A stretch of DNA of 63,961 nt, counting the filler, from Basidioascus undulatus (Eukaryota): assembly GCA_000826855.1 (NCBI GenBank). It is 3 parts of 3 records of this genome, joined end to end, with 100 filler letters (N's around TTAATTAATTAA, not from the genome) between each part and the next. Parts side by side here need not be neighbours in the genome. Positions count along the whole stretch, not along the records: positions 1 to 21,641 come from JTLS01000324.1; 2 more parts are not named here. The stretch is one strand, 5' to 3'. The position numbers were made by a program, and so were the translations under genes. The notes under the pieces were generated by a model, which saw nothing but the letters and a program-made list of their open reading frames with translations, made no database searches and was not told the origin of the DNA. Shown here piece by piece: positions 1 through 63,961 of the stretch. How positions within the stretch are numbered: the stretch's first letter is position 1; each line of letters starts with the position of its first letter.

Positions 1-1759
1 CCCTCCCAGCGTCTTCCCGACCGTAATCGGCCTGCCGCACAGCTCGTCCTCGTCCTCCGCGCCGTCGGGCGCGCGCCCGCCCGTCGCGGCCAAGCCGTCG
101 CACCTCGCGTCCAAGCGCGGGATCGAGGACCTCGACTTCCACATCGGCGACGACGCCGTCGCGCACTCAAAGTCGTACGCGCTCCAGTACCCGATCCGCC
201 ACGGCATGGTCGAGAACTGGGACCTCATGGAGCGCTTCTGGGAGAAGAGCATCTTCCAGTATCTCCGCGCTGAGCCGGAGGACCACTACTTCCTGCTCGT
301 GCGTTGGCGGACTTGGTTCTTGGGATGGGAGGGCAGGATGAGGATGCTGAAGGTTGGTTATGCGTGGGTTGGAACAGACTGAGCCCCCGCTTAACCCCCC
401 CGAAAACCGCGAGGCTACGGCCGAGATCATGTTCGAGTCGTTCAACGTCGCGGGTCTCTACATCGCCGTCCAAGCCGTCCTCGCTCTCGCCGCCTCCTGG
501 ACATCCTCCAAAGTGACCGACCGCACCCTGACCGTATGTCTCCTCCTTACCTCGTATCATGATCACACCTCTCTCCGTCTCTCCCCCTTACTCTCACTTC
601 CTTGCCTCACCGGCTCCCTTTCCTCCCATCTCACCGCACTTCCCCTCCTCATCCCCCTCCTAAAGGGTACCGTGATCGACTCCGGCGATGGCGTGACGCA
701 CGTGATCCCTGTCGCGGAGGGGTACGTGATCGGATCCTCGATCAAGCACATCCCGATCGCGGGTCGGGACATCACGCACTTTGTGCAGACGCTCCTGCGC
801 GAGCGCGGCGAGACGGCGGCGATCCCGCCCGAGGACCAGCTCCGCGTCGCGGAGAAGATCAAGGAGGACTACTCGTACGTCTGCCAGGACATCGTGCGCG
901 AGTTTGGCAAGTACGACGCGGACCCGTACAAGTACTTTGAGCGCTTCGAGGGAGAGCACTCGGTCACTGGGAGAGTGCGTTTATTCCCCTCTTGTCTTCT
1001 CATCCCTGCGTCGCATTCTCCAAGATTGGATGCTGACACCGTTTGGCGGCACTCCAACAGAGATACCACGTCGACATCGGCTACGAGCGCTTCCTCGCAC
1101 CCGAGATCTTCTTCAACCCCGAGATCGCGTCCTCGGACTTCCTCACGCCCCTCCCGCAAGTCGTCGACGACGTCATCACGTCCTCGCCCATCGATGTCCG
1201 CCGCGGTCTGTACAAGGTCCGTCTTATCTACCTCCTCCCCTTCCTACGGTCCCTCTCGTTGCTTACGCAAGGACTACTGCGATAGAACATCGTTCTTTCC
1301 GGCGGGTCGACGATGTTCGACCACTTCGGCAACCGCCTCAAGCGCGACCTGAAGCAGCTCGTCGACGCCCGTCTCGCTGCGAGCGAGACCGCCAGCGGGT
1401 CCCTCCTCCGCGTATGCTTTCCCGTCTTCTCCCTCGATCTGAGTCTCGTCTGGGCTGATCTCGAAACTATGCACGCTGGGACAGTCGTCCGGCGTCGAGG
1501 TCAACGTCATCTCCCACAAGCGCCAGCGGTACGCCGTCTGGTTTGGCGGGTCCATGCTCGCTAGCACTGTGCGTCGCCTTTCCCTCTTACCCCTCTCCCC
1601 ACATCTCATTCCTTCACCTATTTCGCTTACATCGCGACTTGGTTGCGTTGTTGCTTTTAACAGCCCGAGTTCTACTCGTCCTGCTACACCAAGGCCGACT
1701 ACGACGAGGTCGGGCCGAGCATCTGCAGGCGCTACGCGATCTTTGGGAGCTCGACTTGA
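1..1759 (+). CDS. ARP3: Actin-related protein 3 (Arp2/3 complex subunit); multi-exon, 5' end outside window
   Basis: Spliced exons give [116 protein letters not shown]; stop TGA 1757-1759. Confidence 0.97.
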
Positions 1760-2584
1760 GCACTGTCGGGAGAGCCGTTTGGGATGTAGAGGCTGGTTGG
1801 CGCGGCGGTGGGTGGCCGAGAAGAGCGTATGGGTGGGGTGGGGGTGGGTGATGGTGGTTGTGAGATGAAGGGACGATGCGGGATGAGGTGAGATTCGCTG
1901 GATCTGTTTGCTTTTCTTGCGTTGCTGCGTTTGTGCGTTGCCTACGCGTTTGGACTGCTTGGCCTAGGAAGTCTTAATAACGTGTAACACCTTGACATTC
2001 CGGTTGTCAACCTGAAGCCATGTTCGTGACTTTCAGAACTCGTATTAGGTTTTCCAGCGGCGTAGGCGCTGTTTCCCGGTGCTAGTGGAGCGTTCCACGT
2101 TCCAACGCGACACATCACGCCGCCTTCTGGCGCCTCTATATTTGCTTTACGGCGGACCCAAACAAGGCTTCATTCATTTACTTCCGTCAAGTACGCCTTT
2201 ACAGTGCGCTGTCTTTTGTGGGTCGGCCGGTGTGGAGGCATTCCGGCCCCTTTCATCGTCGGCATCCAAACTTGAGGAGGATCAAGGTTCAAGCTCGCAA
2301 GCTCGACGAACGCGATCCGTCGTTCCCGCCTCCCTCGGCACTTGATACATCAAAGGATTCTTTCTGCTTCCCTTTCATTTCCAGGATACTCACTAACAGC
2401 GCGTTATCCACCCCTTTCAGCCACGCCCACCCAAGTCCTTGTGTCGTGTCCTCCCTCCGTTCCTCCCTATCGCCCCACCCTTCCCGGTCCCTACCTGCCG
2501 GAACAAGCAGATGATTAAGTCAGCCGACTCTTCTTCGAACGCTGTTGAGCATCAGGTTGCTGCACGGTGCATCCCTTCCTGGGA

Positions 2585-2591
2585 TATATAA
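2585..2591 (+). promoter_or_regulatory. TATA box (TATATAA) of the small CAAX peptide gene
   Basis: TATATAA about 115 nt upstream of ATG 2702, followed by a pyrimidine-rich leader. Confidence 0.55.
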
Positions 2592-2701
2592 GCAGCTCCT
2601 GCGCCGCCTCGCAGTCCTTGCAGCCTACAGCCGACTTTCACTTTCCACGTCCACTTCCAACCGCACAGCACTCTATCCCTCTCTATACGAGCCTCATCGC
2701 C

Positions 2702-2955
2702 ATGCAGCCTTCCGAGACCACCACCGCTGCTGCCCCCTACACCGCTGTCGCTGCCGACTGTGCCGTCGCTGTCGACGCCGGGAAGGCGCAGACGGGCACG
2801 CTCGTCGACGAGGAGAAGAACCCTCGTGAGTGTTGATGCCTACCCCTACCCCTTCTTGTTTTCTTAAACCTATCACACTCAATCCCAACCAACTCCCGCT
2901 CACGTGCCTATTTTCCCCAGAATACACCAACCCCGTGCAATGCATCGTCGCCTGA
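2702..2955 (+). CDS. 52-aa CAAX-box lipopeptide (mating pheromone-like) precursor; exons 2702-2825 and 2921-2955
   Basis: Removing intron 2826-2920 (GTGAGT...GCTCAC...TTTTCCCCAG) gives MQPSETTTAAAPYTAVAADCAVAVDAGKAQTGTLVDEEKNPQYTNPVQCIVA*. It has a C-terminal CIVA CAAX motif and an acidic/charged VDEEK site 10-11 residues before the Cys. Confidence 0.75.
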
Positions 2956-5900
2956 GACGCCGCACAGTGCCAGTGCCGCGCAGCCCGTGCGTGCTCTTTC
3001 CGTACCTCTCACGTTTTTTGCTGACATCCCGCCTCTCCCCCAAATCAGGAATGCGTCACCCCCCATTTCTACTCGTCTTTCGTCGACCTCTTCCTGTCGT
3101 CGTGTTGCCACATTCGCTTTCCTTCCCTTGGTTGCTCCCCTTTCGTTGTCCCGTGCGGGCAACATTGTTTGTTCTCTGGTCTAGGAAAGTGCGGTTGAGC
3201 TTGTTTTGTATAATACATTGTACTTGATTGCTTGCGAGCTTAGGCTCCTGCTGTGGCTGTCTTGGTTATGGCCTTTCGGTCATCGGTGCATGGAGGATTG
3301 CCGCGTGTAAAAGTGGTTATCTGTCAGCCCCTTACGAATGGAATACAAAAAAACACACTTCTGGTGACTCACCGCTTGTACTTGTAGCAGCTTGTGTTGC
3401 CAGCTGGCTGCTATGGTCAGTGCAGAAGACACCAAGCTACGCGCCGATGGCGGATATGCCCGCTTCAGAAACAGTGGGTCACTTTTCTTGAAGCATGTGC
3501 GAGAAACGGGAACAAACAGTGGAAACCCTCGGGTGAGCAGGTACGGGCAGGATAATCCCGAAATGGGCATAGCGAGTGTCTGCTCTCGAAGATAGGCGGC
3601 CAGCCAGCTCTCTAGCGATAAAGAGCAGTGAAATTGGTCCAGAACATGCTCAAAAGGACTGGATTAGAAGTGCCTTCTATAAAATGTCACTGCAGGAGGG
3701 AGCAACAAGAACTGATGAGGCTTGATGCTAATGGACGACCGAAGTGCAAGTCGAGATGTGCACAGCGGAACGCAGCAAAGAAAAAAAAGGGGCCCTGGGC
3801 CAGTTTTTAACAAACTCTCTACAAAAGAGGCTCAGAGGAAATTTCAAAATGAATCTGCGGTAGATAGGAGGGTGTGACCGCTGCTGCTGAAGCTTGCTAC
3901 TGGTTAACGCAGGCGTCTGCAACCGTGGTGCTCGATAAGGCCTTTCTTGCGTCCCTTTGTGAGCACAATGAAAGGTAATTCTTCCCTACCACCGTACCGA
4001 CCGCTTTCCCTCCCCCGCATCTTCTTCTTCTTTAGCTTCGCTACCCCTCTCACTACGTTTTTCTTCGAAGAAAAGCTGTGGGGGGAATTCTTTACCACAC
4101 AATATAAATGCGACACCTACTCCGTTTTGTGAAGCTAGCCGACAAGCAGACCGGATTGCGAATCTCGACTTCACGTCTGGCATGCCGAGTGTCGCAGTCT
4201 GCGCTCTGATTGCGTTCGGTTTCTGACCGGCGACACGACGTGATGAGCCCATCGAACAATGTAAGGAGCTTCCTTCGTACTGATGGCCACATAAACCTTC
4301 CAAAGTACTTCCCTTCGTCCCTCTCTTTCTTCAACAACCGCGGCCTTCCACCATCGCACCCATCCAGCGCATCGCGCGCCCGGCCGCTCCCCCTTTCCCC
4401 GCCGTACGCCATAACTACTCGACATGCCCAGCACCATGGTACTGGGAGAACCTCCCATGCCTTCGTATTGGATTAACCCACCGAGTAAGCATGCCGAGCG
4501 GTCCGCGGTTGCGGATAAGCTCGAGTGGGCGCTCAGTCGCTGCAAAGGCCGTCTCGGACGCCGCGTTCCGGGAACAGTGGGTCCGGACCCACGGCGCCTC
4601 CCGGCCGGGACATATTCAATCGGTTCAAGAGACTCAGCGGAGCAATGGTGCCGTGCAGAAGTGGGCGGAAGACCTGAAGGAGTGGGTGGTGGTGGATGTG
4701 CAAGGTGAGCTCGCAGCTTCGTCTTTCTCTGTGTTGTGTGCAAACGTGGTGATCCAATATCTTTGCACTTTGCCAGGGGCCGTATATAATCCAAGAGTCC
4801 TTTCCGGATAGTCTGGGCTCTCGTGAAACCGGATAACGCAAACGGCAGGCGTCACACCGGGCGCTCAAGATGCGATCCTGAATACGACTGTAACGAGTTT
4901 CTGAGGGTTGACCACATTATCCATAAGCATTAAATCATTTTTACAGTAAATTATGCTGGGGATATGTGGTGGGAATGATTGTCGTCTGTCTTAGAGAACA
5001 GCAGCATTGGAAGGAAGCATGAAGAAGCTAACACCGATGGAAACATGCACAAATTGTACTCAGCTCCATCCCCATCAGTAAATAAAGTGGCCGTACTCCA
5101 GATTTCTAAAATTCTAAAGCTTTGGTAAATTAGGTGTGGAGCTCAGGTGCACATAGCTGACTTTTGTTAGAATGGAGACAACTGACTGACAAAGACCTAC
5201 CCCTTCCCCCGTTTACCGGCCCCGAAAGATGCCCTCTGAGTCTTTCTCGGCTTCCCTACGGTACTGTGGAGTGAGGGTCCAGCCTTTAACAATCAATATC
5301 ACGATGGAAATACATACACCTCATCATATGTCTTTGGGATCTTTGACCAAACTAGCGAGGAGCGCTTCAGCAGCGCAGTTGATGGTTGCCCTGAACGTCT
5401 CGAGCTGCCACATCCCAGCATAGCACCCTTTCCGATCCGCGTCGTCCTCCCAGAACCAAGGCACTCCAAGTTGGCGCTCTTATGCCCTAGATATCTCCTC
5501 CATCTTGGCGCGTCAAAACGCTTGCTCGGGTTCATTGGCGAGGACGTCGGCTTCATCAACGTCGATTTCATCGGGCGCGACATCGACCGGCAAGAGATTG
5601 CTAACGAGGCAAACCACCGTGGGTTGGAGATCGTCGGTTCGAGCTCGCGCCTGTGCGCTCGTCCAATGTGGCCATCCAATAGACACTCGGAGATCTTGCC
5701 CTGCTCCGCTGTTACGACTGAATGATAAAGGAAGAATAGGCTAGAACTGTCACAAAGTGTTCTGGCGGGAGGCAGACGTTTTCCGGTCTTATGACCTGTT
5801 GCTTTCAATCATTTTTCTCTTCTCTGTGTAACTCTTGGGCCGAACGCCAAAGTTTGCGCTAGGCAGGGCGCGATGACTACATTGGGGAGCACCCTGCCAG

Positions 5901-6529
5901 CTCCAACCGATCGTATTAAGAACGCGCTCCCTGCCGTCTTGCACCTGTTCACATCTCTTCCATGGCCGTCCCGTCCCGTTCGCTTCTCACACGCCGTCCG
6001 CCAGATGTCATCAGATATTCTCCTGTGTTGAGCAAAATCTATCCGGTTGCAGAAAGAGAGCAGACTAGACTCAGAGCATGCGATAGATCGTGGCCGAGAG
6101 ACAAGAGCGAGTGTACAGTGTACAGCGGCGAGTCAAAAACAGCGGAACGACGGGCTAGCTACGAGGTACAGCGCCAAACTAGGTTCCGCCCTTAACTCGA
6201 TCCTGCCCCACAGCTGTTGAGCTTCCCCGCCATCAAGAGCTACGTCCTCGTCGTCCAACCCAACCTATCACGCGAGAGAATGCACATGGAAGACGAGAAA
6301 GGGAAATGATGATGGGGGATAAGGAAAGTGTGGGGTGGAGGGTGAGAAGAGAGTCGAAACAAAAAGGGAAATGAGGGGAACGAAGAAGGGAGGAAGGGGG
6401 GAGGGGGAAGGGGACGCCACGACAGGGTCTCGGCGTTGAAGTACGCGTCGGGGAGGGCGTGAGGATGGGGGCGTGGGGAAGAGGGATATGGTGAGGTGGA
6501 GGACGGTCGGTCGGGTCGGATGAGGCGCG

Positions 6530-6690
6530 GAGAGACGAAGTCGGCTGGCGGAGATGTGTGTAGAGCCAAGTTGGTCGAGTACGTATGCGCTGTCAAGGAC
6601 CTTGACCACCGTGTGCCCAACATCCCACTGCTCCCCCAGCTTCGCCGTCTTCCCCCGGCTTCCGCACATCCACAGATGCTCCCATCATGA
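6530..6690 (-). mobile_element. Possible degenerate Ty3/Gypsy integrase C-terminal fragment
   Basis: GKTAKLGEQWDVGHTVVKVLDSAYVLDQLGSTHISASRLR resembles the KL..xW.GPY.VV.VL..AY.L...(H/S)..RL pattern after Gypsy integrase cores. No RT, integrase core or LTR seen. Confidence 0.35.
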
Positions 6691-8079
6691 AACGGACGAC
6701 CGCGTCCATTCGGAGCGCAGGGAGGGACAGGCAAAAAGCGATCTACTCACACGAAGTCTGGCACGGATTGTGGAGAGAAGCAGAGAGGCGGCGCGCCCAG
6801 ACGACTACCCCATCGGCGCGACAGGGTAAGTCAAGTTCCAGTCTGAAACGGAGAGCGGCCTTCCGAGCATAAGAGCATCCAAATCACATGGACTGAGTCG
6901 CCCTGCGTCGGACCGCTTCCGCTAGACACTGCTCAGGAGCTCGCCCGGTCAGCCGCGCCTGATGCAGGTGGATAACCCGGGCATAGAAAACGACGCATCT
7001 CCAGAACCGACGCGGCTCGGAGGGGATAGACAGACAGACAGACAATATTATCGATGCAAGGGCGTCTAAAGAGAAGCGACACCTGGCTAAGAGCCCGTTC
7101 TGATGCATCATTTTGGAAAAGTGACGATCACTGCACCCGACATTTTGAGCTGTAGAAGTGTTGGAGCCTCACTTTGCAAGCTGCGCGCACACGAATGGCC
7201 TGATACTTTCCAGAAATGCTGGCCGAGTGGAGGCAAAAAGTGCCGCGAAGCGAGGGCAAGAGAGCACGAAGTGTCGACACTTCCCGGAAGTTCACCCCTC
7301 AGAGGTCAATCTCCTTGCCGCGGGCGACACTTCCAGAGAGTGTCGAGCCAGGATTCGAGCCAGCGACACACGGACGCATGCTCGCTGGAGGAAGTGTCGA
7401 CTTGAGTCGACACTTCGTTTCGCGCGGTAACTCCTGCAAAGTGTTGTTGCCGAACGAGCCCTAAGCTATCTAAACTAGAGAAGGCCAGTCGGCGGCAAAA
7501 TACAAGTGCGTTATGCGTTTGAAGATGCGGGAGGATGGTGCGAGAGAAAGCGAACTAATAGATCGTGCGGATATAGAGTGCGGATGGGGAGCGGGTGAAA
7601 AAAAAAATCAGAGCAGTATGGCTGTGTCCTCCTCCGCTTTCCATACCGACGCTGCCCACTTCCCAACAATCCCGCACGTCTTCCCACCCCGGACCAGGCG
7701 CTGCAGCGTCCCGGTCCGGTCAATCCGCCGCCAGTCCCCTCCAGTCCCGCTACACTCCGTCAATAACGCGGAAGGCCGCCTCCTGCAGCGCCGCGAGGCG
7801 CGCTTGCGTGCACCCGAAGAAGGCGTGAGCCTCGTCCTCCACCATCTCACATCCTCGGCGGCAGCCGCGCTCGCTAGGGGAGGACAGGGAGTGCTGACTC
7901 GACGACGCGTCGAGGCGGAGGAAGAACCGCGCGCGAGGCGCGAGGCGCGCCCTACGCGCTCTGCCGTCGGCTATCGAGTTCCAACTCTTTACCTCTTACC
8001 ACCTTGTAGCACTTTGTACCACCGTGCTACCTCCAGATCGCCATATTTCTTCCCAACAACAGTCAATTTTCATACCATC

Positions 8080-9219
8080 ATGACCCGTCGCGTCCACATC
8101 GCCGTCCTCCTAGCCGACACGCCCGTGCGTCTTCTCTTTTCCTCTGCGCTTGCTTCCTCCTTGGCACCTGACCCCTCGGGCTGCCCTCAGAACCCGGCCG
8201 TCCTCGCAGCGCACGGAACCTACCGCGACGTGTTCTCTGAGCTCCTTCAAGGGTCGCTTGCACGGACGAGCGCGGGGGCGAAAGGCGAGGTGGAGTTGAG
8301 CGTGGAGGGATTCGACGTCGTCCAGGGGGTTTACCCGTCCCCGTCCGAAATCGACGCGTTTGACGCAGTCTTAATCACCGGGTCAGGTACGTCTTCGCGC
8401 GGTTCCTATTCTTGACATACCTCGTTGCGCCTTTTAATGAGGCGGGAATTGTATAGCCGCGTCCGCCTACGAAACCCTACCCTGGATCGACTCGCTGGCG
8501 CGCTACCTGAAGGACCTGGCGGACGCGCACCCGGCTGTGCGGATCATGGGCATCTGCTTCGGGCACCAGGTGCTTGCGCGCGGGTTTGGGGTCCCGGTGG
8601 AGCGGAACGAGAAGGGTTGGGAGGTCGGGACGACGCCTTTCGTCGCCACGGAAGACGGTCAGAAGTGGTTGGGGCTAGGGAAGGAGGTGGTACGTCATTT
8701 TCATACTCTTCCACAAACTTTCTTTCGAGAGCCACTGGAACTGAATAGGGGGCAAGGAAACAGAAAATCCAGCAAATGCACCGAGACCACGTCCCCTCCG
8801 TGCCCGAGGGATTCACGAACCTCGGCTCCTCCCCCGTCTGCGCAAACCAAGGCTTCGTCCGGCTCTACCCGACCCAACCACCACCGCCCTACTCCTCCGC
8901 GCCTTCCGTCACCCCCTCATCGCCCGTCCACATCCTCACCCTCCAGGGCCACCCGGAGTTCACGCAGTCCATCGTGGACAAGATCGTCGAGTACGTCTTC
9001 CTTCCTCCGCAGACCTGGGTCTAGAGGGATACGGAATGCTTACAGTGAGGGATGCGGAATGCCGACACTGAGGATTGGGTGGGATGGGATTACAGTGCGA
9101 GGGAACGCGCTGGGATTTTCGATAGGACGTTCGCGAACGAGAGTCGGACGCGCGCGGCGGCGAAGCATGACGGGTTTGCGCTGGGTCGGGCGGCGCTGAA
9201 GATTCTGGGGATTGAGTAG
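8080..9219 (+). CDS. Class I glutamine amidotransferase-like protein (multi-exon)
   Basis: RVHIAVLLADTP, DAVLITGS, IMGICFGHQVLA (nucleophile Cys), GWEVG, QMHRDHV, LTLQGHPEF (His-Glu); stop TAG 9217-9219. Confidence 0.9.
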
Positions 9220-9463
9220 ACATGCCTGCTTGACCGTTGGTTTAAAATGCAGCGGAAGTTCGACGCGTCACGCCCGACGCATTGGAAGTGGGTGAGGTTG
9301 TCGGATTCGAGCACACACCTTTCTTGGCCTACGCGTCCACGAGAGACGGGAGAAGTGTATCGCCAACACATCTACCAATCACTAACAACGCGCTAGAACA
9401 GATACGGTCTACGCAAGTCCTCTGCCTGGTCTCAACCGCCGTCCATTCCCACCCTCTCCCCGC

Positions 9464-11130
9464 TCATGCGTCCCCCTCCAACAAGTTATGCTTTCGCTGC
9501 GCCTTTACCACCCGCACGCGATCGCCCACCGAGATCGTCCCTTCCGAGTTAACGGGGACGACGTTCATCCTGCCATCCGTGTCGTGTTGTCAGCCAGACG
9601 AAATGACGGCAAAGGGGTGGGAATAAAAGAGCGAAGAAAGGACCGACCCTAAGCAAGGAGAGTACTTGTCCCGCTTGTCGACGCGTCGGTATTTGGAGAG
9701 GACTTTGTAGGGTATGGCGGCGTCCTATGGTCGCGGAGGGACAAGATGATGAGTGGAGGTAGGAGGGTGAGAAAATTATGCAGCCCAGCCAGACCTTGAT
9801 GCCTGTCTCCGGGTCGATGTTCGGCAACTGTCCCAGCGATTGCCGTAAGCGTGAGGCCTGGACAAGCAGAAGGTCAAGGAAAAAGATACCTGGCACCTCG
9901 TGCATCTCTGCGGCAACAGCAACCGCACTTCCTGCTCCTCCCCAACCGAGATCTCCACCCAGTCATCCTCCTCAAAGCCTCGCATCTCCCTCCCTCCCAC
10001 CGCGCGGACGACGATATTGGGCCTGAAGCGGGAAGCAGGGAGGGACTTTGTCTTCCACGCCTCCGCGTCCATGCCTGGCACGGCGTCTGCGGCGGAGGAG
10101 GCCACGAGGCGGATGTGCTGTTCTGCGTCGGCGAGGGATGCCGAAGAGAGGAGCATGAATGGGTAGCCGTCGGCGAAGCGCGTGTCGGGGCCGCCGTCGC
10201 TGTTGCGGTGCAGTTCAGTTTTGAGCCTGAGCAAGCGGGTGTGAGAGGCGCTTCGAGCTTACTAGGACAGGAGCGACGCGTCCGTGTCGGGCACTACGCG
10301 CTGCTTGGGACCCTTCATCAGGAGCAGGCACTGCCTCCCGAGGTGCGCGGACAGGATCTCCGAGGGGGAGGCGTCTGCCCCTTCCGCGGCGGGCACGACG
10401 TAGCCGTCGACCTTGTCCCACCACAGGGTGACGTCCGAGATCCTATCGCAATTGGCTCGTGTTAAGCTCTGTTGATGGCGAGTAAGAACGAGAGGAAGAA
10501 CGCACTTCTCCCAAGTTGCTAGCTCCTCAGCAGGCGGGTTCAAGGGGATCGCGAACGAGGGCGTGGACGGATCGTCAGGGAACGAGACGACGAGCTTCCC
10601 CTCGTCCGGCGCGGTATCATCGCGCTGGATGGAAGGGAAGATGCGGACCATCTGGCGGGGTCGGACTCGTCAGCGCGGCTGGAGTGGTAGGTCATGCGTG
10701 GGTGGGCGCACCTTGCTAATCTCCCGCGCTGTGAGAGCCTTGTGCTTCGCCACGTCAAGGAGCATCCATTGGCGGTCGTACTGTTGTGATGGATGCGTAT
10801 GAGAGGCCAGTTGAGGAAGGGGAAGGAAGAAAGGCTCGCCTCGAACCCGAATCGCGTAAAGGAGGCAGAGGTGATTTCGGTACCGGCGCAGCTCTGTCCT
10901 TCCCAAACTCATTCAGGACACCGAGCGGAGAGCTTTTCCATGGTACAAGAAAGGTCGGCTGTACCTTGATCGGATACACTGTGGACAAGTCTCTCAGCGC
11001 AACGCCAAGCGGTGTGGGTCAGGGGGAGAAGGGGCGCACCGAACAGCTTCGAAACCTCGATAGCGGGCTGCGCTTCCTCCCGAACATCCCCCATAACAGC
11101 GGAAGAAACCGCTTTGATATTGCGTTGCAT
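9464..11130 (-). CDS. MOSC domain protein (mARC/YcbX-like; MOSC_N plus MOSC_C), multi-exon
   Basis: IEVSKLF/VYPIK, YDRQWML, FADGYPFMLLSSASL, RFRPNIVV, FEEDDW, QRCTRCQ|LPNIDPETG, GTISVGDRVRV; stop at 9464-9466. Start codon tentative. Confidence 0.9.
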
Positions 11131-11512
11131 GTTCAGTAGATGATGCCGGTTAAAGGCCAAGCGAGCGAAGGCCGTCAGTTGCTGTTCGGCGAAATGACAA
11201 CCGCCGCATGATATCTACTGCCCGTGCGGCTGCATGCGTGCAAAATTATGTCCAAAATACGCCAATTATTCGTACGCATCTCCCGGTTATAGTCTTGGGA
11301 TATATTGCAGGTTGGGCTTTTCGCAAGTTTGTGAGTCACTCAGGGTCACGAGGCGCGATGGTTTTCATTTACGAGGGCGCGTCTTCCCACGTCTCCACTT
11401 CATCTTCTCTACTCCCAACTTCAAATTGCTCTCAGACCATTTTCCACTCGCGGTTCATCTGCTCTTCTCCCTTTCAAGTACCGCCTGACAGCAGGTACAT
11501 CCTTGTATCGCG

Positions 11513-12560
11513 ATGGCCGACTCTGGTGCTCCCCATCCCGCGGCATCCCACGTCCCGACAGTTGAAGAGCTGAACACGACCATCCAAGCCTCGCGAGCAC
11601 GCGAGCCGACACTGTCGTACGAGAAGCTCCGGGCGCAGCTCATCGAAGAGCATCCCAACTGGTCTCTCTCCCTGAACCGCGTCAAAGATGTCGCGAAGAG
11701 CGCTGGCTTCGGCACGGTAGTGGCGGCGGCGAAGAATTCGGCGCTCGGTTCAGCGTTCGAACTCGATGAAGGTGGGGAGGCAGGGAAGAAGGTGGCTGCA
11801 AACGGTGGGGAGGAGGACAATGTAAGTTTTTCTTGTCTATTAGGAACGAATTAAAAGGGCTGATGAGGAGTGGGATAGGATGGCGCACCAAGACCGATGT
11901 CGAAGGCGCTCAAAGAGCACATCCAGCGCCAGAACAGCCGCGGGTAAAGTTTCTCTCTCAAGAGCAATCGAGGCCGGCCTACTTTTTACCAACATTTTCA
12001 ATGTCTATCTTCGCAAACAGGTACTACTCCGCCATTTAAGTCAGCCCTTGCACAGGCTCTGTGGTTCATGACACCTTTTCATGCGCTGCATAGCTAATGA
12101 AAACCCGGGCGGAGGAGGGCAAGGATCTAGCAAAGTCCGTGCACATGAGTCTGCTCTTCTTGTCAGCCAACCTTCATGTCCATGTTCACTGCTCGCTCAC
12201 TCCTCGCCCAGTCCATCAGCAAGTAACTTCCGGAGACTATAGTTTAGTACATGTACGACACTAAGGATTCGTGTATTCTACCCACACTCGAGGATGCCGC
12301 TCGTGATGGTCGGATCTCCGACGCCCAACTGCGCGCACAGCTTAAGCGCGAGTGGGGTCTTTTACTCTTTTGCTTCTCACTTCATCCAACTAACTTCTGA
12401 TCATCCGCGCCGCACTCAATACGGAGTCGACCCACTCTAGGGTGCGCCCCCCCCTACAGGTTCACGCAAGGAGGCGGCGAAGCGGCGAGCGGAACACGAC
12501 AAGCTCAGTCGGATGGCGGCGGGGCTGAACGCGGATCTGGCGAAGTTTGGACTTTGAGAT
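11513..12560 (+). pseudogene. Hypothetical fungal protein, probably decayed downstream of exon 2
   Basis: Exon 1 encodes PTVEELNTTI...EPTLSYEKLRAQLIEEHPNWSLSLNRVK, a helical N-terminal motif I recall from basidiomycete proteins. Later segments (AARDGRISDAQLRAQLKREW, YGVDPL) are interrupted by stops in my splice reconstruction. Confidence 0.4.
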
Positions 12561-12915
12561 TGACAGAACATCCTTGGAACATAGGTGGTTCAGCAGTGCG
12601 AGGTTTCCGCCGTTGTTGGAAAGGATTATCAACCGGATACACTTGACTTGTCTTGAACGATGATTCCGCACTGGCCGCTCACTCGTGCGCCTTCCTGAGA
12701 GACAACATTATCCTGTCCGCTTTGTTTGAAGTTCAGAACTACTGACGACAGGGGGTACAAGCGTCATAGTCGTGAATCATACCATGAATGCCATTAATCC
12801 GCGATAAAGAATATCGTATCTATCTCACTAAGCCCAGAATAACGTTGCGTAGAGATCAAAGGGGAAATGAATAAGGAAAAGGGAGACAATTGACAGGAAC
12901 CACCTCAGTGTGACC

Positions 12916-15900
12916 TTAGACCTTCGCCTGGAGGAGCTCTGGCTCGATCGACTCGCCCTCCACCCGCGTTCCGTTGGGCTTCTTAAGCTCGACCGCGTTC
13001 TGGACATCGACGAGCTTGAAGTCTGTCAACGAAGCGTGTGAGCAGGTTGAACAGGAGGCTATGGATGTCGTCCTAGGAAATCTTGACGTACTCTTCACGC
13101 AGAAGGCAGCGAGGAAGGGGATGAAGGCCAGGACGAGGGCGGGAATGAGCATCAAGCGCATGGTCGAGGAGAAGGCGGCGTCTATTTTTCGGCGGTGAAT
13201 TTTATCAGCTAAGACGGCAAGAACATACAACGCCAAGAAGACATACGCATGTTACGACGGCCTTCAGACTCAAGGTCGAGCCCGTACATCGCCGCAACGT
13301 TGAGGGGGTTCTGAAGGAAGCTCTCAACCTCAGTGCTGTAAAATGAAGCTCGTCAGCAATGTATCGGCAGGATCCTGCAGCACGCAAAACGTACCCGTTG
13401 AGGGCAGGGAAACGCTTGGAAATCTCGACGGGCAGGCGGTTCTTCCAGATCGCACCGGCGGCTGCGGTACCAACGACATTACCCAGCTCGGCCGAAAGCA
13501 AAATTGCAGCGGTGGCAAGTGCAACGTCTGAAAGTGTTTCTTCATGAAAAGGATGAAGTGGAAGGCAGAGCGTCAGGCGTACCTTGGTGGGGAACGGCAC
13601 CCTGGGCGCCAATCTGCGAAGCGGCGGCGGCAATACCACCACCCGCGCCTTGCAGGATCTGGGTCATGACGAGCTCGCCAATGTTCTCCGGTCCCTGACG
13701 AGCGTGGAGCATAAGCCTGCGTTATGATATGTCAGTCAAACGTCAACTATATGTCCAGAGAACGGACTGACCCGACGCCGAGGATGCTGCGATTTCATGA
13801 CAACCAGTCCTCATTAGCTTGCAGAGTCGCTTCGGACTATTCCACGAGGGGCAGACGGACCGGATCGCGAGCGCAACGACGAGCGACCACTTGTAACCAA
13901 CCTTGAAGTAGCCACCAATGGAACCCCAAAGGATGGCGAAGAACTTTTTGGACGTGGGAGGGGTCAGCGGCTAGATATTGACTGAGGAACGAGACAGTTG
14001 TATTCACGGTCAAGGAAAGGTTTTGCCTGCGTTGACGAGGAACGGGTCAGCATTGGGCATTTGACGAAGACGACCAGTCGACTGACGCATTTGTGTAGTA
14101 GATGACATCCTGGTACGCCCAGTTGGTAGTGGCTGTAAAAATAATGTGAATGGACGTCAGTTTCCGCGCACAGTACGACGAAACGGGTCAGACTCGACGC
14201 ACCGGTGATGAAGCCGTAGAGCTAGTTGAGAGCGGAAAGTCAGCTAAAAATTGCAAGTAGACAGGGCAAAGCGCATTTCTTGCCTGGCTGAAGGTCAAGT
14301 AGAAGCTGCAATCGAAAGCGTAAGCGAAATCCCCTGGGCATTCAGCGGACTGAGGTAGACGTACGAGACGAAGTCGAAGAAGTTGATGGCGCAGCCGGCA
14401 AGAACGGTGCGGTTGCCGAGCAGGCGCCACGGGATGACGGGGTGCGTCGCACACCTGGCCTCCCAGTACACAAACGCGGGCAGGGTGATCACGCCACCGA
14501 CAACCATCATGGCCGGAATAGCAGGGTTCTTCCAAGTCGTGGTCGCGTAACCGCCACCAGCGATAACGATGGGGACTACGGCCAGGGGGAGGGTTGCTGT
14601 TAGCGCAGGAGAAAGCAGCAAATGAAACCAAACAGGAGAGGGTGAAACGCACGGAAGATAAGTGCAAGGGTACTGTCACGAAGGGCAATCATTCAGTACG
14701 AGTTCGAAATTGCGATGTCCGAACGGACACTCACGCTCCGAGGAGGAAGAGGCCAACGGCGTCAATGTCCTCCACGAACTTGAGGAAGCGCTGGCCAATG
14801 GTCGCGCCCTCGAGCTTCTCCTGGTAAACGATGCCGTCGTTCTTCGCCTTGCGCTGAGCCCAAAGAAGGATGATGATCTAGAGCAATGAAGTAGGTCAGT
14901 GAGAGCCCCAGCCGTATAAGGATATTTGAGTGGCATACAATGGGAAGTAGCGCGGGGAGATAGCAGAGCGCGTAGATGCCATAGCCCCACCGCCAGCCTG
15001 GGCCGCCAGCAGCAGTAACCAAGGCAGAGATCTTCCTGCGGCGGAAATCAGCACCTGGCGTCACGCGGAAGCTCAAGAAATAAACCCACCCGTTGGCGTA
15101 GAAGTTGATGCTAAATAACATATGAAAGGTGGGATCAGCTAAAGGACGACGTTCGAGATGGCCGAGCGAGCAACGCACAAATACCAGCCGCCGGATGACA
15201 TCGTCGAGATGACCGGGCGCCAGCGCAGGGTGGTAATGTCCGCAATTACAATCTGTTTCCAACATCATTCCTTGTGTCGATGTAGTGCATAGCTTCAAAA
15301 CGAACACACCTGAAGGGCAATCTGCAGCCCTGAGAACCCGAGGACCCAGATGCAGTTGCCCGCTCCCAACCCGGACATGGTGGGCGCCGCCGCCGAGATG
15401 ATACTGTACCAAGTGCCGAAAATTAAGCCCAGTATTCGCACCGGAGAAAAGTTCCGACTTACTAGCCAAGGACATAGAAGAACAGCGCCAGGGCGATGGC
15501 CTCCGCACGGCCAATCACGTCGGTGAACTTGGCAAAAAGGGGCTTGCCGATAGCAACTGCATCTTGCGAGTGATTAGAAATACCGGCAGCGGTGCCAAAA
15601 CACAACAAAACCTACGCAAGATAGCCATACTGTGGGCGCTAATGTGAGCAAGCAGGCCTCCAGTATCAGAACGAACAGCTACGCACGCGCACTGAATTGC
15701 GAAATACTGGTCGTAATGCCCAAGGGCGGTCGACGCAAAGCTGCCCCAGGCCCAGTTCGTGCCGTTGTCGAGGATGTACATGTAGCTAGGTTCCCTCGCG
15801 AGTTAGAGGTTGTTGCCCGACTGACGATGCACCGACACACCTTGCAAGAGCGACAGCGATCCACAAGAAGACCTTCGACCACGTGCCCCAGACCTTTTCC

Positions 15901-16108
15901 CGCAGATTCAGACCACAGTGCTTATCAAAAAGCCTATTCAACTCACCGACTGCAACGCCTCCACCTTGCGCACACCCTCTTGCGTGTCGCGCTCGAGCAC
16001 AAGGACCGCGCCATCCTCCGTCGAGTGCTGCTGGTCCTCAACCGGACGTTTGTTCTCCGGGCTAGCAGCGCGGTGGCCGGTGTACGGGGGAGGGGCAACG
16101 TCCGACAT
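12916..16108 (-). CDS. Siderophore-iron transporter (MFS, ARN/SIT family), many small exons
   Basis: GVRKVEALQS, YILDNGT, AIGKPLFAKFTDVIGRAEA, GWRWGYGIYA, WKNPAIPAMMVVGG, HPVIPWRLLGNRTV, GNVVGTAAAGAIWKNRLP, AFSSTMRLMLI. Confidence 0.9.
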
Positions 16109-16232
16109 CTTGAAGACCGAGTGGGGGATGGAAGGGTATAGGGGGAGAAGGAAGAGAACCTGCTTGCGTCTGTGCGAGGCCTTTATACGACGGGGAGTGA
16201 TGGGGAAAAAAAGGAACTCAGGAACCAGACGC

Positions 16233-16241
16233 TATCAGATA
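16233..16241 (-). promoter_or_regulatory. Candidate iron-responsive GATA repressor (SreA/Urbs1/Cir1-type) site
   Basis: TATCAGATA (minus strand ATCTGATAG, 8/9 match to ATCWGATAA) about 125 nt upstream of the SIT transporter ATG. Confidence 0.5.
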
Positions 16242-17323
16242 CGCCGATTAATTTAGATCAACTACATACAGTATGCAGATCTGTCGCGCGCGATGTCGTA
16301 AGAAGAGATCATTGCGGCGCCACAGACGTGCCTGGGCCCTGGGCCGAAGACGCTTCGGTCGACCCGACCGCCAAAGTCCATCAACTCGAGCTCAACGGAA
16401 TCGGTAGCCATGTCGACATCAAGACGCATAAAATCGCTCGATTATCTACCCATGTAAATGTTATTGAGTAGGAGTGAGGGCAATCCGTGTCCGACATCCT
16501 CAGTCCTTGTGCCAAGGCGATAGCTTACAACTCTCGTGGCGTCCAGGCCTTCTCCCTTGGCAGTCTGCGAATCTTCTCAATCACAGGGCTGCATTCGGAA
16601 AATGGTGATGACAGGTTTGACAGCAAAGATACATACATGCTATCTAATCAGATCATCGATTCAGGCATACATGTCTTTTGACGGTGCTTCTTGTTGGCCA
16701 CTTAACGCCACTTTTGCTCCCCAACGATGAACCCGACCAGTATAATCTTGTCTTTATTATCTATTCATGACCGCTTTCGTCTCTGGTGGCTCGGCCGAAC
16801 AGAGGAATGCCGCTGTTTGATCGTCTGCACGGCATGAGGGAAGATGAAGATTAGTTGTGTGCCTCCCGCGACACACACACAGAGTCAAAGGTATGCCGAA
16901 CGCTACCCAGAAAAGGATCTCACGTCCATGATCATCGTAGTTCGGCCTGAGAGAGAGCAGCGGTGAACTAGAGCCAATCTGTACGCCCAGGCGCTGTAAA
17001 TGCCTGAGTGAGAATATGATCACTATCTATGATACTCATCAATGATCAGAAGTTGAGTATCCTGTCTATTTGTAAAAATCGGGCCTGGGGCGGACCAAGG
17101 ACTGCCTAGTGCCAGAGACGGGTCATCGCTTTCACTGAGTGCGTTGAGATCCACTGCTTATCAACACTGGAGGCCTAAGTATGGGACTCCCTTCCTTCGA
17201 GAACAGTGTATCTTGCCGCGGTAGACACTCTGTAGACTCAAAAAGACTGTCTGGGCATACTCAAATCCAGTCTGTGCCGATCGTGAAGCTCTCTCTACCT
17301 CTCATTAATGTTGGGACACACCC

Positions 17324-18660
17324 TCACCAACCCCTCCATGGCACCCAAACACCCGAACATCCTTGACCTCCTCCCGGCCCTCCGCGCCATCAACCACATA
17401 GTACCACGCATGCTGAGCCGCCGCTCAGTATGTATGTTGCGGCGCGACCTTTAGGACCTCCCCGAGCTCCAGCGGGGCGGGCTCGCCTGCCGGCGTATCA
17501 TGCACGAGCATTCCATGCTCTTGCGAAGTGCGTCCGATCTTCCACCCGGCATGGGAAAGGACCTTCCCGTGCCCGCCCGGGGGCCCCGAATCCTTGGACA
17601 AAGCGATAAGGCCGGCGTCACACATTCTGTTGGAGGGAAGTCGGATGGAAAGTGAGTACAGAAAAACGGGATGGGGATGGGGTGGTGGGAAAGGCGCAGA
17701 CGATGATCGGCACGTACGCTTCGGGCCGCGCGGGATAGAGAGAAATGACCCGCGTCAGGACATAGCAGGTTGCATCCTCGAGGTTGCCAGCTGCTGCAAA
17801 TCGAGAACTGCATAGTTCCCAGCCTGACTGTACATGTCGCGAGACTTTCTTGTCAGCCATCTTCTTCGTCCGTCATATGGAGAATAGCTGTAAAGCAACG
17901 CACAGCTCAAGGTGCCACTAAGACTCTCGGGTAATACTCTGCAGCACAGCGTGCGTAGCGGGCGTCGAGCCAATGGACAGAACGTAGGTTGTCGACGGCG
18001 AGCCGGTAGGAGAGAAAGCGCCAGGGAAGCTACGTCATTGACAGCTGCAATTTCGCCGGTAAGGTAGGTCGTAGCGTCGGTGGGCGTGGAGGAGGCGTAG
18101 GAGTCTGTAAATGAGTGAACGGGGATGCCAGTTAGTCTCACAGCGTAAGGATTAGGTGGCAGAGGGGATCAGGTGAGCGCAGCAGGACGCACTCCCCTTC
18201 TGTTAGACAGGAAAACAGTCAGGTGATACCGACAAGACAGCTGCAGAAGACGCACATGACAGTACAAGCCAAACAAGTCGACGCTCTGACTCGCCAAGGC
18301 AAGTTTGACGAGCTCCTGATCGCCGCGCATCCGGGCGGCAGCCCTGCGCGGCTGGATGTCCCAAAACCCGCATAAATGTGTGGGTCAGTCAAGCTGAAGG
18401 CTGCGCAGTCATCTGGCGGAAGGGACTCATCCATACCCGCTGTCGACCTTGATGAAGGCGCTCCACTTTTTGTCCAGCGCCTAAGGACCCGAGCGCACGA
18501 ACATGTCCGAGGTTGTCGAACAAGACTCTCAGGATGGCTCCCTTGCTTGCGATCCCGTCGGAAAGCGTGGAGCGCACACTCACCTCCCAAGAGCGTGACG
18601 GGTGGCCTGTACCGGCTGTACCAGCAGCACGAAGCTAGCGTCCTTCCCAGCTCTGCGGGC
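17324..18660 (-). pseudogene. D-serine dehydratase (Dsd1-like, PLP fold III) pseudogene
   Basis: Family motifs in order: KWSAFIKVDSG, LFGLYCH, SYASSTPTDATTYLTGEIAAVN, YVLSIGSTPATHA, AGNYAVLDLQQ, RVISLYPAR, DAGLIALSKDSGP, WKIGRTSQEHGML, PQH, AWYYVVD, VWVPWRGW*. They lie in shifting frames and the N-terminal Lys-containing part was not found. Confidence 0.8.
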
Positions 18661-19072
18661 AGACTCCACACAAGGAAGCAAGACGCAACAAGGTATGAGG
18701 TGTATGCGAACAGTCAAGTGAACAAAGGCTCGAATCTGTACAATGCCCGCAAGGCGTCACGATCAAGCTCAAAGGAAAGCGGACATGAGGGGCTGAAGGG
18801 TAACAGAAGAGGAACGGGGAAAGTCGGAAAAGGAGTAAAGGGAAGAGGGGAAGAGGGATAAGCGTAAGGGAGAAGAGGGAAGAGGGGAAGGGAGAAGAGG
18901 GAAGCTGCGCTGCTGCTGCGGTCGTTAGTATACGTCCAGGGTGGGGTCGTAAACAACATTGTGAGGAAGCGAATGCGCAAGGTGCAAGGTACGAGGTGCA
19001 AGAGAAAGAGAAAGGGTATGGGGAAAGGGATGGGTATGGGCTACATCTAGGTAGTTTGCTGTACACGAAGAA

Positions 19073-21293
19073 TCAAGGGAATGCGAATCCGCACCTCCTC
19101 GGGAGGCGGGCAAGGCAAGAACGGCCAAAGCGTGTCGAGGAAAAAAAGAAAGAAAAGAAAGAAGAAAGCGGGAAAAGGGGGGAGAGGAGGGGAGGGCGAG
19201 AGACCTCCCACCACCCCCTCCCCTGAGCCGCGTCTCTCCAGCCGGCCCAGACGCCGGTGCCCCTGCGGCTAGCGGGGCTGCCGGCAGAGTTGGGCGTAAC
19301 AGGCTCGTACCTGCTCGCCGTCTCACTGGGCGTCCCCGGCTGGGGGGGCCCAAAGTCATCCTCGTCCTCGCTCGTGCTCTCGAGCTGCTCCTCCTCCTCC
19401 ACGCGGGACGTCCGCGTCCCCGCCCCGCGCTGGTAGCTCCCAAAGGACGAGGACTCGCCCGCGTGCTGGCCGAACGAGCCCGCCCAGGACAAGGCGGAGG
19501 AGGACTTAGAGTGCCCGCTGCTGGAGGAGGAGCCGTTTCCGGAGCGGCTGGCGCGCGAGCGGTGGGAGGAGGATTGGGAGGGGTCTTTGGACCGCCGCGA
19601 ACGGGAGGAGCCCGCGCGCGAGGGGGGGATGGAGGTGTATTTGGATTGTTGGGAGCTGAGGGAACTGCGGAGGTGGGAAGGGGTCGTTAGTGCCTGGAAG
19701 GAAGTTGGGGTGTGGGGGGGGGGGAAGAAGGGCAGAAACGCACCCAATGCTCCCGCTCCCGAACCGCATGCTCCCCCTCGCGCTCTTGATGCTCTTCGCG
19801 CGGCGGTACTCCGCCGCCCCGGCACCCGTCAAGCTCTCGATCTCGCCCGAGCTCGACTGTCCGAGCGTGAGCGTGCGCGCATGCCCATGCTTGAATAGCA
19901 CGGGCGTGGCCGTGCCCACCTCAGCATGCTCGACGCTGCGGTCCTCCATCGAGCCCGACGCGCTGCGCTCGCTGTACAGGCTCCGCTTGGACGCGCCGCT
20001 GCCGCTGCCGGATCCGTTGGTGGATGGGAAGCTGGGGAACGGGGGCGGAGCGAGGCCGGGCGGGGCGCCTGCCTGCCTCGGCAGCGGGAGCGCGGGGACG
20101 GGCGGCGGGGGTGTGCCGGACGTAGAGGCGTAGCTGAGGGGCGTGGACGAGGCGGGGGTCGGCGGCGCAGTCAGAAACGGGTTGCTCCCGCTTCCGCCGT
20201 GTCTGAGCCCGAGCCCAATCTGCGCGAGCGGGCTCGAGCGGTTCGGGTCGAGCGATGCCCCGCTGCGCTCACGCTCGCGCATCAGGAACGGGGCGTCCTC
20301 GCCCGGGACCTCAGAGTCCTCGGGGAGGGGGATCGGGCGCCGCGGGGCCTCGAAGAAGAGCGTGTGGTCTGGCCGCTCGGAGGAAGAGGCGTATGACGTA
20401 GTGGAGCGCGAGTTCTGGGACGAGTTGGGGTACGACGGGGCGAGGGGCGGGATGCTGGGAAGCGCAGTCGCCCCACGGTGCTGAGGGAGGAGCGGCGACG
20501 AGATGTGACGCGCGTGGCCAGGCGCGCCGTTACGCGTGGGCGTGCCGGGTTGAGAAACATTCTCGATCAGGGATCGTCGCTCAGCCATGTCCCGCGTGCC
20601 GTGCCCGTACGCCCGCCCATCGTCGTCGCTCGCCCGCTGACGGCACGCCGCAGCGGCGAGGATCGCCCCAACCAGGGGGACGCCCCAGAGCCCGGCGCCG
20701 GGCGCGGACGACGCGCGCCCGTACGCAGCCACGTCGTCGTCCGACGGGTGCGAACCCAGATGGGAGGACGTCACTGCCGCTGCTGCTGCGCGCCGGCGGC
20801 GCCGCCGGAGGAAGAGGCATGCGAAGAGGAGGAGCAGGAGCAGGAAAAGCCCGCCGAGAACGGTGGAGAGGACTATGGCGCGGATCTGGGAGCCGGTGAG
20901 GCCGGAGGAGGAGGAGGAGGGTTGCAGGGACGACGTGGAGGAGGGCGTGCTTGTAGGGGTGGAGGAGAGGGACGAGGATGATGAAGAGGAGGTCGAGGAG
21001 GTTGAGGACGAGGTGGTTGTGGAGGGTGTTGAGGATGAAGAGGAGGCGGATGAGCTCGTGTACGCGGACGAAGGCGACTGGGTCGAAGCGCTCGACTCGA
21101 TGCTCGGCGTCGCCGTTGGGCTCGTGCTCCCACCGTACACCCACCCATCGCCCAGACTGACGTCCCCCGCCCCGTAGTACGTGAGAGGCAGGTAGACGAC
21201 CGTGTACGCCTCGTTCCCCGGGAGGAGCGAGTAGGACAGGTAATCGGGGAGCTCCTGGGCGGGGAGGGCGGGTGCGGCGGTCGAAGAGGACAT
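19073..21293 (-). CDS. Ser/Thr-rich single-pass membrane protein (Mid2/Wsc-like architecture); 3' end uncertain
   Basis: N-terminal LPLTYYG...GWVYGGSTSP, long Ser/Thr tract, TM helix AIVLSTVLGGLFLLLLLLFACLFL followed by RRRRRR, disordered tail; one intron near 19652-19743. Confidence 0.7.
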
Positions 21294-21641
21294 TGTTGGA
21301 GAGCGGACGAGGGTAAGGGAGGCTTTGGGACTGTGTGGCATGGGAGGCGGGAAGGGTCAGTGGGAATGGATGGAGGGGAACTCGTCGAGGGTGGACAGCG
21401 GGTTGTGTCGGGCAGCACGGCGACCTGACAGCACCCGCTCGCACAGCATTCCTCCGCCTCCGGTGTGCAGCGACTCACCAGGCAGTGTAACTATTCCACT
21501 CCAATGCGTCCGTGTTTTTTATATCCAAAGGTTAGAGGGCGACGCAAGCAAGCCTCCGGGGCGTGCTGGGTCGTAGAGTCGTCGTGAGTCGGTTGGGTCG
21601 TAAAGTCGTTAGGGGGCAGCAAGCGAGCAGAGCGGGTGTGG

Positions 21642-21741
21642 NNNNNNNNNNNNNNNNNNNNNNNNNNNNNNNNNNNNNNNNNNNNTTAATTAATTAANNN
21701 NNNNNNNNNNNNNNNNNNNNNNNNNNNNNNNNNNNNNNNNN
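21642..21741. other. Artificial contig spacer (N44-TTAATTAATTAA-N44)
   Basis: Exactly 100 nt with a 12-mer giving stops in all six frames; identical to 43368-43467. Confidence 0.97.
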
Positions 21742-24700
21742 CGACGAGCCTCCTCGGCGCGTACCTCACTGCACTCGCGAACGACCCCACCGTCCGCCAG
21801 ACGAAGTCCTTCCGCCGCTTCACCCGCGTCAGGGTCGACGACCTCCAATCTGCGCGCGTCGAGCGCCGCATCAAGCGCGTCCGCTCGGACCTCGCGACCC
21901 ACACCTCGACGACCAACACCCCTACCGCCGCGGCGGCTGGTGGTAGTGGGCCGGCGGCGACGAGCGTCCAGCCGACGGGGATGCTGGCGCCCCCCATGGA
22001 CAGGGACCACGGCGCCAGCAGTGTGAGCATGTCGAGCAGCATGTCGACGTCGTCGCGGTCCGTGTCGGGGACGTCGTCGGCGCTCCCGGACGTCGACGAG
22101 GACGCCGACGCAGAGGCCGAGATGCGTGACATGGCGGAGATGATCTCTCAGCTTGAGAGCAGCGCCTCCGCGGCGGAGACGTCCACCGAGCTGCCCGACG
22201 CGCCCTCCCCCGCCCCGCCCGCGGGCTACATCCCTGGCCGGCCCGCCTCGGCCGACCCGGACCGCGCGAGCGCGCGCAGGAGCAGGGACCTCATACCTGC
22301 GGACATCGCGGCTTTCGTTGCGTACGGGCAGCAGCAGCAGGCGGAGGAGGGGGAGAACGAGCGCGAGCGGGAGAGGGAGAGGGAGGAAAGGGAGCGCGAG
22401 AGGAAGGCACGAAGGGAGAGGAGGAGGGCGAGGAAGGTCAAGGTCGAGGACTTTGAGATGATGCGCGTGCTTGGAAAGGGGTGCGCCGGCAAGGTGAGCT
22501 TGCGCGGGATGGTTGCAGCGCGGTGCGCGAGACCGAATGCTGATGCTGGGTTGGCTCGGATTGCAGGTCCTCCTCGTCCGGCATCGCCAGTCGCAGAATC
22601 TCTACGCCAGTACGCCCATATCTCTTTGGCAGTCCTGCCTTCCCTTTAAGAGTCGCGGGTAGCTTACACGCCCCCTGTCAATGTTATACAGTGAAAGCTA
22701 TTCACAAGCGCCACGTCCTCGCGCACCAGGAGCTGCAGCACACGCTGACGGAGCAGACGGTCCTGAAGCGCATGGCCAAGGACTGCCTCAACCCGTTCGT
22801 CGTCCAACTGCACTACAGCTTCCACGTGCGTTCTCCCTCTCCATCTGCCCTGTCCTTTCCATTCCGCCACTCCCGCTCGACTGTGCAACGTGAAGAGAGG
22901 AGAGCTGTGGCTGACTGCTCCGATGATGATGCAGGACGAGCAAGACCTCTTTCTAGTCATGGACTTCCACCCGGGAGGCGACCTCGCGACGCAGCTCTCG
23001 CGCTGGGGCCGCCTCGGCCGCGACCGCGCGCGGTTCTACGCCGCGGAGATCGTGGAGGGTGTCGAGGGGCTGCATGCGGCGGGTGTTATCTACCGGTGCG
23101 TTGCCACAGTGGCATGATCAACTCGTGAGTGAGTTATGCTAATAAGCGGTGGGACTGTGCAGCGATCTGAAGCCCGAGAACATCCTCATCGCTGCGGATG
23201 GCCACATCATCCTCACCGACTTCGGTTCGTCCCCATCCCCATCCACTCTACCCACCCAATGCACAGCTCACTGATGGATTGGGTCGCGAACAGGCCTCTC
23301 GAAGGAGTTCCCACGCCCCGGCCCGGCGGACGCGCTCCCGGCGTGGATGACGGGCACGGCGAACAGCCTCGTGAGCGCGAGCAAGGACTCGACGACGAGC
23401 TTCTGCGGCACGGCAGAATACCTCGCGCCCGAGGTCATCCAGGGCCTGCAGTATTCGTACGAGGTCGACTGGTGGAGCTTGGGCACGATGCTGTACGAGA
23501 TGCTCGCGGGGATCGTGAGTCGCGCTGCCCCCTTCCGTCAGTCTTTGATGAGGATGGAAGGTGCTGAGGCGCGGGATGGTGTAGACCCCATTCTGGGCTG
23601 CCAACCACTCGGACATGTACGTCAAGGTCCTACACGACGAGCTCCAGTTCGGGGACGAGCGGTACATGGACCAGGACACCAAGAGCTTGTTGCGCGGGGT
23701 CAGTGTGGCTTTCCTTTTGTTAAGACAAGCTGAGTTGGGGTGGTGGCGCTGATGTGAAGGGCGCGTTTGCTGCAGCTCTTGCAAAAGAACCCGGCGCTTC
23801 GCCTGTGCGAGCCGAGGATCAAGAAGCACCCTTACTTCGGTGCGTTTGTCAAAAGGCCTGGAGGGGATAGAAGAGTGCGATGCTGATAGTTCGCTCCTTG
23901 GCCGGCAGGCATGCTTGACTGGGATCACATCGCTGCGAAGCGGTATATCCCGCCTTATATCGTGCGTTCCTGATAGGCTTTATTCACTTGCCAGCGCGGT
24001 AAGCTGACAAAACTTTGGTACTCGCAGCCCCCTACCAACCCGCACGACGACCTCGACACCCAAAACTTCGACGAGACGTTCCTCGACATGGAGCCCGTCA
24101 TCGACGACGAGGACCTGAACGCGTCCAATATCGACCCCGAGCGCGCAGCCGCTGCCGACCAGGCCATGCGCGAGGCGGACGCAGCGAACGAGGACCTCTT
24201 CGAACGCTACAGCTACCGCCGGCACGGCGCGGACGGGTCGTCGATCATGCTGGAGGACGAGGATGACGAGGACACGCGCAGGCTGAACGTGCTCGAGCCT
24301 GCTGTCCCCGAGGGGGCCACCACTCCCACCGCGACCGACGGCGACACGACGCTTGTCAGCTCGCCTGATCCAAAGGCCGGCCTCGAGGCCCACCCGCCCC
24401 GCGATGCATCGTCGAGCCAGGCCTCGGACCCCAGCGTCCAGGTGATCGCGCCCCCTGCGCCGCCCCCGCCGCTCCAGCCCGAGGTTGTCGAGCTCCACCC
24501 AGCGACGAAGCGCCCTCGGCGCCGGCGCGAGAAGTCGGGCGTCGCGGCGCTCGACCGCGCGCTGCTGGGCGTGTCGAACGAGTCCGACGCAGACGAGAAC
24601 GACGCGGACGAGGAGAACGCGCTCACTGATCTCGACGAGGAGGACGACGACTGGGACCTTGTCGAGTCAGACGCGCCGATGGAGCACAACGGGCGCAGGC

Positions 24701-25230
24701 AGGGCGCGAACCTGTTCGCGCGCGGCATCCCCGATCGCTATCGCCTCCTCATCCGCCGGCAGAGCTCGAACCACCTTGCCGGCGGCGCGCAGCAGGCGGG
24801 GTCGCGCCCGATGATGGCCAGCCGGTCGACGAGCCAGGCGTCCATCGCGCCCACGGACGAGGGCACGAGCGCGACGGACATCGACGCTGCGCCCGCGCGG
24901 CCGCCGCCCTCGCGCAAGACGTCGGGCGGTGGCCTCGCGTCGAGCCTCAACCTCCGCAAAAAGCGCACCGCGTTTCTCTCCCGCAGCCGCGCGGCGTCCC
25001 CCACCCCCGCCACCGCGCCGACGAGCCTCAAGTCCAAGAGCTCCTCCGGCGGCGTGTCCAACTCGGCCTCGACCCGCACCGCCAACGCTAGCAGCGAGGC
25101 GGAGAACGCGCCTGCTGCTGCGGCACTGGCCGATGGCGGCAAGACTGTCAAGAAGAAGAAGAAGGTCGCCTCGAGCGCGGGCTCGCCTGGCAAGGAGAAA
25201 CGCGACATATTCGCTATCTTCAAGTCGTAG
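21742..25230 (+). CDS. AGC-family Ser/Thr kinase (Ypk/Akt/Sgk-like, PX-like N-terminal region); 5' truncated by gap
   Basis: [84 protein letters not shown]-tail DTQNFDETF...F..YSY; long acidic/Ser tail. Confidence 0.93.
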
Positions 25231-25704
25231 GCGCCAACCACGTCAACCTCGCCGCCGTCGCCTTTTCCGCCTGCAGGCTCGCTCCATCCGCTCGCTGGCA
25301 GGTCGCCCACTTTGTTCTCCTGTTTTCCATCCTTTTCATCGTGCTCGGTTTCGCATTGTCTTGTTTCTTTTCTAGTTCCTTCTGTTTCTTCTTCCTTTTC
25401 TCTCTCCTCTCTTGGGTCTTCGCGCAGCTGCATCGCGTCCGACACTCCATGCCCCGTCCCCGTTCCCGTTCCTTACGCCGTCTTATGACTCCCACCACCG
25501 TGGCACCCACCCACCCATGCTCATCGTCGCTTGGCATAGTTAGTTAGTTAGTTACCCACCATTTCATGAACACGACGCAAACATATTCCACTCAACACTC
25601 ATACCACTTCTACTCTTTCGTCGCTCACGTTCATTCGTCCGTTTACCTACACGCATTCTTCATACACACGCACCAGAGTCACGTACACTTCTGTTGACGC
25701 TACG

Positions 25705-25732
25705 TTCACATTCACATTCACATTCACATTCA
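25705..25732 (+). repeat. (TTCACA)n microsatellite, about 4.7 copies
   Basis: ttcacattcacattcacattcacattca in the kinase-enolase intergenic region. Confidence 0.8.
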
Positions 25733-26538
25733 ACAACGCTAGTAGTACCCCCATGACTTGCCGTCTTCGATTGGTTTTACCCATCTTGGTCGTTCGCGTT
25801 CGCATAGACGCTGGGCTTTGCACATCGATCCGCGACCCTGTCCTCGCTCATTTCTATACGATCCTCGCCCTTCGTCTTTTGCGGCTTTGCACTACCTCAC
25901 GTTGCTTAGCACTTGTTTGTTTCGCTTGCACTCTCGAAGGGTCCGCATGTTTGGTAGCTAGACGCTCATTTGCGGATTCGTAACAATTGTTTGATCATCC
26001 GGTTCGTTCTGAATGCCTGGCTGTCTGGCTGATCTGGACTGTTGATATGTGCGCCGGTGCTAAGGTGACGGTGCCCAGCTGTGGCATTCGAACTTGTTCG
26101 GCTGTGAAAGGCTCGAGCGACCGCTCCTGCGTGTCCCGCAAGGTAGGAGCTCCGCAAGTGCGCCCGGATAGCACCGCGAAGGATCATGACGCTGCGAGCG
26201 CTGCGAGCGCCTAGGGCGGGGCCAGCAGCGACGACGAAGACGCGCTCTTCGTCGTTCTCGACGATTCCCTCAGCGGTGGATTCTCGAACGAGTTTGATTC
26301 GCTAGAAGAGGCAAGTGTGAAATAATAAATCCATCGATGGGTGTTGGCCGAGGTGCGGGGGCACTGTGGGCGTCGGAGATTGCAGCTAGATTCGGTCATG
26401 GCAGGCCGACATGCGTGGCTGGGGGAACCTGGAAGGCGCTCAAAGACACGCCCAGGGCTCGCGTCCTCTCCTTTCCCTTCACCTTCACCCCGCATCCCTC
26501 CTCTGCCTCTCCCACACCTGAATAGAAAAGTATCCATA

Positions 26539-28739
<2,201 letters not shown>

Positions 28740-29307
28740 ATGTGCTGATGCTGAGGGCCTACTGGGAGTGATTTGACGAGAGGGAGAGGGGTAGCTGTAC
28801 GAGGTTGATGAAATTTAGAAAAGTGATTTTGAACGATAAGGGACGCGTGTGATGAGTACCAGTGCTGTATGGACTGAGCTGCTTGATGGTTGCACTGTGA
28901 GGACGAGAGGACTTAACCGATTCCCACCTCTGCACCTCTGCATGATCGAGCCAGGAAAAGCCTGCAAACGGGGGTTTTTGGTGCACTGTTCGCTCTCCTG
29001 TTGCCTGTCCCACCCTCGTCGCGGCTATCGGTCGTTCATAACCAACTGTAAGCATGCATATGGGGGACGGACTCGTGAAAGACGCTGCAGTCTGAGCAGA
29101 TTCCGAAAGCGCTGTGGCCCACCAGCCCTTTTCAATACAGGCCGCCGGGTTCATAGGAGAGCAATCCGTCGCAAATCGTGATATCGTCAACTTGAAAGAC
29201 ATCAAGAATGAAGGAAGTCCTTCCGCGCACTCAAATCTTGTCCGCCACCGCAATTCCACCGGTTCTAGCCCTTAAGTCTACAAAGTTTAGGACATAGTTC
29301 AAAAGGT

Positions 29308-30893
29308 TCACTGCTTCGTAGCCTTCACGACAACGGGGATCAGACCTGTCGACGGGTGAACATTAGCTGCTGGGAATCCTGAACAACGACTCGTGTTTTT
29401 CGACGTACCGCCCGTCGACACAGAGAAAGCACGGTGGTTGACCGCCTCGAGGGCGCTCTGGATCGTCCCGCCGTGCGCAGTAATAGAGACGAGGGTGCTC
29501 TCGTCGTTGTTCCAGATATCGACAAGCGCCTGGCGGACGCGCGCCGTGCGGGCGGCGTTCGACTCGCGCTCCTTCGTCCACAGCTCGTCCTCCTCGGTGA
29601 AACCATGCTGGAAGTCCCAGGTGGGGAAGCGCTGTGGGTTGGATGGACCGGAGTGTGAGCTTGGATTTCCGGGCGCGGAGAACAGAGCGGAAGGCGAGCG
29701 CACGTTGTGGATGAAGGTCTTGTTGCTACGCATGTCGCACGCTGCCAGAGTAGTGCCATGTCAACAAAAAATCAGGGCGTGAATTATGTACTCTGTGTGT
29801 AAGAATAAGATGAAAGGACTGACTGTGCTCGCCAATCGTCTCACGCAGGCCCTGCAGCCGTCGCTTTCAGCAGGTTACACTCAACATCAACACAGATCAG
29901 AACCACGCACCTCCATCACGACCGGCTCAAACTCCTTGCCCAGGTCCTTGTAGAGCTGCTCAAACTCGATGCGGAGCGTGTCGCTCGACCGGGTGAGTGG
30001 GCTCGAGTAGAAGCTCTCCGGCAGGGGGATGCCCGTCTCGGTCGCCTTCTGGCGCCAGGCGGCAGACACGTTCTGCGCTTGCGCGATGCCCTTCTCGGTG
30101 ATGAGCGGGTCGGGACCCCTGTGGAGTGAAAAGTATCCGAAAGAGCGCTCCGGCTGGAGGGAATAGGTGGGGTCAGACATACCAGGTGATGTTGCCATCG
30201 GTCTGCAGGAGATTGAAAGTGCGACTGTGAGCTGCGCTTGCACATGGATGAAGGAAGAGCAGGGATTGACGCACGTAGATCAAGCTCCAGTAGTCGTCCC
30301 AGGCCTGTGTACCGTACTTCACCTCAGCGACGTTATGGTAGCCCTCGCCTGTAAGTGGTGGAGGGTTTAGCAGTCATGCGCATGGGCCATCCGCTTGGGA
30401 ATGTGAACGGACCGTGGCGAGCTAGGTATAGCACTTTGTACGAGACACCCTTCTCCGCCTCCTTGTTCAGCTCTGAAAAGAAAAGAGCGGCAATTCTCAG
30501 TCCTGTACGTCTACTTGGAGGACTTGCAAAGACGCACTCTGAATGGACCAGTCGAAAGCTTCCCAAGCGTAGGGGGCAGTGGAGACGAGGCCAAAGTTGC
30601 TAGCGAGCTGCGAGCAGTACCGTCGGACAGCTGAGCTTCATGACCAGAGAAATGATTTGAATATGACGCACGAAGTCAAAGGTGGAAGCGTTGGTCGAGT
30701 CGAGGTCCTGCGCAAAGAATCCAGTGACCGTCTCGAACGTGTAGTTGTTGTTCTTGCCGTTCTTGCTCCAGTCGGACTGGTCGCCCTTGTCGTGCTTCCA
30801 CAGCCACGGAGGCAGAGAGCGGACAGCGGGGTAAGCGTCAGCTCCCTGAGCCACGATGGGCAGGAGAGCGGCGAGGGCGGGGAGAGCGTGCAT
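29308..30893 (-). CDS. Histidine phosphatase / phosphoglycerate-mutase-like protein (Pmu1-like) with N-terminal signal peptide
   Basis: MHALPALAALLPIVAQGADA signal; YKVLYLARHG|EGYHN, FYSSPLTRS, LRETIG, GFTEEDELW, SITAHGG, GLIPVVVKA. Confidence 0.88.
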
Positions 30894-31593
30894 TGTTGGG
30901 TTGAGGAGGTGAGTGGACCAGAGAGAGGAGAGCGCCTAAGGTACGAAGTCCTCAGCCTTTTTAGTGTGAGGTTCTTGCATGTTTTCAGCCTTGCGTTGCA
31001 CGGCAGCCGATCAGGCACAAACAAGGGGCAGGCATTGCCGACCGACCATCAAGTTGAAGCGCACGTGCGTCCGTGATGCTGGTGATTGCTCAGACCGACT
31101 GCATCGTCTTCGGCGGAGTCTTCATCGGGAGGACACCTACCCAAGTGGCACGCGGTGCAGCTTGGACGCTGTAACACGTACTGTTGGATAAATTGCCGCT
31201 TGGACGTGGGGGTATACAGACGGCATAAACTGCTGGCACTCGCTGGCTGGCCATGCTGCACAATCACCAATGAAACTTGTACCAGGTGTGAAACGCGACC
31301 GCCATCACCACCCCAATTGGTCTACATTTCGAAAAACTGTTCTATTGTCTCAACCTCGGCCTCAAAAGATGTGATTAAGAGAGCATCTTGAGTGCATCAG
31401 CGACACAGAAGAGCAAGAGAGCAACATCCGTGCGCAGGACTGTCGCAACGTCGAGAAAGCCCAGAGATTATGATTATTCGAGGAAGTCTTAGTGAAGTTT
31501 TGACAAGAAGTCTCGAAGCACTATTGCAGTGCACTCAAGCTCCTCGCGACGGCGCCGGCAGCGAGATAGAGGGGCATGAGCAGCCTGCGTGAC

Positions 31594-32154
31594 CTATTCA
31601 TCCTCGGGCTCCTGGCCCACGAGCCTGCGCATGTCCTCCAGCCACTTCTCGTTCCTCTCCACCCTCGGCATGTCCCCAACTACCGCAATAGGCACGACGT
31701 TTAGCACCTCCCCGCACTTGAGCAACAGCACAAACACCGGCTTGCCCTCCTTCGTCACGCCCCCGAGCCCCTGCATCTTCCGCATCTGCGGAATGACCTT
31801 CTTGAGCTCCTCCAAACTCTCCACGCTCGCGCCATCGATCCGGAACACGTCGTCATTCGCGCCTTCGTATTCCTCGGGGCGCGAGAGCCGGAGCGCGAGC
31901 GCGTGCGAGGCCGAGAGGATCCCGTCGTTGGCGGGGTTGGGCGAGCGCAGCGCGTGCGCCGCGCCATACATCAGCGCGGGCTTGTGGCGCGTGCACCAGT
32001 GCTGGAGGGATACCTGGAGGGCCGACGCTTGGGCGGGGGTGAGGTGGCGCTTGCGTGCGGGCAGGTAAGGCTGGAGGACGAAGTAGGCGCCAGCGAGAAG
32101 GACGAGAAGTAGAAGGACGCCTGCCACGATTTCGCGTGGGGTTTGGAGCGCCAT
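31594..32154 (-). CDS. Hypothetical protein with N-terminal TM anchor (single exon, about 186 aa)
   Basis: Open frame with GC3 bias; hydrophobic IVAGVLLLLVLLAGAYFVL, then LQHWCTRHKPALMYGAAHAL. Confidence 0.65.
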   Translation of the reverse strand: MALQTPREIVAGVLLLLVLLAGAYFVLQPYLPARKRHLTPAQASALQVSLQHWCTRHKPALMYGAAHALRSPNPANDGILSASHALALRLSRPEEYEGANDDVFRIDGASVESLEELKKVIPQMRKMQGLGGVTKEGKPVFVLLLKCGEVLNVVPIAVVGDMPRVERNEKWLEDMRRLVGQEPEDE

Positions 32155-32491
32155 AGCGGAGTAGGATGAGAATAGCGAACAGAGCAAGTCAGATGTGTAG
32201 CTGGGATGATCGTAGTATCGAAGGCGGCCGTGCGAGATGCGGACGAGGTTGAGGCAAGGGAGAAGACGTGAAGCGAGAAGGCGCCTGCTCAGCAGCCGGA
32301 TGCAAAAGACGGTCAGTGCCGGATTACGTACTTGGTACAGTGAAGTTGGATCTGGAAAGAAAGGCTTCGCAATTCAGGTCAATGGAGAAACGCACTACCG
32401 AGATTTCGTATGCGGCAGCCAGACAGATAAAGCATGTGATGCATAAACAAGTCCATTATGCGTCGTCAACCCTCAACCCCCACTCTCTAGA

Positions 32492-34449
32492 TCAGATCGT
32501 CTGCCCGTGCTCCATCGCCGAAACCATGTCCTTCAAGTACTCCCTCCGGACCTTGATCCCCCGCTCCTTCAGGCCCTCCTTCACACTCTCAATCGGCAGC
32601 TCGCGCCTGTGGAACGCGCCCGCGCCCAGGGCAGCCTCCACGCCCGTCGCCTCAAACACGTCCGCAAAGTGCTCCTTCGTGCCCGCGCCCGAGCTCGCGA
32701 CGACGGGGATGCGCACCGCCTCGCGCACGAGCTTGACGAGATCGAGGTCGAACCCGCGCCCCGAGCCGTCGCGATCGATGGAGTTGAGGAGGATCTCGCC
32801 CGCGCCGAGGCGCTCGACGCCCTGCGCGAGCTGCACGACGTCGATGTCCCGCGTCTCGCGCCCGCCCGCGACAGTGCACTGGTACCACCACGCCTTGCCC
32901 TTCTCCTCCTCGTTCGCCGCGAGCGCGGACTCGCCGCGGATGAAGGACGCCGCGTGGGCGGCGGGGGGCGGGGCGGAGGGGTCGATGTAGACGCGCTTGG
33001 GGTCGACGGAGACGACTACTGCTTGGGACCCGTACGCCTTCGAGATGGTCTCGATGCCTGTGTTGCCGAGGAGGGCGGGCTCGCCGCGCGCTTCCCGCGC
33101 GTGTATCTCCTCCACCGCGAAGACAGCGTCGGAGCCGATCGAGACCTTGTCTGCGCCCGAGCGGAAATAAGCGCCGGCGACCTCGAGCGCGGGGCGCGGC
33201 GTCCCATCAGGGTCGACCGTGTCCTTGATCCCACCGCCGATGGTGAGCGGGACGAAGACGGTCTCCGCCGCGGCGCGGACGACGTCGAGCATCGGCTGGT
33301 CCTGCAGCGGCGAGTTGCGAAAGGAAGTGATGTTGAGGAAGCAGACCTCATCCGCGCCCTCGGCGAAGTAGCGCCGGGAGAGCTCGACGGGCTTGCCGAG
33401 GTTCCGCACGTTCCCGCCCTTGCCCGCGTCCGCCTTCTCCCGCACGTCGTACTGGTCCCCCTTCGTCACGACGAGGTCGCCCGCGTCGTTCGTCCGGACG
33501 TCCAGGCATGCTACCACGCGCTTCACGAGCCCGTCCGTCTCGGCCAGGGCGATCTCAACGGGATCGACCACAGGGAGGTTCGCGAGCGGCTGCGGCGCGG
33601 GGACAGGCTTGCGCAGGAAGTCGCGCAGGACCTCGAGCCCGGCCTCGCCCGACTTCTCAGGGTGGAACTGCGTCGCGAGGATGTTCCCGCGGCGGACGGA
33701 GGAGACGAAGAGCTCGCGCCCGTACTGCGTCGTGGTGTGTGCCCAGGCTGCGAGCTCGGGGACGTACGGCGCCGCGAACGAGTGGACGAAGTAGTAGTGC
33801 GCGTCGGCCGAAATGCCGTCCTGGACGGGGGAGGAGGAGGGGCGGAGGAAGCGCACGTCGTTCCACCCCATGTGCGGGACGCGCTTCGGGTCCGCGTCAG
33901 AGGACGTGAAGCGCTTGACGAGGAAGGGGATAACGCCAAGACCAGAGACGCCGGGAGACTCTTCGGAAGAGGTAAAGAGCGCTTGCATGCCGATGCAGAT
34001 GCCTGGACGAAGCAGGGTCAGCATCACGCTCATGAGATGATGCGGGAGATGGGGACGCACCGAAGTACGGCTTGCCGGACGCAAGATACGCCTGGAGCGG
34101 TGCGAGGAGGCCGATGGCCCTCAGGCGGTGCATCGCTTGATCAAACGATCCGACACCAGGGAAGATGAGTTTCTGGTGATCGAAGAGTGAACGATGTCAG
34201 TACCAGGCCACTTCCCAAAATGCAACATGCGGCAGCTGTCCACCCCAATTGCTCCCCTCGTCTTCAAACCGCCACCACCCAGTCCCACAAAGGAGGTGCA
34301 CTCACGTCGGCCTTCTCCAGATCCTCGGCATTCTTAACCCACTCGTACTTGAACCCCAGGCGATCGATGCTGTTCGCCAGAGACCGCACGTTGCCCGCGC
34401 CATAGTCGAGGATGTAGAGCTTCTGCGGGTTGGCAGTTTCGGAGGACAT
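32492..34449 (-). CDS. HIS7: Imidazole glycerol phosphate synthase HisH-HisF fusion
   Basis: LYILDYGAGNVRSLAN, LIFPGVG, GICIGMQ, VPHMGWN, YYFVHSF, ATQFHPEKSG, RVVACLDVRTND.GDLVVTKGDQYDVRE, PLTIGGGI, GADKVSIGS, LLNSIDRDG. Confidence 0.98.
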
Positions 34450-36016
34450 GACGATAGATGGAGCTGCGGATGATACCCTTGTTCAGTATCCGTGAATGTG
34501 GGACGTCTTGAGAGCTGCGATGAATCGGGCGCACGGGTAAGGGAGGTCGGCAGGGAGATCAGAGCGAGAGGACGAAGATGAGGTGCGGTCGGAGATTGGG
34601 GCGGACTCGGAGCGTGGCTCGGGGAATTGCTATGCGCCTGAAAAGAATGTGTGCGTGCGTTCTGAAGAAGAATGAAGAAAGACAGACTGCAAAGAGCAGC
34701 TGGTGGTGGCGAGCAGTCGAGTCAAGAGCCTGGAGTCAGAGAGCTGCTGCATTCTCGCCTCGGCAATTCTCCGCCGGCAGCGATCCACGGAATGTCCACG
34801 TCCCAACCCCCTGTTCCAGTTTCTTTTTTCCACTTTCGGTCGGTTGCCATTGAAGTCACGCGACCTCATACACTTTTGCGAATGAGATAACCAGGTCATC
34901 TATAAAGAGTGGCACAAGAAACATCGGATCAGATAGCCGGGGACTGCCATGTGCAGCGAAGATCAACCCACGCGTCAGGGCAGCGGAGCAATAGACTACG
35001 CTGCTCTGAGAAGAGTGAGTGGAAATTAGGGTGTTTGCTGCAGGTGTGGAACCAGCGTTAAAAGTAGCAAGCCGTCACAAGGACTAGTAACTGTATCACT
35101 GGGACGAACTCCCCCAAACGAGCATGCCGTTTAGTCCCTGCTCGCGATGCACTTCATGTGGCGCAAAAGAAAGTATCAGACGGGCTGCAGGCTGCAACTG
35201 CATTTCCATGCACACAGGCCTGAGTGTGCTGCTCGAGCCTTGTGTTAGGCTGCATAGCAATATTTAAGGAACTGCCACCCGCCATGCGCAGGAGACGCTG
35301 CCTTGCTCGACATTCACACAGGTTACCCAGCCGACTTCTTGGGTAGACTTTAAAGCCCTCATATGTCATTGTTGAGTCCACAGTCTCAATTAGAGCTGGA
35401 CACTCAGAGATATTTGTGCCGTCTGCGAAGATTCCCTGGCGGATGAACCGTGTGGATGCGGGACGTGGCCTTTCTCGCTGCATGGTGCAGCTATAAGCAA
35501 TGACTGCTCATAAATTCTTCTCTAAAAGTATGCATTGCTCGTTTAGTGGCTGATGAGGTTGGACCAGACGAGGTCCGCACAGCTCGTCGCGTAGTTCTTG
35601 TCCCCTTCACTTGGCTCAAGTTCGCAGCCTTTCCTCCTGCAACACCCTTCAGATCAGCCTGCATCTGCTACCCATTGCTCGTAAAACATCATTCACACGT
35701 ATTGACACATACCACAATCCTTCATCGAGTCCTTCCCTCTTCACCTTCAAGGCTTCAATCGCCTGTCGCCGAGCTTGCGACGCCTTTATGACGTAACCAG
35801 GTTATCAGTGTCTTCGCTATTGGTATGCAGAGCCCAGCATCGTGAGCAGCGGGCGTATGGAGCGCAAGATGTCATCTTGGGGGGCCCAGGTCAGGGAAGA
35901 AGCGCCGAAGGGCTCGTGTGACGAGATGAACGATGGTCGCGCGACCGACTGCTGCGTTGTTCTTCTCGCTTCTCTGTTGCTTACATCCATCGTCAACTCC
36001 AAGAGCTCTCGCTGCG

Positions 36017-37650
36017 ATGGCCTCCTACATATGTGAAACGGCTCTGGCTGCAACTCAGGCCTCTATATCCATCCTACTCATCCTCCTGTATGGTTACCTT
36101 GCACGACGGTATCGGTTGGTCAACGCCGTACGTTCCACAACCATCTAGACGCCATGTCGGTCGATGTCTTGTTCATCAACAATTTATCTGGATCATGCAG
36201 GAAGGGGAAGCAGTCAGTCTTGGTTCAAAAGTGTTGCCCTTCATATGCCTGACAAGCGCTGACTTGCTGTCCGTACCAAAGAACATGTCCTACTTGAGCG
36301 TGCACATCTTCCTCCCCGCGCTTCTTGTCACCCAGATCGGGTCTCAGATTTCGGCAAAGAAGGCGCTCGAGTGGTGGCCGTTTATGGTCCTCGCTCCAGC
36401 CTTTATTGCCCTGTCAGCCTTGTTCGGGTGGATCGGCGTGAAGCTCTTCAGCTTGCCGGGTTGGGTCCTGCCAGCAGCTACATTCGTACGTTAGCGGCTC
36501 CATTTGACCCCATGGGCTTATAAGCTTATTTCTTTCTCCTTACGTCCCATAGCCGAACGTCACGTCGTGAGTATTTTGTTCGAGCACAGATACCCTGCCT
36601 TCGCACTTCTTTTTGTTACGCCGCTCTCTCTGCGTCGCACACTGACTCATTCCGCCTCGCATGAAGCCTACATCTTCTCCTTACCGAGTCTCTCGCGGCT
36701 ACGAACATGTTCGAGCAGCTCGCGCAAAGTGGCGAGTCGACGCAGGACGCGCTTGCCCGTGCGCAGAGCTACCTCCTCTTCAACGCGCTCGTAAGCCCTG
36801 AGCCCCATTGCCGTACAGTCACGCGCATCTGACACTTATTGATAATGTTCTCTTCCAGATACATAACGTCGCCCGATTCGCCTTCGGACCGTGGATGATC
36901 AAGAAGGGCGCCAAGGACGACGGCGACTCGGACGTCGAGAGCGAGCACAGCGACGCGGACCCCGAGGCGCAGCCGGACGAGCGCTCGAGATTCGTCGATC
37001 GCCTCGACCGCGCTGTGAACCCCGAAAAGGGCCTACAGAGTCGCTTCCGGAGCGTATGGGAATCGATCAAGGCGGGGATGAACGCGCCGCTCTGCGCCGG
37101 GCTGCTGGCCATCGTTCTTGGCTGTATCCCTCCGCTCAACTACGTCTTCTTCGATGACAACGGCCCGCTGAAACCTGTGAGGTTTCCCTCATGCTTCTTA
37201 TTTTCATAGGCACTGATGCTAATGTGTTGATATTATGTGCGCCTTAAGTCGCTCACCCAGAGCATCAAGAAGATCGGCGGGCTGTACACCGCTCTACAGA
37301 TGTTCGTCCTCGGCGCTCAGCTGCAGTCGCACCCGTCAACGTTTGTCTCGGCCCTGGCGCTCAGCTACCTCTTCCTCATCCGGTTCGTCGTCATCCCCGC
37401 CCTCTCGATTACCACCGTCTACTTCCTCTCCTCGCACTGGCAAGACGACCCGATCTTCAACTTCGTGCTCATGCTCGGCCCGACTGGGCCGCCCGCGATC
37501 ACGTTGGCCGCGATAGTCGAGATGGCCAGCGTGAGCAAGGAGGAAGACGGACGGGTTGCGAGGATGCTCGCTTGGAGCTATGCTGTTACGCCAGCGATAT
37601 CCGGGACCGTGGTTAGTGCTTTGTGGGTGGCGAAGAAGTTGGGCGGATAG
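36017..37650 (+). CDS. Auxin efflux carrier / PILS-family (Mem_trans) membrane transporter
   Basis: ATQASISILLILLYGYLA, VHIFLPALL, PN.TS, MNAPLCAGLLAIVLG, IGGLYTALQMFVLGAQL, IRFVVIP, DPIFNFVLMLGPTGPPAITL. Confidence 0.85.
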
Positions 37651-38123
37651 CATCAATTGCATGGAAACGCTTGAGTTCAGACTACTGCGGTTGAGTCTGC
37701 CTGTCGGACGGTACGGAGTGGTGATTGCAAGTCATTCGCCACTGCTCCCGTGCAACAGTGGCAATTGAATACGGCAACTTAATTCAGCTCCCCAAATCTT
37801 TGCATAATACGCGCCACAGTGAAACGGTCGTAGTCGACCGTGTGCACTTCCAAGTTCCAGATGTCCGCGCCGTTGGCGGGATCCGGAACTTCAGCACAGA
37901 AGTCTGCCTCGAAAAAAGCCGTACCAGTGACCCCACAACAAAGGTGAGGCCCCTTGGACCTTGGATATTGAGCTCTTGCGATGAATTGACAAATAGCTTT
38001 CAGCTTCTCGGAGCCGGCACGAGCGCACGGGCATCAGGAAGGCAATCTTTTGAAAGCAAGTTGCGTTGTCCCTTCGTTCGGTTTACATATCATCCGTAAT
38101 CCGTATCCGCATCCCGACCCCGT

Positions 38124-39289
38124 CTAGAGCCGCTCCTTCAACAACGCGTAAAGCCCCTCCAACTCGACCTTACCGTCCTCCTCGTCCCACAAGTGGTCCT
38201 TGCCCTCCACCTCCCCATACACGATCTCCGCACCGCGCTCCTTGAGCGCCTGCACCACCGCGCGGGCCTGCGACACAGGCACCGCCTGGTCGACGGTGCC
38301 ATGCGTGATCCAGATAGTAGGGAGCGTGGAGGACGACGACAGCGAGCGGATGAGCGACGCGACGATGTAGTCTTCCGGCCGTGTCGGGGATCCCTCGGGG
38401 AGGAGAAGCGAGTTGAGCGTGCCGGACTGGAGCATCCAGGAATACACTGTCGGATGTGCACGCCAGGAATCGTCTCATGAGAAATGCGGGGTACCAGGGC
38501 GTGTGGGTGCAGAGAAGACGCACTGTTTCGCCGGTTGCTGTCGGCCGCGTTCTCCGCTACGGCGGGTGCGTTCCGGTCGAGGAACGGCGCGACAAAGTCA
38601 CGAGGGATCGGAGCGTCCTCGTAAGTGACCTTGGGCTGTTGCGGCGTCGTCCAGAACGCATCGGTCGTGTCGGTGATGGGGTAGATAGCCGTCGTAACCT
38701 TCCTGTAACGAGATCTCTGGGACCAGTATTTTCGGAACACATTATGCGTGCAGGTACTACTTACGGCGGCTGAACGCCAACCTTTCCAACCCCAACCAGC
38801 AAGCTGAGGAAGCCGCCTGCGCTGCTCCCGCACGTTGCGAAACGCGCGGGATCCACGCGCCCGTCAACGAGCGCTGGCAGACGCTCGCGTACGAAAGTCA
38901 CCGCATCAGCGACGTCCGAGAGGATCTCGGGAAGCGGTGTCTGCGGTGCGAGGCGGTAGTCGGCTGACACCAGCGCGATGCCGTGCGTTGTCGGGCAGCG
39001 CGCCAGGTGAGGCGGCATGCGCTTGCGCGAGCCCTGTGTCGTACAAGTTAGTGCCTCCATCCACAAGGAGACTTGACAATGACATGCACCTGAAGAAGAC
39101 CACCACCTGTCCCTCGAGATTCTGTATGAACGTTTCGATCTGAAAGGTACGAGATGAAGACGTACCGTGCCACCACAGCAGCAACGGTGCGGGGTTCTCC
39201 TTGCTCGCCCCCGGAGGAAGATGCACATCGAGACCAATCTCGAGGTTCCCGACGGTTTTGAAAGTGAATTCTCGAATGTCAGCGGACAT
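38124..39289 (-). CDS. Alpha/beta hydrolase (HSL/lipase-esterase family)
   Basis: FTFKTV...LDVHLP, LLWWHG, VSADYRLAPQ, GSSAGG nucleophile elbow, IYPITD, HGTVDQAVP, KDHLWD. Confidence 0.9.
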
Positions 39290-39535
39290 GGTGAGTGCGA
39301 TGGACGTGAGCGAGAGGCAAGCTGATGATGGTTGAGCGACAAGAGCGAACTAGGTAAACACGCCGTCCGTTTCGGGCAACCTTTCGCCCGCTCCGAGACA
39401 TAATCGCCCCTTGACTTCCTGCCTCCATCATCTTCACTCGTCAACGCTCAGTTCTCCCGACTTGTACGTTTTCTGCCGATATCAAATCATTCAACACTTC
39501 TTTAGTAAACTGATTGGGGGCGGGCAGAGCCAATC

Positions 39536-40790
39536 ATGCCGGGGTTCTTACTTCGCGAGCTTCTCCCCCTCATTTTCTCCTTTGCGACAGCTTTCTCGCC
39601 AGAAGCCGATGGGGCTGAACACCGAGTGCTGGAACGCACGAAGATCTCCATTCTTCAAGTATGCAGGGAGTGGAATGTGAGCTTGGTTCCATTGTCGAAG
39701 CACGCGTGAACGCCCCCCTCCCTTCCCGCGCATTCCGCAGGTCTTTGCCAAGCCATACCTCTATCGAGACATCTATCTGCGCTCACTCTCTCAGATCCAA
39801 GCCCTCGTCGAGCACATCGCTACCGGATAAGACCTTGTTGGCGATGGCCGAGCCTTGCTCATCCGCACGCTCGACACCCGCATGCTCGAGTTCAACGGCC
39901 GAACACATCACCAGGTCGTTGCGAACCTCTGTTCGCTAATCGGTCTTTGCGGTAATGTCGAATCGCTCATGCTCAATAACGAGCGGTTTCACTACCCTGC
40001 CACACAGCTCGAGGCTTCTCCGCTCTTCCTCGAAGTCAAAACTCGCCGCCTTTTCACATCGAGGGTCTGAAGACGTCGATCGCCCCCTCCTGGCTGTTCC
40101 TGCTCCTTCGCGGGTTTCAGAACCTCGAGGGCTTGGAGTTATTTCTCGAGTGGTCGAATTCCATCGACCAGCCTCTCTTCGAAGGGTTCAATCTGGGCAA
40201 ATTGATGTACCTGAGCGTCTTTGTCCAAGGTTGCTTTATTCCCTACTTCACACGCTCGCTCGATCGCGCATGCCATGCTTGACCCACCTACGCATCACCT
40301 TGGACGACCGGGCTAACGACGACAACGATGACACATACGGCCCGATGTCTGTTGACATGCTGCGCAACATCGGCCAGCACCTCCAGTTCCTCAGCCATCT
40401 CTGTCCCTCCATGGACCTCGTCGAGCTCTTCCAGTTCCTCCCGGGAGTCTGCCCGAACCTCAACCATCTCCTTGTGCCCGCAGGATACGCGCGCAAGCCC
40501 GCCATGCTCGAACTCAGGCACCCCGAGCTCGAGCACATCCGCTTCCCGGCCACGATGGCGGATGCCGAGCACACCAGTCAGATTCTCGCAGCGCTGCGCT
40601 TGCGGAATCGACTTCCGAAACTGGGCCGTGTCAGCCTCTTCACGTACCATGCTCAAGATTGGAAACGCTCCAGGAACAAGAGAGGGCTTGGCTTTTGACG
40701 GAAGCCGCAAAGCTGCAACAGGCGGGCATCGTTCTCGAGGATTCGCTTGGCATTCCATTCGTTAGGCGGCGGCCGGGTTCGGAGGGATGA
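39536..40790 (+). pseudogene. F-box / LRR-like protein pseudogene
   Basis: F-box-like LRELLPLIFSFAT...TKISILQVCREWN|VFAKPYLYRDIYL; in-frame TAA at 39828-39830; LRR-like segments (FQNLEGLEL, MPCLTHLRI, CPNLNHL, LPKLGRVSL, GIVLEDSLG) spread over all three frames. Confidence 0.65.
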
Positions 40791-41002
40791 ATTCGATGAC
40801 CCGGGCGCTGGAAGAAGTTCAAGCGAGTGATGCTCAATGACTGATTTGCAGGCGATCATTTCCGTCGTCAGCAACTCCGTGTTGGCGTGAGGCAGTCGGC
40901 TTCTGCATGCAGGATGAAAGGCTCAATGCAGTCATAAACTCGTGCAACACTCAGCGCCCAAGAGAAAGCTCAACAAGAACGAATCAAAACGCAGCACCCA
41001 TC

Positions 41003-43367
41003 TCAATCTAGATCATCCGCACTCAGCACCGCCCTGAGCCCGCGCACCCGCTCCTCAATCCCATCCAGCGCCTTCATTAGCCGCTCGACCTCCTGCCGCG
41101 GCCCGACGCAGACGGGCACAGGCGTGGTAGCGCGCTCGGCAGGCGGGCCGATGCTCCCCTCCCTGAACAAGTCCTCCAGGAATCCCTTGACGTCCGCAGC
41201 GACGGCGTCACAGTACGGGTCGCCCGCCCTGGCGCTCGCGGTGTGGAGGGGCAGCCCACCGCTGCGGGGGGCGACGCGTACGGCGCGCGGGCTGCGCAGG
41301 CTGTTGAGCGTGTAGAGGTTGCTGGCGAGTAGGACGGCGACGAGGAGGACGAGGACGGAGGTGAGCGAGCCGCCCATGACGAGCTCCGAGATGGTCGAGA
41401 AGACCGCGCCGAGGACGTCGACGATCTGCCCCGGGAGCGCGAAAGCTAGGTCGAGTAGCCACTGCGATGTGCTCTGGTGCGCCTTGTCAGTCGCGATCTT
41501 GTCGGCGACCTCCGCGCGCGAGCGAGCCTCGTCTGCCGCCGCCTGGGCTTCGCGCGCTTGCGCCTCGTGCTCGGCCGTCCCTGCTGCAGGAGCCGCATCG
41601 TCGCCGCCGCCGCCTTCGGCAAGGAACTCGTTCGAGTGCTCCTGGATGTAGGCGCGCATCGCCGCCTCGAGCGCGCGGTGATACGTCTTCTGGCCCTCGA
41701 CCGCCGACCGCTCGATGATGCCTGCCGTCGATGCGCTGACATCTTCAGCCTCCGCTACGGCAGGCGCAAACTACCCTGATGTAGAAACGCACCTTTGAGC
41801 ATGCTCCGCCCCGTCCACTCGACCTTGGTCGTGACGTGCACCTTACTGCTATGGCTTCCCGCCCAGCAGATGCTCGTGCGGGTCTTGACGCTGAACGCGC
41901 CGCCGCTGGGGACGTCGGGCGTCCGCGTCGTGGTGAGCACGATGACGTAGTCGTCGAAGTCAACGTGCTCGTTCTCGTCCTCGAGCAGGCACTTGGTCTG
42001 CTTCGGGCCGACCGAGCCATTGAGGGGCTTGATGTAGCTCATCGAGCGCGAGAGCAGGTGCGAGCCGTCCTTCTTGGGCGCCCAGTCCGAGATCTGGATG
42101 TCTGCATGGAAGGAAAGCGCGCACTCAGCGGACTATCGAGAGCTTCAAGCGAATGGGGCAAGGGAACGTACCCATGAGCTTCTGGTCGTTCTGCATGAAG
42201 TCCTTGATAAACCCGCTCGTAAACATGAGGTTGTAGATTTGCTCGGGCGTCGTCGGGAACGTCGCTTCCATCGCGACCTCGGTAAAGTGCATGCCCTCGG
42301 GCACCTTCGTCGGACGGTGCGCAGCGGCAGCCTTGCGGGCGCCGCTCGAGCGGTGGTGCATGATCGCGGGGCGGTCGTTACTCGCGCGGCGTGACGCAGC
42401 GGCACCGCCGGTGGCGTCGACGGGGGAGAGGCTGCCCGAGTCGTCGGCGAGTGCCGACTGCTCGAGCGCCGCGCGGTCGCCGTCTTCGGCGACGGGCACG
42501 GAAGGGTGCGAGAGCCGCCAGATGTTGAGGATGACGTCGTAGGTGGTGTCGCGGGAGAGAAAAGAGGCGAAGGAGTGCTGAAATCACGCGGAAGTTAGCG
42601 TGCTGATGCGAAGATGAATGCCTCGAGCCGCCTACTTTGGCATGGAGTGTGGAAATCTGGATGGCGTTGGGGATGACGAAGGCGGTCATCTTCTTCTCGA
42701 TCGAGACGATCTCCGAGAATGGTACAATGAGCTGTGAATAGCTTGGAGATATTAACAAGTCGACGCGACCGCGGAGCACAGGGAGGCGTACAGTGGTGAC
42801 CCAACCGAAGATGTTGGCATTATAGCAGAGGTGGTTCTCCGAGATATACAGTCGACCTTGGATGAGGATTTCTCGCTGAAGCGCGCAGCCGTAGTCTATG
42901 CGATACCCAACATTCAGCCTCAGCCGCGTCCTTTCTTCCGTCCTCCCCACGCCCCGACCGGTCAACCCACCCTCGATCAGGTAGTCCTCCTCCGGCACGC
43001 TTGGGAACATGTCGTGGAACTCGGTGTTCCTCTTCGCGCTCGCGACCGCGAAGCCCGTGATCTGCCCCGCGGCCTCTCCGAAGCTGAGCTCCTCCTCCCC
43101 GTCGGGCAGCATCAGGCTGCTCGCGTTGGAGAAGCTCCGGCGCGGGCGGACGCTCGCGACACCTTCCTCCCACGATGTCCGCGGCGGGCTCTGCGGCGGA
43201 GACGCCGTCGTGACGCCCGCGCCGTGCGCGCCGAGTGCGAGGCCCGAAGACGCGAGCGCGGAGGCGATCCCGTTCTTGCCGCCGATTGAGGCGGACTGCT
43301 TTCGGCGCGCATGGTACGGGTTTGACTTGGCGGAGAAGAAGAGAGAGCCAAAGCGTCGTGTAGGGAA
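41003..43367 (-). CDS. GRAM-VASt (StART-like) sterol transfer protein (Lam/Ysp2 family); 5' truncated by gap
   Basis: TGFAVASAKRNTEFH..F, DYGCALQREILIQGRLYISENHLC.NANIFGW, EKKMTAFVIPNAIQI, SYIKPLNGSVGPKQTKC, TPDVPSGGAFSVKTRT; C-terminal TM and coiled coil. Confidence 0.95.
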
Positions 43368-43467
43368 NNNNNNNNNNNNNNNNNNNNNNNNNNNNNNNNN
43401 NNNNNNNNNNNTTAATTAATTAANNNNNNNNNNNNNNNNNNNNNNNNNNNNNNNNNNNNNNNNNNNN
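43368..43467. other. Artificial contig spacer (N44-TTAATTAATTAA-N44)
   Basis: Same 100-nt construct as 21642-21741. Confidence 0.97.
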
Positions 43468-44273
43468 GCGGCGGCGGGGGCGGGGGCGGTGGCGGCGGCA
43501 TGGGTGGCAGCCCTTCGGTCCCCGCCGCCAGCGACTCGAGGAGCGACGTCGTGCCCGGCGTCATGAACGCCGATCCGGCACCGCCAGGCGTGAAGCCTGT
43601 GCGCATGCCTTCCAATCCGGGCGTGAAGCCCGTCTTGCCCGGGCCGAAGAAGGAGCCAGCGAAGGGCGTCAGGCCCGTGCCGGACGGCGAGAATGGCGGC
43701 GGCGGGCGGTGGTCCGCTACGACAGCATTGGGCTGTTCGACAGAGACGGAGGGCGCGGGCGGCTGGAAGCTGCGCTCGAACGGGTTGAGCTCCCAGTTGT
43801 GGTGCGACTTCTGCGCCGACAGCTTGGAGGGCGGGCAGGCGGACTCGCCGGAGCTCGCATAATCGCCCGCGACCTCGTGCCTCGCGGACGATACGGGCGT
43901 CGCGAGCGGTGAGTTGAGGAAGGCTGCGCGGAGTTGGGAGCCAGGAGAGAGGAGACCCGGGCCGCTGTTGAGAAGGAAGCGGCCAGGCGAGGGCAGGGCG
44001 GGAACAGGAGCTGCGTGGAAAGTCAACGGCAGTCGGCACCCTTACGGTCGCAACCATTTTTATCGTCCTGGGTAGACAGTGAATCCCCAGCAACGGAGAA
44101 GATACTCGCGAGAAGATGAACATCAGTGCCTGTGCCGGTCACTGAGGGGTTTTGTACCCCGGTTTGGGAACGTTGCGCATGGGGCTGGCGCTCCTCCTTC
44201 CCCTTCCCACACTCCTCGGGCTTCTCCAGGCAGAACACTCAGACTCACCAGCGCGAGTAGTGACGGTGGCCAT
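43468..44273 (-). CDS. Atf1/Aft1-like (ATF/CREB) transcription factor, N-terminal part; 3' end including any bZIP lost in gap
   Basis: Exon 1 MATVTTRA, intron 44011-44248; ELNPFERSF (OSA-like motif) and TGLTP/TGFTPG repeats (HRA-like motif). Confidence 0.75.
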
Positions 44274-46872
44274 GGACAAGGTCGTTCGAAGGATTCGAAA
44301 GCGGCCTAGGGAGACAAGAAGCGAGCAAGGCGGGAAGGGCGGTCGACCAGGAGCGACCGAGCGGCGGGATCGGAAGCCTGCACGCAAACCAGAAAACAGT
44401 TCAGAGCCGCCGCTGGATCGACACACGGGACTGGAACTCACAGAAAGTTTAGAGAAGCACAGTGAATGATAAATGAAGACCTGTTGGACGAGCGGGACGC
44501 TGGTAGGTGAGCGAGGGACCGACAGCTACAGCGACCTCGACCTCCGACGAGCAGCGGCCGTCGATCGGGAGACTGACTGTGGAGCGCTGCGTTCTCACTA
44601 GCGGAACACGGACTGCACAATCGAGAAACAGATGTGCCTGCGTACACACACGTCCGCAGACATGTCTATGTGAGCAGCATCGCCCGCAAGGGCGCAGAGG
44701 CAGCGAGCAACGACGACGAGGCGTACTGCGGCGGTTGATTTTGACGAGGATGATGAAGAGCAGAACAGAGAGCGTCCCGTACCAGGGGTCGGGATCCTGA
44801 ATGGGCGGCACTGCGGCCCGCTGCCAGCCAGCTGTCAACCTCTGCGCTTGACTGATCGCCGCAGGCCTCGATTTCAGGGTGTCCCTTGGTGTCCCGCTTC
44901 CAATTGCTCCCAATCTTGCGTGATCCCTAGTGCTTTGTGAGCCGACCTAGTCTTGCATATAGGTACCGAGAGGGAGGGATCGACGGAAAAGACGTCAGTG
45001 GGACATGAGTGGGACCCTCGAATGCTTTCAACGTCATGATGTGCAGGTGCAGCTCCCCTTGCACACATGGACGGGCACCCGCCGGTACGCACTCTTTCCT
45101 TCCTTTTCTTCTCTTTTCTCCGCCTGGTACGCACTCGTCGTACATCCAGTTCACTGCACCACTCAGAAACACACTCATGCTTGCGAGCCAGGACTGCGAG
45201 GCAGCCTGTGTTGAAAGTGCACCAGTTGTTGCCCAGTGCCGTGTCCTCCCTCCACATGATCGACGTGCCCGCACAGCTGCGGATGGAGTGGACCCGGGAC
45301 AGAGCAAATCAGCGACACCTCCGTCATGGTGCCAGTGCAGCAACACTACTTCTCTCCCTGCCCATCGACGCTCGAGCTTGCAGCCCATCTGGCATCGAGC
45401 GTGCGCAAGCGTGAACATGTGGCCAGCGTGAGATCTGTGATTCGAAGCGCCAACGTTCGATGTTCGGACTTGTCTTTCGGAGCGGGTTGTTGCCGCCTGC
45501 CGGTATCGGAAAGATGACGAGCTCTCGGTGCCTTTCAATTTACAGCGGGAAAGTCGTGTTGGCTAACCGCTGGCGTGGGCCCTTGAATGTGTACCGGCTG
45601 TACCAGGTGCACAACAGTCTTCTTAGGGTCCCCTGCATGTGTCTTGTCTGTCTGACGCAGTGGCTCGGTCTAAGCTATGAAAGCACATACTTTACCGTTA
45701 GGAGGTCTCTTTCTGATGGCCCAGTATTACGCGTAGAATGGCCATCTACTGCAGGTGTTGAACTCGTATGCGACGGTATTATAGTATTATACAGTAAACG
45801 CAGTAAGCAAGTGGCCACTGCACTGGCGAGAGACGACTACAGGCAGACTCGAAGAGCGATTTTGACGTGAATTGACCTTTCTAGACAGTTTATCCCACCT
45901 TCCGAAAGCCTTGCTATCTTCCGTCGTGCCGTCGTAACGGCAATAAACGGGGGGAGAGTCGGCTGCGCTTTCAAAGGAGTTTCGCTAGTCGAGCCTCGAA
46001 CGATACATCAGTCATGATGTACAGAAGGAATTTGTGAATTCCCATCATGGTTTATTTCTGTGGGTTGGAACTCTCGTTAGTATCCAGGTGGATCTGCTGG
46101 TTTAGATGTTCGTTCCGCAACTGCGTGCACCTCCGTAACGCAAGCACGGATGTGGGCGTGTCTGACAGAGCTAGGGCTGTTCAATCTGATCAACAGGCCT
46201 ATGTGCGGGTCTTGAGTCCCGTAGCGCTGCGATACGAGTGCAGTACAGCCACATATGAGGACAATTCAGTGATGAACCCCTGACAGCTCTCGAGCGGGGT
46301 CGGGATGTAAGGGTTGTGATCCCCTTACATGCCTTTCTACCCATAGACCCCAGACCCCATAGCCTGTACTTGCCTAAGCCAGCTGGACTTGGTGTGTTAT
46401 CCTACCGGTATGGAGGCTCGATCCCTCCAGAGTTCAAGCTTTTGGCAAAGCGTTACGCGGGAATCGAAAAATCAAGAACGGACCGTGAAGGTCTCGAGCC
46501 GCAAACATATTGCCCTCCGTTATTCTTTGAAAAAAATTACGGAAGACTTTTCCACTTTTTTTCCTTGGCTAAGCACATGGCTGAACGCATGTTTGCCGGA
46601 CTGCGCATTTCTCGACCGGTCGACACATGTTTACTACAAGGCCTGATGATCAAGTGCCACTTTCTCGAGATTTCTGGTACACCACCATATCTTTCATAAA
46701 GGCCGTAAAAATTATCAGTCCCAGCTCCCTCAACTCGCTCCTCAGTGTTGTAAAGTTTGGCAGTTCTAGCATGGACACTTTACACGTGACGGTCGCCGCC
46801 CGGCATCGCCTTAAGTCGTTCTTGAACTCGTTTCCTCTCCTCATCATCACCATCGTGCAAGTCTCTGGCAAG

Positions 46873-48391
46873 ATGCTCACATACGCGGTCCTTTATCCAC
46901 TCCTGGCCGGTCTTACGGTCGGTGCCTTGCTCGCGTCGCCGAGCTCGTCTTCCCCGTTGCCAGTGGTCGTGTACGTTCTGCGGCGGTATCTTCCCTCCCC
47001 CTCCGCTGCATAGCTCATCGCGCGCTGCAGGTGGCATGGCCTAGGGGACAGCGCGACGTCGGAGGGCATGGTTGCGTTCGCGAAGGAACTCGCGCAGCGC
47101 AAGCCGGGGCTATTCGTCCATAACATCTACGTGGACGAGGATCAGCAGGCGGACCAGCGAGCGGGGTTCGTGCGTCTTCCTTTCGAGTTGAAATGTAGTA
47201 CCGTAAAGGCCCAGGCTGAGGTGGATTGATCGGGATCCCAGTTCGGCAACGTCGACGACCAGCTCGAGCGCGTCTGCGAGCAGCTGAAGGAGATCCCGGA
47301 GCTTGCTGCCGCGCCGGCGATCGATGCGATCGGCTTCTCACAAGGAGGCCAGTTCCTTAGGGGTTATCTGGAACGTTGCAGTGCGTATTGAACAGCTTTC
47401 AAACCCCCTGCTTCGCGTTGGATGATAGGTTGCTTGGGAACGTGCGTCTAGATGCTCCGCCAATACGGAACCTCATCACCTTCGGATCCCAACATCTTGG
47501 TGTGAGTTGTATTTCGAGATTCCATCCTTATGATGCGCTGACTCCCCTTCCACGTTTTAGATTGAGGATCTGCCGTTGTGCAAAGATACCGACTACCTGT
47601 GCGTGTGCCTGCCTTGCCCTCTTGCCAGCTCGCAGTACTGGCGTTCTCATGGCCTGCTTGCCGTGCTTCCTTTCCAGCTGCAAGGCGGCTCGCGCCGCAT
47701 CACGATGGGGTGTATGGACGAACTACGCGCAGTCAAACCTGGTTCAAGGTGAGCCGTGTCTTCTCTCGTCTACAGGCCGGCAGCGCTGACCTCCGTCGCT
47801 GCGTCCCTCCAGCCCAATACTACCGCGACCCGACGCGCTACGAGACGTACCTCGGAGCGTCCGGGTTCCTTGCTGACATCAACAATGAGCGCATCTTTTC
47901 GCTCGAGTCTCCGCTGCCCTTCAACGCCACGTACGCGACCAACGTGCGATCGCTGAACCGTTTGGTGCTGTTCAAGTTTTCAAAGGACGTGACGGTACGC
48001 CCATCGGTCATTCAGGAACATCCCGTCTTCTCCTCCTGAATACCTGGGTCTCTCCGCCCGTCATATCCAGGTAGTCCCCAAGAGCTCGTCTTGGTTCGGC
48101 GCGTCCGACCCGGACCGACCAGGGAAGACGCTCCCGATGCGGACGCAGCCCATCTATCTGCACGAGTCGGACCCGCTCGGACTGCGTGGGCTTGACGATG
48201 AGGGCCGAATCGTGTTTGCCGTTTGCGAGGGGGAGCACATGCAGCTTTCGGAGGACTGCTGGGGCCCGGCGGTGGACAAGTGGCTCGGCGGGAGAGAGTG
48301 GGATGACGGACGAGAGGAGGACAAGGTGTGGAGGTTCCCGACGAGTAATGGGGAGGATTCTATGGGCTTTGTGGTGCAGGGATCCCCTTGA
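46873..48391 (+). CDS. Palmitoyl-protein thioesterase 1-like protein with signal peptide
   Basis: PLPVVV|WHGLGDS, FGNVDDQ, DAIGFSQGGQFLRGYLERC, NLITFGSQHLG, LVQ|AQYYRDP, FLADINNE, VPKSSSWFG, CEGEHMQ. Confidence 0.93.
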
Positions 48392-48698
48392 TGCACGTTT
48401 CACCGTGTTTATCTGTCGTCTTCCACATGGCGCTGTCACAAGTCTGCACAGCGTTCATCGCCCGGATGCTCGTGGCCAACTGACCTCGCTGTCTGCACTC
48501 ATAACTTTCAAGTTCCTACAAGTGTGTTCTCGTAAGAATGGCAGAATTATTCAATGGAATTGGCCGCACTTGTGGCAACGAAGCTGCTGTCTCTGCGTCC
48601 GCCGCGTTCAAGGCGCGCGTCATCAAGCGCGAGCTCGAGCGTGCAGCCGGGTTGCCCTTACACCCTCATCGCCCGCCGGGGTATCGTGCATTTCGCAC

Positions 48699-50379
48699 AT
48701 GTCGACCACGCTCAATTACACCGCACCATGTGAGCAATCTGACCAGAATAAACTCCTACCGTCAGACGCTGACCTCTGTTGTCGCGCAGGGCCTGTGCTG
48801 GCCTTCGACTGGTGCAACACCGTCGGACCATCGCCTTCATCCGCGCAGTCCACGCCGTCCCAGCAGTCCTACTACACCCCAGCAACCTACAAGTCCCGGC
48901 CGTCCTCCTCCCCGCCCGCTTACTTTCGCCTCGTCCTCGGATCCTACATCGAGAACTTCAGCAACTCGCTCCAGATCATCGGCCTCCGCTCCGAGGCGCC
49001 CCTCTCCGACCCGGACGCCGACCACGGTGTGTACGATGAGCAGGGCGTTCGCCAGGACTTTGCCGTCCTTGCCGAGGCCCAGCATGGCTACCCGGCGACC
49101 AAGGTTGCGTGGGAGCCGGCGAGCATGCCGAGCCATACGCCGCTCAAGCACGGCAGGAGCGAGCTCCTCGCGAGCACGGCGGAAATGCTCAAGATCTGGG
49201 AGTATTCGGCGGGGGATGGCGGAGCCGGTGACGGGAGCGGGTATGTCGGGCGTGGGAGGTCCCCCGCCAAGGGCAAGTTGACGCTGTCGGGCCAGTTGAC
49301 CAACGTGAGTCCCTCCCTGTGGTGTTGGCAATGGTGGACCCCAACGGACGATGCTAAGCTCATTCCTCCTGTGTGACAGTCCAAAAACCCCGGAAATGCT
49401 GCACCACTCACGTCGTTCTCTTGGAACGACGTGCAACCCTCACACATTGTAACCTCATCTATAGACGTGCGTGTCCAACTTCCCCACCTGTCGTCCCCTC
49501 CGTGCGCTCATTCCCTTCCCTATTGCAGACAACATGCACTGTCTGGGACCTCAATACCCGCACTGCTATCACCCAGCACGTCCAGACATTCCATCTCTCT
49601 TCAGGTGCGATCCTGACTTCCATTTCTCGCTGGACAGGCTCATTGCGCACGACCGCGAAGTCTACGATGTCTCATGGCTCCCCGGCTCAACCGACATCTT
49701 CACCTCCGTTGGCGCCGATGGCTCTCTGCGCGCTTTCGACCTTCGCTCCCTCGAGCACTCCACCATCCTCTACGAGACCGCCCCGCCGCAGTCGTCTTCG
49801 TCTTCGGGCGGCGGCAGCTCGTCCTCGAGCAAGAAGCGCCCGCCCGTGCCGCTCCTCCGCATCCAGTTCAACCCATCCGACCCAAACTACATCGCAACTT
49901 TCCGCGTCGACACCGGTGAGGTCAACGTGCTCGACATGCGCGCACCGGGAGCGCCCGTGGCAAACGTTCGCGGGCACGACGCGAGCGTCACAGCGCTCGC
50001 TTGGAAGCCTGATCCTGGGCTCGGCGGAGGAGGCGGCCTGCTTGCGACTGGAGGTATGCTTGGTATTCCATTTCGAACACGGGAGTACTTACTCTCACTG
50101 CGTCTTTCGCTTTCATGTGCAGGGGACGACCGCTATGTTCAGATCTGGGATCCCTCACACGTTATCCCTCCCTCATCAACACCCTCCACCCGGCCGTCCT
50201 CCGCATCTTCCTCAGTCTCCGCCAGACCTGGCCTTTTGTGCGACCCCATACTCGCATATACGGCGCCCGCGGAGGTCAATTCTCTCGCGTGGTCGAAGAG
50301 CCTCGCGGGCGGTGCCTCGGGTTATGGCGAGTGGCTCGGCGTGGCCGCTGGTAGACACGTGCGGGCTTTGCGAGTATGA
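48699..50379 (+). CDS. WD40 repeat protein, DCAF7/WDR68/AN11-like
   Basis: HGYPATKVAWEP, APLTSFSWN, IVTSSID|TTCTVWDL, TQLIAHDREVYDV, FTSVGADGSLRAFDLRSLEHSTILYE. Confidence 0.93.
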
Positions 50380-50860
50380 GGCTGGAGTCAGCGCGGAGGT
50401 GCTTTTCGTTTTGCGCGTGCACTGTTGTTGCATGGATACCCACTTTGCAAAGCCATTTGCCTGACACGTTTGCGCTCGGACAGAGCAGCGTGCACCTTGC
50501 AAAGCGATTGGTCCGGCGGTCACGCCGTGCGCTACACCGTATTGCTCTCACAGAAAGCAATTCACTTCGTTGAACTGAGGACAACTGAACGACAACTGCC
50601 GACGCAACACAGCGCAGTCACGCCAAATCACAGCCGAAGCACGACCGTAAAATGAGTGACTAGAGTAAAGAATAAGCGAAATCCACGCATATAAGTTCAC
50701 CTCCACATGACAGCAGGGGAGCGCCGGCTCCTATGCTACACGGGAGAGATACGAAGGTAAATGGGGTGAAGAGAGTGGGGAAGCGGGGATCGGCTACGCG
50801 CAGCGTGCTTGTCCATTGCTCGCTCAGTCGCAGACCGGCGAGTACGGCGCAATAACTTGT

Positions 50861-52921
50861 TCAGTTGTTGTAGAGGTACCTGAAATGTGTGACGAACAAG
50901 GGTGAGCAACACAAAACAAGTTGAGGTGAACCAAATGAAAAACGAACTGGTTGCCGAGTGCAGAACGCCCGTTGCCGTTGTCGGAGAACAGCGTGTTCAG
51001 GGTGTTGACGTTCTGCATGTTGTTCATGGCTAGAGGATGGGATTTAGTACAAACAAAGTTTGGATGCTCGGTTGAAGCGCTCGGGAATGCGAACCTCCGA
51101 ACCACGCAAAGCGTTCGATGTAATCGGTCGACTTCATCCAGCCGTTAACCTGTTCATGTTTCGTCAGCCTATGCAAGTATTTACGGAGGGCGCCGCAGTG
51201 CGGGTAGATTGCATACTTTGGACATGAACGCAGCGACCTCGTCCTGGCCGACTTGTGCGCCGCCTGCAGGATGGTCAGTCAGAAACTGCTCCGACCGCTG
51301 CGGCGTGTGGCGGTTCCTCACCATTGAAGTTCCTGCAGGACGTACGAGTCAATGCTGTGAGTTGCGCATTGCGGTAATGTGCTCGAAGACTTACTGGCAA
51401 GCGTATTCGGTGATCCAGATCGGCTTGTTGAAGGTGTTGTGGAAGTCTGAAAAACGTTCCCAGCTTCAGCTCGTCCGATCGTGGAAGACGGGCCTGGGGA
51501 GCGTAGTACCCTCAACGTAAGAGATGAACTGATCTGCGTCCGTGCCGTAGTAGTCTAAAAGAAGGTGGATGATGAGCATGTATAAGGATCTGAGCCGGCA
51601 GTGTGCGTACGAAGGGCAATAACGTCGGGGTTGGCGCCAGCGTTGATAAAGTCTGGCCGTGCACCGTACATCAGGCAACTATCTGCTTGCAGGGCAGCTA
51701 TATTTTACCTTGGATCCACTGCAACATCAAACAGTATCCGTCAGGCCACTGGCTAGAAACCGATGATTCTCAGGACTTACCTGCTTTCCGCTAGGGGCGG
51801 ACGTCGGGGCCGGGGACACGAGGCGGAAACCCTGCGAGCGGAGAGGCTCGATCTGGGAGGAACATGCACGTCAGCATGAATGGCAGCGTCCTACAGCATA
51901 GACACTGACCTGCTGGAACCAGAGAGTCGCGCCATCCTGCGCGCTCATTTGGGCTTGGCCGTCCTAAATGTGTATGTGTAAATAATCCGCTGGAAGAACG
52001 ATTCTCGAGTAGGGCTCAACAAACCTGATTAGGCTCATTCATTGCCAAGACGTGCGTCTATTACAGCGGTCGGGTGAGTATCAGTTATAGAAGCCCCACA
52101 TTAACCCAAGACGATGTGGAAAATGTTGCTTACGACGGCCCATTGCTTGAACTTGTCCTTGTTCTGGTTCCCTGTGATCGCCTCCTCGCTTCAGCCAGAG
52201 ACAACTCGGAGCTCCGTGAGATGTTCTCACAGTCGCTCAGCGACTTCCAGCCCCAGAGCTCTGAAAACAAGACTTGATGAGCGGATGCCTTCATGCGTGT
52301 CTATTTCACTTACGGGGCACGAACTCGAAGCCAAGCTTGTCAGCACCGTCCACCGGCCACGAGCTCCCTAGATTCCAACAATTAAGAGATAGTGTTAGCA
52401 GAAAGATTTTTAGGGTCAATAGGAGGTCAGTACTCACAGGTGTAGTACCAAGAAATATCACCGCCGCTCCAGATGTCGAGCGGGTCAGCGTCCCCGTTGG
52501 CCCAGGCCAGACCAGCCTTCTTGCCTGCATTGTTGCCAGAGGACGCAGGAGTCTGAGCCGGCGCAGCCGAAGACGACGTCGAGGAAGAAGACGAGGCCGC
52601 ATCGGAAGAGGGAGCGGGAGCGGGGCTCGCCGAGGAGGTGGGCGCCGGCGCCTGCCAGTTGTCAGTCGACGAAGTCGCCTGCTCGGTCGAGGACGACGCA
52701 GGGCGGGGCTTGCAACCCCGCTTCTGGTGCTTGGACTCGAAGGCACCACCAGCGGCGCGCTTGGCGTGGTGACGCCGACGCGCAGCGCGTGCGCCGCCAG
52801 ACACGAAGCCGCCGTGCGAGTCGGACAGGCCGGCGTTCGGGTGCGCTAGTGCGGTCGTCGCACTAGGAGGACTGAAGAGGACGAGAGCGCCGACAGAGGC
52901 GATGAGGGTAAAGGCGCGCAT
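50861..52921 (-). CDS. Secreted GH128 beta-1,3-glucanase-like protein (Asl1-like) with Ser-rich linker; many micro-exons
   Basis: Signal peptide MRAFTLIASVGALVLF; KKAGLAWANG, ISWYYTW, FEFVP, LAMNEPN, GFRLVSP, FNKPIWITEYACQ; ends GNQYLYNN*. Confidence 0.88.
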
Positions 52922-54079
52922 TGCGGGGGATGGGAGGTGGGAGGTGCTTGGTGGCCGAGGGTATTAATGCGAAGTGGTACGCGCTGCTGTTCGAAATCTG
53001 AGAAAAGACTGCAAAAATAGGGATGTCAGAGATTTCCTTGTTCACTACAAACGAATTGCAGACACACGCGTGAGACTACTGAAAGGGATTCGGTAAGCGA
53101 GAGAGGACAGAAAGGCGATGAGGGGAGGTCAAGGAAGGTTACAAGCTGGCCAGCAGTGAGCGAGGGTGCCTTGAGGTGCCCGACGCAGATTGGAGGCCGT
53201 GATTCCACCGCAGGGCACGAGGCGGAGGTTGAGGGTGCGGGAATAGAAACGGGGCATACTCGGGAAGCTGTCGACAGTCGAGAACGTCTAATTTTGGGGG
53301 CAGCACAATTTTAACATCTCCTTGAAACGAGGACAAAGGAGCAAGCAGCTTGAAGGAGGACATGGGATGATGGGAGACTTCATAGGTGATCAAGCCATTC
53401 CTTATAAAGACATGGACAGCCTACAAAACAAAGCTACGCAGAATTTGACAGAAACCCGTCGGCGGAAGGCGAAGCAGCGCGATCAGCGAGCTGGAAGGCG
53501 CAAGCGCCCTTGCCAATGAGTGCGCGCTTCGCCATCGAGTCTCGATTCCCACTTGTATCCGAAAGCTTGTGATAATGATATGTAAGCATGGGCCGTAAAG
53601 TGGATGCGCACCGTCGACCCTTGAAGGCAGGAGTTTCTGCGCTGCTGCTTCACCACTACGAACTTTTTCACTCGAGTACAGTATGCAGAATTTCCTCTGC
53701 TTGATTGTCGTGCTCTATCGGTTAGTGTTACCACCACCCTGCGTCCCCAGGCTTCCCAGCGCGCGAATCAAATATACCTCTGGTCCGAGCGGTTGTCCAT
53801 GATGCATATGGGGAGGCAATCGAGCTGCAAAAGTTTCTCAGAATCACGAGCAGAACTCCATAATCCATAACGTTTCATGTAAAAAGAAAAAACACTGTTT
53901 ATACATATGCTTGCCTATGATCTTGAAGTTGTGAAAGAATGCAAGACCAAGCCAGGCGCGTCACTACTACGCAAAGATACGAAGTTGCTCCGAAGGCGTG
54001 TCGGTGTCGAAAGGCCTGCGTATGAATCGAAGAATTTCCGAGTAAGTCTTGTTTTGAGCGAATCCCAAAGAGTATGTGC

Positions 54080-55214
54080 TCACGCCACAGCGAAATAGTT
54101 CAGCCTTCTCTGCTCGGTCAACGCCGCCTCGACCGCTGCGGAGTCTGCACCCGACCTTGCGAGCGAGACCGCGCCCCAGGAGCCCACGAAAACACCCCTC
54201 CCGGCTGTGTACGAGGCCGTAGCGTCATTACCGTCGTCGATGTTAAGCAAGTTAATGGCGGGAGGAGTCGTTGCGGTGTCCAAGATTCGCCCGAGCTGCT
54301 CCTCGTTGTGGTTTGCAACACCGATGCTTCTGTGGATCCCAACACCTCACCATGAGTGCAAGATCAATGTAGAATTGGGGTAGAGAAGACCTAATTTGCA
54401 AGACCGATAGCTTTCATCCATTGAAACAGGTTCCACACGCGCGCCCAGTTCCCGATGCGGTCGGGGTAGTCGACTGTGTTTGGCGTTTCAAACACGCGGT
54501 CAGCGAGCCGAACAAACCAGTAGTGATCAGACTAACCAAGGAACATATCAAGGTAAGGCACACCAAGCTGAAATGGGGAAGCTGTTCAGGAATGCTCCGT
54601 GAGCAGAGATTTAAGTGAGCGTACTGCACTGGCAATTTGCCACCACTCCACTTGCACGGTGTTGTTCCGTCCAAGCTCTTCGTTCCACAGACGGTCGAAG
54701 TGAGCAGTGATGTACAGCTGCTCCCGAGGGATGCCAGACTCCCTGATCGCCTGTCCGATACTGAACAAGTTGCCAGCCTCGGATTCGACGTCTGGAAGGG
54801 TCCAAACCATTAATCAACACTTACTTCAGTTGATACAGTGAACCATAGCGAGGAAACTTCGCTTACCTATATGCCTGAGCAGCTCGGCCCGCAAGTTGAG
54901 TAACATTTCGTTCCATTGCAACTGTTCGGAGCTCACCTATATCCAGTTCTCAGCGCGCGAAGGGCCTCGTCGGTAGCCGCCGCAGCATCGAGGGAGGCAT
55001 CGATCCGGAAGGCTGGAGACGGAATCCAATTGCCATCATTGAGCTGGTACAGCTGGTGGCCAGGGAAGTTCGGACGTGGCTGTTGGTTCCGCGTCGTTTG
55101 AGGCGCCGGGAGGGTGTCTTCGAAGACTGGCACGCCTTGTGCATCGTAAGAGAACAGCTGCGCCGAAGCGGCCATTGCGAGCGGGACGAGATGCAGGATC
55201 TTTTGGGAGAGCAT
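54080..55214 (-). pseudogene. Secreted aldo-keto-reductase-like protein with degenerate active site; last intron donor appears mutated
   Basis: Signal-like MLSQKILHLVPLAMAASAQ; AKR landmarks LNDGNWIPSPAF, ALRTGYR|HI, IGQAIRESGIPREQLYIT, LGVPYLDMFL, GLAK|SIGVAN, PPAIN. The expected donor at 54394 reads TTAGGT instead of GTAGGT. Confidence 0.6.
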
Positions 55215-55887
55215 GGCAAGGGATGGATCGATGGAAGATGGAGAGTATGGACACTTCCAACCCTGCCTGCTTTTTAACTTGTTGTATGAGGAACAAGCCA
55301 AGGCACTAGAGGAATTTCAGCACAGAGAATGGTCATAGCGGGTATGTGTTCAAGCCTCCAAAAGCTCGGGTGTGCTCGCTAGAGACGATTCGTAGTCTTG
55401 ACGTGCGTGTCGCAGCTCCTCTGCGGTAAGGGCTTGCTTGGCTGTCTCTTGACTTGTCTTACCACTTGATCCCGAGCTGACGCAATGCTGTCTCCTGGGC
55501 CTGAGATTCTTGAGTTCCTGTTCCTGTTCCCAAGTCTCGGGCTGGATGTCCGAGGTGCGCTCTTATAAGGTAACTTCGCTAGTCCGCTAGGTACCGTGTG
55601 GTTTGTGCTGCTCCAGATAGCGAACCAGATCATATGGTTTGAAAATAAATAGAGCTTTATAGAGTCAAATTCTTGTTTTCATTGGTAGAGTGTGAACAAA
55701 TACAACCGGCGGCACCGCCAGGCGGCCCGTCGATAAACCAGTGGCGAGGCGTCATTTGGCCGCTCCCTTCCTCCGTGCGTCACTTTAGAACGTTCCTTGA
55801 CCATCAAGACGCATCTTCACCTACCAAACCAACCTCAATAGACGTCTGCAAGCCACGTCCAGCCAGCTGCTCTACTCAACGCGCGAA

Positions 55888-57300
55888 ATGTCGATGCACA
55901 CCCCCGGTCTGCGCCCAGCGACACCACGTTTCCTTCCCGCAGAATCCTGGAGGGGACGCGACTACTTCGAAGCGCGGTTCCCAGGGGAAGGGAGATACTG
56001 GGACAGCCTGTGGGGGAGAGCGGGAAACAGGGCGGTCTGGGCCACGGGTATGCCTTGGGAAGTTGCAAGAGACGCGTGAGTCGTGCGTTCAGAGCCAGTG
56101 CGCTCACTGCCGCTACTGATCACGAGCCGGGGATCTACCACAGGCATATGAGGCTGTATAGCACGAGAGGGGTAAACACATCCTGATACTCCTAGTCCCT
56201 CTAACGAAGCTCACCGATATCTTTGATGAGGTGACAGTACGACTGGGCGATGCTGTCGCCCGAGGAGATTGGCGCTGCGGCCGCATACCAGTGCGTGTCC
56301 AAGACTGGCTCCCGATAAAGTCTTAGCCAGGCACTGACGCTCACAATCAGGGCTCTGCGCATGTGGCGCTATTACGGGCGGTCTCGCTTCTACGGCTCCC
56401 TGTGCGAACCCGAGCTCAACCGTGAAAAAGTGAGTTTACCTTGGCAAATCGGCGTGCGCCTGCAACTGAGCCAACCGCGTCGACAGGTCGTCGGCATCGC
56501 AATTGCGGAGTGCCGACAGTAAGATACATCCAAATATATTATGGTTTACCGGGTATTTGCTGATATAGGAAGGAAAGGATGTGGATGGAGACACGTGTCG
56601 GGGACGTGGGCGCATACGACTTCGCATGCGAGACTGCAGCAGCGAAAACTGCTGCACGCCTGTATGACGAGGTGTGCTATCTGTTACTGTTTACTGTTGA
56701 CTATCTCTGAACCTCAAATACCGTTCAGCTTGATGAAGAGAGGTGGTGGCGGGAAGGGGGAGGAGGGTACGAACGCTCAGCCTACGGATCGTCGGTTGGA
56801 AGAGGCTACATGGACGACGCGTACTACGACAGACCTTATGATCGCGGCGGTCAGTGTGCACTTGCACTTTACCACCATGGTAGCCTTGCTTAACACGCTT
56901 GCCTCAAGGCTATGAGCCGCTCGCCCCGGGGCCTGTATTGGTGGCATTCCCTCCGGACGCTTACGCGGTCTCCGCGCCGCCTTTCCCTCCCCAGCCCAAG
57001 CCGGTTCTCTACCCGGTCGCCGTACCGGTGGCGCAGCCCGTACCACAGCCCGTGCCACTTCCAGTACCGATGGACCCCTTGACGAGCCAGATGCACGGCG
57101 CTTACAGCGGCGGCATGATGGGCGGCCTGGGGTGGGGCGGTCTTGGTGGAGGATATGGAGGAGCGTACGGTGGCGGAGGAGCGCATGGTGGTGCTGGAAC
57201 ATATGGGGGCTATGGCACTTATGGTGTCCAACCGGGATGGTACGGGGGCTGGGAAATGCCAGAAGGGGAGAGGCTGAGGCGCATGAAATACGGCTATTGA
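55888..57300 (+). CDS. Hypothetical protein with helical domain and Pro/Gly/Tyr-rich tail (multi-exon)
   Basis: Exons splice in frame: GMPWEVARDA|HMRLYSTRG|YDWAMLSPEEIGAAAAYQ|ALRMW...|VVGIAIAE...ACETAAAKTAARLYDE, then GYGG-rich C-terminus ending RRMKYGY*. Confidence 0.65.
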
Positions 57301-57873
57301 CGACTGTACTTCGACGAAGCCTGCTATCCTACGTTTTCTGTTCTTCAACACTTGCAATCGCTAGTTTATACCTTGTTTCTTGTTATTTTTTGGTCTGCGT
57401 TGCCGATACGATTGATGGTGTCAGCCCTTCTTCGGAGTGCGCGCGTGTGGTGTGCGTGCGCGAGCGGACTGACTGGCTTTCACCTGAACTTCGCAATTAT
57501 CTGTTCCCTGCCTGGGCAAGAGGGCACGTAGTTAAAGGACACGCTCTGCTCACATAAGCAGACCCAGACGCCAGGAGCTGGTGAAACCGAAAATATGCAG
57601 TGTTGTATGCGAGCGGTACGAACAAACCAAGAACGTTTGTGTGGTGTAGTATGCGAGAGCGAAGTGTGTGCGCAACCGAAAGCCCAATATGAGAGAGGGA
57701 GACTTGTGAACGTGAGAAACCAAAAGGAGCGACGGCATGATGCTCGACGTATGTGTAACGTCTGAGAGCTATAAATCGAAAGATACAGCAGCGCGCGGAA
57801 ATGGAGAGTGTTTCTGATTTGGGGTAATGAATAGGATTAAGAGAGGATCACCGGGAAAGGGAAAAAAGACAGG

Positions 57874-60800
57874 TTATGAGGAGGTGCGTGGCGGCGCGCT
57901 GTTGACAAGCGTGGTCGTTCCCGAGTGCCCTCGGCGGGGCGCCTCGAGGTATTGCTGGATCTCCGCCAGCCAGCGCCGGGCGATGCCGCTGTCCTGCTTG
58001 AACGTGAACTCCAGCTCTTTGTCGCCCTGGGGTAGACACGCGGAGTATACGTCAGACTCGGCGGGAGAACGGAGGCGGGAAGAACGGACGTACGGCAAGC
58101 ATGGCGAGCTTGTTGTCCGCGACGAGCCAAACCCGCGCACGTTCCGCGGCGTCGCCCACGCCAAGATCGATCTGGAAAAATAAACGTGAGGATCAGCGGC
58201 TAGTGGGCTGCAGAAAAGGAGTCCCGAAATTCACCTCGAACTTGATCTTCATGTTTTCCTCCTTCACGCAGACCAGCCTGGGCAGGTCCGTGAGAAGGAG
58301 CCATCGCCGTTTGGTGGTGAGGAAGAGCGGGCCTTGCACGCGCAGCTGCACGGGCGAGGTGAGCGCGAGCGTTTCGGTGTTGAGCAGGAGGGCCGACCTG
58401 CAACTCAACATCATGTAAGCCTCGACGAAAAAGATGGGCCTGAAGGTGATAAATAAGAGAACGCACCACCGCTCCCCAGTCATCGTATGTGTCGGGCTAG
58501 ACGCCGCACTCTTCCATCCGAAGAAGCTCCTCTTCGGCTCCTCGACATCGCCTGGAGTTGGTCCCGGGCTGTCGCTGTCCGACCCGGCCGCTTGCGACAC
58601 ACTCGTCGGGGACAGGGGCTCCTGCTCGACCGGTGAGGGCCCGAGATCGGAGCTACCGTCCAGCCCGTCGTCTTCGTCCGAGTCCCAGCCGAAGTCAGCG
58701 AACGACGGGCGCGCCTGGACGGGTGGCGGCGGCGGCGGCACGAGGCCGGACCTGATCTCAGGCGCGGGAAGAGTCCAGATGGTCGTGAAATCGATCGAGT
58801 CGAACCAAGGGTGGTTGCGGATAGCCTCGATGCCGCCCGACCCGGACCCGAGACGGTCGGATGGCTCGAGGACCTGAGAAATCGGAAGGCAGTGTCAGGC
58901 GAGCAGGGACGCGGGTGTGCTCAATGGCTATGAGAGCCTACGAGTAGCTTCTCGACGAGATCCCTTGCAACGGACGGGAAGTTGTCGGGAAACTTGTACT
59001 CGAGCCGCATGATCGTCTGGAACGTGAGGTATTCGTTCGGGGCCTTGAACGGCGGCCGGCCCGCGAGCATTTGAAAGATGATGCAGCCGAACGCCCAGAA
59101 GTCGCAGCTGCCCAGGCGCGTTCAAATCAGCATTGCTGTCTAATGAGGAGTCCTGATCATGGAGAACTCACGCTTTGCCTGCCGCCCGGTCGCGGAGGAG
59201 CTCTGGACTGACGTACTCCGCCGTCCCGACGAAAGAATTTGACCGATCCGCTACCGACGCAAGCACCATCAGCGAACGAAGCCCCAAACGTTTGGCGGAC
59301 AACGCCCACCATCTCCCCAGTCATACCCGTCCGGGCTGTCCCCGCTAGCCGCCGCTTGCTCGCCAATGCGTGCGCTGCCGAAGTCAGTCACCTTGACGTG
59401 CATGTGGTCATCAAAAAGGATGCTGTCGAGTAGAAAGTGTTTATTAAAGCGCTGTAAGTTGTTCGTTCAGCCAGGTCCAGGTGGACTTACTTCTCCGGCT
59501 TCACGTCTCTGCAGGTACGACAGAGGTCAGGGCTGCTCGCCGAAGCCACGATGCAGAGATGCCGCGTACCGGTGAATCACACCCCGGTCGTGCATGTACC
59601 CGATCGCGCTGATGATCTGCGCCGCGTAGTACTTGGCCGAAATCTCGTCGAACGAGCCCATCTGTGAATAGCATTAGCGCGGCGCGTTCGAACGCTGCGC
59701 GGGGCACCTCACCATCTTGATGTGCGACAGTAATTCGCCCTTCGGCGCGTATTCCAGCGCAAAGACTGCAGAGTTTATCAGCTCCCGGACGCATGCCAGA
59801 CCACGAGACAGCAGAGCGACTCACAAAGGCTGTCTCCCTCTCGGAAGGTGAACCACAGCTTGATTATCCCGTCATGGCCCTCGTGGCGCTCCCTCTTTGT
59901 CCGCCACGACTTCCCCCTCCCACTGCCATTCATCGTTGGAGTCGTCGGCTCGGCGACGGGCGATCGCGTCCGACTGCGCGGTCGCCCTGGGCCCGACGGG
60001 CCGGGCGTGCCGCCGCACGGGCTGTTGAGGAGCTGCAGCGCGTTCTTCTCGATCGTGACGTATTTGACCTTGTTCTCCTTGACGATGTGGTGCTGCGAGA
60101 GCTCCTTCATCGCGTAGACGCGTCGAGGTCGAACGGAAGGCGGAGGAGGGGAGCTGCGAGGAGAGGAAGTGGAGGAGGTCGCGGAGGATGCGGAGGTCGC
60201 GGAGGAGGGCGCGGAGGGTATCGAAGACGGGGCCAGACTCGAGGATGAAGCGGGTGATGGTGACGGGGAGGCCGACGCGCGTGGAGTGGAGGCGGAAAGA
60301 GTGGGTGTGGTGGGGGATGGAGGATGAGGTTTGTCCCAAGCGAGCGTGACCTGTGCCGGAACGCAGGCATGAGCAAGCGTGCTCTGCCACAACGTAGCGA
60401 GCAACACGGGGTGACAGAGCGGTTACTCACAGTGCTGTAGCTTCCCTCTCCGATGACATCTCCCCACTCAAAGTCATCTCTGCACTTGATGAGGCCCCTG
60501 GCCGAGGAGCGCACCGAGATCGTGCTCGCGCTCCGGATCCCCGCCCCGAGCGTCGCCCGTGTCGCGGGTCCGTTCATCATGGGACGCTGCCTCGATGGGC
60601 TAGCTGGCGGCGTCGGCGCGGTCAGATGCGGCGGCAGAGGAGGGGTGATAGTCGCCGTGCTTGAGACGGAGAGGTCCCTGGCACGGTGGCCAGGGGCGCT
60701 GGGCGGACGCAGGGGCGCTGGCTGCTGGATCGAGCGGGGCACTGCGGTCGTCCCCCAGGGCACTGCGCGAATGGGAGCTGCGGGAATGGAGGCGGTCGAG

Positions 60801-60982
60801 GATACGGTGTCGGTGTTCGAGGTCGAGGAGGAGGTTGTGCTCGTGCTCGTCGTGGACAGGTTGCGGTTGAGCTCCGCCTTGTTCGGCGGGCTGTCGGTCG
60901 AGGCGGTGTCGGTCTCCGCGTCGCCGCCGACATCGGCGTCGTTGATCGTAAGCGACGACAGCGCTGGGGGTGAGCTCGTCAT
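57874..60982 (-). CDS. PDK1/Pkh/Ksg1-like Ser/Thr kinase with C-terminal PH domain
   Basis: DFEWGDVIGEGSYST, YAMKEL..HIVKENKVKYVTIEK, VIHR|DVKPEN, VTDFGSA, SNSFVGTAEYVSPE, PPFKAPNEYLTFQ, KRRWLLLTD (PH domain). Confidence 0.95.
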
Positions 60983-61886
60983 GGTGGCTGTAAAGAAAAA
61001 GCAGTCTGGAAAGAGCGAGGGTGTTGCCTGACGCGCCGGAAGGGCGCGGGCTGGAGAGAGAAGACACCGGAGCTGCTGAAGCGGGCTGCTCCTTGCCTCG
61101 GCCGGTTTCGCGCGTAGCCACCAGACTCGATCGGCTTCAACGTGCGACGGCCTTCTGCGTCGGCGGCAACGGGGACTGGGACGACTGTGATAGCCCCAAA
61201 GGGCGTCGAGATGGCGATAGGAGGCAAGGAACGACGGCGGTTCAGTTCAGGCGAAGTCGCTCTCGAGCTCAAGGCCTCGATCGGCCTTTAATCAGTACGC
61301 TCGCTGCCCTGAGCCTCCGTGCGCACGCAGCCTTAATGGTGGAACGGAGTGCTGCATCTACTTGTCGGCAGCAATGCCTAATGTTATTTTTTCGTTCTTG
61401 GTCGCAGTTTGCCGTGTACATTTCTGGTGTGGTACACATGCTTTCAGCACAGGCATCTGGACGTAGGTACCTCCACCAGTCATCAATAGACGAAACGACG
61501 ATCAGTGATCCTCGCTCAAAGAAGCGGAAAGCGACCTGTCCCACGGCTGAGAATAAAGTACGGCTGTGACAAGCTGTGAGCTCATCCGTGTTCGGACTGC
61601 TTTTAAACTGCTTTATACACCTAGTCGATGCTGCTGTACGGCGGGAGACCCAGGAGCCAAGAAACTGACGAATGGAAGCAGAACTTCAGCAGAAACCCGC
61701 GGTTGGTTGTACTACATGGTCACTGTATGGAGCCGGGTGCTGCATCTGTTGGCAGGTACTTCCCGTTTTAGGTGATTATATGCTCTTTCTCTTCCACGCA
61801 ATAAAAGAATCAGTGCAGCGTGGAACCGCAGAAAGCTACGACGGCAAGGGTCGACGCATGGGGAACGATGGCAGCCTAAGGCGGCT

Positions 61887-63961
61887 TCACATTCTCTGCT
61901 CAGATTTCCTCGCAAGGCAACCATTGTGTCGGTTTAGAGTGTTGTTTTCACACCTTGACAACTTCAAAATGCAGACGAAGGAAGACCATGAGAGACGTGT
62001 CATCATTCCCAATTCGTACGCTCGTAACAAACGTTCTTCAGCTCCAGCAACCCACAAGCCCAAACAAACCAACATCGGAAAGGAACAAGCAAAACGTCTC
62101 AAACACCCCAAGCGATACCAAGAAAGAAGAAAATCCAGCCTAGCACGAGAGATGCGACGGCAACCGCGACTATAGACCATGCTGTGAAGAGAGACCGGCT
62201 CGAAATCTTGAGCCTTCTCCTTCCGGGCGACCTCTGGGTCGACGCGAAGGTCCTCCTCGGGCTGTTCCTCCACGTCCGAGAGGGTGCCCGGGTGTTTCTC
62301 GTCTAAACGCAAGAAAGTTTTCCACCGAAAGTCAGAACACGTTCCAGCTGAAACAGGAAGGATGCTCTGCAACGCACCGGAAGTTGCGGACTTGCTGTCC
62401 TCGTCGACAGCCTGCGGGGAAACGTCCGTCCCAAAGAACTCGAGGTACATGCTCTTGACGGCGTCGCCATTCCTGCGCGGCGCCACTTCGAGGAGGCGGG
62501 CGGTGGACCAGCCGCGCCAGATGCCGCAGGTGAGACCGGGGTGGGCCGCGACGAAGAGGTAGATGTTCATCAAGAACGCGAAGGTGATGAAGGCCATCAT
62601 AAAGATGAGGACGTTGTCGTCTGGAAAGACAGAGATGCATAAGCTTCCTGATACTCTAAGCCGTCCAGACACAATACAACCGAATGGCACTTACACTCGC
62701 CACCCTGCTGGTCCTGCATGCGTCCAGCAGCGTTGTTGATCGTCAAGATGCCGGCACGAGTGATCGTACGCTTCAGCCTGCATGACGTTCAGAACTGTCT
62801 CAGTAAATGCCTCAAGATGTATACGCGGTCGGAGGCAACTAGACTCACGCATTCGCCGTCGAGAAGTACCGCGGGTCGGGGATGGACATGCGGATCGCGT
62901 CCTGGAAGATGAGGGCGGCCAAGTCGGAGACAGACTTGATGGCGTATGCCGCGTAGAAACCGCTCTTGTTGTTGGAGATGGTAAGGACCATGAATGTGAC
63001 CCACGACAGGACGCCGCTGTGTCGCGAAAGGAACGGTCAGCGACGACTGAAAGTGACTGCGAGCGAGGGTGTCCACCTACCAAGCGAAGAAGAGGGAAAC
63101 GGGTGTCCGAACCGGTTGAGATACAGACCGAGGAAAGAGTTGACAACAATCGCTGTATAAAGCATTCACGTCAGAACCGTCATGGTCACACAGCGATAGC
63201 TCGCAACCAAAAGGGGCGCCGCGAAAACTCACGGAGGATGAGGACGAGCGAAGAAATCCAGCCCGCGCTCACGCTGCTCACGCCGAGCTTCTTCTGGGCC
63301 AGCTCGGTGCTGATAGTGTTGAAGGACTTGTCGGGCGCTACGCTGAAGTAGACGAAGGCCAGAAGGAGAATGTAGGTCCCCGGGAGGGCGCGAATAGCCT
63401 CGAAGTTCACCATGGAACCGTGAGCCTTGCCCTGGAAGAGAGGCAGGGTAGTAAGGACTTTTCATCAGCAATGCAGTGGTGTATAAACAAGACTTGTGTC
63501 ATGGACGCACGGTGTACTTCTTGCCGGTAGAATGGTCGACGAGGTCGAACTTCCGGCGCAGGTAGATGTCATAGCGGTTCAGGGCGATGGACGTGATGAA
63601 GGAGACAACGCCGCTGTTGTGTTACGGTGGAAATGAGTCTCCAGTTCACGAAGGGCATTGTCACCTCAGAATAACTTACATGAAGCACGAGATCCACATG
63701 CTCCACCCCCACCAGCCTGTGTTGGTCGCAATGACCTGGAGATTGGGCTGTGGTTAGCGAGGAATGCCCGGCGGTGGAACTCATTCCTGATGGTATAAAA
63801 CATTGCACTATGTCACTCACATTGGCAGTGCTGCTCCCCGTGAACTCGCCAAGTCCCCCGATGCTGCTGAGGATGCCCATTCCGAGCATAAAGCCTTTGC
63901 CCTGACCGGATTCTAGTCCAAGGACTTGATCATCGAGCTTGGCTACGCGAACTACGAAGTA
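61887..63961 (-). CDS. MFS transporter (multi-exon); 5' end outside window
   Basis: Multiple TM segments: TYILLLAFVYFSV, FNTISTELAQKKLG...AGWISSL, IFQDAIRMSI, AGRMQD, NVLIFMMAFITFAFLMNIYLF, FACSFPMLVCLGLWVAG. Confidence 0.7.

Follow-up and report, generated by a model that had tools for sequence, protein, structure and literature searches.

Homology searches cannot reach lipopeptide pheromone genes, which are too short for them and evolve too quickly, and fungal annotations, according to excerpts of PMC10282164, routinely lack them. The basidiomycete precursors are defined in the excerpted text of PMC5100862 as proteins of 40-100 aa in which two charged residues precede the C-terminus by 10-15 aa, and the Agaricus-type pheromone-like precursors, as excerpts of PMC8305134 describe them, are of 44-54 aa and carry ER, DR, EH, NH, EE or DE motifs. 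In Wallemia ichthyophaga the pheromone candidates end CIIV and CIIT and lie beside STE3 (PMC6738226). Screens for ORFs that end in a CAAX box produce many false positives: a conservation filter still leaves 10-300 candidates in each yeast species (bioRxiv 10.1101/2021.09.28.462209, in excerpt). Stop-to-start ORF screens also miss intron-split genes of the a-factor type, because the intron interrupts the short ORF, and a CAAX box that lies on a second exon likewise evades the usual search for a short ORF ending in CaaX.

We report a locus of the basidiomycete Basidioascus undulatus that is probably an unannotated small gene with two introns. Its sequence features point to a precursor of 52 residues for a farnesylated peptide of the pheromone type, and genes of this kind are known. 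The locus is, in other words, probably a candidate a-factor-type precursor gene. The window, by which we mean the whole stretch of DNA that was analysed, is 63,961 nt long, filler included; the candidate gene lies 2.7 kb from its left edge and the window reaches 61 kb rightward.

All of the features described here are on the + strand. The TATA box, TATATAA, is read at 2585-2591, which is 117 nt 5' of the ATG, and the same heptamer occurs three times in the window (two on the + strand and one on the - strand). A CT-rich stretch without ATG follows at 2592-2701 and is taken as the putative core promoter and 5'UTR, the first ATG after TATATAA being that at 2702. Coding exon 1 (2702-2825), which was defined by reading and by scripted slicing, comprises 41 codons, the last of which spell VDEEKNP, and one base of the codon that intron 1 splits. 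Intron 1 (2826-2920) is read as a phase-1 intron of 95 nt with GTGAGT at its 5' end, a branch-like GCTCAC at 2898-2903, 18 nt 5' of the intron's 3' end, and a pyrimidine tract leading to CAG, so that it terminates ttttccccAG. Coding exon 2 (2921-2955) supplies the remainder of the split codon (C|AA, giving Q), the residues YTNPVQCIVA and the stop codon TGA at 2953-2955. A motif scan places the CAAX box CIVA, a predicted farnesylation site, at 2941-2952, directly before the TGA. The putative 3'UTR begins with the 31 nt (2956-2986) that separate the stop codon from a second intron, continues with the predicted intron itself, 62 nt at 2987-3048 with GTGCGT, GCTGAC at 3020-3025 and CAG, which was assigned from the enolase-intron consensus of the window, and ends with a pyrimidine-rich part (3049-3240) whose 3' limit is a guess; a coding-like segment was sought within 3049-3240 and none was found. 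The initial annotation had proposed a spliced model of TATA box, ATG, canonical intron and exon-2 CAAX, and every one of these features was found where it had been placed; removal of the 95-nt intron does yield a 52-aa peptide, as both reading and scripted slicing confirm. It had also held that the unspliced ORF track is blind to the CAAX box, and this proved correct: an in-frame TGA at 2834-2836 closes the unspliced ORF at 44 aa, and an ORF listing overlooks the CAAX end because that ORF stops inside intron 1.

In frame, the 41 codons of exon 1 have a codon log-likelihood of +15.8 bits and the 10 codons of exon 2, scored in the frame of exon 1, one of +5.6 bits. The codon bias amounts to +0.386 bit per codon in frame, the remaining five frames being at or below zero; the window has 194 ATG-ORFs of 40-70 codons, and only 4 of them reach such a score. 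Among 1532 stop-to-stop ORFs the segment of exon 1 takes 69th place by coding score, with the ARP3 exons in the same range. Annotation-free intron calling is noisy, GTGCGT and GTACGT being the commonest intron starts and GTGAGT occurring in five of the candidates listed. The window contains 24 house-style introns where simulation gives 5.9 +/- 2.7, a count that is partly circular, since the strict pattern was widened to admit the GTGAGT and CTCAC of the candidate. Two such introns lie at the candidate gene, on one strand and with 66 nt between them, and that at 2987-3048 agrees exactly with the enolase introns of the window, GTGCGT..GCTGA[CT]..CAG, which are themselves 65-88 nt long. The frame-specific codon bias and the second house-style intron, both of which go beyond the initial annotation, strengthen the gene model.

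The predicted spliced product begins MQPS and, at 52 aa, falls within the range of short precursors (about 35-100 aa). The a-factor precursors of S. cerevisiae share this MQPS start, which leads into a stretch rich in Thr and Ala, and their cleavage falls behind an Asn that comes after a charged cluster. An Ala in the X position of a CAAX box, as in the candidate, directs farnesylation. The residues D-E-E-K occupy positions 17-14 from the C-terminus (E-E-K 16-14), and the N-terminus is, on inspection, neutral to acidic with an Ala/Val stretch that is broken by Asp. The EE of this putative processing site is among the motifs listed in the excerpted text of PMC8305134. The description of the product as a pheromone precursor stands as far as its length, CAAX box and charged residues fit the published definition (PMC5100862 and PMC8305134, both in excerpt), and 'pheromone' is the part of it that we infer.

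The reading that we prefer, with a confidence somewhat better than even, is that the locus is a genuine Pol II gene, so far unannotated, with a TATA promoter, a 95-nt phase-1 intron between its two coding exons and a further intron in the 3'UTR, and that its product is an a-factor-type lipopeptide precursor. By analogy with the established a-factor pathway, Cys49 of CIVA would be farnesylated, a CAAX protease would remove the last three residues and the new C-terminal Cys would be carboxymethylated. The acidic N-terminal extension, which on inspection seems to be without signal-peptide character, would be cut near the EEK(N) cluster to give a mature farnesylated peptide of ~9-11 residues, ..PQYTNPVQC-farnesyl-OMe; a Ste6-type ABC transporter would carry this peptide out of the cell, where a Ste3-type GPCR would perceive it.

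External homology searches took one exon per query, never the joined 52-aa peptide. Exon 1 (41 aa) found no homologue among proteins of 22-72 aa in a word-indexed search and, in a set of 1.84 billion representatives, no match at E <= 0.001, and the stop-to-stop ORF of exon 2 (2830-2952) was equally without a homologue. Pfam searches at E up to 10 with exon 1, with the in-frame ORF at 2549-2833 and with the exon 2 ORF returned no family, and the best ESM Atlas score, 0.76, is under any useful level. The spliced peptide was compared with the window itself by tblastn, which recovered only the self-match and no paralogue. Rfam gave no match on 1900-7600 and neither intron, therefore, carries a known snoRNA. 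The pattern NPVQC[IV][IV]A-stop was met in metagenomes on two near-identical AT-rich contigs, whose upstream sequence is dissimilar, and these were judged to be chance matches. The best HIS7 matches of the host are to Wallemia at 64-65% identity, to Tremellomycetes at 58-64% and to Agaricomycetes at 56-63%, so that the protein collection holds no close relative of the host (best HIS7 identity 66%). The missing homologues are to be expected, because P/R-locus precursors lack sequence conservation between lineages.

The candidate locus lies within a 5.5-kb stretch without a recognisable gene. STE3 and homeodomain genes were sought in the ORFs of the window, and none was found in 271 of its 280 ORFs of 100 aa or more (the nine left out overlap runs of N), in all 265 ORFs of 70-99 aa across the window or in the 68 ORFs of 35-69 aa that adjoin the candidate gene. 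The Ste3-type receptor family, PF02076, had no match in any scanned window ORF and linkage to a receptor was thus not seen, on a left flank of just 2.7 kb. The one kinase of the window was considered for a STE20 identity, which was rejected as the kinase is AGC-type. PRE-like ACAAAGGGA sites were seen 11 times against 11.2 expected, which is the chance level. The initial annotation's claim that no receptor lies nearby consequently holds for the window, with its lack of any STE3 or homeodomain match and a kinase that is not STE20; beyond it, past 2.7 kb of left flank, a linked receptor may lie upstream of ARP3. The locus may encode a mating-type pheromone whose receptor lies just beyond the left edge or, alternatively, it may encode a pheromone-like signal that is unlinked to a receptor. 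Unlinked pheromone-like genes have already been described (PMC8305134 and PMC9296135, in the excerpted text of each) and the idea is therefore less novel than had been implied. We also entertain, though as a rather unlikely case, an orphan intron-split lipopeptide of a deep, unsampled basidiomycete lineage, unlinked to any Ste3, with a mature sequence unlike the described pheromone classes and a use that is either autocrine or, outside mating, developmental or quorum-like.

Of the 121 C-x-x-x-stop sites in the window, counted over six frames, ten are strict CaaX-stops with aliphatic a1 and a2, and the motif alone is at chance level and uninformative; CIVA is the only one of the ten in which X is among A/S/M/Q/C. 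The composite of an ATG-ORF, an intron and an in-frame CaaX-stop, with a product of 30-100 aa, was found once in the real window, at the candidate gene. It is conceivable that there is no gene here and that ORF, GT..AG pairs, A/T-rich heptamer and CaaX-stop coincide in GC-rich DNA, as the composite arose in 12 of 60 simulations with loose splice sites and a farnesyl-type X, and in 27 of 60 with any X. With the generic consensus GTRNGT..CTNAY..YAG, which is the unbiased control in that it is independent of the candidate's own splice sites, it arose in 3 of 200 (farnesyl X) and 8 of 200 (any X) simulations, a chance rate of ~1.5-4% per window that is not negligible over many windows. We nevertheless regard the absence of a gene as very unlikely, given that the TATA box, the codon bias and the second same-strand house-style intron are further, largely independent signals and that the strict intron pattern, which was partly tuned on the locus and makes this test partly circular, yielded the composite in none of 60 Markov-2 simulated windows. 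The codon bias bears too on the suggestion of a real transcript with a coincidental or unused CaaX, whether as a micro-protein peculiar to the lineage or as a short ORF in a spliced RNA that is for the most part non-coding: the bias is frame-specific and spans both exons, and the 5' splice site lies 8 nt 5' of the unspliced stop, with splicing reopening the frame to the CAAX end. On a rough estimate, moreover, the chance that a real ORF would end C-aliphatic-aliphatic-[ASMQC] is ~1/1000 or less. These points make a coincidental CaaX quite unlikely to our minds, for all that neither exon has a homologue, that the 5.5-kb surroundings are without a recognisable gene and that CaaX-stops are common, with 10 in the window.

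The gene-like signals would be identical if a real small gene encoded a prenylated product that stays inside the cell as a membrane-anchored micro-protein and is not a secreted signal, and the want of a receptor, transporter or paralogue nearby in the window, together with the missing N-terminal MD(S/A)F, would suit such a protein. We consider it unlikely; the product has the layout of a precursor in its length, its acidic pro-region and the cluster of charges at 14-16 residues from the C-terminus, and neither exon shows a Pfam family, G-gamma included, at E up to 10. Small CAAX proteins known in fungi belong, as far as we are aware, either to the a-factor-type pheromones or to the G-gamma subunits, which counts further against the micro-protein. 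A heterotrimeric G-protein gamma subunit, which is the second of these classes, would likewise be small with a CAAX end, and the NP motif ~10 residues before the Cys presumably resembles, with that end, the tails of G-gamma subunits. Such an identity is nonetheless highly improbable: PF00631 (GGL/G-gamma) was not found, exon 1, with 41 of the 52 residues, matches no Pfam family at E up to 10, and the N-terminal part is Ala/Thr/Val-rich and acidic, unlike the charged coiled-coil type. We know of no G-gamma subunit as short as 52 aa.

The a-factor-type reading that we prefer is supported, then, by the coordinates, the codon bias, the rare TATATAA, the house-style introns, the rare composite and the fit to the family, and it is weakened by the lack of a homologue, of a paralogue or STE3 in the window, of MD(S/A)F and of a G-rich mature part. 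If it is true, the locus would provide the first candidate pheromone for a lineage without a close sequenced relative, and a synthesisable peptide for tests on the host's Ste3-type receptors; it would reveal, too, if pheromone and receptor are linked, a matter that bears on whether the fungus is heterothallic, homothallic or a non-mating user of the peptide. Current concepts would be unchanged, as unlinked pheromone-like genes and intron-split pheromone genes both appear already in the excerpted literature.

The Agaricomycete phl precursors, as far as the excerpts of PMC8305134 describe them, share with the candidate a short length (44-54 against 52 aa), a C-terminal CAAX box and a charged motif placed as expected relative to the C-terminus. 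Of four Agaricus pheromone-like genes in those excerpts, at least three have a 3'UTR intron, as is predicted for the candidate at 2987-3048, and the phl genes are remote from receptor genes, of which the candidate has none in its window. The phl precursors start MD(S/A)F, however, whereas the candidate starts MQPS and is without this motif; their mature peptides are G-rich, with the consensus GGGSGN(G/N)AYC, whereas YTNPVQC has no Gly and the predicted mature part of the candidate is N/P/Q/T/Y-rich; and the candidate, in contrast to the phl genes of these excerpts, has a predicted intron within its coding region as well. Precedent for an unlinked pheromone comes from homothallic Cryptococcus depauperatus, in which, according to excerpts of PMC9296135, a lone MF gene on another chromosome than STE3 serves self-signalling; the MF product differs from that of the candidate in that it is of 37 aa, is a recognisable homologue of Cryptococcus MF and has been tested for function. 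The predicted gene model has a likeness in the M-factor genes of S. pombe and in YlMFA4 of Yarrowia lipolytica, where a short ORF is split by an intron (bioRxiv 10.1101/2021.09.28.462209, in excerpt). The same excerpts indicate that the YlMFA4 calls, like ours, rest on introns that fit the species' own splice consensus, but that YlMFA4 was recognised via intron-less paralogues, of which the candidate has none in the window, and was proven by a quadruple deletion. The a-factor genes of S. cerevisiae, MFA1 and MFA2, encode an N-terminal extension without signal sequence, then 10-12 residues of mature peptide and the CAAX box (PMC2134810, in excerpt), and the same three parts are predicted for the candidate, whose extension seems, on inspection, to lack a signal sequence. 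The yeast pathway, with its farnesylation, AAX removal, methylation, N-terminal trimming in two steps and ABC-transporter export, is the model for the processing proposed here; the candidate belongs to another phylum, has no detectable homology to them and has a longer precursor of 52 aa, with processing that is predicted. The P/R-locus precursor genes of basidiomycetes lie within a few kb of STE3 and are usually multicopy, neither of which holds for the candidate within the window, but the precursors themselves, on the excerpted account of PMC5100862, have the same length, a CAAX box, an acidic pro-region and at least two charged residues 10-16 from the C-terminus, as has the predicted product of the candidate gene.

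Upstream of the putative gene, at 0.8 kb, is ARP3, whose identity rests on its similarity to Arp3 chains in the PDB (E = 9e-60, versus 2e-24 for actin). Direct reading of 2200-3500 and scripted slicing of the window place a TATA box (TATATAA) at 2585-2591 (+) and, with no ATG read between this box and 2702, a predicted start codon at 2702 (+), the base at -3 being G. Exon 1 (2702-2825, +) encodes the 41 residues of P0001, ending in VDEEKNP, and one base of a split codon; intron 1 (2826-2920, +, exactly 95 nt) begins with GTGAGT, contains a pyrimidine tract and a branch-like GCTCAC 18 nt from its 3' end, and terminates in CAG; in exon 2 (2921-2955, +) the split codon becomes Q, after which come YTNPVQCIVA and TGA. 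The predicted spliced product is 52 aa long. The unspliced ORF, of 44 aa, stops at a TGA 8 nt inside intron 1, so the CAAX ending is hidden from ORF lists. The initial annotation had described this TATA box, ATG, canonical intron and 52-aa CAAX peptide, and had noted that the unspliced ORF track misses the CAAX box; all of these are borne out. Residues encoded at 2702-2740 (+) read MQPS followed by a Thr/Ala-rich stretch. The a-factor precursors of S. cerevisiae also start with MQPS and then a Thr/Ala-rich stretch, a likeness that is probably coincidence and a curiosity.

A second intron is predicted at 2987-3048 (+, 62 nt; GTGCGT, GCTGAC, CAG) and, because it starts 31 nt past the stop codon, would lie in the 3'UTR. 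Its form is exactly that of the six enolase introns in the window (GTGCGT/GTGCGC, GCTGA[CT], CAG; 65-88 nt). The annotated feature had ended at 3048, the end of this intron, which it left unmentioned.

The CAAX motif by itself is no more than chance in this window: 121 C-x-x-x-stop sites occur in the six frames, 10 of them with strictly aliphatic a1 and a2, and among these ten only CIVA of the candidate has a farnesyl-type last residue. The composite, in which an ATG-ORF is joined through an intron to a CaaX-stop in the same frame for a total of 30-100 aa, occurs once in the real window, at the candidate. Among Markov-2 simulated windows, loose GT..AG rules yield the composite in 12/60 (farnesyl X) or 27/60 (any X), and the strict intron pattern in 0/60, a result that is partly circular, as this pattern was widened to admit the candidate's GTGAGT and CTCAC. 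The generic fungal consensus GTRNGT..CTNAY..YAG, not tuned on the locus and so giving a fair chance figure, yields it in 3/200 or 8/200, respectively. At roughly 1.5-4% per window, chance composites would not be negligible wherever many windows are scanned, so a case could not be made from the composite on its own.

A codon log-likelihood model, for which Pfam-supported exons in this window served as the training set, scores the spliced coding sequence at +20.1 bits in frame (+0.386 per codon) and the other five frames at -0.05 to -31, with the same frame positive in both exon 1 (+15.8) and exon 2 (+5.6). Of the window's 194 ATG-ORFs of 40-70 codons, just 4 score as highly per codon, and the exon 1 segment, at rank 69 among 1532 stop-to-stop ORFs, is on a par with the ARP3 exons. 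The window has only three TATATAA sites, counting both strands, one being 117 nt upstream of the candidate ATG on the correct strand. Introns of the form typical of the window's own genes number 24, the candidate's pair included, against 5.9 +/- 2.7 in simulations, a comparison sharing the partial circularity of the widened pattern. Together with the composite, the codon usage, the TATATAA and the second intron make the candidate very probably a real spliced gene; pure chance is improbable.

Judged from its sequences, the host is a basidiomycete without a close relative in the protein collection searched, in which the HIS7 ORF shows 64-65% identity to Wallemia, 58-64% to Tremellomycetes and 56-63% to Agaricomycetes, with none above 66%, which explains why the comparative searches failed. 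Exon 1 had no homologue either in a word search or in an HMMER search of 1.84 billion representatives, a search with the exon 2 ORF likewise found none, and the window holds no second copy of the candidate. When the final eight residues were searched as a degenerate pattern, the only matches were two unrelated AT-rich metagenome contigs, near-identical to each other (L001, 1501-1527, -; L002, 1501-1527, +), with an ORF ending in NPVQCIIA-stop; they were rejected as relatives, the match being judged chance and the upstream sequence having no similarity to the window.

Pfam scans covered 271 of 280 stop-to-stop ORFs of >=100 aa (nine overlapping N runs were dropped and two trimmed), all 265 of 70-99 aa and, within 1900-7700, 68 of 35-69 aa, and none of these ORFs matched STE3 (PF02076) or a homeodomain. 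The recognised genes are ARP3, a GATase-domain gene, MOSC, a D-serine-dehydratase-like gene, one protein kinase, enolase, HIS7, a Mem_trans transporter, an alpha/beta hydrolase, a GRAM/VASt protein, a palmitoyl-protein thioesterase, a WD40 protein and a PH_3-domain gene; the kinase is of AGC type, nearest PKC, PKN, Sgk and Akt, and not STE20 or STE11. The earlier statement that no receptor lies nearby holds for +61 kb on the right of the candidate, but on the left for -2.7 kb only. Pfam recognised no gene on either strand in the ~4.3 kb after the candidate (3250-7500), where GC is lower (0.53-0.54) and a coding-like segment without a family (5492-5635, +, 31.9 bits) lies within the ORF at 5240-5722 (P0122). 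An open frame of 616 codons without a Pfam family (19509-21356, -) lies where the window is richest in GC (0.62-0.66), among many long overlapping ORFs on both strands, and may reflect either a low-complexity protein or an artefact of GC content. Four runs of exactly 44 N (21642-21685, 21698-21741, 43368-43411 and 43424-43467), in two pairs 12 nt apart, resemble masked or withheld stretches more than assembly gaps, the second pair breaking the GRAM/VASt gene.

On balance, we slightly favour a real gene, unannotated and split by an intron, that encodes a lipopeptide precursor of the a-factor type. On the model of the yeast a-factor pathway, as outlined in an excerpt of PMC2134810, the precursor would be farnesylated, lose AAX and be methylated, undergo N-terminal trimming and be exported by an ABC transporter, and the peptide would be sensed by a Ste3-type GPCR. 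The lack of a receptor and of a paralogue within the window counts against membership of that class, and so do PRE-like sites at chance level (11 found, 11.2 expected) and the warning that CAAX-ORF screens leave 10-300 false candidates per yeast species despite a conservation filter (excerpt of bioRxiv 10.1101/2021.09.28.462209). The window's single perfect smut-type PRE (ACAAAGGGA) lies at 3952-3960 (-). A prenylated intracellular micro-protein is unlikely, and slightly more so is a real transcript whose CaaX ending goes unused. A G-gamma subunit, also a short CAAX protein, is very improbable: Pfam gave no match at E up to 10, and neither the composition nor the length fits, the product being too short.

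In this poorly sampled lineage the candidate may be a receptor-unlinked signal, as far as the 2.7 kb on its left can show; pheromone-like genes without linkage and pheromone genes with introns both have precedent in print. In the excerpts of the sources cited here, basidiomycete precursors are of 40-100 aa with a CAAX box at the C-terminus, from which two charged residues are 10-15 aa away (PMC5100862), or of 44-54 aa with ER/DR/EH/NH/EE/DE motifs and mature peptides predicted at 11-13 aa (PMC8305134). The pheromone-like reading of the initial annotation is partly supported, by length, the CIVA box and the charged cluster, D-E-E-K at 17-14 from the end, which predicts a mature part of ~9-11 residues; against it, the candidate begins MQPS rather than MD(S/A)F as agaricomycete precursors do, and unlike known non-mating-type peptides its predicted mature part is not G-rich. 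In homothallic Cryptococcus depauperatus the single pheromone gene is not linked to STE3 (PMC9296135), and introns within a-factor-type coding regions occur in S. pombe and in Yarrowia YlMFA4, which, like the candidate, was recognised from an intron typical of its species (bioRxiv 10.1101/2021.09.28.462209). The four pheromone-like precursor genes of Agaricus bisporus are dispersed at a distance from receptors; at least three of them are expressed, and those three all carry a 3'UTR intron, the same unusual feature as is predicted for the candidate (PMC8305134).
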